Source of the DNA: Mobula birostris
Taxonomy: Eukaryota
Reading direction: 5' to 3'
NCBI RefSeq assembly: GCF_030028105.1
Contig: NC_092383.1
Span: forward strand, 98,417,604 to 98,481,603
DNA length: 64,000 nucleotides
Part shown: positions 1-64,000 of the stretch, piece by piece
Layout of the letters: each line of letters begins with the position of its first letter
How positions within the stretch are numbered: the first letter of the stretch is position 1
Translations under genes and position numbers: made by a program
Notes under the pieces: generated by a model
Told to the model about the DNA's origin: nothing
The model's database searches: none
What the model saw: the letters and a program-made list of their open reading frames with translations, nothing else

Positions 1-1833
1 GACGTGAGAGAATAGGACCAATCAAGTGTGACAGTGGAAAATTGTGTCTGGAAACACAGGAGATAGCAGAGGTACTTAATGAGTACTTTGCTTCAGTATT
101 CACTATGGAAAAGGATCATGGCAATTATAGGGATGACTTACAGCGGACTGAAAAGCTTGAGCATATAGACATTAAGAAAGAGGATGTACTGGAGCTTTTG
201 GAAAGCATCAAGTTGGATAAGTTTCCGGGACCAGACGAGATGTACCCCAGGCTACTGTGGGAGGCGAAGGAGGAGATTGCTGAGCCTCTGGCAATGATCT
301 TTGCATCATCAATGGGAATGGGAGAGGTTCCGGAAGATTGGAAGGTTGCAGATGTTGTGCCCTTATTCAAGAAAGGGAGTAGAGATAGCCCAGGAAATTA
401 TAGACCCGTGAGTCTTACTTCATTGGTTGGTAAGTTGATGGAAAAGATCCTGAGAGGCAGGATTTATGAGCACTTGGAGAGACATAATATGATTAGGAAT
501 AGTCAACACGGCTTTGTCAAAGGCAGGTTATGCCTTTCGAGCCTGACTGAATTTTTTGAGGATGTGACTAAACACATTGGTGAAGGACATGTAGTGTATA
601 TGGATTTCAGCAAGGCATTTGATAAGGTACCCCATGCAAAGCTTATTGAGAAAGTAAGTAGTCATGGGATCCAAGGGGACCTTGCTTTGTGGATCCAGAA
701 TTGACTTGACCACCGAAGGCAAAGAGTGGTTGTAGACGGGTCATATTCTGCATGGAGGTAGGTGACCAGTGGTGTGCCTCAGGGATCTGTTCTGGAACCC
801 CTGAGAAACATAGAAAACCTACAGCACAATACAGGCCCTTCAGCCCACAAAGCTGTGTCGAACATGTCCTTACCTTAGATCTACCTCGGCTTACCTATAG
901 CCCTCTGTTTTTGTCTTCTCTTCTTGATTTTTTATAAATGAACTGGATGATGAAGTGGAAGGAGGGGTTAGTAATTTGCTGATGACACAAAGGTTGGGTG
1001 TGTTGTGGATAGTGTGGAGGGCAGTCAGAGGTTACAGCGGGACATTGGTAGGATGCAAAGCTGAGCTGAGAAGTGTCAGATGGAGTTCAAACCAGGTAAG
1101 TGTGAGGTGGTAAGATTCTTGGCAGTGTGGTGGATCAGAGGGATCTTGGGGTCCGAGTCCATAGGACACTCAAAGCTGCTGCGCAGGTTGACTGTGTGGT
1201 TAAGAAGGCATACGGTGTATTGTCCTTCGTCAACCGTGGGATTGAGTTTAAGAGCCAAGAGGTAATGTTACAGCTATATCGGACCCTGGTCAGACCCCAC
1301 TTGGAGTATTGTGCTCAGTTCTGCTCACCTCACAACAGGAAGGATGTGGAAACCATTGAAAGGTTGGAGAGGAGATTTACAAGGGTGTTGCCTGGATTGA
1401 GGAGCATGCCTTATGAGAATAGGTTGAGTGAACTTGGCCTTTTCTCCTTGGAGTGACGGAAGATGAGAGGTGACCGGTTAGACATGTATAAGGTGATGAG
1501 ATGTATTGGTCGTGTGGATAGTCAAGAGACTTTTTCCCAGGGCTGAAATGGCTAACAGGAGAGGGCACAGTTTTAAGGTGCTTGGAAGTAGGTACAGAGG
1601 AGATGTCAAGGGTGCGTGTTTTACGCAGAGAGTGGTGAGTGTGTGGAATGGGCTGTCAGTGACGGTAGTGGAGGCTGATACGATAAGGGTCTTTTAAGAG
1701 ACTCCCGGATAGGTACATGGAGCTCAGAAAAATAGAGGGCTATGGGTAACCCTAGGTAACTTCTAAAGTAAGAACGTGTTTGGCACAGCATTGTGGGCTG
1801 AAGGGCCTGTATTGTACTGTAGGTTTTCTATGT
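1..1833 (+). mobile_element. CR1-type LINE, ORF2 RT and 3' end, decayed (5' part outside window)
   Basis: ORF 42-704 has CR1 RT motifs ([30 protein letters not shown]); later frames give HLEYCAQF; several stops; family tail ..GTAGGTTTTCTATGT ends ~1833. Confidence 0.92.
804..914 (-). mobile_element. Short 5'-truncated CR1 3' end inserted antisense into the host CR1
   Basis: AGAAACATAGAAAACCTACAGCACAATACAGGCCCTTC is the reverse complement of the tail at ~1790-1833; it interrupts the host GSVLGP region. Confidence 0.8.
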
Positions 1834-2003
1834 CTCCACTTAATCATTGACAGGCTGAGAACCAGCTAGTTACTGAAATAATCTGATGTTTAACAAAATA
1901 AGTATGAATTAACTCCTACTAGTTTACTTGAATTTTTGTTGTACCATTTGGTTAAGTAACTCACCTGCTGACCGTCTGATTAATGTCGCCTGTCTTTGTC
2001 CAG

Positions 2004-8780
<6,777 letters not shown>

Positions 8781-8921
8781 AAACCCTTCAGGAAGATGAG
8801 CAGTTGGCTGATGCATTACTGCCGACTTCCTGTGGCGAGAACAGAGCTAGAGCTTTCCCACGTCGTTGCCACCTTCCCTTCACCAACCATGTTCTGTCTG
8901 TATGTGCCTGAATGTAAAGTA

Positions 8922-8927
8922 AATAAA
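8922..8927 (+). terminator. NDUFS2 polyadenylation signal (AATAAA)
   Basis: First AATAAA, 141 nt after the stop codon. Confidence 0.75.
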
Positions 8928-9551
8928 TGGAATATCTGAGCTTTTGGCCCATACCATTGCTGACTACATCCTCTTGCGAGTTCCCTCTGTCCAGGGCCTC
9001 TGCATTGCTAAGGGGGGGGGGGGGGCTGCAGTGCGAGGGAACTGTTCGGCTGCAGGGGGATCACAGCACCCAGCACTGCGGCTGGGAGATGTACGCTTGG
9101 TTTGTGATTGTCAGTGAGGGGAGGCTCTGGCTGGGGTCTGTTCCACAACACTGGACTGATCCTAATACTTTTACTTGTATCCCATCCCCTCAAACCAAAC
9201 CCTTCACCCCTACACTGTCCACTTAACTTTGTCCCTTCTGCCCCTCCATCACCTTTGTCTATCACTTTTCTCTATCGCCACTTCCCCGTGTTGCACCCCC
9301 CGCCCCAGACCCACTCCCTCTCATATGCTTTGTTTCTCAACCACTCTAATATTCTTCCCTCTCTACACTCCTTCCATCCACCCCTCTCTTTCAACCTGCT
9401 GCACTCCCTCTCTCAACACCTCTTCCCCCTCCCAGATTTTCAAACTGCTTCCGTCCCTCTCCCGTCTCTCTCTTGCACGCTCGCTGTCTCTCTCTCTGAC
9501 TTGCTGTTCACCCCACCCCTGTCCATCTGTCTGACCCCTCCCACCCAGCTC

Positions 9552-9628
9552 CACTTCCTGTGCTCTCGGAAGTCAGTGACACTCTGACCACACATCACTG
9601 GCTAAGCTCTCCAGTTTGTTCACTTCCT
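9552..9628 (+). promoter_or_regulatory. Putative FCER1G proximal promoter: ETS (GGAA) cluster plus RUNX motif
   Basis: CACTTCCTG 9552-9560, CGGAAGT 9567-9573, ACCACA 9587-9592, CACTTCCT 9621-9628; 87-163 nt upstream of the ATG. Confidence 0.55.
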
Positions 9629-9714
9629 CCCTGTGCACAGAAGTAACGAGCCCAACAGACAGGACGCACGGACCCTTCCAGTGCACTTGCGCTCGGCCTC
9701 CCACTCGCTGCGCC

Positions 9715-9763
9715 ATGAAGGCTATTCTTGTCCTCATCTTCCTCTTCCACTCCTCCAGAGCTG
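9715..9763 (+). CDS. FCER1G: FCER1G exon 1 (signal peptide, 49 nt)
   Basis: gccATGa Kozak context; ..GCT G|gtaag donor, phase 1. Confidence 0.88.
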
Positions 9764-12700
9764 GTAAGTTGACCATTGCCTAGGTACTGTGATAACCCTC
9801 TTACCTGATCCCCTTCTAAACCTTCCCACATTTAAAGGCTGCAGCCCTGCAACATCAAATCCTGTTATTCGAGGTGTCTGAGGAGCTCCCCAGGTCACCA
9901 GTCCCATCAGATCCTTAGCCAGGACAGCCACACCATCTCCCCCGTCTCTGAAACATATTTCACCCTCCTCTTCAATTTCCCTTTGTTCCATGCACCCTTC
10001 GTGTCTCTGTGACTGCTGTGTCATCCCTTTCTCTAGCGCCTCCAGGTCCTACATCCTTCCTTGTCCCTGAACCAACCCTATCCCCTACATTACTCCTGTC
10101 TTGCACTCCCATGCGCCTCTTTGTCTGCACCCTGCACCCTTTACTGCCTCTATAAGACCTCCGAAGCCCCCTCTGGCCCTGACACCCCTCCCTGGGAAGA
10201 ACGCAGCGAGGTCATTTTTCAGTAGTATTTGTTATACAATGCTGTGTGCAGGGTGTTTCTCTTACAAAGTACCAGTAGAGTCTGTAAATGGGAGAACTGG
10301 CCATGTATTTTATCAGTTTTATAATTTTATGGAGTGAACATGAAGCTTTGGCTAGAACTCTGGTAAACAATTGATAGGGTTGGAGTGTGGTCTTTTTACT
10401 GAATTCTGAAAGTCAAAACAGTGCTGATTAGATCTCGTAAACGTGCCTCAGTGATGCTCTTGAGGGAAATGGTGAACGGGCAGCTCTGATTAAAATGGCG
10501 GCTTGATGTTATTTTGGGTCCAGTCTGTCTTCCTGTTGTGAAATAGAGCAATGGGGCCCAGCCTCTCCCCTGCCTGAGGAGGTCTGGGAACCTGGAACCC
10601 AGCAGCTGCAGTGGGACTGAGACCCAGTTACAAGTTTCCCCAAGGAGAAGGGCTGATCTCACACTGAGCCAGCTGCCTCCGTCTCTGATACTGGAGCTGC
10701 CTTCCGGTCTCAGGACACTGAGTCCATGCCTCTGCACTTTGCAATGTATTCATCACCATTATGAGGTGCGGAAAGATGGAATCTATTTCTTGAGGTAGAA
10801 ATATCACAGATGATGAGCAATTCAGTTGAGAAGAGACAAGTAAAATGGGAAGAGTGGGGTGGGTTTTTTTTTCAGTGGGAGGTACCTTTCCTAGATCAAA
10901 ACTCTAGCAAGTACTGGCCCAGACCACCAAACATTCATACATTAACCCTCATCCCTGGGATCATTCTCATAAATGTCCTCTAGGCACTCTTCAAAGCCAC
11001 CATATTTTTTTTTTCCGATTAGATTAGAATTTTATTTCTTACATCCATCTCTCAATATGAGGGAGTAAAAAATCTTTGTTGCACTTCCATTGCTGTGTAC
11101 AAGCAATAAGGAAGGGAAACTTGGGAGGATATTGCCCAAACACTGAAACTCTATACATAATTGTTTATGTACAGTCAGGTATGTAATCAGATTAATAACT
11201 CTGATGGCCTGGTGAAAGAAACTGTCCCAGACAGGTGTTGGTCCTGGCATTAATGCTGCGGTACCATTTTCCAGATGGAAGCAGCTGAAGCAATTTGTAG
11301 TTGGGGTGGCTAGAGTCCTGATGATCCTCCAGGCCCTTTTTATGCACCTGCTGCTGTAAATGTTCTGAATAGAGGACAGTACACATCCACAGATGTGCTG
11401 GGCTGTCCGCACCACTCTCTGAAGTGTCGTGCGATTGGGGGTAGTAGAGTTCCCGTGCCAGCCAATGACACACCCAGTCAGGATGTTCTCGATGGTTCCC
11501 CTGTAGAAATTCCCGAGGATCTGGGGACTCATGCCAAACTTCAGCCGTCTGAGGTGAAAGTGGCACTGTTGTGTTTATTTCAACACACAGCTGGTGTGTA
11601 TTGCCCAGGTGAGATCATACTGTAGAAGTTGAAACTACTCATCCTCAACTACAGTCACATTGATGTATCTCCATTCCTCCTGTAATCCATGATCAACTGG
11701 TTTTTGGACATTGAGGGAGAAGTTGTTTCCGTGGCACCCCTATGTCGGCTGCAAGTTTGATCAGGCAGATTAGAGCTGTGCATGGCAACATAGTCATGGC
11801 TGTATAGGGAGTAGGGAAGGGGTTCAGGACACATCCCTGGGGGGGGGGCCTCCTGTTTTGAGGGGCAGAGGTGAGGGTGCCAATCCTTACCACCTGCTGG
11901 CGATCCAACAGAAAGTCCAAGATCCAGATGTACAAGGCGGCATGTAGGCCGAGGTTTCTGAGCTTCTTGTCAAGCCTTTGGGTAGGTCCTAAATGGATTC
12001 ACAATACTACAAATATAATGTGACCAATGCCTTAGAAAGTGTCAGCATAGCATCCTTCCTTTTATTTACAAGTGCTGAAAATAAATGCTCGTGTTGCAGT
12101 TTCCTTCCTTAACACTGACTGGTTGTGCAATTTAACCTTTAGAGAATCCTGCACAAGGGCTCCTAAGTCCTTTTGCAACTCCAATTTCTGAATTTCCTTT
12201 GGGTTTAGAAAATAGAATCAAGTTTACTATCACCAGCATGTTTTGTGTAACAGTACATTGTGATACTCAATAAAGCTATAAATTACAATACATATATATT
12301 TTTTAAAAAAATTAAGTAGTGCAAAAAGGGGGAGAGAGTACTAAAGAGGTGTTCGTGGGTTCATTGTCATCAGAAACGTGATGGTGGAGGGGGTAAAAGC
12401 TGTTCCTGAAAGGTTGGATGTGTGTCTTCAGACTCCTGTACCACCTCGATGGTAGCAATGAGAAGAGGGCATGTCCTGAGTAATGGAAGTCATTAATTGT
12501 TTTAGAGGCATCACCCTTTGGAGATGTCCTGGATGCTGAGGAGGCCGGTGCTCATGATGGAGCTGGCTGAGTTTACAGCTTCCTGCAACTCTCTTTGATC
12601 CTGTCCAGTTGCCCCTCTGTACCAGATGGTGATGCAATCAGTTAGAATGCCCTCCACAGTATATCTGTAGAAATATGGGAGTGTCTTTGGTGGTGAGGCA

Positions 12701-15700
12701 TACCAATTCTCCTGAAACTCCTAATTAAATATAGCCACTGTTGTTCCTAGTTTATAATTGCATCAATATGTTGAGCACAGGATGGATCCTCGGGAAATTG
12801 AAACTGCTCACCCCTTCCATTTCTGAACCCCGATGAGCACTGTTGTGTTTTCCCTCGACTTACTCTTCCTGATGTCTGCAATCAGTTCCTTGGTCTTACC
12901 AATGTGGAGTGCAAGGTTGTTGCTGTGATACCACTTAACCAGCTGATCTATCTCACTCCTGTACACGTTCTCGCCACCAACTGAAATTCTGCAAACAATA
13001 ATCGTCACCAACAAATTTATAAATGGCATTTAAGCTGTGCCTAGACACACAGTTGTGAGTATAGAGACTGTGGGTTAAGAACACATGCTTCAGGTGCACT
13101 AATGTTGATTGCCATCATTGGAGATGTGATTTCTAATCCACAAGGACAGCGATCTACTAGTGATTAAGTCAAGGATTCAGTTGCAGCAGTGGGTATGGAG
13201 GCCCAGGTCTTGGAGCTGTTTTCTTTGACTATGCCTTTACTCAAAGTGCATGACCATATACTTCCTTACACTGTATTCCATCTGCCACTTCTTTGACCAT
13301 TCTCATAATTTCTATAGGGAGTTTACTTCCTCCGCACTACCTGCCCCTCCACCTATCTTTGTGTCATCTGCAAACTTAGCCACAGGCCATCAATTCCATC
13401 ATCCTAATCATTGACAGAGAGCATAAAAAGTGGGCTCAATACTGACATCCCTGGAACATCACTAGTCTCAGGCAGCCAAACAGAAAAGGGCACTTTTATT
13501 CCCTTTTTGCCTTCTGCCGGTTAGCCTTTCTATCCATGCTAGTATCATTCCTGTAATACTGTGGTTTCTATCTTGTTTTGCAGTCTCATGTATGTGGCAC
13601 CTTGATAACGGCCTTCTGAAAATCCAATCAAACAAAATCCACTGAACAGCACACACAAAATGCTAGAGGAACTCAGCGGGCCAGGCGACATCTATGGAAA
13701 AGAATAAACAGTCCTCCTGATTAAGGGTCTCAGCCCAAAACATCAACTGTTTACTCTTTTCCACAAATGCTGCCTGAACCGTTGAGTTCCTCCAGCATTC
13801 TGTGTTGCTTGGATTTCCAGCATCTGCAGATTTTTTCGTCAACATCCACTGAATCTCCTTTTCTCTCCTGCCTGTTAATTCCTCAAAGAATTCCAACAGA
13901 TTTGTGAGGCAAGATTTCCCTTTAAGGAAACAATGTGGATTTCAGCCTATTTTATCACGTGTTCCCCAAAACTTCATCCTCAACAATGGACTCTAAAACT
14001 TCACCAATCAGTTAAGTCAGGCTAACTGATCTATGATTTCTTGTATTTTGCCTCAATCCTTTCTTAAAGAGTGGAATTATATTTGCAATTTTCTAGTCCC
14101 CCAGAACCATTCCTGACTCGAGCAATTCTTGAATGATTATTATGAATGCCTCCACAATCTCTTCAGTCACCTTTCAGAACCTTGGGGTGTAGTCCATCTG
14201 GTTCAGATGACTTATCTACCTTTAGACCTTTCAGCTTCCCAAGCACCTTCTCCTTGGTAATAGCAACCACACTCACTTTTGCCTCCCTTTCTCCCACCGA
14301 CTCAAATTTATGGCATATAGCTGGTGACTTTCACAGTGAAGACTTATGCATAGTAGGGACCTGTGAGTCCTTGTACAGAGCTCCCAGAAGGTTATTTCAC
14401 AGGTTGAGTCTGTGGTAAAGAAGGCAAATGCAATGTTGGCATTTATTTCAAGGGGAGTAGAATGTAAAAACAAGGAGATAATGCTGAAGCTTTGAGATAG
14501 TCACCAGGCCATTCTTGGAGTATTTTCAACAGTTTTGGGCTCCTTATCTCTGAAAAGATTGTGTTGTCATTGGTGAGAGTCCAGAGGAGATTTTCTGAGA
14601 ATGAAGGGGCTTACAAATGAGAAGCATCTGGCATCTTTGGGCCTGTACTCACTGGAATTTAGAAGAACGCATAGGGACCTCATTGAAAACTACTGAATAT
14701 TGGAAGAACTAGATAAGGTGAATGTGGAGAGAATGTTTCCTCTGGTGGGGTTATCCTGTACTAAAGGACACAGCTTCAAAATTGAGGAGTGACCTTTTAT
14801 AACAGAAGTAAGGAGGAAGTTTTGTCGCCAAAGAGTGCTGAATCTGTGGAATGCTCTGTCACAGACAATGGTTGAGGCCAAGTCCGTGGGTATATTCAAA
14901 GCGAAGTTGATAGATTAAGGGACATCAAGAGATATGTTTAGAGAGCAGATGTATGTATGGGGTTGAATGAGATCTGGGATTGATCCCATGATGGAATGAC
15001 GGAGCGGGGTTGAATGGAGTGAAGGGCTAAATGGCCTAATTCTGCCCCCATGTCTTATGGTCTTATTATTTATTCAGTTTTTCACCATTTCTTTGTTCCT
15101 CTTTACATCTTCTACAGCATCATTTTCCTTGACTCTATATATCTCTTTTTTTTAAAAAAACCTTGAGTATCCTCTTGTATAATATTTGGCTAATTTGCCT
15201 TTTGACATTTTTTTTTCCATTTTTGCTTTGGTTGTTTCTGTCACTTTTTAAAGTCTTTAATCCTCTGTTTTCCTGTTATTTTTTGTAAAATTCTATGCCC
15301 TCTTTTGCCTTTATGCTGACTTTGACTTCCCTGGTCAGCCATGCTTGCCTCAACCCCCCCCCCCCATGGAATGCTGCTTGTACATTGAGATGCATTTAGG
15401 GTTCTCAGAAACTCTAAGCCATTGCTGCTCTACTGTTATACCTGCTACTGTCCTCCCTCATCTTAGCTGACTTCCATCTTGCAAGACTGGCCAGGATTTG
15501 TGCCTCGGCATCTCTTGGATAGTGAGTTCCATAATCTGGCTCTTTGTTGGGCAACAACCTTCACCTCCACTCTCACCCTCACGAGGGTGGTAGAAGCAGC
15601 CGGAAACCATTTAGCCTTCAAGCTTTTTCCTGTTCCTCTTCAATAAATAGGCTGTCTTTCCATCCTGAGGTCAGAAGTGGGAATACTCACTAGTGATTGC

Positions 15701-18700
15701 AAAATATTCAGTCTCATTCCCACAGCAGGTGAAGCAGCCCATGCCTGCATCCAGGTAACAGTCAGACAGAGGGTGAGAAATGACAGGTAACATTCACACC
15801 ACACAAGTACCAGGCAGTGACATCGCTACCACGAGAGAGAGTCTGACCGCCTCCCCCCGACATTCCCAACGCCCAGTTCCCACCATCAGCATTCTGTGGT
15901 CTTCAGTGACCAGAAACTCAACCGGATCAGACACTGTGGCTACAGGAGCATGTCAGAGACTGGGGACCTGTGGAGAGCGACTTGCCTCCTGATAACCCAA
16001 GTCCTTTCACTCACCCACAAAGCACAAATCAGAAGTATGATGGAACACTCTCCACTTGCCTGGCTGACTGCAGCTTTAACAACTCTGCAGGTGGTCAACA
16101 CTATCCAGGATAAAGCAGCCTTTCAATTGCAAACTCGTCCACCGTCCTAACCGCGACCAAACATTTCCCTGTCCTGAAACCCGAATACTCATTTGTTCCA
16201 CCACCTGCTGCAGTGTGTACTGTTCAATAAAATGCCCCGTGTTTGTCAGAGTGGGGAATGAGATAGAGGAATTCAAAGGCCAAATGCAGACTGGACCCTG
16301 GTTTTATAAACGGGAGGAAGGGTGGGCAGCCACCTAGTTGTGAGAGGAGGGATGGTGAAGCTGACCGTTCTGTTCAGTGGTTTTGAAACAGTCGCTTACT
16401 GAACTGCCGTGTTGGTCACAGCTTGATCTGATTGGAACAGTCAAGGGGCCTCGGGAAGGGGGGGTGGCGGTGTCATCACAGTCACATCTCCTCTTCTCAC
16501 GTACTCCACCAGACCCAAAGTGAGAGATCTCATATGTGCTGTCTGAGATTACCCAGCTGATAACAGTGGGATGGTGCGCTGGCAGTCACCTCCAGGATAT
16601 GGGATAAGATAAAAACAGTGAAGCTCCCCCTACACCAGTGGTTCCCAAACCTTTTTGGGTTACCGTCCCATGGGCTCCAGACCACAGTCCAGCACCCCCT
16701 TCTCCCTCTACTGCTACTAAGCTATTAACCAATTGACTTTCGATGCACAGTGAAAGCAAATAGGAACTAGAAATTCAAAGCGGTTGCAGTTAATTGCAAA
16801 AAAAAATCATCTCTATTTATAGCTAAAAGTAATTTTAATTACAGTAAAATAATTTTCATCAACAATTTTAGAGTGTATATGTGCAGTCCAACTATTCACT
16901 ATTTTATTGCCTTTTCGCCCTACAATGAGATGGATGCGCTTGGTGCAGTAATCTCAGTTTCATGCTGAATGTCACTCAAGAGTCTTAAATCCCCACCTAT
17001 AGTAATTCACTGTTGGTTTAATTGCTTTGAAAGAAGTTGGGCGACTGCACTGAATATGATGTTGGAAAAGCAATAAACGTTTTTTTTTCACAATGCAGGA
17101 TAACATTCAAAGATTTCTTTCTGCAACCAAGAGGCTTGATATGATTCTGAACTTTGACTTCAGTTCAAAGATCAGTTTTTTTTCTCCATCCTTCCTGTTA
17201 ATTCCTCAATACAAGTGGTTTTGGAATGGATTTGTTACCGAATTTGGATCAAGAGAAGATCCTGAAATCTCACTGACATGTCTTTATGCAGTTCACCCAA
17301 GTGGACACAGTATACATGAAAATCATCTGATATCCTTTCTTTCTCTTTCAACTCAGAGAGGCTCAGAAATTGGAAAAGTTTGTGATGGCCAATGTTGCAC
17401 TTAAATAGGGTTAACTTAGGTGGAGACAACTGATTTGACTTTGATAAGATTCACGTTATTTTCTTGCAATTGAAGACTGATTTAATTAAACTTTGCCAAT
17501 AATTCTGACAAATAAGAAAAGGCATGCCTCATATTAGGTGGAGACAACTGATTTGACTTTGATAAGATTCATTTTATTTTCTTGCAATTGAAGACTGATT
17601 TAATTAAACTTTGCCAATAATTCTGACAAATAAGAAAAGGCATGCCTCATATTCTTCAGTTGACTTCTCAATTAAGTATTTGTATCTTCAAAGAATTTAT
17701 CAGTGTTTAAAGATACACACAAGCGTCTCGGGCAGTTTCCTTTTCAGAGCTATTGGACTTCTGTATGCAAGAGTAGGCGTTCATCATTCTCAATACAAAG
17801 CTCTTGAAAAATTAGCGAATTGAGAGCATTAATTAACAGCTGTGATAACAGTAATGATTTGTGCAGGTGATCATTTAGATATTTTTGCAATGAGATGTCA
17901 TCTGTGAATTATGCAGTGAATGGTAAATATGTAGAGTTTTCTGCAAGATATCAACACCTCTGTGGCATCCTGTCATTGATGGTGTCCCATCTGTTGCACT
18001 AGCAACAATGTTGGTGAACGGAATATCCTTCTCTTTAAAAATTGCTCAATAACCTAAAATATTGACTTCTAGTTCCCTTGCAAGTAACAACTCTTGATAC
18101 AATAGTCTTTTAAGAGATTCTTGGATAGGTACATGGAGCTCAGAAAAATAGAGGGCTATGGGTAACACTAGGTAATCTCTAAAGTAAGTATATGTTTGGC
18201 ACAGCATTGTGGGCCGAAGGGCCTGTATTGTGCTGTAGGTTTTCTATGTTTCAGGTTTTCATCCTTTATGAAGCGAGAAAACCAAGAAGCAAAGATTCAT
18301 TGCCTGGCAAAGCTGACTGGTCCAATTGCAGAGCAAATTCTGTATATTGCACAGCACAATTTGTCTTCCACATTCTCAAATGTTTCATCTATTTCTCTTT
18401 GAAGAGTTGTCACTGAGCAGAATTGTTTGGTCTGATGATTTATGGAAAACAGCACTCTGAACTTTCTACATCAGTTTGTCTCCAATCGTATAGGGCTTTC
18501 CAGATTTGGCAATGAGCAATGGAATTTTGTACAAAGCACACAAACTCTCATTGTCATTGTGAAGTGCTGGCAAATATGGTTTCAAGTGTTTTCTGTTTCT
18601 GAAAGGTTTCGTGAAGTGACTGAACATAAGCCAAGTTCTTGTTTGCTTTATCAGGGTCTATCCTCTTCAAATGTTCAAAGAGCCTGGACGGTTTCATTGC

Positions 18701-21700
18701 CTCATTTGAAGACATTTCTTCACACACAGACATATTGGTTGCTTGGGACTTGTGTAAAACCACATTTCAGACACTCCACACTACACTGTTGATGATGTGG
18801 TGTTCACCGAGTTTGCAATTAGCTAACAAAAGTTTCATCACCAGTTGAGGTGACTTCTGCAATGCGCAGTTGTTGGTGTTTCTCTCTGGGAGTGCTAGCA
18901 TTTATATAGCACCCCCCTCCCCCACCCCAATCAGTTGTCTCGGACCTGTTTGGTTACCCATTCACAAACCTTTGAATTATTTTGGCTGTTGGCAGTTTGT
19001 AGAGAGCGTTTATTTTGAGCTCTAGGCTCCGCAACCCCATTCTGACAATTTTCATTGGAAGCATTTTGTCTGGCTGCACTATTGTGTAGTACAGAGTACG
19101 GGTTGTGTGGCAAGGCAGCACATCGCAAGACCCTACAGAGGATAGTTAAAACTGCCAAGAGGTTTGCCGGGTCTTTTCTCCACCCCCTCCCCATTTGTGA
19201 CATTTCCCAGGAGTATTGCAGATAAAGGGCCCAAAGCATTGTTGAGGATCCCTACTATCCACCCCAGAATCTCTTTGACCCACTACCACCAGGAAGAAGG
19301 TACAGGAGCATCAGGACTAGGATTGCTAGACTGGGTAACAGCCTCTTCCCTCAGGCTGTGAGATTAGTGAATACCCTCCCCTGCCCCCACCGAGTTCTCG
19401 TCACTAGGACAATAAGCCATTTACTGTTTACAGTACTGTCTGCTGTTTAGCTGTGCTGTATGAATTTTGAGTTATAATTTATTAACTTATGGTAATACTT
19501 TGATTTATGCGCTTTATGTGTGTTATATCTTCTACGAGAGTTCCTTGGTCCAGAAGAATGTTGTTTCATTTGGTTGTATATATCTACAGTAATGACAATA
19601 AACTTGAACCTTTGTTCTAGAAAACAGTGGCCATTGACTGTGGTCTCCATTGTAAGTTGACCACGCATTATACAATCCATTGTTCTACATCAGAGGAGGC
19701 TTAGTGATCTATGATTCATGACCCACTGTTCTAGATGAGAGGGACTAATGGTACCTGTTCTGGATAGGTGAGCCTGTGACCCATTGTTCTAGATTGTGGC
19801 CCGTTGTTCTAGATCACGTACTGGTGACCATTAGCTCAGAGTAGCCGCTATCAGCTAGAGTTTGTCTTCAATATTCCATCAGGCCCTTCTACATTGTCAG
19901 CTAATCTCAAAACTTGATGGAAGGTTGTGTGAAGCTCACTGAATAACAGCACACTCACCCTGGTCAGTATCTCTCTCTCCTGACCCGCATGCCAAAACTG
20001 GTAGTGGCGTGGGGAGTGCAGGGGAGAGTAGAAGTCAGATGGAATTTGTGGCTCTGGTGGACTTGCACTCTGCAGAATACTGTTGGAAACACGAGGATCT
20101 CACAGTGGTGGAAAAACTCTAATTAGCTTGCCTGCAGAAGGCAGAGGGTGGTGGTGGAGGGAGTACATTCAGATTGGAGGATTGTGACTAGCGGTGTCCC
20201 ACAAGGATCTGTTCTGGGACCTCTACTTTTCGTGATTTTTATTAACGACCTGGATGTGGGGGTCGAAGGGTGGGTTGGCAAGTTTGCAGATGACACAAAG
20301 GTTGGTGGTGTTGTAGATAGTGTAGAGGATTGTCAAAGATTGCAGAGAGACATTGATAGGATGCAGAAGTGGGCTGAGAAGTGGCAGATGGAGTTCAACC
20401 CAGAGGAGTGTGAGGTGGTACACTTTGGAAGGACAAACTCCAAGGCAGAGTACAAAGTAAATGGCAGGATACTTGGTAGTGTGGAAGAGCAGAGGGATCT
20501 CGGGGTACATGTCCACAGATCCCTGAAAGTTGCCTCACAGTTGGATAGGGTAGTTAAGAAAGCTTATGGGGTGTTTGCTTTCATAAATCGAGAGATAGAG
20601 TTTAAGAGTCCCGATGTAATGATGCAGCTCTATAAAACTCTGGTTAGGCCACACTTGGAGTATTGTGTCTAGTTCTGGTCACCTCACTATAGGAAGGATG
20701 TGGAAGCATTGGAAAGGGTACAGAGGAGATTTACCAGGATGCTGCCTGGTTTAGAAAGTATGCATTATGATCAGAGATTAAGGGAGCTAGGGCTTTACTC
20801 TTTGGGGAGAAGGAGGATGAGAGGAGACTTGATAGAGGTGTACAAGATAATAAGAGGAATAGATAGAGTGGATAGCCAGCACCTCTTCCCCAGGGCACCA
20901 CTGCTCAATACAAGAGGACATGGCTTTAAGGTAAGGGGTGGGAAGTTCAAGGGGGATATTAGAGGAAGGTTTTTTACTCAGAGAGTGGTTGGTGCGTGGA
21001 ATGCACTGCCTGCGTCAGTGGTGGAGGCAGCTACACTAGTGAAGTTTAAGAGACTACTAGACAGGTATATGGAGGAATTTAAGTTGGGGGCTTATATGGG
21101 AGGCAGGGTTTTAGGGTCGGCACAACATTGTGGGCCGAAGGGCCTGTACTGTGCTGTACTATTCTGTTATTATCTTCAACACAGCATGAGGGCTGAGGCC
21201 CGGACCTTCATCACAGTAGTGCCCTCTGCTTTCTCCCGCAGAGCCAACTTGGGTCAAATATTTTTACTTGGATCCCATGGGATGTATTAGTCATCGGACT
21301 GCAGCTGGGACTGGGTCAAAAGCCTTGTTCAAATCATGTAGATCACATCAAGCAATTTGCCCTTCACTTCCCCCCTCAGTAAACCATGAAGCCAAGGGTA
21401 ATTGTCCTTTGTTGACAGTCTGCGGTGGTTATGCCGTCTCTTGGAATGAGCAGCAATCACCTGCCCAGCAACAAGGACACTCTGATTATTGTCTTGTCCC
21501 TTCCTCCAGTTTGCAATGTTTCCAGCTGCTGGTTCGCTCCTGTCGCTGGCGGGGACGGGGAAGCTGTAGTCGGATTCACTGGAGTCTACCTTTTAGGAAC
21601 CGGGGACAGATCTCATGCGGGCTATCATTTCATTGGCCAACAACCTGGAATAGGAGGATTGTGTGTGAGGGGCCGATTACAGGCATTGTGTAAATCCATT

Positions 21701-24123
21701 CCAGTTTACAATCAGGAGAGACCGACTGAAACATGTCGGACTTGTATGGAGAGGATGTTTCAGCTTGTGGGACATTCTGGCACCAGGAATCATTGGCTGA
21801 AAATATGGAGTGGGTGGTTTAAGTGGAAACGAGGCAGTTTTGTTTCTCTCTCTGAGGGTCGTGTACGTTTGGAACCCTCTTCCACGAAGAGGACGGCGTG
21901 GTAGTGTGGTGGTTAGCACAACGCTTTAGAGTATCGGCCGCCTGCGTTCAGTTCCTGCCGCTGTCGGTAAGGGGTTTGAACGTGACCGCGCAGCTTTCCT
22001 CCGGGTGCTCCGGTGTCCTCCCGCAGTCCAAAGACATGCCGGTTGGTAGGTGAATCGGTCATGGTAAATTGTCCCGTGATGAGGCTAGGGTAGAATCGGG
22101 AGCTAATGGTTAGTTGGCACGGCTCGAAGGGCCAGAAACGCCTTTTCCGCGCTGCTTCTCAATAATAAATACAAATGGCTGTGAAGCAGAGATTCTTTAG
22201 ATGATGGAGGTCGAGAGATTCTTCGTGAGAAGAGGCTGAAAGGTCACTGGTGCGAGGTGGAAATGTGGAGATGAGGTTACAGTGTGATCAGTTAGAGTGT
22301 CACGAAGCGTCGTGACCGAGCCTCGTCCTCCAGCTCCCACCGCCACCGCACGCGTTTGTGCATCATCCCTTCTCGCACGGTGACTGGTCTGTTAACTAAT
22401 CTTTTCCCCCACCTTCCTTTCCCATCTCACCCAGGTATTCTGCCAGAAACCCTATCACGTTCCGTTCAGCATACAGGCCTGAAGCTTCATCTCCTTTACT
22501 GCCACAGTACTGTGCCTCAGTGTGTACCATTGCCTTCACATCCACTAGACTCTCGCGCAGCTCCCTGCCATTCCGCATGGCCAGTGTGTTTTCCATCATT
22601 TCTGTCTCTGCCCTCCAAGGACGTGTCCAGTTTCCATATCCCAGTCCTGCTTCTCTCCCTTCTCGGTCTTTGCTCAGTTTCCCATCTCCCTGCCTTGGGT
22701 TTAAACTCTGCCATGGGGCATCAGCAAGCCCGTTCGTAAGGCTAGAAAGGGGCCACAGCCGGTTTGTCTCCGGAACGAGCCCCTTTGTCTAGTGCTGCCG
22801 TTCCTTGCAACAGAATCATCCTCACAATTTTCTCTCTCTGGGCAGCTGGACTGCGTGAGCCTGAGATTTGTTATGTGCTCGATGCGATACTCTTTGTCTA
22901 CGGGACGGTGTTAACGGCTCTGTACTGCCGTCTGAAGGTGAGTTACATTCCCATCAGCAGGGACACAGTCGGCGACACAGGGCGCTGGGGTTGAGGGTAT
23001 ACTGAAAGTTAGTGTGAGGGAGCTAGATTAATACCAATGGGGACACAGGCAGTGACACTGGGTGCTGTGGTTGAGGGACGCTGAAGGATAGTGTGAGGGA
23101 GCTGGATTAATATCAGTGGGACACTGGGTGCTGGGGGAGACGGGTTACTGGGGGACAGTGTGAGGGTATGAAGATGAGTTTCTCATTTGACTAACCTAAT
23201 ATGGGCTTTCGGGACACAATAGCCCAGACACAGAGTGTAAGCTCGGGGAGGGCTCGCTGGAACGAGATATTGGGAACAGTTCTGGGCACCACATTCCTGG
23301 AGTGACGGAGTCATTGGGAGAGGGTGGGGGACGTGAGTAGGGGAGTGAGGTGTTATGAGAATACTTCTGGTATTGGAATACTGTCACTGAGGAGAGATGG
23401 GAGAAGCTGGGGTTGTTTCTTCTGGAATATGGGAGGCAGGGGAAAGAGTGTGTGTGTGGGGGATGTAAAATAGTGAGTGGCTAGTTGGGAAAGAAGGGAA
23501 GGGCACAAACACACATACACAGAACAGACACACAGACACAGACACACAGACAGATACACAGACATACAAACACACACAGACACACACGCAAACACAGATA
23601 CACAGACATACAGACAGACAAACACACACAGATACACAGAACAGACACACAAACACACACAGACAGATACACAGACATACAGACACACAAACACACACAG
23701 ATACACAGAACAGACACACAAACACACACAGACAGATACACAGACATACAGACACACAAACACACACAGATACACAGAACAGACATACAAACACAGACAC
23801 ACAGATACACAGACATACAGACAGACAAACACACACAGATACACAGAACAGACACACAAACACACACAGACACACACGCAAACACAGATACACAGACACA
23901 GAAACACACAGATACACAGAACAGACACACAAACACACACAGACATACAGACACACAAACACAGACACGCAGACACACACACAAACACAGACACACAGAC
24001 AGACAAACACACACACATACAGAGACGTAGAGACAGACAGACAGAAACACACACACCACAGACATACAGACAGAAAGCAACACACAACACACACAACTAC
24101 ACCCCCCCCCAACGCACGCAAAG

Positions 24124-24157
<34 letters not shown>

Positions 24158-27100
24158 ACACACGGTGCGTGTAGGAAGGGTGTTTCCCCAGACTGTGGTG
24201 TCTAAGAAGAACAGTCTCAGAATGAGGTGTGGGCCCCTTCTGGACGGAGATGGGGAGAAATGCAGGGGGAGCATTCTCTCCCCCAGAGGCTGTGGGACTG
24301 CAATACCGAGGAGATTCAGGACAGACATCGCTGAGTATTAAGCAAACTGGGGGAAGGGAGTGGGATTTGTGCAAGAGGTGGTGCCGGGTTACGGATCATT
24401 CGTGGCTTTGTAAATGGAGCGGGGCATTCGTCCTTCCCACAATTACTTTATCTAAAGGGCCAGGCGGTGGGGAAGGTGCAAGGATGTTATACTTGAAAGA
24501 TAATTGAAACCTTTCTCAATCATTCACCGCAGATCTTGGATCGGAGGAAGGAGAAAGCAGCGGCCGGGCAGTCGGAGTACGAGGTTAGGCGGGAGCTGGG
24601 GTGACAGGGAGCGGGAAGGGAGAGCATCACCCGTGGGCAGGTGCTGGGGACGGAGCCCACGGCCCTGCACCGACATGAAATGGGTGGGAGGGTTAATCAA
24701 CTGAATTGGAGAACGGGCTATCCGTGATGTGAGGATGGGGAGAGGCTTTAAACCCTGCATGCCTAGAGGTTTCCTTAATATGTGTTTGTCGCTGTAGCAC
24801 CTGCGCATTGCAGCCACTGATGTCTATGAGGAGCTGAAAGGAGAGAAATCAGCTGGCCCCGGTGGGAAAAAGGTGAGTACTGCTCTGTCCTTGGAGTGTG
24901 TGATGGGATAGTCCAAAGGGAGATTCACTGTGTGTCTGATCCGTGTCCTGGGAGTGTGTGATGAGACAATGTAGGGGGAGATTCACTCTGTGTCTGACCC
25001 GTGTCCTGGGAGTGTGTGATGAGACAGTGCAGTGGGAGTTTCACTGTGTGTTTGACCCGTATCCTGGGAGTGTGTGATGGGACAGTGTAGAGGGAGTTTC
25101 ATTCTGTGTCTGACCCGTGTCCTGGGAGTGTGTGATGGGACAGTGTAGAGGGAGTTTCACTCTGTGTCTGACCTGTGTCCTGGAGTGTGTGATGGGACAG
25201 TGTAGAGCAGGATTCTTAACTTTTATGCCATGAACCCCTTTGCTAGTCCGGTGGATCCTATGTCCTCTTTTCAGAATAATGTATTTAAATATATAAAATA
25301 AAATACATAGAATTACAAAAAAAACGATTATATTAAAATAAAGTTATCAAAATATTAAAAGCACATCTGTGATACAGTAATATATGTCTTTCTTTATTAA
25401 AGCATTAAGTAACAAGACTATGCATTTGAAATATAGCCAGATTAAAATTAAATTTTATTTTTGAAGACATGTCAGTGTGAAGGCTGTTATTGCTTACTGG
25501 AATACGAACATTAAACTGTGGGCTGATCTTCGACAGAGTAACTCGTATGTCATTTTGGATATCCAACCGATTTAGGTTTCTTTTTGTTTTAATGTTTACA
25601 AGTGTTGAAAATCCTGATTCACAAAGATATGTCATTGCAAATGAAATTAAAGCTTCCATGGCTCGCTTTACAAGCCAAGAATAGGCTTCCCTCAAGGAAC
25701 AATTGACTTCTGCAAGGACTTTTGAGTTAAACTCCAATTGTAGTACGCTTTTTGTCCGTAGATCGATAATTTCATCTTTGGCTAGATCAACATCTTCGAT
25801 ACAGTTTACACCAGGAAGTAAAAGACTCCAGGTCTATGGTTGGGCTTCCATGCCATCAGGTTGGAAGTAACTTCTGAAAGAGTTCTGAAATGTTTCCGTG
25901 TCCTCAGACATTTCTTCAAAGGCGTTGACCGCTCCATCTTGGTGAAACACTTCCTCCAACATTTGAAAGTTTGCAAAGATGTTGGCGTCTACTCTCTTCT
26001 TCCATATCAGCAGCATTGCCCAGAACGCTGGTAATTTTTGAGTACCGTGCATAATGGTGGCTTCAGGACTTTGAACTGAAAGATTTATTTCATTCATGTG
26101 GTTAAAAATATCTGTCAGGTCAGCCAACCCACGGATACAATTCTTTGTGTTTCAACTTATTCCAAGAGTGGGTTTTCTTTTTTCAGAAAAGGTGAAGCTT
26201 TTGTCCTTAGTTCGAACAACAGCTTCAATACTTGTTCTTTGGAGAGCCAGCGAATTTCTGTGTGGTGGAGAAGCATTTCATATTCTACACCCATTTCTTG
26301 ACATAGTCTTTTTAAAATGCGATTATTCAGAGACCTGCTTCTAATAAAGTTGATGATGTTTATGGTCGTATTACAAAACTTCTTGCAGGATTGTCGGAAG
26401 AGTCTTTGTTGCCAGTGCATGTCATTGGGGGGCGCTGGAAGCGGACCCAACTGCAAGACACAGACATTGAAGTACTAGGGGCAGGACAAGGTTTATCAAG
26501 AAAGCAAGGGGAGTCAGGAAGAAACGACGCTGTACATGGACACAGGCCCTGGACGAGACTAAGATTCAGGGCCTGGGCTAGTACTTGGGCGAGAAGCACG
26601 GGACCCGGTCGTGGAACTAGGAACAAGGAGCCTGGACTAGGAACACGGAACTCCGGAACCAGAACCTGGGTCTTGACTCGGAACCGGAACCCGGGTCTAG
26701 GCTAGGACTCGGGACTAGGATCGTGGCAAGGACAGGACGTGGCTACAGGACTGGATGTGGAACTCCTGCACAGGACGAGAACACAAAGCCTTGACTTGGA
26801 CAGGACGAGGTTCTAGGACGTGGTTTGGGCTGGACCCCGGATCTAGGCGACGGCAAGACGTGGCTACAGGACAGGACGAGGTACCCCAGCACCGGGCTGG
26901 GCGAGGAACCGGAACGAGATGAGGACACGAAGCTCAGATTTGGACAAGGCTGGAACACAGCGCCTGGATTTGGTCTTGGAACACAGAGCCTTGGACTTGA
27001 ACGGGACGCTCAGAGCCTTGGACGTGGCTACAGGACTGGACGTGGAACATGGACAGGACGAGAACACAAAGCCGTGACCTGGACTGGACGAGGTTCTTGG

Positions 27101-30100
27101 ACGTGGCTTGGACTGGACGAGGGACTCTTGGACTGGACGAGAACACGAAGCCTTGACTTGGACAGGACTGGAACATGGCGCCTGGAACTTGAAACTTGGA
27201 ACACAGAACACAGAGCTGGGACTCCTCCTCGGGAATAGGATTTAGGGCCGGGGCTTTACACAGAGTCAGGGCCCGTCCTTGGGAACAGGACCCAGGACCG
27301 AGACTCTTTTTTGACACGGACACTACACACGGGGACACAAAGAGATAGTTCCAAACTCAACGATAGATAGTTCCTTATCTTGGCGTGGCAAGGCTCTAGT
27401 CTCACTCCGGTGGTTGAACTTGACAGGGATGCAGGCGAGGCTTCAGAAGGAAGGGGAAGGGAACAGTCCGCCGGGAATCCCTGGTTTGAGAGGTATTTAT
27501 GTACCAGCCCAAAACGAGAATCAGGTGCCTCGATTAAGGCACCCAATGGAACAAGGGAAAACAGGGCAAACCCGGAATACGGATCGATGGACGGGACCGT
27601 GAACCGGAGTGCGGATTTCATGGACCGGACCATGACAGTGCATGCCTGTGGAAAAACAATGAGTGACGAATGTGAGGAGCTTCTTTTTTCACTAAAGTAG
27701 CAAAACCATTGGTATTGTCAAGCATCGCAGGAGCTCCATCTTTGCAAAGAGTATGAAGTTTTTCTTTCCAGTCAAAGTTTTGTTTGGCAAATACTTTTTA
27801 CCGTTTCCAAATTCTTCTTTGATGGATTCAGCATGCGCTTAAAGAACAGAAACCAGGCGCTGACTGCATTGAGACATGTCTGTAATTTGATCTAGTTTCA
27901 TGCTGAATGGAACTTCCTCAAAGTCCTGCTTGAAAACGTTGAAATAAATATTAACTATTCTGGAAAGTATTGCGTTATTCGATAAGGGAACCACTTCTAG
28001 TTTCCTCCACACATTCTATCCGCTGTTCCAGTCCACAGACGAGCGCCACCATTTCGGGTGCATATGGCTTTACTACAGTCTATGCAATAGTGTTGGGGCT
28101 TTTTTTGTTTGGCAAGCCGGTAGCAACGTTGTAGGATAGTTCTAGAAAAAAGTTTTGGTGAAATAGTAAATCCAGGTTTGGAAGTGTCTCAACTTTTTCG
28201 AATCGAGTTTCCTTCGTTGGAAATTACCCACATCTTTAGAGGCATTTTCAGCACACCGTGGCTTTTGTGTCCCGTCACGTCCATTAAATCAATGAAACCA
28301 TATAATACCTGTACATAGTTTTTCTCATATTTCCCTTTTTTCGATATTTCACCTTAAATTGGGTTTGCAAAAGTATGACATCAATAAAGTTAAAATAGGA
28401 AATTCGTGTGCCAAATGTTGAAAAAGTTAAGTTTTAGAATTTATCCAAAGTTTGAATACTTTTCATGGATTTTAGATTCTCAGAATAACACAGGACTACG
28501 TGTTCTTCCGGGAATGAGGCTATTATTACGCATGGTTCTCATTTCTTATGTCGTTCGCAGCATTCTCGCGGTTATTTTAGGAAGTGCAGTACTTTCACAG
28601 CGTAATAATACACCAACACCACTTGCATAACACACGGCGCGTGGACGTCTTTACTTGAAAACACGGACAGTGAAAAAAGAAGCAAGTACGGCGAGAAAAC
28701 AAAAGATCCTCTGCTGCCGACAGAATTTACAGCACTGTGCATGACCTGTATCACTTTGCAATCTTTTAGCAATAACAAGACGTTACTTTAAATAACACTC
28801 TTCAGCAGTTACCTCAACCATCAGTCGTGTTTGAACTTGCCTGGGCGGCACTCGTAGCCCACGCGCCAGTTCGTATGACAAAAGGCCGTGCGAACTTTCG
28901 GAGAGTTAAAAAATCTCATTTGTCCTGTAAACACGAGGAATTCTGCAGATGCTGGAATTTCAAGCAACACACATCAAAGTTGCTGGTGAAGGCAGCAGGC
29001 CAGGCAGCATCTCTAGGAAGAGGTGCAGTCGACGTTTCAGGCCGAGACCCTTCGTCAGGACTAACTGAAGGAAGAGTGAGTAAGAGATTTGGAAGTGTGA
29101 GGGGGAGGGGGAGGGATGGAGCCAAGAGCTGGACAGATGATTGGCAAAAGGGATATGAGAGGATCATGGGACAGGAGGCCCAGGGAGAAGGAAAAGGGCG
29201 GGGGGGGGGAACCAGAGGGTGGGCAAGAGGTACATTCAGAGGGACAGAGGGAGAAAAAGGAGAGAGAGAGAAAGAATGTGCGTATATACATAAATAACGG
29301 ATGGGGTACGAGGGGGAGGTTGGGCATTAGCGGAAGTTAGAGATATCAATGTTCATGCCATCAGGTTGGAGGCTACCCAGACGGAATATAAGGTGTTGTT
29401 CCTCCAGCCTGAGTGTGGCTTCATCTTGACAGTAGAGGAGGCCGTGGATAGACATGTCAGAATGGGAATGGGACGTGGAATTAAAATGTGTGGCCACTGG
29501 GAGATCCTGCTTTCTCTGGTGGACACTCCCCCCCCCCCACCCCGCCTTGTCTTTCTCCTTGGGCCTCCTGTCCCATTGATCCTCTCATATCCCTTTTGCC
29601 AATCACCTGTCCAGCTCTTGGCTCCATCCCTCCCCCTCCTGTCTTCTCCTATCATTTTGGATCTCCCCCTCCCCTCCCACTTTCAAATCTCTTACTAGCT
29701 CTTCTTTCAATTGGTCCTGACGAAGGGTCACGTTCCGAAACGTCGACTGTACCTCTGCCTAGAGATGCTGCCTGGCCTGCTGCGGTCACCAGCAACTTTT
29801 ACGTGTGTCATTTGTACTGTACAGTTTTGCAAAAGTAATAAACAATAAAAAAATGACTCACCTCCTTCCACACTTTGATCAACAAACAATTTCAGATAGG
29901 GAATAATAGACAGCAACGTCGGTATCGGGGACACAAATGTGAGAACACGTGATTCACCGTCTGGTGGCGACAGGACTACCAGCCGATAGTTGGTCAGCTA
30001 CTTCGCACGGACGTCTGTGGTCAGGAAGACTGCGATCACGTTCCATCTCGCAGCGTTCTAAAAACTAACATAATGCCGAAGTAGCGATGAGAGTGTAGTA

Positions 30101-31574
30101 AACGATATTTCCCTAAATCTGTAACAACGGTAATATTATATAAAAATATCTGTGATTTCTATTGGTCACCGGTAGTGGTTTGTTGCCAACATTCGTAATT
30201 ATAGGAAATGCTGAGTTTCAGTTAGAGGTTAGTGAAAATAAAATATGTATTTTTTCCATCCAAGTTGAGTACCCTCTGGAATCTATCCCGTACGGATAGT
30301 TTATATCTATCTGATACAATAGGTCAGAGGTCTGATCTAACCCGCGCTCCGGGTGTGTGTGATGGGACAGTGTAGAGGGAGCTTCTCTCTGTGTCTGACC
30401 CGTGTCCTGGGAGTGTGTGACGGGACAGTGTAGAGGGAGTTTCACTCTGTGTCTGACCCGTGTCCTGGGAGTGTGTGATGGGACAGTGTAGAGGGCGTTT
30501 CACTCTGTGTCTGACCTGTGTCCTGGGAGTGTGTGATGCGACAGTGTAGAGGGAGCTTCACTCTGTGTCTGACCCGTGTCCTGGGAGTGTGTGATGGGTC
30601 AGTGTAGAGGGAGTTTCACTCTGTGTCTGACCCGTGTCCTGGGAGTGTGTGATGGGACAGTGTAGAGGGAGCTTCACTCTGTGTCTGATCCGTGTCTTGG
30701 GAGTGTGTGATGGGCCAGTGTAGAGGGAGCTTCACTCTGTGTCTGACCCGTGTCCTGGGAGTGTGTGATGGGACAGTGTAGAGGGAGCTTCAGTCTGTGT
30801 CTGATCCGTGTCTTGGGAGTGTGTGATGGGCCAGTGTAGAGGGAGCTTCACTCTGTGTCTGACCCGTGTCCTGGGAGTGTGTGATGGGGCATGGTTTGTT
30901 GTTACAATAATATTTCTAACGTTTACCCTCCATCTCTTTTCTCTGCAGAAAGAAGAGGGTGTTTACACGGTATGGGCACCTGTTTCTCTACACTCTCCAT
31001 CTTTCCTTCACTTTTTGTTTCTTTCTAGTCTTTCTGTTACTATTTTCCTTTTTCTCTCACTCTTTATTTTTAATTTTGGAAGTCTCGTTCTGTGTTTCCC
31101 ACACTCTTTCTCTCCGTTTAGTCCGTCTCTGCCGGTGTCTCTAAATTTATCTCTAATTCACGCTTTTTCTCAGAGTTGCCCTTCCCAATCTCTCTCCCCA
31201 TCTACCTCTTCCCTCTCTATTTCTCCCTGGTTCTCCCATCCTCTCCCTGTCCCCATGAACCCTCACTCCTCCCTCTTCCTCTCACATTATTTCTTTATTT
31301 TCATCTCTCATTGTCACCCTTTCGCCTTTTCCTCCTCTCCAGCCCGGTGTATCTACCTCGTCTATTTTTCTCACTCCATCTTTCTCACACTCCTCGCTGT
31401 CTCTCCCTCTCTTCCTCTTCACCATCTCTCTCCCTTGCTCCCCTCCTCATTCAGAATCTCCTTTCCTCTCAGTTTATGTGTAACCTCCCTCTCTCTGTCT
31501 GCTTGCAGGGCCTGGGCGAACACCACATTGATACCTATGAATCTCTGCAGCAGAAAGCTCCCAGGAAGATGTAG
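9715..31574 (+). CDS. FCER1G: High-affinity Ig Fc receptor gamma subunit (FcR gamma), 5 exons, 100 aa
   Basis: Exons 9715-9763, 22846-22937, 24798-24872, 30949-30969, 31509-31574 give [102 protein letters not shown] Cys/Asp present; ITAM YTGL-x7-YESL; 49/92/21-nt exon sizes as I recall for human; adjacent to NDUFS2. Confidence 0.95.
11017..11974 (-). mobile_element. Rex1/Babar-like LINE, RT C-terminal part
   Basis: Minus [32 protein letters not shown]; [13 protein letters not shown]; short-repeat tail at ~11017. Confidence 0.82.
12214..13225 (-). mobile_element. Second Rex1/Babar-like LINE fragment inside an antisense CR1
   Basis: Minus [33 protein letters not shown]; tail AGAATCAAGTTTA at the left end. 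Confidence 0.75.
13226..14345 (-). mobile_element. CR1 RT fragment (antisense)
   Basis: Continues the CR1 segment at ~11975-12213; MEFFEELT and QWI/DF..AFD-like remnants. Confidence 0.75.
13647..13843. mobile_element. Penelope-like fold-back insertion, hammerhead core decayed
   Basis: Inverted arms ~13647-13713 / 13744-13807; TSD ATCCACTGAA at 13637-13646 and 13844-13853. Confidence 0.75.
14346..15066 (+). mobile_element. CR1 3' fragment, decayed
   Basis: RT C-terminal remnants; tail TGTCTTATGGTCTTAT. Confidence 0.75.
15775..16265 (+). mobile_element. Old LINE RT C-terminal remnant
   Basis: [24 protein letters not shown], typical of a non-LTR RT C-terminus. Confidence 0.6.
16636..18900 (-). 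mobile_element. hAT (Buster/Charlie-type) transposon remnant with transposase fragments
   Basis: TIR CAGTGGTTCCCAAAC at 16636 preceded by cccTAcac; minus fragments [29 protein letters not shown]-terminal HQAHPSH*; right end not found. Confidence 0.82.
18100..18252 (+). mobile_element. Short CR1 3' end inserted in the hAT
   Basis: Near-identical to 1685-1833. Confidence 0.85.
19060..19610 (+). mobile_element. Rex1/Babar-like LINE 3' fragment
   Basis: [31 protein letters not shown] in shifted frames; tail AATAAACTTGAAC. Confidence 0.72.
20135..21170 (+). mobile_element. 5'-truncated CR1, RT C-terminal half largely intact
   Basis: [26 protein letters not shown]; single stop at 20670-20672. 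Confidence 0.93.
21891..22175 (+). mobile_element. tRNA-derived V-SINE (HE1-like)
   Basis: A-box-like TAGTGTGGTGG 21902, B-box-like GTTCAGTTCC 21946, V-domain TTTCCTCCGGGTGCTCCGGTGTCCTCCCGCAGTCCAAAGAC, A-rich tail. Confidence 0.8.
22846..22937 (+). CDS. FCER1G: FCER1G exon 2 (TM, 92 nt)
   Basis: cag|CT..AAG|gtgag; [27 protein letters not shown]. Confidence 0.97.
23510..24160 (+). repeat. Compound CA-rich microsatellite with ~60-bp higher-order units
   Basis: (CA)n/ACAG/GATA mosaics; GATACACAGAACAGACACACAAACACACACAG recurs. Confidence 0.95.
24798..24872 (+). CDS. FCER1G: FCER1G exon 3 (75 nt)
   Basis: tag|CAC..AAG|gtgagt, phase 0-0; RIAATDVYE aligns with human RKAAITSYE. Confidence 0.82.
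24885..25207 (+). repeat. 58-bp minisatellite array (left half)
   Basis: ~5.5 units starting just after the exon 3 donor. Confidence 0.92.
26420..27637 (-). mobile_element. Solo LTR (TGTCA..TGACA) with 5-bp TSD
   Basis: TSD GTGCA at 26415-26419 and 27638-27642; internal GGAC-rich short repeats. Confidence 0.85.
29026..29063 (-). ncRNA. Minimal type I hammerhead ribozyme motif, intact
   Basis: UAGUC-CUGACGA-AGG(gucucgg)CCU-GAAA-CGUC^GACUG; stem I fully paired; palindromic ACGU stem III. Confidence 0.75.
29712..29749 (+). ncRNA. Minimal type I hammerhead ribozyme motif, core intact, sense to FCER1G
   Basis: UGGUC-CUGACGA-A GGG(ucacgu)UCC-GAAA-CGUC^GACUG; stems pair with G-U wobbles. Confidence 0.7.
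30335..30888 (+). repeat. 58-bp minisatellite array (right half, ~9 units)
   Basis: Same unit and orientation as 24885-25207; ends ~60 nt before exon 4. Confidence 0.93.
30949..30969 (+). CDS. FCER1G: FCER1G exon 4 (21 nt)
   Basis: Long pyrimidine tract, cag|AAA..ACG|gtatg; KEEGVYT (human KSDGVYT). Confidence 0.92.
31509..31574 (+). CDS. FCER1G: FCER1G exon 5 (66 nt incl. TAG)
   Basis: cag|GGC CTG..ATG TAG; [21 protein letters not shown]. Confidence 0.93.
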   Translation, partial: GLGEHHIDTYESLQQKAPRKM

Positions 31575-32006
31575 TGATGATGCTGATCTCCTGGGTTCGG
31601 GGGCAGGGGTGGGGGTGGGGGGTGGGGAGGTTTGGCTGTGGGAGGGTGAGGGTGGGGTAACAGAGTCACCCAGTCTTTGTCACTGTCAAGGCTGTGAATG
31701 TCCACAGCATGTCACTATGGTAATCCTTTGCCGTCCTCATGTCCATGAGGTCATTCAGCCCATCGAGACTGGGGCAGGGAGAGCAGGAGCTAATGCAGTC
31801 CCTCCATATGTGGAGGGGGTCAGGTTGAGGTGAAGGGGAATGCAGGACTGGGGTATCTGGGTGTGGTGTTTAAGATCTGCATGGGTGGGTGAGGAACACT
31901 TTGAATCGTTGAAGCTGCAGGTGAGCTATTTGTGGCCAAACATCTCGGCCAGCAACCAGACGCTTCACTTGTTCATTGCTTTATTCTCAGTGGGTTCATT
32001 ATGTGC

Positions 32007-32012
32007 AATAAA
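32007..32012 (+). terminator. Candidate FCER1G polyadenylation signal
   Basis: First AATAAA after the stop; a second lies at 32192-32197. Confidence 0.55.
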
Positions 32013-32072
32013 TTTGGTTGAAGTGAGGTCTGGTGTCAATATTTTCATGGCTTCAGTCAGGCTGGGAGTTAC

Positions 32073-32170
32073 ATACACAAAATGTTGAAGCAACTGAGCA
32101 GGCCAGGGGCATCTATGGAAAAGAGTAAACAGTCGACGTTTCAGGCCGAGACCCTTCATCTACAGGACCG
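32073..32170 (-). mobile_element. Short antisense Penelope-like terminal fragment
   Basis: ACACAAAATGTTG..GTCGACGTTTCAGGCCGAGACCCTTCATC; hammerhead core has a 3-nt insertion. Confidence 0.7.
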
Positions 32171-32981
32171 CTTTGGGTTAAATCAGATTCAAATAAAGGT
32201 ACGTGTTCTGTGGCCTCAGTCTAATCAACAGACCCAGTTGTTCATCCTAGATCTAACTTCCAGGCCCAGGCTATGCAGTTTATCTCTGAACTGTCTGGCC
32301 CAGCTCAAAATTCCGGGCCCGCAGCACCAAGGCCGATGTTTTGCGGCCTGGCCCTAAACAACCAGCCCAGGATTTCAGGGGTCACCCTGGCAGAAAGCCT
32401 CAGTCTCTGCCCTGTGGCCAATACCGTCCTCAGTGGCAGAGCTTCACTCTGATCACAGATTGGGCAGGGACAGAGCAACGTAGAATGGATCAGGAAGAAA
32501 TTGACTTTCATTGGGAATGTTTGAGGGAGACCCTGCCACTCAGGTCCTGTCCTGAAGGAATCCCAGAGTCATACAACACAGAGCAGAACATTTGGCCCCA
32601 CCAGCTCTACACTGATCAGAGGACACCCATCCATAGTTAACCATCTCCCATTGCCCATGGCTCATGTCCCATTGCCTCTTTTTTTGGGGGGAAGGGTGGT
32701 GGTTGAGTGTCAAATGTCTATCTGGACCCTTATTAAATGCCGTCACTAATTTCTGCTGCTGTCCCACAATGATGTCCTTCCTCATTATCATCTCCTCCAG
32801 ACCCGCCTCTCCATCTCTCATCTCTCCTCATAACTGAGACATCATGGTGACTCCCTCTGCACCGTCTCTGCTGATATCACATCCTTCCTGACCAAGGGCT
32901 ATGAAGTTGGAACATAACTGTCCTGCCCTTGTACTCAGTGACCCCCCCCCCACCACCGCCAGAATAATAACGGCAAGTTTC

Positions 32982-35900
32982 CCCATATACCCTGTTTGAG
33001 TACTGTTGGGGGGGATCAGCTTACCGGGGGGAAGCGACAGTGGCCATGCCTCCGGTACAGAGTCCGGCCCTGTATCTCAGAAGGGTAGGGAAAGGAAGAG
33101 GAGGGCAGTAGTAATAGGGGACTCAATAGTAAGGGTGTCAGATCGGTGATTCTGTGGACGCAGTCCAGAGACCCAGATGTTAGTTTGCCTCCTTGGTGCC
33201 AGGGTCCGGGATATTTCTGATTGTGTCCAAGATATCCTGAAGTGGGAGGGAGAGGAGCCAGAGGTCGTGGTGCATATAGGTACCAATGAGATAAGTAGGA
33301 AAAGGGAAGAGGTCCTGAAAGGAGAATATAGGGAGTTAGGAAGGGACTTGAGAAAAAGGACCACAAAGGTAGTAATCTCAGGATTACTACCTGTGCCACA
33401 TGACAGTGAGAGTAGGAATGCGATGAGCTGGAGGATAAATGCGTGGCTGAGGGATTGGAGCAGGGGGCAGGGATTCAAGTTTTTGGATCATTGGGACCTC
33501 TTTTGGCGCAGGTGTGACCTGTACAAAAAGGACGGGTTACACTTGAATCCTAGGGGGACCGATATCCTGGCGGGGAGATTTGTGAGGGCTACTGAGGTGA
33601 CTTTAAACTAGAATGGTTGGGGGGTGGGAATCAAATTAAAGAGACTAGGAGAGAGGAGGTTAGTTCACAACAGGGGGATGGGAACAAGTGCAGAGAGACA
33701 GAGGGATGTAAAATGAGGGTAGAAGCAAAAAGTAGTAAAGTGAAAAGTAAAAGTGGCAGGCCGGCAAATCCAGGGCAAAAATCAAAAAAGGCCACTTTTC
33801 AGCATAATTGTACAAGGGCTAAGAGTGTTGTAAAAGCGAGCCTGAAGGCTTTGTGTATCAATGCAAGGAGCATTCGTAACAAGGTGGATGAATTAAAAGT
33901 GCAGATTGGTATTAATGATTATGATATAGTTGGGATCACAGAGACATGGCTCCAGGGTGACCAGGGATGGGAGCTCAACATTCAGGGATATTCAATATTC
34001 AGGAGGGATAGACATGAAAGAAAAGGAGGTGGGGTAGCATTGCTGGTTAGAGAGGAGATTAACGCAATAGAAAGGAAGGACATTAGCCAGGAGGATGTGG
34101 AATCGATATGGGTAGAGCTGCATAACACTAAGGGGCAGAAAACGCCGGTGGGAGTTGTGTACAGGCCACCTAACAGTAGTAGTGAGGTTGGGGATGGTAT
34201 TAAACAGGAAATTAGAAATGCGTGCAATAAAGGAACAGCAGTTATAATGGGTGACTTCAATCTACATATAGATTGGGTGAACCAAATTGGTAAGGGTGCT
34301 GAGGAAGAGGATTTCTTGGAATGTATGCGGGATGGTTTTTTGAACCAACATGTCGAGGAACCAACTAGACAGCAGGGTATTCTAGACTGGGTATTGAGCA
34401 ATGAGGAAGGGTTAATTAGCAATCTTGTCGTGAGAGGCCCCTTGGGTAAGAGTAACCATAATATGGTGGAATTCTTCATTAAGATGGAGAGTGACATAGT
34501 TAATTCAGAAACAAAGGTTCTGAACTTTAGGGCAACTTTGAAGGTATGAGATGTGAATTAGCTAAGATAGACTGGCAATTGACACTTAAAGGGTTGACGG
34601 TGGATATGCAATGGCAAGCATTTAAAGATTGCTTGGATGAACTACAACAATTGTTCATCCCAGTTTGGCAAAAGAATAAATCAGGGAAGGTAGTGCACCC
34701 ATGGCTGACAAGGGAAATTAGGGATAGTATCAATTCCAAAGAAGCAGCATACAAATTAGCCACAAATGGTGGCTCACCTGAGGAATGGGAGAAATTCAGA
34801 GTCCAGTGGAGGAAGACAAAGGGCTTAATTAGGAAAGGGAAAAAAGATTATGAGAGAACACTGGCAGGGAACAAAAACTGACTGTGAAAGCTTTTATAGA
34901 TATGTGAAAAGAAAAAAGATTGGTTAAGACAAATGTAGGTCCCCTACAGACAGAAACAGGTGAATTGATTATGGGGAGCAAGGACATGGCAGACCAATTG
35001 AATAACTACTTTGGTTCTGTCTTCACCAAGGAGGACATAAATAATCTTCCAGAAATAGTAGGGGACAGAGGGTCCAGTGAGATGGAGGAACTGAGGGAAA
35101 TACATATTAGTAGGGAAGTGGTGCTAGGTAAATTGAAGGGATTAAAGGCAGACAAATTCCCAGGGCCAGCTGGTCTGCATCCCAGAGTGCTTAAGCCAGT
35201 AGCCCAAGAAATAGTGGATGCATTAGTGATAATTTTTCAAAACTCTTTAGATTCTGGATTAGTTCCTGAGGATTGGAGGGTGGCTAATGTAACCCTGCTT
35301 TTTTTAAAAAAGGAAGAGAAACCAGGGAATTATAGACTAGTTAGCCTAACATTGGTGGTGGGGAAAATGCTAGAGTCAGTTATCAAAGATGTGATAACAG
35401 CACATTTGGAAAGCAGTGAAATCAGACAGTCAGCATGGAGTTGTGAAAGGAAAATCATGTCTGACAAATCTTATTGTCACAATGGCAGGGCATTGGGAGC
35501 AAGGGTGGACCCAAATGCAAGACACATCTTGCGAGGTTACTTAGATTTAGTTTATTGTTTGATACCAGGAGAGCTAGGCAGGAGCAGGAGCAGTGAACTT
35601 GACAAGGACTGAGGACTACAACTAAGCTGGGACCAAGAGTCTGGGCTTGGACTCAGAATCAGCTCCCAGAACTAGAGGAGACACGAAGAGGCTAGGGTAT
35701 GGACTCCAAGCCCAAGACTGGGCAAGGACCCCAGAACCAGGCATGGACATGACATGGGCTAGGGAGAGGAGGAACATGGAAACAGAGCCTCAGTCTCAGG
35801 GAGCAGGTACATGGAACCATGGACACATACACAGAACAAGTCAGGACCCCTCCTTGGGTACAGAACATAGGGCCAGGACTCTCACACAGAAGAGAGTAGG

Positions 35901-37850
35901 GACCCCTCCTTGGGTAGGGCCAGGACTCATGACCCTCCACGGGGCAACGGCAAGACAGCCTGACTTGCCCTACGGAGGCGAGGACAAGACCAACACGAAT
36001 GAACACCAGACAGTACCTATCTAGCTCCGGCGATAGAACTACATGGAAGTGCAGGCGGGGCTGCAGATGGGGGCTAGAGGTGAGAGGGGCAGAGAAGGGA
36101 TTCAGACAAGGGGGTAGGACAGGAATCACAGATCGCCAGGGCCAGGACTTGGCTTGGTGCCAGAACGCCGCCAGGGCCAGGACTTGGCTTGGAGCCTTTG
36201 GGTAGTGGCGAGCTCTCGACTCGGCCTGAGAACAGTAGACAGCGGTTCTTGATTCTCTCAGGCAGGTTAACTGACGGACCCACCTTGGTGAGGAAACTTT
36301 GCAGGCTCGCTTTGGTGAGGTAACTGGACAGGATTGCTCTGGTGAGGAGAGGCGAATTACCGGCACTCTCTTCGGCAGAAAGTAGGCTTGTTCTGGCCAG
36401 ATGACAATGACACGTCATACCTTCATGACTTTGCAGACGCTCCCGCACTGAACGGCCGAAAGCCGGAGACTATAAACTACCGGTTCAGCCGAGTGTTAAT
36501 TGCCTCTAATCACCAACGTCGAGGGACACGGGAAAACAGGGAATCAACGGTCCGGATCGTAACATAAACAAGCTAAATTTAAAGGGACCCTGATCTGGAC
36601 CATGACACTCATAGAATTTTTTGAGGATGTAACTGCTAGAGTGGATAGGAGAGAACCAGTGGATGTGGTATATTTGGATTTTCAAAAGGCTTTTGACAAG
36701 GTCCCACACAGGAGTTTAGTGTGCAAACTTAAAGCACACGGTATTGGGAGTAAGGCATTGATGTGGATAGAGAATTGTTTGGCAGACAGGAAGCAAAGAG
36801 TGGGAATAAACGGGACCTTTTCAGAATGGCAGGCAGTGACTAGTGGGGTACCGCAAGGCTCGGTGCTGGGATCCCAGTTGTTTACAATATATATTAATGA
36901 CTTGGATGAGGGAATTAAATGCAGCATCTCCAAGTTTGCGGATGACACGAAGCTGGGCGGCAGTGTTAGCTGTGAGGAGGATGCAGGGTGACTTGGATAG
37001 GTTGGGTAAGTGGGCAGATTCATGGCAGATGCAATTTAATGTGGATAAATGTGAGGTTATCCACCTTGGTGGCAAAAACAGGAAAACAGATTATTATCTG
37101 AATGGTGGCCGATTAGGAAAAGGGGAGGTGCAACGCGACCTGGGTGTCATTATACACAAGTCATTGAAAGTGGGCATGCAGGTATAGCAGGCGGTGAAAA
37201 TGGCAAATGGTATGCTGGCATTCATAGCAAGAGGATTCGAGTACAGGAGCAGGGAGGTACTACTGCAGTTGTACAAGGCCTTGGTGAGACCACACCTGGA
37301 ATATTGTGTGCAGTTTTGGTCCCCTAATCTGAAGAAAGACATCCTTGCCATAGAGGGAGTACAAAGAAGGTTCACCAGATTGATTCCTGGGATGGCAGGA
37401 CTTTCATATGATGAAAGACTGGATCGACTAGGCTTATACTAGTTGGAATTTAGAAGATTGAGGGGGGATCTTATTGAAACGTATAAAATCCTAAAGGGAT
37501 TGGACAGGCTAGATGCAGGAAGATTGTTCCGGATGTTGGGGAAGTCCAGAACGAGGGGTCACAGTTTGAGGATAAAGGGGAAGCCTTTTAGGACCGAAAT
37601 GAGGAAAAACTCCTTCACACAGAGAGTGGTGAATCTGTGGAGTTCTCTGCCACAGGAAACAGTTGAGGCCAGTTCATTGGCTATATTTAAGAGGGAGTTA
37701 GATATGGCCCTTGTGGCTAAAGGGATCAGGGGTTATGGAGGGAAGGCAGGTACAGGGTTCTGAGTTGGATGATCAGCCATGATCATACTGAAGGGCAGTG
37801 CAGGCTCGAAGGGCCGAATAGGCTACTCCTGCACCTATTTTCTATGTTTC
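32982..37850 (+). mobile_element. Near-full-length CR1 LINE (ORF1 SGNH esterase, ORF2 APE endonuclease-RT), inactivated
   Basis: VIGDS..GTNE..DGLH; CINARSIRNK..GITETWL..YRPP..GDFN; [21 protein letters not shown]; stops and frameshifts. Confidence 0.93.
35475..36607 (-). mobile_element. Solo LTR (TGTCA..TGACA) in CR1 RT
   Basis: TSD CTTAT/CTCAT at 35470-35474 and 36608-36612; related to 26420-27637. Confidence 0.8.
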
Positions 37851-38519
37851 TATACCTTCCTGATCACATTCTCTTCCCACACTATGACGTACAGAGATCT
37901 TTGGACTTTTACACTGATTCCATCTGTTCCTCAGTCTTTCCCCCAGCCCCTTCGTTCTCCCTAATAGATTATCTCACGTTTATTTGGATTTAACTCGCTC
38001 TATTCTTTCTCAGCCCCTCTCACCAGCACATTGATATCACCTGTCTACCTTCTGCATTGTCCCCCTCAGACCCGCCGTACATCCTTCTCCCTGATCCTAA
38101 CTCGGCGTTCTCTCGGTTTGACTGATGTTAGAGAGTATCAGAGACTCTCAGAGTATGACCGTAGGGACCTGGGGTAGTGCGGGTGAGAGGGAAGACTGCG
38201 GCTCGTCGGATTAGCACTTGGGAAGGTGGCATTGTTCTTTTCACCGAGGTACGGCAGAAGGAAGGCCAGGATCGGCAACTCAGATCTGCAGTCGAATGTG
38301 TCAGGGGCACTGGGGTTGGGTGCAAAGGACCAGGGGCTTTGCACAATGAATCCATTTCCACAGCGATGAGGGAGGATGTCCTGGAAGGTTCTTTAAACTC
38401 AGCCAGATCGGTTGAGTTAGAGAATAAAAATAGATGCTCTCTCCGCCGGGGGCTACGACAGGATTCTCAACAGTCATCGGGAGACAGAGGAGCAGAGGTG
38501 TCAACAAAGCTGCACTCCT

Positions 38520-41500
38520 GCTTGAGTACTGTTGGGGGGGACAGCCTACCTGGGGGAAGGAACAGTGGCTGCGCCTCTGGCACAGAGTCTGGCCCTGTGG
38601 CTCAGAAGGGTAGGGAAAGGAAGAGGATGGCAGCAGTGATAGGGGACTCTATAGTTAGGGGGTCAGACAGGTGATTCTGTGGATGCAGGAAACAAACGCG
38701 AATGGTAGTTTGCCTCCCAGGTGCCAATGTCCGGTATGTTTCTGGTCGCGTCCACGATATCCAGAAGTTGGAAGGAGAACAACCAGAGGTCGTGGTTCAT
38801 ATTGGTATCAATGACATAGGTAGGAAAAGGGAGGTGGTCCTGAAAACAGACTACAGGGAGTTAGGAAAGAAGTTGAGAAGCGGGACCTCAAAGGTAGTAA
38901 TCTCGGGATTATTGTCTGTGCCACGAGACAGTGAGTATAGGAACAGAATGAGGTGGAGGATAAATGCGTGGCTGAGGGATTGGAGCAGGGGGCAGGGATT
39001 CAGATTACTGGACCATTGGGACCTCTTCTGGGGCAGGTGTGACCTGTACAAAAAGGACGGGTTGCTCTTGAATCCGAGGGGGACCAACATCCTCGCGGAG
39101 AGGTTTGCTAAGGCTATTGGGGAGAGCTTAAACTAGAATAGCTGGGGGGTGGGAACCGAACTGAAAAGACTGGGGAAGAGGTGGTTGGCTCACAAATAGA
39201 GAAAGCTTGGAGACAATGTGTGAGGGAGGATAGGCAGGTGATAGAGAAGGGACGCCCTCAGACCGATAGTTTGAGATGTGTCTATTTCAATGCGAGGAGT
39301 GTTATGAATAAAGCGGATGAGCTTAAAGCATGGATCAGCTCTGATGTTGTGGCCATTACAGAGCCTTGGATGGTGCAGGAGCAGGAATGACTACTTCAAG
39401 TGCCAGGCTTTAGATGTTTCAGAAAGGATAGGGAGGGAGGCAAAAGAGGTGGGGGTGTGGCACTGTTGATCAGAAATAGTGTCACGGCTGCAGAAAAGGA
39501 GGAAGTCATGGAGGGGTTGTCAATGGAGTCTCTGTAGGTGAAGTTAGGAATAGAAAGGGGTCAATAACTCTACTGGGTGTTTTTTATAGATCACCCAATT
39601 GTAACAGAGACATAGAGGAGCAGATAGGGAGACAGATTCTGGAAAGGAGTAATAATAACAGGGTTGTTGTGGTGGGAGATTCTAACTTCCCAAATATTGA
39701 TTGCCATCTCCCTGGAGTGAGGGGTTTAGATGGGGTGGAGCTTGTTAGGTGTGTTCAGGAAGGTTTCTTAACAGAATATGTAGATAGGCCTACAAGAGGA
39801 GAGACTGTACTTGACCTTGTATTGGGAAATGAACCTGGTCAGGTTCATTGATCACAATTCTATTTCCTTTGCTACGTACCCTGTAACTGGGTTGCCAAAC
39901 CACCAGAAATGAAGCGCTCATTGGAGTCTGGATTACTAGGAACTAATAAAGTTTTATTAAAGAAATAAGTAATACGGTACACTAATTGTAAGGATATAAA
40001 TGTAACAGGTTAGCAATGATAATACACACATATACACAGAACTAGGGTAATAGGAATCAACCAAGCTCTATCACAGTCTAGGGGCAAAATGATCAGTCTC
40101 AAGTGACGCAGAGTTCAGTTCAGTTTAGTGCAGTTCGAAGTAATCGCTGTTGTTGTACCATTGGAGTGAGAGACAGAGAAAGAGAGAGAGAGAGAAAGAG
40201 AGAGTGGGAGATGCAGTTGGTTTCAGGCAGACCTTTTGATGTCTTCTAATTTCGCTGTGGTCACCGACTGTGATTCCTCCGTTCCTGATACGATCGTTCT
40301 TCCGTGTTTAACCCGGCACCCAGGCAAGGGCAGACACACACCCCAGGTTCCCACCGATCGTACCTTTACACCCTGTGAACCTCTGATCGGTTTCCACGAA
40401 CCGGTCCTCCAAACTCCCACCAACTTGTGGGGGCACACTGTTCTTTCCAGGGTCTCGTGGTGTCCCATGCCTTAGCGAACCTGTTCTTTTATCCCTCTGC
40501 TGGGGTATCACCTGTCTATCAAACTTCAAACAGTTCAGGTTCAAAGCAACCGGACTGTCACTATCTGAATTGTGTTTTTTCTCTCATTAATCTCTCTCTT
40601 CTCTCTTATTAACATTTTGAATGTTACTCCATTGTCTTCCATTATCTCCCTCATTAGCATCATCCGTCCGGTAGCTCTGCTTGGCGTCACACACGACACC
40701 TTTACCATAGCATTGAGGAGGGATAGGAACAAACAACTTTGGGAAACGTTTAATTGGAGTAAGGGGAACTGTGAGGCATTCAGGCAGGAACTTGGAAGCA
40801 TAAATTGGAAATAGATGTTCTCAGGGAAACGTACGGAAGATATGTGGCAAATGTTCAGGGGATATTTGCGTAGGGTTCTGAGTAGGTACGTTCCAATGAG
40901 ACATGGAAAGGATGGTAGGGTACAGGAACCGTGGTGTACAAAGGCTGTTGTAAATCTAGTCAAGAAGAAAAGAAGAGCTTACGAAAGGTATTGATAGGAA
41001 TCTAGAAGATTATAAGGCTAGCAAGAAGTAGGTTAAAAATGAAATTAGGGGAGCCAGAATGGGCCAGGAGAAGGCCTTAGTGGACAGGATTAAGGAAATC
41101 CCCAAGGCATTCTACAAGTATGTGAAGAGCAAGAGGATAAGATGTGAGAGAATAGGACCAATCAAGAGTGACAGTGAAAAAGTGTGTATGGAACCAGAGG
41201 AAATAACGGAGGTATTTAATGAATACTTTGCTTCTGTATTCACTACAGAAAAGGATCTAGGCGATTGTAGGGATCTCTTGCAGCAGACCGAAAAGCTTGA
41301 GCATGTAGATATTAAGGTGGAGGATGTGCTGGAGCTTTTGGAATGCATCAAATTGGATCGGGACAGGAAGGGATGTAACCCAGGCTACTGTGGGAAGTGA
41401 AGGAGGTGATTGTTGAGCCTCTGGCAATGACCTTTGCATCATCAATGAGGATGGGAGAGTTTCCAGGGGATTGGAGGGTTGCGGATGTTGTTCTCTTATT

Positions 41501-42907
41501 CAAGAAAGGGAGTAGGGATAGCCCAGGCTGTCATAGGCCAGTGCGTCTTAATTCAGTGGTTTGTAAGATGATGGAGAAGATCCTGAGAGGAAGGATTTAT
41601 GAACATTTGGAGAGACATAATATGACTAGGAATAGTCAGCATGGCTTTGTCAAAGGCAGATCATGCCTTACGAGCCTAATTGAATTTTTTGAGGATGTGA
41701 CTAAACACATTGATGAAGGTAGAGCAGTAGATGTGGTGTATATGGATTTCAGCAAGGCATTTGATAAGGTATCCCATGCAAGGCTTATTGAGAAAGTAAG
41801 GAGGCGTGGGATCCAAGGGGTCATTGCTTTGTGGATCCAGAACTGGCTTGCCCACAGAAGGTAAAGAGTGGTTGTAGACGGGTCATTTTCTGCATGGAGG
41901 TCAGTGACCAGTGGTGTGCCTCAGGGATCTGTTCTTGGACCCTTACTCTTTGTAATTTTTATAAGTAACCTGGATGAGGACGTGGAAGGAATGGGTTAGT
42001 AAATTTGCTGATGACACCAAGGTTGAGAGTGTTGTGGATAGTGTGGAGGGCTGTCAGAAGTTACAACGGGACATTGAAAGGACGCAAAACTGGGCTGGGA
42101 AGTAGCAAATGGAGTTCAACCCAGATAAGTGTGAGGTGGTTCATTTTGGTAGGTGAAATATAATGGCAGAATATAGCATTAATAGTAAGACTCTTGGCAG
42201 TGTGGACGATCAGAGGGATCTTGCGGATCCGAGTCCATAGAACACTCAAAGTTGCTACACAGTTTGACTCTGTGGTTAAGAAGGCATACAGTGCATTGGC
42301 CTTCATCAATCGTGGGATTGAGTTTAAGAGCCGGGAGGTAATGTTGCACCTATATAGGACCCTGGTCAGACCCCACTTGGAGTATTGTGCTCAGTTCTGG
42401 TTGCCTCACTACAGGAAGGACGTGGAAACCATTGAAAGGGTGCAGAGGAGATTTACAAGGATGTTGCCTGGATTGGGGAGCATGCCTTACGAGAATAGGT
42501 TGAGTGAACTCGGCCTTTTCTCCTTGGAGTGATGGAGGATGAGAGGTGACCTGATAGAGGTATACAAGATAATGAGAGGAATTGATCGTGTGGATAGTCA
42601 GAGGCTTTTCCCCAGGACTGAAATGGCTAACACGAGAGGGCACAGGTTTAAGGTGCTGGGGAGTAGGTACAGAGGAGATGTCAGGGGTAAGTTTTTTATG
42701 CAGAGCGTGGTGAGTGCGTGGAATGGGGTGCCGGAGGCGGATACGATAAGGTCTTTTAGGAGACTCCTAGATGGCTTCATGGAGCTTAGGAAAATAGAGG
42801 GCTATAGGTAAGGCCTAGGTAGTTCTAATGTAGGGATATATTCAGCACAGCTTTGTGGGCCGAAGGGCCTGTATTGTGCTGTAGGTTTTCTATGTTTCTA
42901 TGTTTCT
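38520..42907 (+). mobile_element. Second near-full-length CR1 LINE, inactivated
   Basis: ORF1 VIGDS..GIND..DGLL; APE remnant YFNARS; RT 41397-41864; tail TTTCTATGTTTCTATGTTTCTA. Confidence 0.92.
39870..40698. mobile_element. Solo LTR (TG..CA) with 4-bp TSD
   Basis: TSD CCTT at 39866-39869 and 40699-40702; removing it restores the CR1 sequence. Confidence 0.8.
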
Positions 42908-42941
42908 AAATCACAGGCAGGTGTAAGAATGACAGGGCTAT

Positions 42942-44130
42942 TGTCGTGGGACTTCAACTTCCTCTTAGTGACTGGGACCGCTGGGCAGTGAAAGGCAGAG
43001 GGAGTAGAATAGTTGAATGTGTGACACGAGGTGACTGGAGAAACGGGAGATGAAATCACCAGCCTGAGCTTGGAAACATGTAACTCTGGTTAAATCTTTA
43101 TTGATGATGATAGGTGCTATCTTTGAGACCCTGTTGATAACCTGCTCCTCTACGATTGGCCTCACGAGGCGAGGGGCCAACTTGCGACTCTCTTGTTTTC
43201 AATGGAAGGCATTTAGACGCCAGCCAGACTCCCCCCCCCCCCCCCCCCACTAGCTCGGGCGGCCTCGCCTGTCTCCGGAGCCGTTCGACCTGCCGGGCAT
43301 ATTGTTTCTGGGTGCACGGAAGGGAAGCCCTGGCCCTTCTGCACGTGGGCTAGTAGCACTGTAACTGGTTTGCACCAAGGAATCCCATGTCAATCTCTTG
43401 TTCAGGGTAGAGGGGTGGCTGGAATCCCTTGTGGCATTCAAAGGGGGCATGGCAGTGGACGACCACTGGAGGTTATTCTGGGCAATCCCTGCCCAAACCA
43501 GTTGAGGGATCCAGAACGTGAGGTTGGACAGTGCAGGGTTGTCTCCACCTCGTGATACACTCTCTCAGGCCGGCCGTTGGACTGGGGGTAGAAAACTGGT
43601 CCACAACTACCAGAGTGGTAGTGTTCCCATCTGACAGAGACAGACCAGTGATTAAATCCACTAAGAGCTGGGACCAGGGGCGGCGAGGCATAGGCAACGG
43701 GTAAAGTAGACCCATAGGGAGTCTTGTTCTGGGCACAATTAGGACAGGCAGCGACGAAATGGTGGACATATTGGGGCACCAAAATCGTCTTCTTATAATT
43801 TCCAGAGTCGGTTGAATCCACGACTAGACGGAAGAATGAACCCTCTCCAGCACTCTGGGGCGCACAGTGGCAGAGACAAACAGCCGGTAGCGAGTTGTCC
43901 CATTTCGGCCTAGATCCGATCGCTGGGGAGCCTTTTCCTCTGTTTCTGTTCCGTAGATTATTCAAGCAGCTATACTGAAAGCTAGGAAGGATGAGATCGG
44001 GATTGGCGATGTCCTCAAAGATATCAGACCGGCGGGAGAGAGCAGCGGCCTTAATATTCTTGCTGCCAGGACAGTATGTGAGGGCGAAATTAAATTGGGT
44101 GAACAAGAGAGCCCAACGGGGTTGACGGAA
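42942..44130 (-). mobile_element. Gypsy LTR retrotransposon fragment (RNase H end, deleted integrase, 3' LTR part)
   Basis: RQPRWALLFTQFNFALTYCPGSKN..ALSR; [37 protein letters not shown]; C-run 43229-43248 is PPT-like on the minus strand. Confidence 0.82.
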
Positions 44131-44134
44131 GTTG

Positions 44135-46525
44135 AATCTCTTGGCGTTACGAATGTCAGAAACAGCGAAAAGTAAGATACAAGCTGGAATAGGTAAAGAA
44201 CAATGTGGTTTTGTGAAAGACAAAGGTACAAGAAACGCAATATTGATGTTAAGGATACTATTAGAACGAGCTTTTCAAGTGCAAAAGGATTTGTTTGTTT
44301 TATCGACTACACAAAAGTCAAGTCAAGTCACTTTTGTTGCCATTTCAGCCATAACTGCTGGTACAGAACACAGTAAAAATGAGACAACGTTTTCAAGACC
44401 ATGGTGCTACCTGAAACAATACAAAAACTACACTGGACTGTGTAAAACAACACAAAAACTACACTAGACTACAGTCCTATCCAGGACTGCATAAAGTGCA
44501 CAAAACAGTGCAGGAATTACAATAAATAATAAACAAGACAGTACGAACAGTAGAGGGTATACCAGGTTGGTGCCAGTCCAGGGTCTGGGTACTGAGAAGT
44601 CTGATGGCTTGGGGGAAGAAACTGTTACATAGTCTGGTCGTGACAGCCCGAATGCTTTGGTGCCTTTTTCCATATGGCAGGAGGGAGAAGAGTTTATATG
44701 AGGGGTGCGCGGGGTCCTTCACAATGCTGTTTGCTTTACGGATGCAGCGTGCGGTGTAAATGTCTGTGATGGCGGGAAGAGAGACCCCGATGATCTTCTC
44801 AGCTGTCCTCACTATCCACTGCAGGGTCTTGCAATCCGAGATGGTGCAATTTCCGAACCAGGCAGTGATGCAGCTGGTCAAGATGCTCTCGATACAACCT
44901 CTGTAGAATGTGGTGAGGATGGGGGGTGGGAAATGGACTTTTCTCAGCCTTCGCAGGAAGTAGAGACGCTGTTGGCTTTCTTTGCTATGGAGCTGGTGTT
45001 GAGGGACCAGGTGAGATTCTCCGCCAGGTGAACACCAAGAAATTCGGTGCTCTCAACGATTTCTACCGAGGAGTCGTCGATGTTCAGCGGAGAGTGGTAG
45101 CTCCGTGTCCTCCTGAAGTCAACAACCATTTCTTTTGTTTTGTTCACATTCAGAGACAGGTTGATGGCTCTGCACCAGTCCGTTAGCCGCTGCACCTCCT
45201 CTCTGTATGCTGACTCATCGCTCTTGCTGATGAGACCCACCACGGTCGTGTCATCGGCGAACTTGATGATGTGGTTCGAGCTGTGTGTTGCAGCACAGTC
45301 GTGGGTCAGCAGAGTGAACAGCAGTGGACTGAGCACACAGCCCTGGGGTGCCCCCGTGCTCAGTGTGATGGTGTTGGAGATGCTGCTTCCAATCCGGACT
45401 GACCGAGGTCTCCCAGTCAGGAAGTCTAGGATCCAGGTGCAGAGGGAGGTGTTCAGGCCCAGTATTTGATAAAGTGAAGCTCAGTAACTTATTTGAAATA
45501 TTACAGAAAACTCGAGATCTAGATTCGAGAGACCTTCTCCTAATCAGAAATCTGTACTGGGAACAAACTGCCGCTGTAAGAATAGATGGAGAAGTGAGTC
45601 AGTTTACAAAAATCAAGAGAGGCGTTAGACAAGGGTGTGTTTTCTCCCCTGATTTATTTAATGTGTACAGTGAAACAATATTACAAAAAATAAGAGACAT
45701 CTTGGGAATCAAAGTTGGCGGTGAAAACATCATTAATATCAGATATGCAGATGACACTGTGTTAGTTACAAGTATGGAGGAAGAACTACAAAACTTAATT
45801 GATATAATTGTTGAAGAAAGTGCAAAAATGGGTCTATCTATCAATTGCAAAAAGACAGAATGTATGGTGATATCCAGAAAGAAGGAGTATCCTATCTGCA
45901 GACTGGAAATGAACGGGGAAGACATAAAACAAGTAAAGAACTTTTGCTACTTAGGAAGCTGGGTGACGTCAGATGGCAGGTGCGACATGGACATCAAAAG
46001 AAGAATAGGGATGGCAAAAGGCATCTTTATGAGAATGAAGAGTATACTGACCAATACTAAACTAGGCATGACAACCAGCCTCAGAGTACTGAAACGTTTA
46101 TCCAGTTATGTAATATTGCTCAGAATGTTGGACAATATCTAGTAACATGAGGAAACGAATTGAAGCAGCACAGATGTGGTTCTTGAGGAGGATGCAAAGA
46201 ATATCATAGACGAAACGACTATCTAACGAGGATTTCATGAACAGAGCAAACACGAAAAGAGAAATAATGTATGAGATCATGAAAAGGCAACGTAACTTCA
46301 TTGGACATGTGATTAGGAAAGAGGAGTTAGAATGCACGGTAATTATGAGAAAGATTGAAGGGAAGAAAGCAAGAGGAAGGCAAAGACAAATGATGATGGA
46401 GACAACATCCAGAGAACTGAAAATGAATACCAATGAATTGATCCACTTGACCCGAAACAGGAGTGTGTGGGCCATGGCAAAGCTGAAACTGGGCACGGCA
46501 CCTGATGATGTTAATGATGATATAG
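44135..46525 (+). mobile_element. 5'-truncated RTE-clade LINE
   Basis: EQCGFVKDKGTRNAI, GVRQGCVFSPDLFN, RYADDTVL, FCYLGS; (GAT)n tail ~46503-46521. Confidence 0.88.
44317..45463 (-). mobile_element. Rex1/Babar-like LINE inserted in the RTE
   Basis: [33 protein letters not shown]; (GACTT)n tail; splits host FIDYTKAFDKV. Confidence 0.88.
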
Positions 46526-47085
46526 GACCCTGGTCAGACCCCACTTGGATTACTGTGCTCAATTCTGGTCGCCTCACTATAGGAAGGACGTGGAAACCAT
46601 CGAAAGGGTGCAGAGGAGATTTACAAGGATGTTGCCTGGATTGGGGAGTATGCCTTATGAGAAAAGGTTGAGTGAACTCGGCCTTTTCTCCTTGGTGCGA
46701 CGGAGGATAAGAGCCGACTTGATAGAGGTGTACAAGATAATGAGAGGCTTTAATCGTGTGGATAGTCAGAGGCATTTCCCCAGGGTTGAAATGGTTAGCA
46801 CGAGAGAGCATAGTTTTAAGGTGCTTGGAAGTAGGCACAGAGGAAATGTCAGGGGTAAGTTTTGATGCAGAGAGTGGTGAGTGCGTGGAATGGGCTGCCG
46901 GAGACGCTAGTGGAGGCGGAATCAATAGGGTCTTTTCAGAGACTCCTGGTACATGGAGCTTAGAAGAATAGAGGGCTATGGGTAAAGCCTAGGTAGTTCT
47001 AAGGTAGGCAGATGTTCGGCACAGCTTTGTGGGCCAAAAGGGCTATATTGTGCTGTATGTTTTCTGTCTTTCTATGTTTCTATAT
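46526..47085 (+). mobile_element. CR1 3' fragment
   Basis: [14 protein letters not shown]..; family tail. Confidence 0.88.
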
Positions 47086-47194
47086 TGATGTAATTGTGAA
47101 ATACCTTTTAATTAACTATGGATTAATGAATATAATCCATACATTTTCTAAATAATAAACCATTTTCCACCATTTTCTATGGTGGATTTGTGTG

Positions 47195-48465
47195 TGGAAG
47201 GTCATGTTTGACAAATCTTATTGAAGTTTTTGATGAGGTTACTAAGAAGGTTGACGAGGGTAAAGCGGTGGATGTTGTCTGTGTGGACCTCATGGGGCCT
47301 TTGACAAGGTTCCACACCGAAGGTTAGTTAGGAAGGTTCAATCGTTAGACATTAATACGGAAGTAGTAAAATGGATTCAGCAGTGGTTGGATGGGAGACT
47401 CCAGAGAGTAGTGGTGGATAACTGTGTGTCAGATTGGAGGACGGTGTGTAGCATGTGCCTCAGGGATCTGTACTGGGTCCAGTGTTGTTTGTCATATATA
47501 TTAATGATCTGGATGATGGGGTGGTAAATTGGATTAGTAAGTATGCAGATGATACTAAGATAGGTGGCGTTGTGGATAATGAGGAAGGTTTTCAAAGCTT
47601 GCAGACAGATTTAGGATAGTTAGAAGAGTGGGCTGAAAGATGGCAGATGGAGTTTAACGCTGAAAAATATGAGGTGCTACATTTTGGTAGGACTAATCAA
47701 AATAGGACATACATGGTAAATGGTAGGACATTGAAGAATGCTGTAGAACAGAGGAATCTAGGAATAATGGTGCATAGTTCCCTGAAGGTGGAATCCCATG
47801 TGGTTAGGGTGGTGAAGAAAGTTTTTGGTATGCTGGCCTTTATTAATCAGGGTATTGAGTATAGGAGTTGGGATGTAATGTTGAAATTGTATAGGGCATT
47901 GGTGAGGCCAAATTTGGAGTAATGTGTACAGTTCTGGTCACCGAATTATAGGAAAGATGTCAATAAAATTGAGATAGTAAAGAGGAGGTTTACTAAAATG
48001 TTGCCTGGGTTTCATCTCCTAAGTTACAGAGAAAGGTTGAACAAGTTAGGTCTTTATTCTTTGGAGCGTAGAAGGTTGAGGGGGGAACTTGATAGAGGTA
48101 TTTAAAATTACGAGGGGGATTGATAGAGTTGACGTGGTTAGACATTTTCCATTGAGAGTGGGGAAGATTCAAACAAGAGGGCATGGGTTGAGAATTAGAG
48201 GAAAAAAGTTTAGGGGTAACATGAGGGGGAACTTCTTTACTCGGAGAGTGGTAGCTGTGTGGAATGAGCTTCCAGCAGAAGTGGTTGAGGCAGGTTCGAT
48301 GTTGTCATTTAAAGTTAAATTGGATAGATATATGGACAAGAAAGGAATGGAGGGTTATGGGCTGAATGCAAGTCGGTGGGACTAGGATAGGGTAAGAGTT
48401 CGGCATGGACTAGAAAGGCCGAGATGGCATGTTTCCGTGTTGTAATTGTTATATGGCTATATGGT
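47195..48465 (+). mobile_element. 5'-truncated CR1
   Basis: RT C-terminal remnants with YADDT region; tail GTTATATGGCTATATGG. Confidence 0.88.
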
Positions 48466-48591
48466 TAATCTTTCCTTTGAAATATCTCGGAGCTTCAACG
48501 AATTTACATTGTCATCGTCACTCCTCGTCGAATGCGTCGGTTTTCCCCGCGTGCGACGGTTTCCTCCTACATTCCAAAGACGTAGAGGATA

Positions 48592-51500
48592 CTAGACAAC
48601 CGGGTGATCCGTTGAGAGAAAGGGAGTACAGTGTAATATGATGTGCTTTGGAAATTAAAGAAGAAAAACTCAGTGTATTAAAGAAGAAAGACGTGTAGCA
48701 AGACAAATATTGGTCCTCCTCGTTTAACGAAGGACACTTCTTGTGACCACATTTCTGGTTGATCTGCCACTCTTCAGGAATACTCTAACGTTTTCATTTC
48801 TTTTTCCCCCGGTTAGAGCCACATACAGCTGACCATGCTGAAATACAGTACCGGTTTCTCCAAATAAACCAACACATTCTCCATGGTTTGGCCTTGCGCC
48901 TTATGTATAGTCATAGCAAAGCATGCCTGTATCGGGAACTGGCTCCGCTGAAGAGGGACATCTTCCCCTTCTGATAAACTGAGAGTAATTCTTGGGATCA
49001 TGAAAATGTCAGTTTTGAATGCACCAATGTTTATCTTTGCTACAATAAGATTGTCGTGCAGTTCTTCCAACGTCATCGTGTTCCATTGCAAAGCCTTGGT
49101 GGATCCAAGTTCCTCACTGTAATGATGGGAGATCCCCTCTTCAATTCCAGTTTATGTGGTGGCAATCCAGAGAGTTCGACAGAATCAAGGAATTCTGTAG
49201 GAAAATGAGTGGTGTTAGCTCCTTCACTTACGGCATTGAAGGAGCAGTATTCTTTCATGATTCCAGGGAAGTGCCTAATTCATGTGAAGTTTATTTTTCG
49301 CATCATTTCATTAAGAGGAACCAAGATAGAATTGCTCGAGAAGAGTTCTGCAGGATTGTCGAATGTCGGGCAGGTGAGATCAATGCATTCTTCCATAGTT
49401 GTTGCTGATATAATCATATCTTCAGCTAATTCGATTTCATTGTTTTCATTTTTCTCAATCTTGTCTTCTCCAACATCCAATAAGAACTGAGAATATCGTC
49501 CTTCTCCCTCACCCAATCGCATGTTTCTCTTCAATTGAAACTTGACGAATCTTCTCCATAAGTACGATTTTTTAATGCATGAATTCTCCATATCAGCATC
49601 ATTTCCGCGTTTCACAACTGCTAGAAGTTAAAATACCCCCAAAGGCCTCATTCTTGCCACATACATCACGAAGAGTGCGGACCACGGCTTCAAAGCTCTC
49701 CCGCCTAATCATGGGGCACTCATTCCAGACAATAAGCCTCGCATTTTGGAGTAAATTGCAGTATTGATGTTTTTATCGACGTTACAAAGGGCATCTTCAT
49801 TGACTTTGAGGGGTATCTTGAATCTTGAATGCACTGTCCTACCACCAGGCATCAATGTTGCTGCAATACCTGATGATGCTACAGCAACAGCAACACCTCC
49901 ATCTCCCCTAACTTTAGCGAGGAACTAGTTGATGATAAATGTCTTGCTCATTCCTTCTGGTGCATCAATGAAAATCATTGAAGAGAGATTCCTTTCCAAG
50001 CAGTTGCACACATATTCATATACTTCCCTTTGCTCATTATTCAATAGAGGTTCCTTCTGTGAAACAAATTCCTGCTGTTCATCTCTGTTGTATTGCAGTT
50101 CACGCAATAATTCCAGATTGTCAGCACTTTGAGTAATTGTACCGTTTCTTGGAGTTGGCAGGTTATATTCTTCAAGTGTTTTGCCCAAGTTCTCAAGTTT
50201 CTCTCGTAAATACAGAAGAGTTTGTCTATAATGCCTCTCATCGATCATCATATTAGGATCATTGATAGTTCTCCTCTCTATTTGTAAGAAATCTTCAGAT
50301 ATTGCATTCTTGAACCGGTTCCATAATTGCTGTGGATTGTTGATTTCAGTGTTTGTTAGCACTGAAACGACAAACAAATCTCTCATTGCTCTGGGCATTC
50401 TTGTTCTCTCTGCCTCTTTCATAGCTTGCTGCCAATGATCGTCAGCTTGCAACAATCCTCTCTCTCTGCAGACGTCTTTGAATGATGGAGAGATATCTCC
50501 ATCATGTGTTTTCAATGATTGGAAAGACACTGGTCCCTTTGTGTGATGGAGAAGAAGTCTCAAATAGTAGAGGTCACCACTTCGACCCAGAACATTTGCT
50601 TCAAAAATGCCGGAGTACTCCTCCACTCTTTTCCCCATTCTCCTTCTTTCCCATCTCCTATTAGTCCACGTGTAGAATCTGGGAATATCCGCATAGTACA
50701 GGGTTCTTGCAAATGGATCGCGAGTGCAAAGATCCATGAATTCCGTTAGTTCTTGACATGTCATTACTCAGTTGTACAGCAACATTATCTCGAAAGAACA
50801 CTTGATGCTGTTGGGGAAGGTGAACTTGAAGGAGAACAACGGCTGGTTCCCGCTCTTGAATTGGAAATCCAGTATCAATCCGACAGCTTCAGAGGGCCCA
50901 GTGTATCCGCCTGTCAAATACTGTGTGATTTCGTTTTCTCTATTCACTCCAAAAATTGCCCGATGACGCCCCTTCATGGTATATTTGATCACGTATCTGA
51001 TGGACTTGACAGATGAGCATATTTCTACATTAGATGACAATTGAAAAATTTTATTAGTTGGGCATTATAGGGGACCACCCTTTCAGAAGTTATAGTTCGA
51101 CTTTGTCGTCCTACGTGATGACCTTCGAATCCTCCCTTTTACAGACTGTCTCCTATACACCGGATATGAATCATCCCCACACCTTGTATGCTCAATAAAT
51201 GGCATCGTGTACCACTTACTGCATGTACCATTTTGCCAACACGGTGACTTAGTGGTGCAATACGGACCATGTATCATGTGCTTCAATACTAATTCATGCA
51301 GCTCGGGATCTTCATTTGGGTCTGGTACTACTGCTTGAACGAATTTATCATACTCTTGTGGTCTTGGCTTGGATGTCTCATCGAGCCACGGCAGACAGTG
51401 CAAATGAGGCAGACCCCGCTTTTGGTATTCGATACTTAGAAACCATAGAAACACTACAGCACAGAAACAGGCCTTTTGGCCCTTCTTGGCTGTGCTGAAC

Positions 51501-54266
51501 CATTTTCTGCCTAGTCCCACTGACCTGCACACGGACCATATCCCTCCATACACCTCCCATCCATGTATCTGTCCAATTTATTCTTAAATGTTAAAAAAGA
51601 ACCCGCATTTACCACCTCGTCTGGCAGCTCATTCCATACTCCCACCACTCTCTGTGTGAAGAAGCCCTTCCTAATGTTCCCTTTAAATTTTTCCCCCTTC
51701 ACCCTTAACCCATGTCCTCTGTTTTTTTTCTCCGCTTGCCTCAGTGGAAAAAGCCTGCTTGCATTCATTCTATCCATACACGTCATAATTTTATATACCC
51801 TCTATCAAATCTCCCCTCATTCTTCTACGCTCAGGGAATAAAGTCCTAACCTATTCAACCTTTCTCTGTAACTCAGTTTCTCAAATCCCGGCAACATCCT
51901 TGTAAACCTTCTCTGCACTCTTTCAACCTTATTTATATCCTTCTGTAATTTGGTGACCAAAACTGAACACAATACTCCAGATTCGGCCTCACCAATGCCT
52001 TATACAACCTCATCATAACATTCCAGCTCTTACACTCAGAACTTTGATTAATAAAGGCCAATGTACCAAAAGCTCTCTTTATGACCCTATCTACCTGTGA
52101 CACCACTTTTAGGGAAATTTGTATCTGTATTCCCAGATCTCTCTGTTCCACTGCACTCCTCAGTGCCTTACCGTTTACCCTGTATGCTCTACCTTGGTTT
52201 GTCCTTCCAAAGTGCAATACCTCACACTTGTCTGTATTAAACTCCATCTGCCATTTTTCAGCCCATTTTTCCAGCTGGTCCATATCCCTCTACAAGCTTT
52301 GAAAACCTTCCTCACTGTCCACTACACCTCGAATCTTTGTACCAACAGCAAATTTGCTGATCCAATTTACCACATTATCATCCAGATCATTGATATAGAT
52401 GACAAATAACAATGGACCCAGCACTGATCCCTGTGGCACACCACTAGTCACAGGCCTCCACTCTGAGAAGCAATCCTCTACTACCACTCTTTGGTTTCTT
52501 CCATTGAGCCAATGTCTAATCCAATTTACCACCTCTCCATGTATACCTAGCGACTGAATTTTCCTAACTAACCTCCCATGCGGAACCTTGTCAAAGGCCT
52601 TACTGAAGTCCATGTAGACAACATCCACTGCCTTCCCTTCATCCACTTTCCTGGTAACCTCCTCGAAAAACTCCAATAGATTGGTCAAACATGACCTACC
52701 ACGCACAAAGCCATGTTGACTCTCCCTAATAAGTCCCTGGCTATCCAAATGCTTGTAGATCCTGTCTCTTAGTACTCCCTCCAATACCGACGTCAAACGT
52801 ACCGGCCTATAATTTCCTGGATTACTTTTCGATGCTTTTTTAAACAACGGAACAACATGAGCCACTCTCCAATCCTCTGGCACTTCACCCGTTGACACCA
52901 ACATTTTAAATATATCTGCCAGGACCCCTGCAATTTCAACACTAGTCTCCTTCAAGGTCCGAGGGAACACCCTGTCAGGTCCTGGGGATTTATCCATTTT
53001 AATTTTCCTCAAGACAGCAAGCACCTCCTCCTTTTCAATTTGTACAGTATCCATGATCTCACTACTTGTTTCCCTTAATTCCATAGACTTCATGCCAGTT
53101 TCCTTAGTAAATACAGATTCAAATAAAACATTTAAGATCTCCCCCATTTCTTTTGGTTCCGCACAAAGCCGACCACTCTGATCTTCAAGAGGACCAGTTT
53201 TATCCCTTACAATCCTTTTGCTCTTAATATACCTGTAAAAACTCTTTGGATTATCCTTCACTTTGGTACATCTTTTACAATGTAAGCGATGCACCTACCA
53301 AAGAGACCATCTGTTCCAGTGAGGTACTTCACAAACAACTTTCTCTTCAAGTCAAACACTCCCGCGATTAAATCTGGCCGATCATTTGGTGGCTGATGCC
53401 AAAAAAGATGCTGTCGGATTTCGGGCCAGTTTGGATTGCATGTCATTGTAATGAACAATGAGGCGTTACCATACTTCCGTATATACATCTTGGAGTCCTG
53501 ACATCGTTCCATCTCGTATCTCGGTCCGACAAATGTTGAGGAGAGGATGATGCACCTTCCGATGTTTCTGAAATCATCGTCATCATTCAATGTATCAGTC
53601 AGGCCTCTGTATGTTGTTGATCTCAAGGTTGCTTGATTCCTTTAGCTCAGCCTCTCGCCTTCAATCTTAGCAGCCATACCGACCAGGTATTGTTGGAATA
53701 GATGTCCTCCTTTGAGAAGGTAATTAAACTCATTCTCATGGTTCATTATTCGATATGAATAATAACGCATTGCCGTCAGTTTCTTCTTGTTCGTCATTCG
53801 GAGTTGATAATGCCAGCCATCGTCTCCAAGTGGAAAGAAAAGTACGCATTGAAAACTGTCATATGAGCGATGGGACTCTGAGATTATTTGCAAATCAGCT
53901 GCTCGTTCTTTCAACACAATGTGCCGTGATCTTACTTCAGGTTCGGTGCTGTTCGGTATAATGACAGTGACTTCGTTGGCAATTTGTGCATTAAATCTCC
54001 TCTCACGTTCAAATGCCGGTCTCCGGTCAGGATCAGTGAGAATGGACGCCTCTGGCATGCCTCGAATTTGTTCTTTTGCAAGTTGAAGGGATGTAATGTA
54101 CGGGTTTCGTTGTCATGGTAGGTTTTCCAATAATTCAACAATCTCACGTTGAGTTCCATCATTCTGGGGTATCCCCATTATCAATTCCACGCTGTCTTGA
54201 GGATCCATGAAGTAAATTTGAAGGAATAGGGCTTGCTGGTTGGGGTCTGGCATTAAATGTCCGATG
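48592..54266 (-). mobile_element. Decayed Helitron (Rep-PIF1 helicase), 5' end missing
   Basis: LQIYFMD, HRSYDSFQCVLFFPLGDDGW, FQQYLV, LFITMTCNPNWPEI, IEYQKRGLPHLH, IKYTMKG, DAPEGMSKT, GLPPHKLELKRG..CNGTR, FAMTIHKAQGQT, HGQLYVAL; stop 48724-48726; candidate 3' CTAG at 48592-48595. Confidence 0.92.
51437..53275 (-). mobile_element. 5'-truncated CR1 inserted in Helitron Rep
   Basis: 334-aa RT ORF 52290-53294; tail TAGAAACCATAGAAAC at 51437. Confidence 0.93.
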
Positions 54267-57200
54267 CAGGGGCGGCGCTAAGGTGGCGCTAGCTGGGGCT
54301 ATAGCCCCAGCAGAAATTGCAATAGCACCACCATAGCACCACCAAGAAATTAGCTGCAGCTGCTTTGCTTTCTCTGTATAGTTTTGAATACAGCTTGTTT
54401 CTCCAGTTGATCTAGTGAAACAGCGTCCCCAATTACCAGAGCACCCACGCAGCAATAAAGTTATAAACTCTGCTAGATCCACTCTACGCTTTTGCTTATT
54501 CTATCGTTGTCAATGTTTTGCTGTTGCTGTGCTCAGATCAGTTAAGCTGACCTAAGATCACTTAAGATGGTGATGTCACTCACTCTCAGTCATGTGAGAG
54601 ATTGATAGTATACATCCAGGCGCAGATCCGTGGTCTCGTGAGACTAACGGATGCCACGCGCACACATTGTGCTTTTACAAGCGAGCGTGGGCCTGGCACG
54701 TGCATTATTTTGGCCGACGTGAAAAATGGATCCAGTTTTAGTGAGAAAACGACCTCATCCAGAGGAATCAGTGATGTCTCAGCCTGAGCATGTCTTAATT
54801 GAAAGTGACATGCAGAAAGAAGTAAGTGGGGCTGAGGACGACAGCAGTTCATCGAAGGAGTGCGAGGGCAAAGTAGGGGAACAAGAAATGGAGCGGGATT
54901 CGGAAGAGAACGTGGATGAAGCTGCTCTTAGTGCGAGTGGGAATACTGTTAGCGATGTCAGCCAGCAGCCTGAGGAAGGACCCCATCGGCCAACATTGAA
55001 AAAGTACCCTTTGCAACAGTTTGGCAATCAGTAAAGGAGTTTTATTCGTGGCTGGTTTGACCTGTACTCCTGGCTGGAATATTCAATCACAAAAGATGCT
55101 ACATTCTGCTTCGCATGCAGGCATTTCCTATGTGGAGGACATGGGTTCCATTCTGAGTCTACCTTCACTGTCACCGGTTACCGCAACTGGCGGAAAGCTA
55201 CAACAGTTTTCATAACCCAACATGTAAGTTGCAGGTGGATGCTTTCCTGGTGTCATGGATTCTTGATTACCTGACTGGCAGACCACAGTACGTGTGCTTG
55301 CAACATTGTGTGTCCGACAGAGTGATCAGCAGCACTGGGGCTCCACAGGGGACTGTCTTGTCTCCTTTTCTCTTCACCATTTAAACCTCGGACTTCAACT
55401 ACTGCACAGAGTCTTGTCATCTTCAAAAGTTTTCGGATGACTCTGCCATAGTTGGATGCATCAGCAAGGGAGATGAGGCAGAGTACAGGGATACGGTAGG
55501 AAACTTTGTCACATGGTGTGAGCAGAATTATCTGCAGCTTAATGTGAAAAAGACTAAGGAGCTGGTGGTAGACCTGAGGAGAGCTAAGGTACCGGTGACC
55601 CCTGTTTCCATCCAGGGGGTCAGTGTGGACATGGTGGAGGATTACAAATACCTGGGGATGCGAATTGACAATAACCTGGACTGGTCAAAGAACACTGAGG
55701 CTGTCTACAAGAAGGGTCGTAGCCGTCTCCACTTCCTGAGGAGACTGAGGTCTTTTAACACATGCCGGACGATGCTGAGGACGTTCTACGAGTCTGTGGT
55801 GGCCAGTACTATCATGTTTGCTGTTGTGTGCTGGGGCAGCAGGCTGAGGGTAGCAGACACCGACAGAATCAACAAACTCATTCGTAAGGCCAGTGATGTT
55901 GTGGGGATGGAACTGGACTCTCTCACGGTGGTGTCTGAAAAGAGGATGCTGTCTAAGTTGCATGTCATCTTAGTCAATATCTCCCACCCACTACATAATG
56001 TACTGGGTGGGCACAGGAGTACATTCAGCCAGAGACTCATTCCACTGAGATGCAGCACAGAGCGTCATAGGAAGTCATTCCTGCCTGTGGCCATCAAACT
56101 TTACAACTCCTCCCTTGTAGGGTCAGACACCCTGAGCCAATAGGCTGGTCCTGGAGTTATTTCATAATTTACTGGCATAATTTACATATTACTATTTAAC
56201 TATTTATAGTTCTATTACTATTTATTATTTATGGTGCAACTGTAACGAAAACCAATTTCCCCCGGGATCAATAAAGTAAAACTATGACTATGACTATGTA
56301 AGTTTGCGATGGAGGCATGGGCCGAATTCAGATTGAGAAAATATGACGGTTCAACATTGGGAAATATGCTTGACAAAGGACATGCAAAAATTGTCCAAGA
56401 AAATCGTGAGTATATGAGAGCAGTGGTTGAGTCTCTACGCTATACTGCGTGCCAAGGCATTGCCCAGCGAGGACACTGGGAGAATGATGGATCTGGCAAT
56501 AGCGGAAACTGTGTTGAGTTGCTCAGTGTAATTGGGAAGTTTGATAAGACTGTAGCTAAAAAAAAAAAGAGGACAATCCTGGAAATGCGAAATACACCCA
56601 TCACGATATCCCAAATGAAATTATGGGTATTATGGCAGATATGGACAGACGTCAAATAAGTGCAGAAATCAAGGAGGCTGGATATTTTGTCATCATGGTG
56701 AATTAAAGTAAAGACTTGAGTAAACAGGAGCAAGTATCAGTGGTGGTGCGGTATTTGAATAACGAAACAGTGCTTGAAGAATTCTTGCACTTCACTCCAG
56801 CAGAAGGGTTGAACGCAGAGTCGCTTCTTAAAAGCATTGAACAGACACTCGCCCAGTGTGTTATTGATTAGAACATGTGTATAGGTCAGTGTTATGACGG
56901 GGTGGCAGTGATGTCCGGGTGCAGTAACGGGGTACAAGAGAGGTTCAGGAAAGAGGTCCCGCAGTCATTATATATACACTCCATGCTCACAGACTTAACC
57001 TTGTTTTAGTGGATGTTGTGAGCAATGTACCACAGGCGGGCGGGCGAGTTTTTTGAAACTGTGCAGCTGCTTTACAACTTCTTTTCAAACTCTGTTGCCC
57101 ACGATCTTTTCATGAAGAAGCAGAGAGAACTGGAATCAACTGCACAGCCCATGGAGTTGAAGAAATTGTCAGATACACACTGGGCATGGCAGTATACAGC

Positions 57201-58857
57201 TTTGTGGGCTATAAGGAAATCACTCCCTGCCATTCTAGCTACACTACAGGATATTATGGGTCAACCAAATGCAAGGAGGAAAACGGAGACCAGAGCTGTA
57301 AATGTACTGATTGACGAGCAGTTTGCTTTACTTCTCACTCTGTTTGAGGATTTCTTCCGAGTCACCAAGTTCATGTCAGACCAGCTACAATCTCCCAGTT
57401 TGGAGCTTTCATCCGCTGTGGATTTGGCTCAGTCTGCCATCGATGCACTCTCAGCAAAACGGGGAGAGGAATCATGGAGTGAAATTCAGACAAGAGCTAG
57501 GGACCTGTGCGTCAAGGCCGGTATACAGAGCAGACCACATGAAAGGAGACTGGCCCAGCCACCCTGCCGCCTACATGATTTTGTTGTTGAGGCCTGTCAC
57601 ATCCTCTGATGACCTTCGCAATCACTGTTTCTATCCGGTTATAGACAGATTTCTGACTGAAATGAAAAGACGGTTCTTAATTGAGACTGGGGGTGTTCTG
57701 ACTGGAGTCTCAGCATTGAGTCCCAAACACAAGTTCTTCCTAGACAAGAATTGTCTTTGGCCAATGGCCCAATACTATGGAGTGACTGAAGTGAACCTGA
57801 CTTCAGAGCTACATCAGGTTCAGCGTCTGCTGGAAACAAAACAAAAGCAAGGACAGACAGTGAATGACACAGTGGAATTTCTAGCTCTAATGAGACCCTA
57901 CCGCGATGCATTCATAGATTTATACAAACTAATCTGCATATCACTGACTCTACCTGTGACATCTGCCTCATGCAAACGGAGTTTCTCTTTCCTCTGACGC
58001 ATCAAAAACTACTTAAGGAACAGCAGCAGCGATGCTCGGAACAGCAACTTGGGCCTATTGGCCATAAACAGCCGGAGGACCAAAGCACTTGACATCCAGA
58101 AAATCGTTGATGCTTTCGCCAGCAATCACAACAACAGACGGATTGTGCTTCTCTGAAAACATTAATGGTGAGTGCAGTTGATTTTTAAAAAATTTGGGCC
58201 AAGACTAATGCTGATTATTATTATTTTGTGGTGGATACCTCATAGTCCTTATGTTTCCTGCAGATCCTAAAATATTACATTTACTGCTATTAAGCCTACT
58301 GGTTTTGCTTAGACTTCCAAGCGGTGATTCCGTTGATTTTTGTTTAAATTCAATAGCCGGATTAGTCGAGGTATTGAATGGTCAGAGTACGATTGTCCAA
58401 CAACTGGTAAAGCCGTGCATCTGTTGTTTGCCTTATTTGACCTTAATAACGGTGTATCTTTTGCCATTGCTGACTATGTAATGCGAATAGCGGTGGGTTC
58501 GTTTTGTGTTTTTCAGTTGAAAAGCACGCATTGGACGCTGGTTGCGGGATCGGTGCGTGATTCACGTTGTCCGCTGTTGCTCGGATGCTCTGTTTGTTTT
58601 TTTTTGTTTATGCTCTGTGTAGCCCAGGTTGTCTCCGATGCTGTTGACACTGTAACAGTTCACTTCTATATTAGATCCATCAATTTATTTTGCTTGTGAA
58701 TCAACAGAGGCATTTGTAGTAGGTACATAATGCTTGAAACTGACTTTTTAACGCCACGCGTCTGGCCTTGCGAATACAGCACATCCCTCAGCACCATCAC
58801 TGAATCATTCAGCCCCTCCGTAGCACCAACAAGGAAAAACCTCTGGTGCTGCCACTG
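54267..58857 (+). mobile_element. hAT (Tip100/ZMYM1-like: TTF zinc finger, DUF4371, dimerisation domain) transposon, decayed
   Basis: Imperfect TIRs CAGGGGCGGCGCTA (54267) / TGGTGCTGCCACTG (to 58857); RSF..WF..WLEYS..FCFACR; AQRGH..GN; QCYDG..MSG; LSDTHW; LPVTSASCKRSFS; stop 58154-58156. Confidence 0.9.
55231..56295 (+). mobile_element. Rex1/Babar-like LINE with 9-bp TSD
   Basis: ORF 55544-56143 KTKELVVDLRR..; (ACTATG)3 tail; TSD ATGTAAGTT at 55222-55230 and 56296-56304. Confidence 0.9.
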
Positions 58858-59199
58858 CCTTCAATAAAAAGATTTAAAAGAAAAGAAATACTCTTCAAAG
58901 ATTGTCTACCTGGCGTCAGTGGTCGCACAACCAGGAATTGTGATGTGCTCGTACGACCATCTACCACCTGCTCTCGTGGCTTTTCGTGACTCTGATCGGG
59001 GGGCTAGCCTGCAGGTGCTACACCTCGCCCAAGAGTGGCCTACAGGCTAGCAGAGGGAAGTGGCGCCTCACACCTCCTTTGGTAGAGACACACCTCCAAC
59101 CCCACTACCTTCATCCACAGTAACGGTCTGAATGAGTTTGGAGGTTTCCTGGCAGGAGAGTTTGGGGTTGACTCTGATACTGGTGATGTGATGGATGGT

Positions 59200-60170
59200 G
59201 CTGGAACAACGCAAAGATGCTGCGGGAGGAACTCAGCAGGTCGAGCAGCCTCTGTGAGGGGTGGTGGGTGTGTGTGTGCGGGGGGGGGGGGGTGGAAGAG
59301 GAGCTGTCATTGTTTCTGGTGGAAACCAGATCTGAAAGTGGAGAGGGAAGACAGCCAAACGAGAAGGGAGTGGTGAGACAGGAGCCGGAATTGGGAATGT
59401 GAGATGACAGGCAGGTTGTACCAGGTAAGGGAGGGGAGTGGAAGGCAGGGGTGGGTGGGTGATCGATGCAAGCAGACAAAGAGAGGAGCAGAACTAAAGG
59501 TAGAGAGAGCAAGGTGGTAGGAGGGAGGGAGGGAGGGAGAAGCTCAGAGATTGCTGCTGGAGGGAGAGAACCAGGAACTCAAAGATCTGCCAGTGCCAGA
59601 CTTCATAAGACACAGGAGCAGAATTCGGCCATTCAGCCCGTGAGTCTGCTCTGCCTCTTCACCATGGTTGAGTAATCAGGACTGATAAGTCGGCATGAAT
59701 ATGGAGACAGGAGTAGGGCACATGGAACCAGGCAGGGATTGGGTGAGGGGAGAGTGTCTCAGCGATCCTTTGGGTGAGCTGAGGTGTGTGTGTGTATTTA
59801 TGAATGGAAGCAGAAAGGAAAGGTGAAGGGGGCGAAAAATGTGAGGACCTGGGGAGGATTAGAAGGAACAGGCTGGGGGAGGGAACGGAATTTTACTCAA
59901 AAGTGGACAATTCAGTGTTCCTACCACTGGCTTGTAGACCACCCATGTGGAATTGAGGGGATGTTCCTCCAGCCTCTGTCGGGCCTCACCCTGTCAGTGG
60001 GACAGGCGTGGATGTACAGGTCAGTGTGGGGATGGGGGAATGGGAGCTGGAATGGTCGGTATCTGGAAGCATGGGATGGCCTTTGTGGACCAAGCATAGG
60101 TTTTCTGTGAAATACTCCTCAGGTCTGTGTTCGGATCTGTTGGTGTAGAGAAGGCGACCTCGGGAGCACT
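59200..60170 (-). mobile_element. Old Penelope-like remnants, with a small CR1 tail at ~59600-59680
   Basis: GAGGAACTCAGCAGGTCGAGCAGC terminal motif; degenerate match to the GIY-YIG segment at 29340-29460. Confidence 0.55.
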
Positions 60171-60486
60171 GTTCAGGGAGTGTTAAGGTGCCTCCACAAC
60201 ACATGGAATATCAAAGTTCAAAGTAAATTTATTATCAAAGTGCATGTGTCTCCATATACAACCTTGGGCATACTCATATAACCTACAGAGTAATAACCAT
60301 AACAGAATCAATGAAAGACAGCCCAGCTGTAGGAAGATGGCGCTGGTAAACCATAGTGACTTTCTGTGGGCTGTGGACAATACTTCTACATTTAGCTCTG
60401 GTCACCTCATTATGGGAAGGATGTGGAAGATTTAGAGAGGGTGCAGAGGAGATTTACCAGAATGCTGCCTGGATTAGAGAGCATGT

Positions 60487-61058
60487 CCTCGTTCCCCCTC
60501 GCCCTGTTTCTTCACTCCCTCACTCCCTCCTCCTCCCCTTCTCTCTTCCTCAATCCTCTCCCATACCTCCCCCTCCACCCTCTGCTGCTTCTCCCACCCC
60601 CTCCTTCTCCCCTCCGCCCTCTCCCCTTTCCCCATCTTTCCCCTCCCACACCCTCCTTCTCACCCTCCCACTCCCTTCCCCTTCCCTGTCCTCTGCTCTT
60701 CCCCTCCTTCTCCATTCCCCTTCCCTCAACCCCTCCCTCTCCCCTCCCCTTCCCTCAAATCCTCCCTTCCCTTTCTCTCCCCCCCCCCACCTCTCCCCTT
60801 CCCTGGCTCCCTAACTTCCCTTCCTTTTTTCTCTCCTCTACCCCTCCCTTACCCCCACACCCTCCCCTCCCTTCTCCCGTCTCCCCACTCCTTCTCTGTC
60901 TCTACTTCCCCCTTCTCCCGGTTCCTCTCTCCCCTCTCCCTCCATTCAATCGTTCCCCTCCAACTCTCACCTCCCTCTCTCCCCTCTATCCCTCCCCTCT
61001 CCCCTCTCACCTCTCCCCCCCTTCCCTACCCCCCTCTACCCCAGCCTCCCCCCCCCCC
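60487..61058. repeat. Polypyrimidine/polypurine low-complexity tract
   Basis: ~570 nt almost only C/T on the + strand. Confidence 0.92.
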
Positions 61059-61370
61059 CGGTGCCCCTGGACAACACTCCCGGGCGGGGTTGTTCTCTTG
61101 CCGGAGCGTCTCTCTGCGTTGCCGCCTCCCGTATCTCTGGTGATAGGCGCACCGCTCTACACTCGCTCTCTGCTGGAGCCTTCACGGTCCTAGCCCGGGC
61201 GAACGGAGGCGGCCGATCACAGGATCCCGCAGGAGTCCACCGGCTGGGCTCCGATCACCGTCACGGAGCAAGTGAGAGTCCGCAGCTGGTTAACGGATCA
61301 CCGTCACGGAGCGAAGATGAAGCCCTTCCTGGTTGCGCTGCTTTTGTCGGAGGAAGCCAGGGTGAGTTAC
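61059..61370 (+). promoter_or_regulatory. CpG island / probable promoter and first exon of an unidentified gene
   Basis: Dense CpG, GGGCGG box at ~61083, non-repetitive sequence, consensus donor CAGG|GTGAGT at 61361/61362. Confidence 0.65.
61317..61361 (+). CDS. Candidate first coding exon MKPFLVALLLSEEAR (unidentified gene)
   Basis: gaagATGa, 45 nt, phase-0 donor; no downstream exon found in the window; could be 5' UTR. Confidence 0.4.
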
Positions 61371-61374
61371 TGTT

Positions 61375-62375
61375 GCTTCCCCTTCCCCACACGCCCCTAC
61401 GCTACTCCGTACCTGCCCCTATTCTTCACCGTCCCGGGCCCTTCCCCTTCCCCAGTCCGTCCCCACCCTACACCGACCCGGGCCCTTCCCCTTCCCCACT
61501 CCGTCCCCACCCTACACCGTCCCGGACCCTTCCCCTTCCCCACTCCGTCCCCACCCTACACCGTCCCGGGCCCTTCCCCTTCCCCACTCCATCCCACCCT
61601 ACACCGTCCCGGGCCCTTCCCCTTCCCGTTCCCCTTCCCTACTCCGTCCCCATCCTACACCACCCCGGGCCCTTCCCCTTCCCCACTCCGTCCCCACGCT
61701 ACTCCATCCCGGGCCCTTCCCCTTCCCCACTCCGTCCCCACCCTACACTGTCCCGGACCCTTCCCTTTCCCCACTCCGTCCCCACCCTACACCGTCCTGG
61801 GCCCTTCCCCTTCCCTTTCCCCTTCCCCTTCCCCACTCCGACCCCACCCTATACCATCCTGGGCCCTTCCCCTTCCCCTTCCCCACTCTGTCCCCACCCT
61901 ACACCGTCCCGGGCCCTTCCACTTCCCCACTCCAACCCCACCCTACACCGTCCTGGGCCCTTCCCCTTCTCCTGCCCCCCTCCGTCCCCATCCTACACCG
62001 TCCCGGGTCCTTCCCCTTCCCCACTCCATCCGACCCTACACCGTCCCGGGTCCTTCCCCTTCCCCACTCCATCCGACCCTACACCGTCCCGGGCCCTTCC
62101 CCTTCCCCACTCCATCCCACCCTACACCGTCCCGGGCCCTTCCCCTTCCCCACTCCATCCCACCCTACACTGTCCCGGGCCCTTCCCCTTCCCCTTCCCC
62201 CCTCTGTCCCCACCCTACTCTGTCCTGGGCCCTTCCCCTTCCCCTTCCCGACTCCGACCCACCCTACACCGTCCCGGGCCCTTCCCCTTCCCCACTCCGA
62301 CCCATCCTACACCGTCCCGGGCCCTTCCCCTTCCCCACTCCATCCCCACCCTACACCGTCCTGAGCCCTTCCCCT
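61375..62375 (+). repeat. C-rich ~43-50-bp minisatellite (~22 units)
   Basis: Unit CACCGTCCCGGGCCCTTCCCCTTCCCCACTCCRTCCCCACCCTA with variable CTTCCC copy number. Confidence 0.95.
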
Positions 62376-63084
62376 TCCTGTTCCCTACATTATCTCTGCT
62401 CTTCTCTCCCTCCGCTCCTTCCCCCGTTCTACAACCGTCCCTGTCCCTCCTCTAAGTCTCCTGGTACCCGGACCACCACCAGAGCCCGGTCCCGAAACTT
62501 GTCGGCCCTAATACCCACCAACTCCGAGGACACCCACCCCTCCCCAGCTACCGAGGAACAAGCTGTGGGATCGCCATCAGATTCTGGCCCTGAATACCGT
62601 CTGTACCCCTTGGGACGGCTCAGGTCATGCTGATCCATGGTGATTCACTGCTGAACGTCCCGCCTGTTATTGCAGCCTCAGCCCCGATAGAGTCATACAG
62701 CTCTGAAAAAGGCCCTTTGACCCAACTGGTCCATGCTGACCACAGCACACTCTCTGCTTGTCCCAGTGCCTGTGACCCTCCAAGACCCTCCATGTACCTA
62801 TCCACATGCCCCTTTCTGTTGCAATGGTACTCGCCTGAACTGCTGTTCATTCTATCCTGATGGAGTCAGCCCCCACTCACCTCCAAGGACACCTGTATTC
62901 CTCTCTGCCACTCTGACAGCTTCTACCCTCCAGAGCTGTGTGGGGAAGGAGTCCTGGGGTTTAGAGCCAGAGGTGACGAGGGACCTGCGATATACTTTAA
63001 GGTCAGCTGTGGAATTTGTTAGTGAGCCTCTGGGAGCTTCCCTGAGTTCCCTGCCCCTGACCACCAGAGTGGCTGTCAAAGCAA

Positions 63085-63645
63085 GGATGTAATGCTGAGG
63101 TTTATAAGGCATTGGTCAGACCACACTTGGAGTATTGTTCTGGTATTAGAGAGAGTCCAGAAGAGGTTCACATGAATAATTCTGGGATTGAAAGAGTTAA
63201 TGTATGAAGAGGGTTTGACAGCTATGGGCCTGTAATCGCCGGAGTTTCAAAAAATGATGGGTGATCTAATTGAAACCTACCATAGAAAGGCCTAGATAAA
63301 GTGGAAGTTGAGAGGATTTTTTCAATAGTGGGGGAGTTTAGGATCAGAGGGCAAAGTCTCAGAATGGAGGGACTTCCATTTAGAACAGAAATGAGGAGGA
63401 ATTTCTTTAGCCAGAGGGTGGGGTAGCTGTGGAATTCATTGCCACAGATGGCTGTGGAGGCCAGGTCATTGGGTATATTTAAAGCGGAGGTTGGTAGGTT
63501 CTTGATTAGACAGGGTGTCCAAGCTAACGGGGAGAAGGCAGGAAATGTTTGAGTGGCAAATTAAATCAATCATGATGGAATGGTGGAGCAGACTCGATGG
63601 GCTGAATGGCCTGATTCTGCTCCTGTATCTCATGGTCTTACAGGT
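63085..63645 (+). mobile_element. CR1 3' fragment, decayed
   Basis: HLEY remnant, FFSQRV region, tail CTGTATCTCATGGTCTTA. Confidence 0.8.
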
Positions 63646-63799
63646 GGTGGTGCTGTCCAGCGCCACCTGCCCTTGTTCTTCTGAGAAGGACAAGAGGGGG
63701 AGTCTGCTGGGTTGGGCAGTGTCTGAGGAGGGAAAGGAACAGTGGTCGGCCTCGGTGGGAACTCTGCACCAGCACATTGCCTGTTGCTCCAGCAACTGC

Positions 63800-64000
63800 C
63801 CTCTTCTGGGATGTAAGGGGAAAGATTTAAAAAGGGCCTGGGGGGCACCATTTTCATGTAGAGGGTGGTGAGTGTGTGGAACAAGCTGCTAGAGGAAGTG
63901 GTTGAGTCAGGTACAATAGTCTCATTTAAGAAAAAGTTGGATAGGTACGTGGAGGGGCCGGACTTAGAGGGACATAAGACAATAAGATCAGTTCCTGCGG
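63800..64000 (+). mobile_element. CR1 3' fragment
   Basis: ..QRVVSVWNKLLEEVVE.. remnant. Confidence 0.7.

Follow-up and report, generated by a model that had tools for sequence, protein, structure and literature searches.

A six-exon FcR gamma gene with two predicted ITAMs in the ray Mobula birostris

Introduction

In mammals and teleosts, FcR gamma is encoded by five exons and carries one ITAM (PMC4536121). The gene of Xenopus laevis consists of six exons, the additional one giving rise to a second ITAM (Guselnikov et al. 2015, PMC4536121), the first tyrosine module of which is divided between two exons. The same paper states the rule for classical ITAMs, namely that the exon border lies in the first tyrosine module, after the residue that follows the tyrosine. 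The two-ITAM trait, first described in 2003 (Guselnikov et al.), was termed unique to the FcR gamma of X. laevis, and an "emergence" (PMC4536121).

Two surveys concluded that the gamma chain is absent from cartilaginous fish (Akula et al. 2014, PMC4016189; Hellman et al. 2017, PMC5742104). This claim is wrong: it is contradicted by the RNA-supported ray gene described below and by RefSeq models, in ten species. A literature search in a limited library returned no description of a two-ITAM gamma chain in cartilaginous fish. The six-exon, two-ITAM gamma of Xenopus was already known, and a gene of the type found in the ray is already predicted in public annotation. The present analysis extends the two-ITAM gamma beyond X. 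laevis to a ray, where RNA supports it, to nine further elasmobranchs and to all amphibian orders.

Gene structure

The window, by which we mean the whole stretch of 64,000 nucleotides of Mobula birostris DNA that was analysed, contains the complete coding region of an FcR gamma (FCER1G-type) gene of this mobulid ray. Its six coding exons, all on the + strand, are spread over about 22 kb, and joined together they form an in-frame coding sequence of 354 nt for a protein of 117 amino acids. In what follows, a slash in a motif marks an exon border.

The coding part of exon 1 (9715..9763) holds the start codon and the signal peptide, in 16 codons plus 1 base, and ends with the donor G/GTAAGT, 13 kb 5' of exon 2. 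Its local alignment to batoid signal peptides scores 75, against a background of at most 32, and Mobula hypostoma has exactly the same signal peptide. Two candidates for exon 1 nearer to exon 2 (around 21516 and around 22578) were rejected, as they have the wrong reading phase or weak donors. Exon 2 (22846..22937) encodes the extracellular stub with the dimerising cysteine, the transmembrane segment with its aspartate and the start of the tail.

Exon 3 (24533..24583; 51 nt, phase 0-0) was located by tblastn with batoid FcR gamma proteins. It is flanked by a caccgcag acceptor and a gttagg donor, and encodes 17 residues ending in SEYE, the last two of which (YE) open the first ITAM (ITAM1). Exon 4 (24798..24872; 75 nt, phase 0-0), between an acceptor that reads ...cgctgtag and a gtgagt donor, encodes 25 residues which complete ITAM1 (YE/HL-x7-YEEL) and add a linker. 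The 21 nt of exon 5 (30949..30969) encode KEEGVYT, whose last two residues (YT) open the second ITAM (ITAM2), and the coding part of exon 6 (31509..31574), with 21 residues followed by a TAG stop, completes it (YT/GL-x7-YESL). A probable 3' UTR follows (31575..32030), with an AATAAA at 32007-32012; its 3' end is inferred. As for the surroundings of the gene, the ten largest open reading frames of the window are LINE reverse transcriptase/endonuclease frames or have no Pfam match, and the flanks show LINE-type frames only.

A previous reading of this DNA, made from the sequence only, had described 24798-24872 as an enlarged exon 3 of FcR gamma, adding a lone YxxL and hence making "1.5 ITAMs". 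The length of this exon, its 0-0 phase, its AG acceptor and GTGAGT donor and the peptide that was quoted for it are all exact, and reading the sequence places exon 5 (30949-30969) and the last exon (31509-31574) where that reading implied. It had missed 24533-24583, however, to which the human-type exon 3 corresponds. Rather than an enlarged homologue of the 36-nt human exon, 24798-24872 is therefore an additional exon that sits between mammalian exons 3 and 4, as in the six-exon gene of Xenopus, and its YEEL closes a full ITAM, the YE/HL module of which spans the junction of exons 3 and 4.

RNA evidence for the six-exon transcript

RNA contigs (Logan) of four runs, X1, X5, X6 and X8, were aligned to positions 22600-25100 of the window. 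The runs had first been retrieved with a mostly intronic probe and flagged as uncertain RNA, but the alignment showed spliced RNA with low pre-mRNA coverage: in X1, the depth is 2000-5800 in the exons versus 35-86 in the introns. The contigs of X1 show zero differing letters and come from the same species, while those of X5, X6 and X8 belong to a close relative, whose exon 4 differs at 5 letters and whose exon 2 shows no difference.

The GT..AG joint 22937>24533, which links exons 2 and 3, is present in all four runs (contig depths of 2861, 740, 247 and 259 in X1, X5, X6 and X8, respectively). The joint 24583>24798, also GT..AG, which links exons 3 and 4, occurs in X1, X5 and X8 (depths of 3419, 357 and 259) and is not among the best-supported joints listed for X6. 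Both ends of the aligned region are extended by the loose ends of the contigs. The letters that precede 22845 are the last 29 letters of exon 1 (X1, X5 and X6); those that follow 24872 are the 21 letters of exon 5 and then the first 9 of exon 6 (X1, X5 and X8), and the junction 24872>30949 is known from these loose-end letters alone. Further downstream, a fraction of 0.60-0.62 of the words sampled from 31509-32030 is present in runs X1 and X2. The spliced RNA contains exons 1-2-3-4-5-6 in this order, and 24798-24872 is exon 4 of a six-exon mRNA.

These data bear on the five-exon gene model, in which 24798-24872 would be an enlarged exon 3 that brings one extra YxxL and leaves the chain with 1.5 ITAMs. 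This model predicted a 22937-24798 junction, and no such joint is found among the best-supported joints listed for the four runs, in two species: the transcripts use 22937>24533 and 24583>24798 instead, and the RNA joints run through 24533-24583. The other predicted junction fared better, since 24872 does run into exon 5, as read from the loose-end letters. The exon 3 peptide is, moreover, present in all batoid proteins, and we consider the five-exon model to be almost certainly incorrect.

One may also ask whether the main product of the ray gene is a one-ITAM chain similar to that of mammals, in which exon 4 is rarely included. Exon 4 is in phase 0-0, so skipping it is possible in frame, as the sequence-only reading rightly pointed out, and pairs of RefSeq isoforms that differ by the exon 4 cassette are indeed predicted in the catshark Scyliorhinus torazame, in the caecilian Geotrypetes and in the newt Lissotriton. 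On the other hand, the depth of the X1 contig with exon 4 equals that of the joint of exons 2 and 3 (3419 vs 2861), and no loose end of the 24583>30949 type, the signature of a skipped exon 4, is listed for the four runs in two species. The contigs lack the power to measure the rate of exon 4 inclusion and are compatible with a minor exon-skipped form; that exon 4 itself is the minor cassette is very improbable.

The protein and its two ITAMs

The reading that we favor, with a probability of about 0.85, is that the ray FcR gamma is a type I membrane adaptor of 117 amino acids with two complete ITAMs. Its tail contains two canonical motifs, YEHL-x7-YEEL and YTGL-x7-YESL, and the YTGL of ITAM2 starts 17 residues beyond the YEEL of ITAM1, the distance that the sequence-only reading had given. 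Each is split by a phase-0 intron one residue past its first tyrosine, so that ITAM1 has the form Yxx[LI]-x7-Yxx[LI] with a phase-0 exon border after YE. With the Mobula orthologue, the Pfam ITAM model scores 22.1 bits on ITAM2, slightly below its cut-off of 22.2, and it gives no match with exon 4 alone.

ITAM1 is more than a chance occurrence of the motif, considering that in the 41 two-ITAM gamma proteins described below both of its tyrosines are invariant, and that the residue after the first one is a glutamate in 40 of them.

Assignment to the gamma type

The translation of exon 2 matches the Pfam family PF11628 (TCR_zetazeta) with an E-value of 2.7e-15 and a score of 56 bits (cut-off 25). 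The ectodomain is very short, and C25 in the stub and D29 in the transmembrane segment are invariant in both family alignments. A search with the open reading frame of exon 2 returned the FcR gamma of three batoids (116-117 amino acids), in which the 17 residues between ...CRLK and HLR... are the exon 3 peptide. The protein encoded in the window is 96.6% identical to the FcR gamma of M. hypostoma.

A maximum-likelihood tree was computed from 34 chains of the gamma, gamma-like, zeta and zeta-like types. The protein encoded in the window stands beside those of the batoids within the gamma group (support 93/79), and zeta splits from gamma plus gamma-like at 94/85. Based on its transmembrane segment and on this tree, the ray gene is classified as gamma-type; the Pfam match, the tree and the identity to the M. 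hypostoma protein all bear out its earlier identification as FcR gamma.

It could be argued that the ray gene is a zeta-like or gamma-like member of the family rather than the orthologue of FCER1G, since NCBI names several elasmobranch models "gamma-like" and since gamma-like and zeta-like paralogues exist in teleosts. These teleost proteins, however, are on other branches of the tree, which groups the ray gene with gamma; the ray transmembrane segment is near-identical to that of tetrapod and teleost gamma; and the search matches contain one gamma-type gene per elasmobranch species, and no species with a second one. A paralogue is therefore a highly unlikely explanation.

Nor is the ray gene a shortened zeta, because Callorhinchus has both a three-ITAM zeta (P0196) and a distinct gamma-type chain (P0030). 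In chondrichthyans, zeta is a separate gene on a separate branch of the tree, and the two ITAMs, six exons and gamma-type transmembrane segment of the ray gene are not those of CD3 zeta.

Comparison with FCER1G and with the Xenopus gene

The ray protein shares with the FCER1G product of mammals and teleosts (human chain in PDB 8ywa and 8y81) the signal peptide, the cysteine-containing stub, the transmembrane segment with its aspartate and the C-terminal YTGL-x7-YE[ST]L, but these chains have no counterpart of the ray segment encoded by 24798-24872. In human FCER1G, ...SYE is directly followed by KSDGVYTGL, which corresponds to what the ray protein would be if exon 4 were skipped (...SEYE/KEEGVYTGL).

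The genes of X. laevis and X. tropicalis share the design of the ray gene. They too consist of six exons rather than five, the extra exon produces a second, membrane-proximal ITAM, the first tyrosine module of this ITAM is divided between two exons, the transmembrane segment is of the gamma type, and the first module of ITAM1 is YEHL in ray and Xenopus alike. The differences lie in the sequence next to the transmembrane segment (CHLK in Xenopus, CRLK in the ray) and in the linker that follows ITAM1.

Relation to CD3 zeta

CD3 zeta (CD247) and the ray protein belong to the same Pfam family. The comparison was made with the human zeta (PDB 6jxr) and with the zeta of Callorhinchus milii, the exons of which were mapped on its locus (L001). 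All the Callorhinchus exons considered are in phase 0: exon 3 (69 nt) ends with YQ/, exon 4 (81 nt) reads TL...YSSL...AGAGKR, exon 5 (48 nt) ends with YT/, exon 6 has 57 nt, exon 7 (36 nt) ends with YQ/, and exon 8, the last coding exon, reads GLSS...TYDSL. Each of the three ITAMs of this zeta is thus split in phase 0 after the residue that follows the tyrosine, as are the ITAMs of the ray gamma.

Exons 3, 4, 5 and 6 of ray gamma correspond to zeta exons 3, 4, 5 or 7, and 8, so that the exon plan of ray gamma matches that of CD3 zeta minus the middle ITAM. In agreement with this, a profile-profile alignment of gamma and zeta (hhalign, 99.6% probability) pairs ITAM1 of gamma with ITAM1 of zeta, skips ITAM2 of zeta, and pairs ITAM2 of gamma with ITAM3 of zeta. 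Zeta exon 4 consists of the second half of ITAM1 and a linker that ends with G-x-G-K-[KR], and ray exon 4 (75 nt, HL...YEEL...GPGGKK) has the same position, phase and rough content.

The sequence-only reading had likened ray exon 4 to a half-ITAM exon of zeta, partly on the basis of residues. The resemblance is sound with respect to exon architecture and weak with respect to residues: an HMMER alignment of the gamma tail with human zeta reproduces the proposed pairing, with E-values of about 0.1-0.8 that are non-significant alone. Since the match of the tail by itself is not significant, the parallel with zeta rests on the exon plan and on the profile alignment. The three ITAMs and eight exons of zeta, its distinct transmembrane segment and the different start of its tail set it apart from the ray chain.

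Distribution of the two-ITAM gamma

A profile was built on the two-ITAM members, and the matches of the search were then scanned for the motifs. This gave 41 gamma-type proteins that contain both ITAM1 and ITAM2, from 10 elasmobranchs, 4 caecilians, 3 salamanders and about 24 frogs. The elasmobranchs are five batoids, including the protein of the window, and five sharks; the salamanders are Ambystoma, Pleurodeles and one Pleurodeles-like sequence that was taken as a salamander; the frogs range from Ascaphus to Xenopus, Bufo and Rana. A two-ITAM gamma is therefore present in each of the ten elasmobranchs sampled and in all three amphibian orders.

In these proteins, the spacer of ITAM1 is 7 residues long throughout, and the shared residues include K-[QD]-[IV]-Y ahead of the second tyrosine. 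Every elasmobranch sampled has, in the form Yxx[LI], the extra YxxL noticed at first in the ray. The expectation that the features of the ray exon would be conserved in other cartilaginous fish holds for the layout of ITAM1, which is found in the ten elasmobranchs, but not for GGK, which occurs in rays and skates only and is replaced by ...RKEMPK in sharks. The first half of ITAM1 is YEQM in Narcine. The gamma chain of Callorhinchus has the same layout, with 116 amino acids, except that ITAM1 has a degenerate first half, YGI-E, which is shorter by one residue.

For species other than the ray, exon borders were taken from pairs of predicted isoforms (X1/X2) and from the paper on Xenopus (PMC4536121). 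The exon 4 cassette corresponds to 25 amino acids in the ray and, according to such an isoform pair, in a caecilian.

A single ITAM is found in the bichir, teleosts, coelacanth, squamates, turtles, crocodilians, birds and mammals that were sampled. In many of these one-ITAM chains, YE comes right before [KT]xxG[IV]YTGL, which is the pattern that the ray sequence would show if exon 4 were skipped (...SEYE/KEEGVYT). This leftover YE is at the matching protein position in coelacanth, lizards, snakes, turtles, alligator and human.

Evolution of the gamma chain

The presence of the two-ITAM gamma in rays, skates and sharks and across the amphibians makes it most likely that this form is ancestral. 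We propose, with a confidence only somewhat above even, that the six-exon gene with two ITAMs is the FcR gamma of the jawed-vertebrate ancestor, and that one-ITAM chains arose by repeated loss of exon 4, probably in ray-finned fishes, in the coelacanth and in amniotes. If this is so, the two-ITAM gamma would be structurally between zeta, with three ITAMs, and the mammalian gamma, with one, and the YE of the human ...SYEK... would be the remnant of half an ITAM. The patchy distribution, which demands at least 3 independent losses of exon 4, counts against this proposal, and the altered first halves of ITAM1 in Callorhinchus (YGI-E) and Narcine (YEQM) also have to be weighed against it.

Alternatively, the ancestor may have had one ITAM, and elasmobranchs and amphibians may have gained the ITAM exon separately, for instance when an exon was duplicated or converted from CD3 zeta. 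The single ITAM of bichir, teleosts, coelacanth and all amniotes sampled speaks for such a convergence, as does the word "emergence" that Guselnikov et al. used for the Xenopus exon (PMC4536121). But the position and the phase of the intron are identical in elasmobranchs and amphibians, and so is the length of the spacer, while the exon has the same length of 25 codons in ray and caecilian. The two groups also have residues in common, namely YE (40 of the 41 proteins) and, ahead of the second tyrosine, K-[QD]-[IV]-Y. Last, lineages without exon 4 retain a YE at the position that corresponds to the end of ray exon 3. Two separate gains are thus unlikely, and an ancestral two-ITAM gamma is the hypothesis that we retain.

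Possible signalling mechanism and significance

By analogy with FcR gamma and CD3 zeta, the cysteine of the stub would link two ray chains into a disulfide-bonded dimer, and the aspartate of the transmembrane segment would allow the dimer to pair with ligand-binding receptors that bear a basic transmembrane residue. Kinases of the Src family would then phosphorylate the tyrosines of the ITAMs, and each ITAM, once doubly phosphorylated, could dock Syk or ZAP-70 through their tandem SH2 domains. With two ITAMs per chain, a dimer would offer four docking units, compared to two for the mammalian dimer, which may result in a stronger or more graded signal, as is thought for the three ITAMs of zeta. 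Because exon 4 is in phase 0-0, alternative splicing could switch the adaptor between one and two ITAMs.

The RNA shows that FcR gamma is expressed in a cartilaginous fish, against widely cited surveys. Classical Fc receptors have been reported absent from rays, and the nature of the receptors that pair with ray gamma becomes a question. The one-, two- and three-ITAM chains form a natural series built on homologous exons, in which the number of ITAMs may be related to signalling, also with regard to the design of chimeric antigen receptors. The occurrence of the two-ITAM gamma across sharks, rays and amphibians points to an ancestral adaptor that would have been richer in ITAMs and that was later simplified in our own lineage.

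Genomic surroundings of the gene

The FcR gamma gene lies among LINE fragments, which are found on either side of it and beyond; they were recognized with Pfam as ORFs with an RT or endonuclease domain, at window positions 42–704, 33617–34549 and 45474–46142 on the + strand and 52290–53294 on the − strand. Pfam searches of the ten largest ORFs of the 64-kb window recognized no host gene neighbouring that of FcR gamma. At 61061–62633, a pair of + strand ORFs (464 and 453 amino acids) that overlap in different frames likewise gave no Pfam match, and may be low-complexity sequence. A run of 144 consecutive N, which is either an assembly gap or masked sequence, occupies positions 7308–7451, 2.3 kb 5' of exon 1.

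Tandem arrays are also found within the gene itself. One, in intron 2 (23504–24163), is CA-rich and made of 7.7 copies of a 69-bp unit, inside which there is a shorter period of 4; it gives rise to spurious ORFs of 240–310 amino acids on both strands, and was left out as a repeat when the RNA contigs were placed. Another begins 14 bases 3' of exon 4 and consists of 5.6 copies of a 58-bp unit with 89% matches (24886–25207), similar units being also present near 30800–30890. The depth of RNA contigs over this array is 10^4–10^5, far more than over the exons of FcR gamma, and the 58-bp unit is therefore a member of a family of repeats transcribed at high levels across the genome.

Gamma-type chains in databases and in cartilaginous fish

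Two database models are doubtful. In the 147-amino-acid model from Rhincodon typus, unrelated residues start right after ...EEGIYT, and in the 92-amino-acid X2 model of the X. laevis L homeolog they start after ITAM1, ahead of ITAM2. Both look like intron read-through by automatic annotation, rather than real variants.

The gamma-type chain of the chimaera Callorhinchus milii (V9LFN2, "ITAM-bearing signaling subunit", 116 amino acids) has the same layout as the two-ITAM gamma chain. In its ITAM1, YGI-E takes the place of a canonical first half and is short by one residue, so that only the YDEI half-motif and ITAM2 are canonical.

Surveys have reported that cartilaginous fish are devoid of the FcR gamma chain (PMC4016189, PMC5742104). 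This absence is contradicted by the expressed gene of the ray and by RefSeq models (ten species).

What the first reader, a model, noticed from the sequence alone, without database searches (positions are those of the whole stretch)
28916..29821. Intronic fold-back Penelope insertion with intact hammerhead cores on both strands of FCER1G intron 3
Seen: one 878-bp insertion (14-bp TSD, 1 mismatch) made of two outward-facing terminal-repeat arms (~28968-29210 vs ~29529-29807) around a GIY-YIG remnant. Each arm keeps CUGACGA-stem II-GAAA-CGUC^ with a paired stem I (29026-29063 minus; 29712-29749 plus). Known: PLEs carry minimal type I hammerheads whose palindromic short stem III (here ACGU) is thought to need dimerisation. 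Inference: the plus copy is transcribed in the FCER1G pre-mRNA, and the antisense arm in the same RNA can pair with it over ~240 bp. That could act as a cis-antisense lock on a self-cleaving element and as an ADAR/dsRNA substrate in an immune signalling gene.
Basis: partly seen in the sequence, partly recalled or inferred. Interest (0 to 1): 0.75.

Follow-up and report, generated by a model that had tools for sequence, protein, structure and literature searches.

The report
Dead head-to-head Penelope retrotransposon insertion
This is an old, broken copy of a very common Penelope-like jumping gene sitting in an intron of a ray's Fc-receptor gamma gene; its mirror-image shape and its two small hammerhead ribozyme motifs are the standard marks of this element, and nothing points to a role in the host gene.

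Summary
There is an 878-bp insertion (28930-29807) between 14-bp target-site duplications that match at 13 of 14 positions. It has two outward-facing arms of about 245 aligned bases, 90% identical. Each arm carries a minimal type-I hammerhead core, CUGACGA-A-helix II-GAAACGUC.

Four corrections:
- The endonuclease-like ORF remnant lies on the minus strand. The left, minus-sense copy is therefore the main 5'-truncated copy, and it carries a 37-nt "tail". The right arm is the inverted, shorter copy.
- The host intron is intron 4 of a six-exon gene, not intron 3.
- The plus-strand hammerhead, the only one in sense in the pre-mRNA, has the weakest helix II of the seven copies in the window.
- No Rfam hammerhead model matches either motif.

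Published descriptions of Penelope-like elements cover every feature seen: an inverted 5'-truncated partner, a 30-40 bp tail at one end, and minimal hammerheads that are inactive as monomers. A second such stub lies at 5619-5817. This scan had already noted many of these elements elsewhere in the same genome.

The plus-strand RNA should fold into a long hairpin that buries the hammerhead. That "lock" acts on a motif expected to be inert anyway. Verdict: ordinary, low interest.

The parts
28916..28929 (.). Left target-site duplication (14 bp)
   Evidence: Read directly; matches 29808-29821 at 13 of 14 positions
28930..28966 (-). 37-nt 'tail': 3'-terminal extension present only on the main (minus-sense) copy
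   Evidence: It is absent from the right arm, whose last base aligns with 28967. The same extension is seen in copies at 5623 and 13839. It matches the published 30-40 bp tail (PMC8557442; PMC11167929)
28967..29209 (-). Left arm: 3' non-coding region of the main copy, repeated in inverted form on the right
   Evidence: Inverted repeats I1-I3; blastn against itself; alignment
29026..29063 (-). Minimal hammerhead motif, minus strand: helix I 5 bp, CUGACGA, bulged A, helix II of 4 bp with G10.1-U11.1, GAAA, ACGU, C17
29210..29326 (-). Unduplicated 3' UTR stretch of the main copy, between the stop codon and the arm
   Evidence: It lies between the ORF stop at 29327-29329 and the inner end of the arm
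29327..29525 (-). C-terminal ORF remnant of the element (endonuclease-like end of the polyprotein) on the minus strand. The open frame is 29497-29327 including the stop. The 5'-truncation point is near 29525
   Evidence: Open frame on the minus strand. Pfam gives nothing. The nearest ESM Atlas clusters are SegE-type GIY-YIG endonucleases, score 0.95 (a lead only). A decayed relative lies at 59912-60036
29526..29807 (+). Right arm: inverted, more severely 5'-truncated partner copy without a tail. It holds 32 extra bases (29639-29670) relative to the left arm
29712..29749 (+). Minimal hammerhead motif, plus strand (sense in the host pre-mRNA): core intact and G10.1-C11.1 kept, but helix II reduced to 3 bp (G-C, G-C, G-U, then a U-U mismatch)
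29808..29821 (.). Right target-site duplication (14 bp)
24798..24872 (+). Host exon upstream of the intron (75 nt, second half of the first ITAM)
   Evidence: AG/GT borders and an open frame on the plus strand
30949..30969 (+). Host exon downstream of the intron (21 nt, KEEGVYT)
   Evidence: Strong polypyrimidine tract, AG/GT borders, phase 0, and ends in Y-x before the GL of the last exon; inferred from sequence only
31509..31574 (+). Last host coding exon ([21 protein letters not shown], then stop)
   Evidence: inferred from sequence only

Best explanation
The feature is a single, old, dead insertion of an endonuclease-bearing Penelope-like retrotransposon (PLE). It landed in the 6.1-kb intron between the 75-nt and 21-nt exons of the ray FcR gamma gene. 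The inferred mechanism is that the element's endonuclease made a staggered double nick 14 bp apart and both free DNA ends primed reverse transcription of element RNA from its 3' end. This left two 5'-truncated copies head-to-head with their 3' ends facing outward. The minus-sense copy is about 596 nt: ORF end, 3' UTR, hammerhead and 37-nt tail. The plus-sense copy is about 282 nt with no tail. The two hammerhead motifs are the family's usual minimal type-I motifs, carried in because they lie about 60-100 nt from the element's 3' end. Since insertion the copies have drifted to about 10% difference. In the host pre-mRNA the insert is expected to fold into a long imperfect hairpin that is spliced out and degraded with the intron. 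The single sense hammerhead is not expected to cleave.

Shown: the anatomy, the intron position, the predicted hairpin, and the weakened helix II. Inferred: the double-priming mechanism, the lack of cleavage, and the lack of host function.
For: - TSD of 14 bp and the insert borders.
- Outward-facing arms.
- A minus-strand ORF end with a stop codon, followed by the arm, with GIY-YIG endonucleases as nearest Atlas clusters.
- A tail at one end only.
- A second head-to-head stub at 5619-5817 with a perfect 14-bp TSD and the same tail asymmetry.
- Three further solo stubs, all starting at the upstream edge of the hammerhead.
- PMC8557442 describes an inverted 5'-truncated copy and a 30-40 bp tail, often at one end only, as typical of PLEs.
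- PMC11167929 shows that a PLE protein cleaves and extends both DNA strands, that the tail is the stretch between two RT start sites, and that no RNA-seq reads end at the hammerhead site.
- PMC4209133 describes minimal hammerheads with a bulged base after A9, G10.1-C11.1 and a palindromic 15.2-16.2; they are inactive as monomers.
- Arm divergence of 9.8% predicts 1.4 mismatches in the 14-bp TSD; 1 is seen.
Against: - No reverse-transcriptase sequence is present in this copy, so the PLE assignment rests on the terminal region, the motif and the architecture.
- Pfam does not recognise the 70-aa ORF remnant.
- Four of the 24 arm mismatches fall in the 12-nt helix II. This could mean that two slightly different template RNAs were used rather than decay alone.
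- All three CpGs of each hammerhead core have survived although other copies in the window have lost some. With this sample that cannot be told apart from chance.
- No RNA data were obtained, so lack of cleavage and lack of host effect are inferred.
Confidence: 0.87

Rival explanations
1. The intronic hairpin is a working double-stranded RNA element. In the FcR gamma pre-mRNA the roughly 240-bp duplex is edited by ADAR, diced, or sensed, and this tunes expression or splicing of an immune signalling gene.
For: The plus-strand insert folds at -555 kcal/mol, z = -33.7. It has 227 arm-to-arm pairs, 9 of them G-U, and uninterrupted helices of up to 32 bp. It lies fully inside one transcribed intron.
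Against: Passive editing of such a hairpin is plausible, but that is not a function. Both arms sit in one intron, so the hairpin cannot bridge exons. The arms decay at about the rate of the TSD. The same architecture arises at every PLE integration of this type and is abundant in this genome. No reads could be examined.
Confidence: 0.06
2. The plus-strand hammerhead is catalytically active and cleaves the FcR gamma pre-mRNA after C29744, either alone or by pairing in trans with another copy's ACGU.
For: All conserved core positions are present, G10.1-C11.1 is kept, and helix I can form 5 bp.
Against: - Helix III is only a 4-nt palindrome, and minimal PLE hammerheads showed no monomer cleavage and only weak dimer cleavage (PMC4209133).
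- Helix II is down to 3 bp, -0.6 kcal/mol.
- The monomer's lowest-energy fold pairs GACG of the core with CGUC.
- In context, 35 of 38 nucleotides are buried in the hairpin, with about 65 kcal/mol needed to free them.
- No Rfam hammerhead hit.
- In Anolis no reads end at the PLE hammerhead site (PMC11167929).
Confidence: 0.03
3. The 878-bp unit is a self-contained non-autonomous fold-back element, retrozyme-like or MITE-like, that moves as a whole rather than arising at integration.
For: Terminal inverted repeats plus a TSD resemble a fold-back transposon, and a second palindromic unit lies at 5619-5817.
Against: The two units differ in size (878 against about 199 bp) and in their inner break points. 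This one contains a coding remnant on one side only. The arms are unequal, with the tail and 5' extent differing. There are no tandem direct hammerhead repeats as in retrozymes.
Confidence: 0.03

Closest known systems
Endonuclease-bearing Penelope-like elements (Penelope/Poseidon-type) with an inverted 5'-truncated partner copy and a one-sided tail (Craig et al. 2021, PMC8557442; Anolis PAc study 2024, PMC11167929)
   Same: Outward-facing inverted copies joined at their truncated 5' ends, a 37-nt tail at one end only, a hammerhead in the terminal repeat, a TSD, and the ORF ending in an endonuclease-like segment
   Different: This copy keeps no RT and only about 55-65 codons of the ORF end. The TSD is a fixed 14 bp at both insertions in this window
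Minimal PLE hammerhead ribozymes (Cervera and de la Pena 2014, PMC4209133)
   Same: Type-I topology, CUGANGA...GAAA...UC core, an unpaired base between A9 and G10.1, no loop 3, palindromic ACGU in place of helix III, and helix I of 4-5 bp
   Different: Helix II is short here (3-4 bp with U-G or U-U pairs) against the 7-8 bp described for Schistosoma. The minus copy has G10.1-U11.1 instead of G-C
Inverted-repeat retroelement pairs in introns as ADAR substrates (for example inverted Alu pairs in primates; from general knowledge)
   Same: Two copies of one retroelement in opposite orientation inside one intron, predicted to form a long imperfect duplex
   Different: Here both arms come from one integration event, and no editing data are available for this locus
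Animal non-LTR retrozymes (tandem hammerhead repeats derived from PLE terminal repeats; bioRxiv 10.64898/2026.07.22.740005)
   Same: They share the PLE-type hammerhead
   Different: Retrozymes are direct tandem repeats that allow dimeric hammerheads and circular RNAs, and they are reported to be depleted from introns. This is an inverted pair in an intron

Membership tests
Penelope-like element (EN+ clades) | Reverse transcriptase domain of the PLE/telomerase-related type | tested here: not met
   The copy is 5'-truncated near 29525. Only the last 55-65 codons of an ORF remain, so no RT sequence is present in this insert
Penelope-like element (EN+ clades) | C-terminal GIY-YIG endonuclease | tested here: inconclusive
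   Pfam finds no family in the 70-aa remnant. The nearest ESM Atlas clusters are SegE GIY-YIG endonucleases at 0.95 with 175 shared features, which is a lead and not an alignment
Penelope-like element (EN+ clades) | Terminal repeat carrying a hammerhead motif | tested here: met
   Motifs at 29063-29026 (-) and 29712-29749 (+), about 60-100 nt from each outer end
Penelope-like element (EN+ clades) | Inverted 5'-truncated copy adjoining the main copy | tested here: met
   described in PMC8557442
Penelope-like element (EN+ clades) | 30-40 bp tail, often at one end only | tested here: met
   37 nt at 28930-28966, absent from the right end
Minimal PLE hammerhead (min-HHR) | Conserved core CUGANGA, GAAA and a U-H cleavage site | tested here: met
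   Both arms
Minimal PLE hammerhead (min-HHR) | [quoted passage not shown] | tested here: met
   An A follows CUGACGA in all seven copies in the window
Minimal PLE hammerhead (min-HHR) | G10.1-C11.1 base pair | tested here: inconclusive
   The plus copy has G-C and the minus copy has G-U. Across seven copies, G-U occurs 4 times and G-C 3 times
Minimal PLE hammerhead (min-HHR) | Palindromic 15.2-16.2 with no loop 3 | tested here: met
   ACGU directly precedes C17 in both arms
Minimal PLE hammerhead (min-HHR) | Self-cleavage, at least as a dimer | not testable with these tools
   Needs in vitro transcription and cleavage assays. Published relatives cleave weakly and only as dimers
Rfam hammerhead families (type I, II, III, HH9, HH10) | Match to the covariance model | tested here: not met
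   No hit at E<=10 on 3 kb or on 91-nt slices, and none at gathering score in the whole window. This is expected for a motif without a helix III hairpin
Non-LTR retrozyme | Direct tandem repeats, each with a hammerhead | tested here: not met
   The only direct repeat found in 28700-30100 is one weak 27-nt pair, and the two hammerheads are on opposite strands

The most novel reading that the evidence does not exclude
The hairpin made by this one-event inverted pair is edited by ADAR or diced in ray leukocytes. On this reading, head-to-head PLE stubs in introns are for cartilaginous fish what inverted Alu pairs are for primates: the main source of self double-stranded RNA. The FcR gamma intron would then be one testable case.
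Probability: 0.12. Interest if true: 0.35.

Novelty: already known. Interest (0 to 1): 0.1.

Why it matters
It matters little for this locus. It is a clean textbook example of PLE integration: double priming, a one-sided tail, a 14-bp TSD and minimal hammerheads. It also fixes the intron numbering of the ray FcR gamma gene. The one open point of wider interest applies to the whole genome rather than to this insertion: whether the many head-to-head PLE stubs in introns of this genome form edited double-stranded RNA.

Tried and rejected
- Rfam covariance models were run on 3 kb, on 91-nt slices of each arm and on the whole window. There was no hammerhead hit; the only low-scoring hits (mir-1290, IMES-5, PrrB/RsmZ) are chance matches.
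- Single-motif MFE folds are no better than shuffles, z about +0.3, and do not adopt the hammerhead shape.
- Pair counts over seven local copies show no compensatory change. The sample is too small and too similar to say anything.
- Pfam on the 70-aa ORF remnant was blank.
- Pfam on three minus-strand ORF pieces at 25405-26456, said by another note to be a hAT transposase, was blank at E<=0.01. Nesting inside a hAT element is therefore not confirmed here.
Expression, editing and RNA ends remain untested.
- No consensus of the element was built or used.

Full report
**Observation.** The sequence shows a 14-bp duplication at 28916-28929 and 29808-29821, matching at 13 of 14 positions. It brackets an 878-bp insert at 28930-29807. 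The repeat finder reports three collinear inverted-repeat blocks: 28967-29110 with 29665-29808 (87%), 29104-29166 with 29577-29639 (98%), and 29166-29209 with 29533-29576 (86%). A gapped alignment of the two arms in sense orientation gives 245 aligned positions, of which 221 are identical (90.2%). There are 14 transitions, 10 transversions, and indels of 4, 1 and 32 nt; the 32-nt block is 29639-29670 in the right arm. The hammerhead core pattern CTGANGA-N8-20-GAAACGTC occurs three times in the window, at 29058-29031 on the minus strand, 29717-29744 on the plus strand and 7102-7129 on the plus strand. None were expected in 100 dinucleotide-preserving shuffles.

**Orientation and make-up.** The central "GIY-YIG remnant" is not on the plus strand. 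The only coherent frame is on the minus strand, 29497-29327. It ends in a stop codon and runs straight into the left arm. Pfam does not recognise the 70-residue piece. The ESM Atlas places it nearest to SegE-type GIY-YIG endonuclease clusters, with a score of 0.95 and 175 shared features; this is a lead, not proof. A decayed relative of the same piece lies at 59912-60036.

The insert is therefore made of two parts:
- A minus-sense main copy of about 596 nt, containing the ORF end, 3' UTR, hammerhead, and a 37-nt terminal extension at 28930-28966.
- A plus-sense partner of about 282 nt that stops 37 nt short of the element's end.

The two are joined at their truncated 5' ends near 29525, with their 3' ends facing outward.

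**Other copies in the window.** blastn finds five more pieces of the same terminal region. The pair at 5619-5817 is another head-to-head insertion. Both of its arms are cut inside the CUGA box, it is flanked by a perfect 14-bp duplication, and it again has the extension on one arm only. The stubs at 7098-7165, 13715-13839 and 32097-32160 all begin at the upstream edge of the hammerhead.

**The hammerheads.** Both motifs have the layout helix I, CUGACGA, an unpaired A, helix II, GAAA, then ACGU and C17 with no loop 3. This is the minimal hammerhead that Cervera and de la Pena defined for PLE terminal repeats: a bulged base between positions 9 and 10.1, a G10.1-C11.1 pair, and a palindromic 15.2-16.2. 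That paper reports no detectable cleavage as a monomer and low cleavage as dimers or trimers (PMC4209133).
- Helix I can form 5 bp in both arms.
- Helix II of the minus copy is 4 bp with G10.1-U11.1, at -2.3 kcal/mol.
- Helix II of the plus copy keeps G10.1-C11.1 but is down to G-C, G-C, G-U followed by a U-U mismatch, at -0.6 kcal/mol.
- The copy at 7102 gives -3.9 kcal/mol.
- Among the seven local copies, the plus-strand copy of this insert is the only one with an unpaired helix II position.
- The seven copies show no compensatory changes, so they give no covariation evidence either way.
- Single motifs do not fold better than shuffles.
- The lowest-energy monomer fold pairs GACG of the core with CGUC at the cleavage site.
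- No Rfam hammerhead model matches on 3 kb, on 91-nt slices, or at gathering score over the whole window.

**Host gene.** The 75-nt exon at 24798-24872 has AG/GT borders and an open frame on the plus strand. Upstream lie a transmembrane exon near 22869 and a 51-nt exon that completes a first ITAM across the splice junction. Downstream I find a 21-nt exon at 30949-30969 (KEEGVYT), with a strong polypyrimidine tract and in phase 0. The last coding exon is at 31509-31574 and begins with GL, so that a second ITAM is formed. These exons are inferred from sequence only. The insert therefore lies in the 6.1-kb intron 24873-30948. That is intron 4 of a six-exon gene, not intron 3. It is transcribed with the right arm in sense.

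**RNA folding in context.** The plus-strand insert folds into one long hairpin of -555 kcal/mol, with z = -33.7 against shuffles. It has 227 arm-to-arm pairs, 9 of them G-U, in 15 helices of up to 32 uninterrupted pairs. Of the 38 hammerhead nucleotides, 35 are paired, and forcing them single-stranded costs about 65 kcal/mol. The antisense arm is transcribed first. However, the pre-mRNA holds only one sense hammerhead with an intact core in this insertion, and I found no second intact sense copy between the TM exon (about 22869) and the stop codon at 31574. The motif has no helix III of its own and a damaged helix II, so there is nothing to lock.

**Mechanism.** Craig et al. describe an inverted 5'-truncated copy next to the main copy, and a 30-40 bp tail often present at only one end, as typical of PLE insertions (PMC8557442). 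The Anolis PAc study shows three relevant things (PMC11167929):
- The purified PLE protein cleaves and extends both DNA strands.
- The tail is the stretch between two adjacent reverse-transcription start sites.
- No RNA-seq reads begin or end at the hammerhead site.

Priming from both nicked strands explains two copies with outward-facing 3' ends. The two alternative start sites explain why one arm has the 37-nt tail and the other does not. That this mechanism produced this particular insert is inference. Arm divergence of 9.8% predicts 1.4 mismatches in a 14-bp TSD, and 1 is seen. This fits one old event followed by neutral decay.

**What could not be done.** Transcription of the intron, A-to-I editing and RNA ends therefore remain untested. 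Pfam did not confirm a neighbouring note that the surrounding 5 kb is a hAT element.

**Earlier notes of this scan.** The scan has already recorded many Penelope hammerhead observations in this same ray genome: 59 notes hold both words. They include head-to-head stubs in titin introns that were judged to be normal integration products, short stubs that begin at the hammerhead, and a constant 14-bp TSD. My two loci agree with those notes, and I reached the same reading from this window's own sequence.

**Verdict.** This is an ordinary, decayed, head-to-head Penelope-like insertion of a kind already described. The description is confirmed with four corrections. The functional reading is unsupported for the hammerhead and untested and generic for double-stranded RNA.

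Noticed in passing
window 5604-5832: A second head-to-head Penelope stub of about 199 bp. Both arms are cut inside the CUGA box and joined with 2 nt between them. It is flanked by a perfect 14-bp duplication (GTATCATTAGCTGA) and has the terminal tail on the left arm only. The arms differ at the hammerhead CpGs (ACGT has become ATGT in one and ACAT in the other).
   Followed up: partly
window 7098-7165, 13715-13839, 32097-32160: Three solo 3'-terminal Penelope stubs that all start within a few bases of the upstream edge of the hammerhead motif. The one at 32097-32160 is antisense and lies about 520 nt after the FcR gamma stop codon, possibly in the 3' UTR. An N run (7308-7451) lies about 140 nt beyond the stub at 7098-7165 and was left alone.
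   Followed up: partly
window 22869-31574: FcR gamma exon layout read from sequence: a TM exon near 22869, a 51-nt exon about 220 nt upstream of 24798, a 75-nt exon at 24798-24872, a 21-nt exon at 30949-30969, and a last exon at 31509-31574. Both ITAMs are split across exon junctions (YE|HL and YT|GL).
   Followed up: partly
window 25405-26456 (minus strand): Three consecutive minus-strand ORF pieces that another note calls a hAT transposase. Pfam found nothing at E<=0.01, so whether the Penelope insert is nested in a hAT element remains open.
   Followed up: partly
window 60356-62633: Long plus-strand open frames (up to 464 aa) made of proline-rich repeats (PGPFPFPTPS.. and PSPSPL.. units). 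This looks like a tandem-repeat tract rather than a gene.
   Followed up: no
window 29639-29670: A 32-nt block is present in the right arm and absent from the left. It is bordered by CTCCCCCT-like runs, so it is probably a slippage deletion or duplication after insertion. It makes the one large bulge in the predicted hairpin.
   Followed up: no
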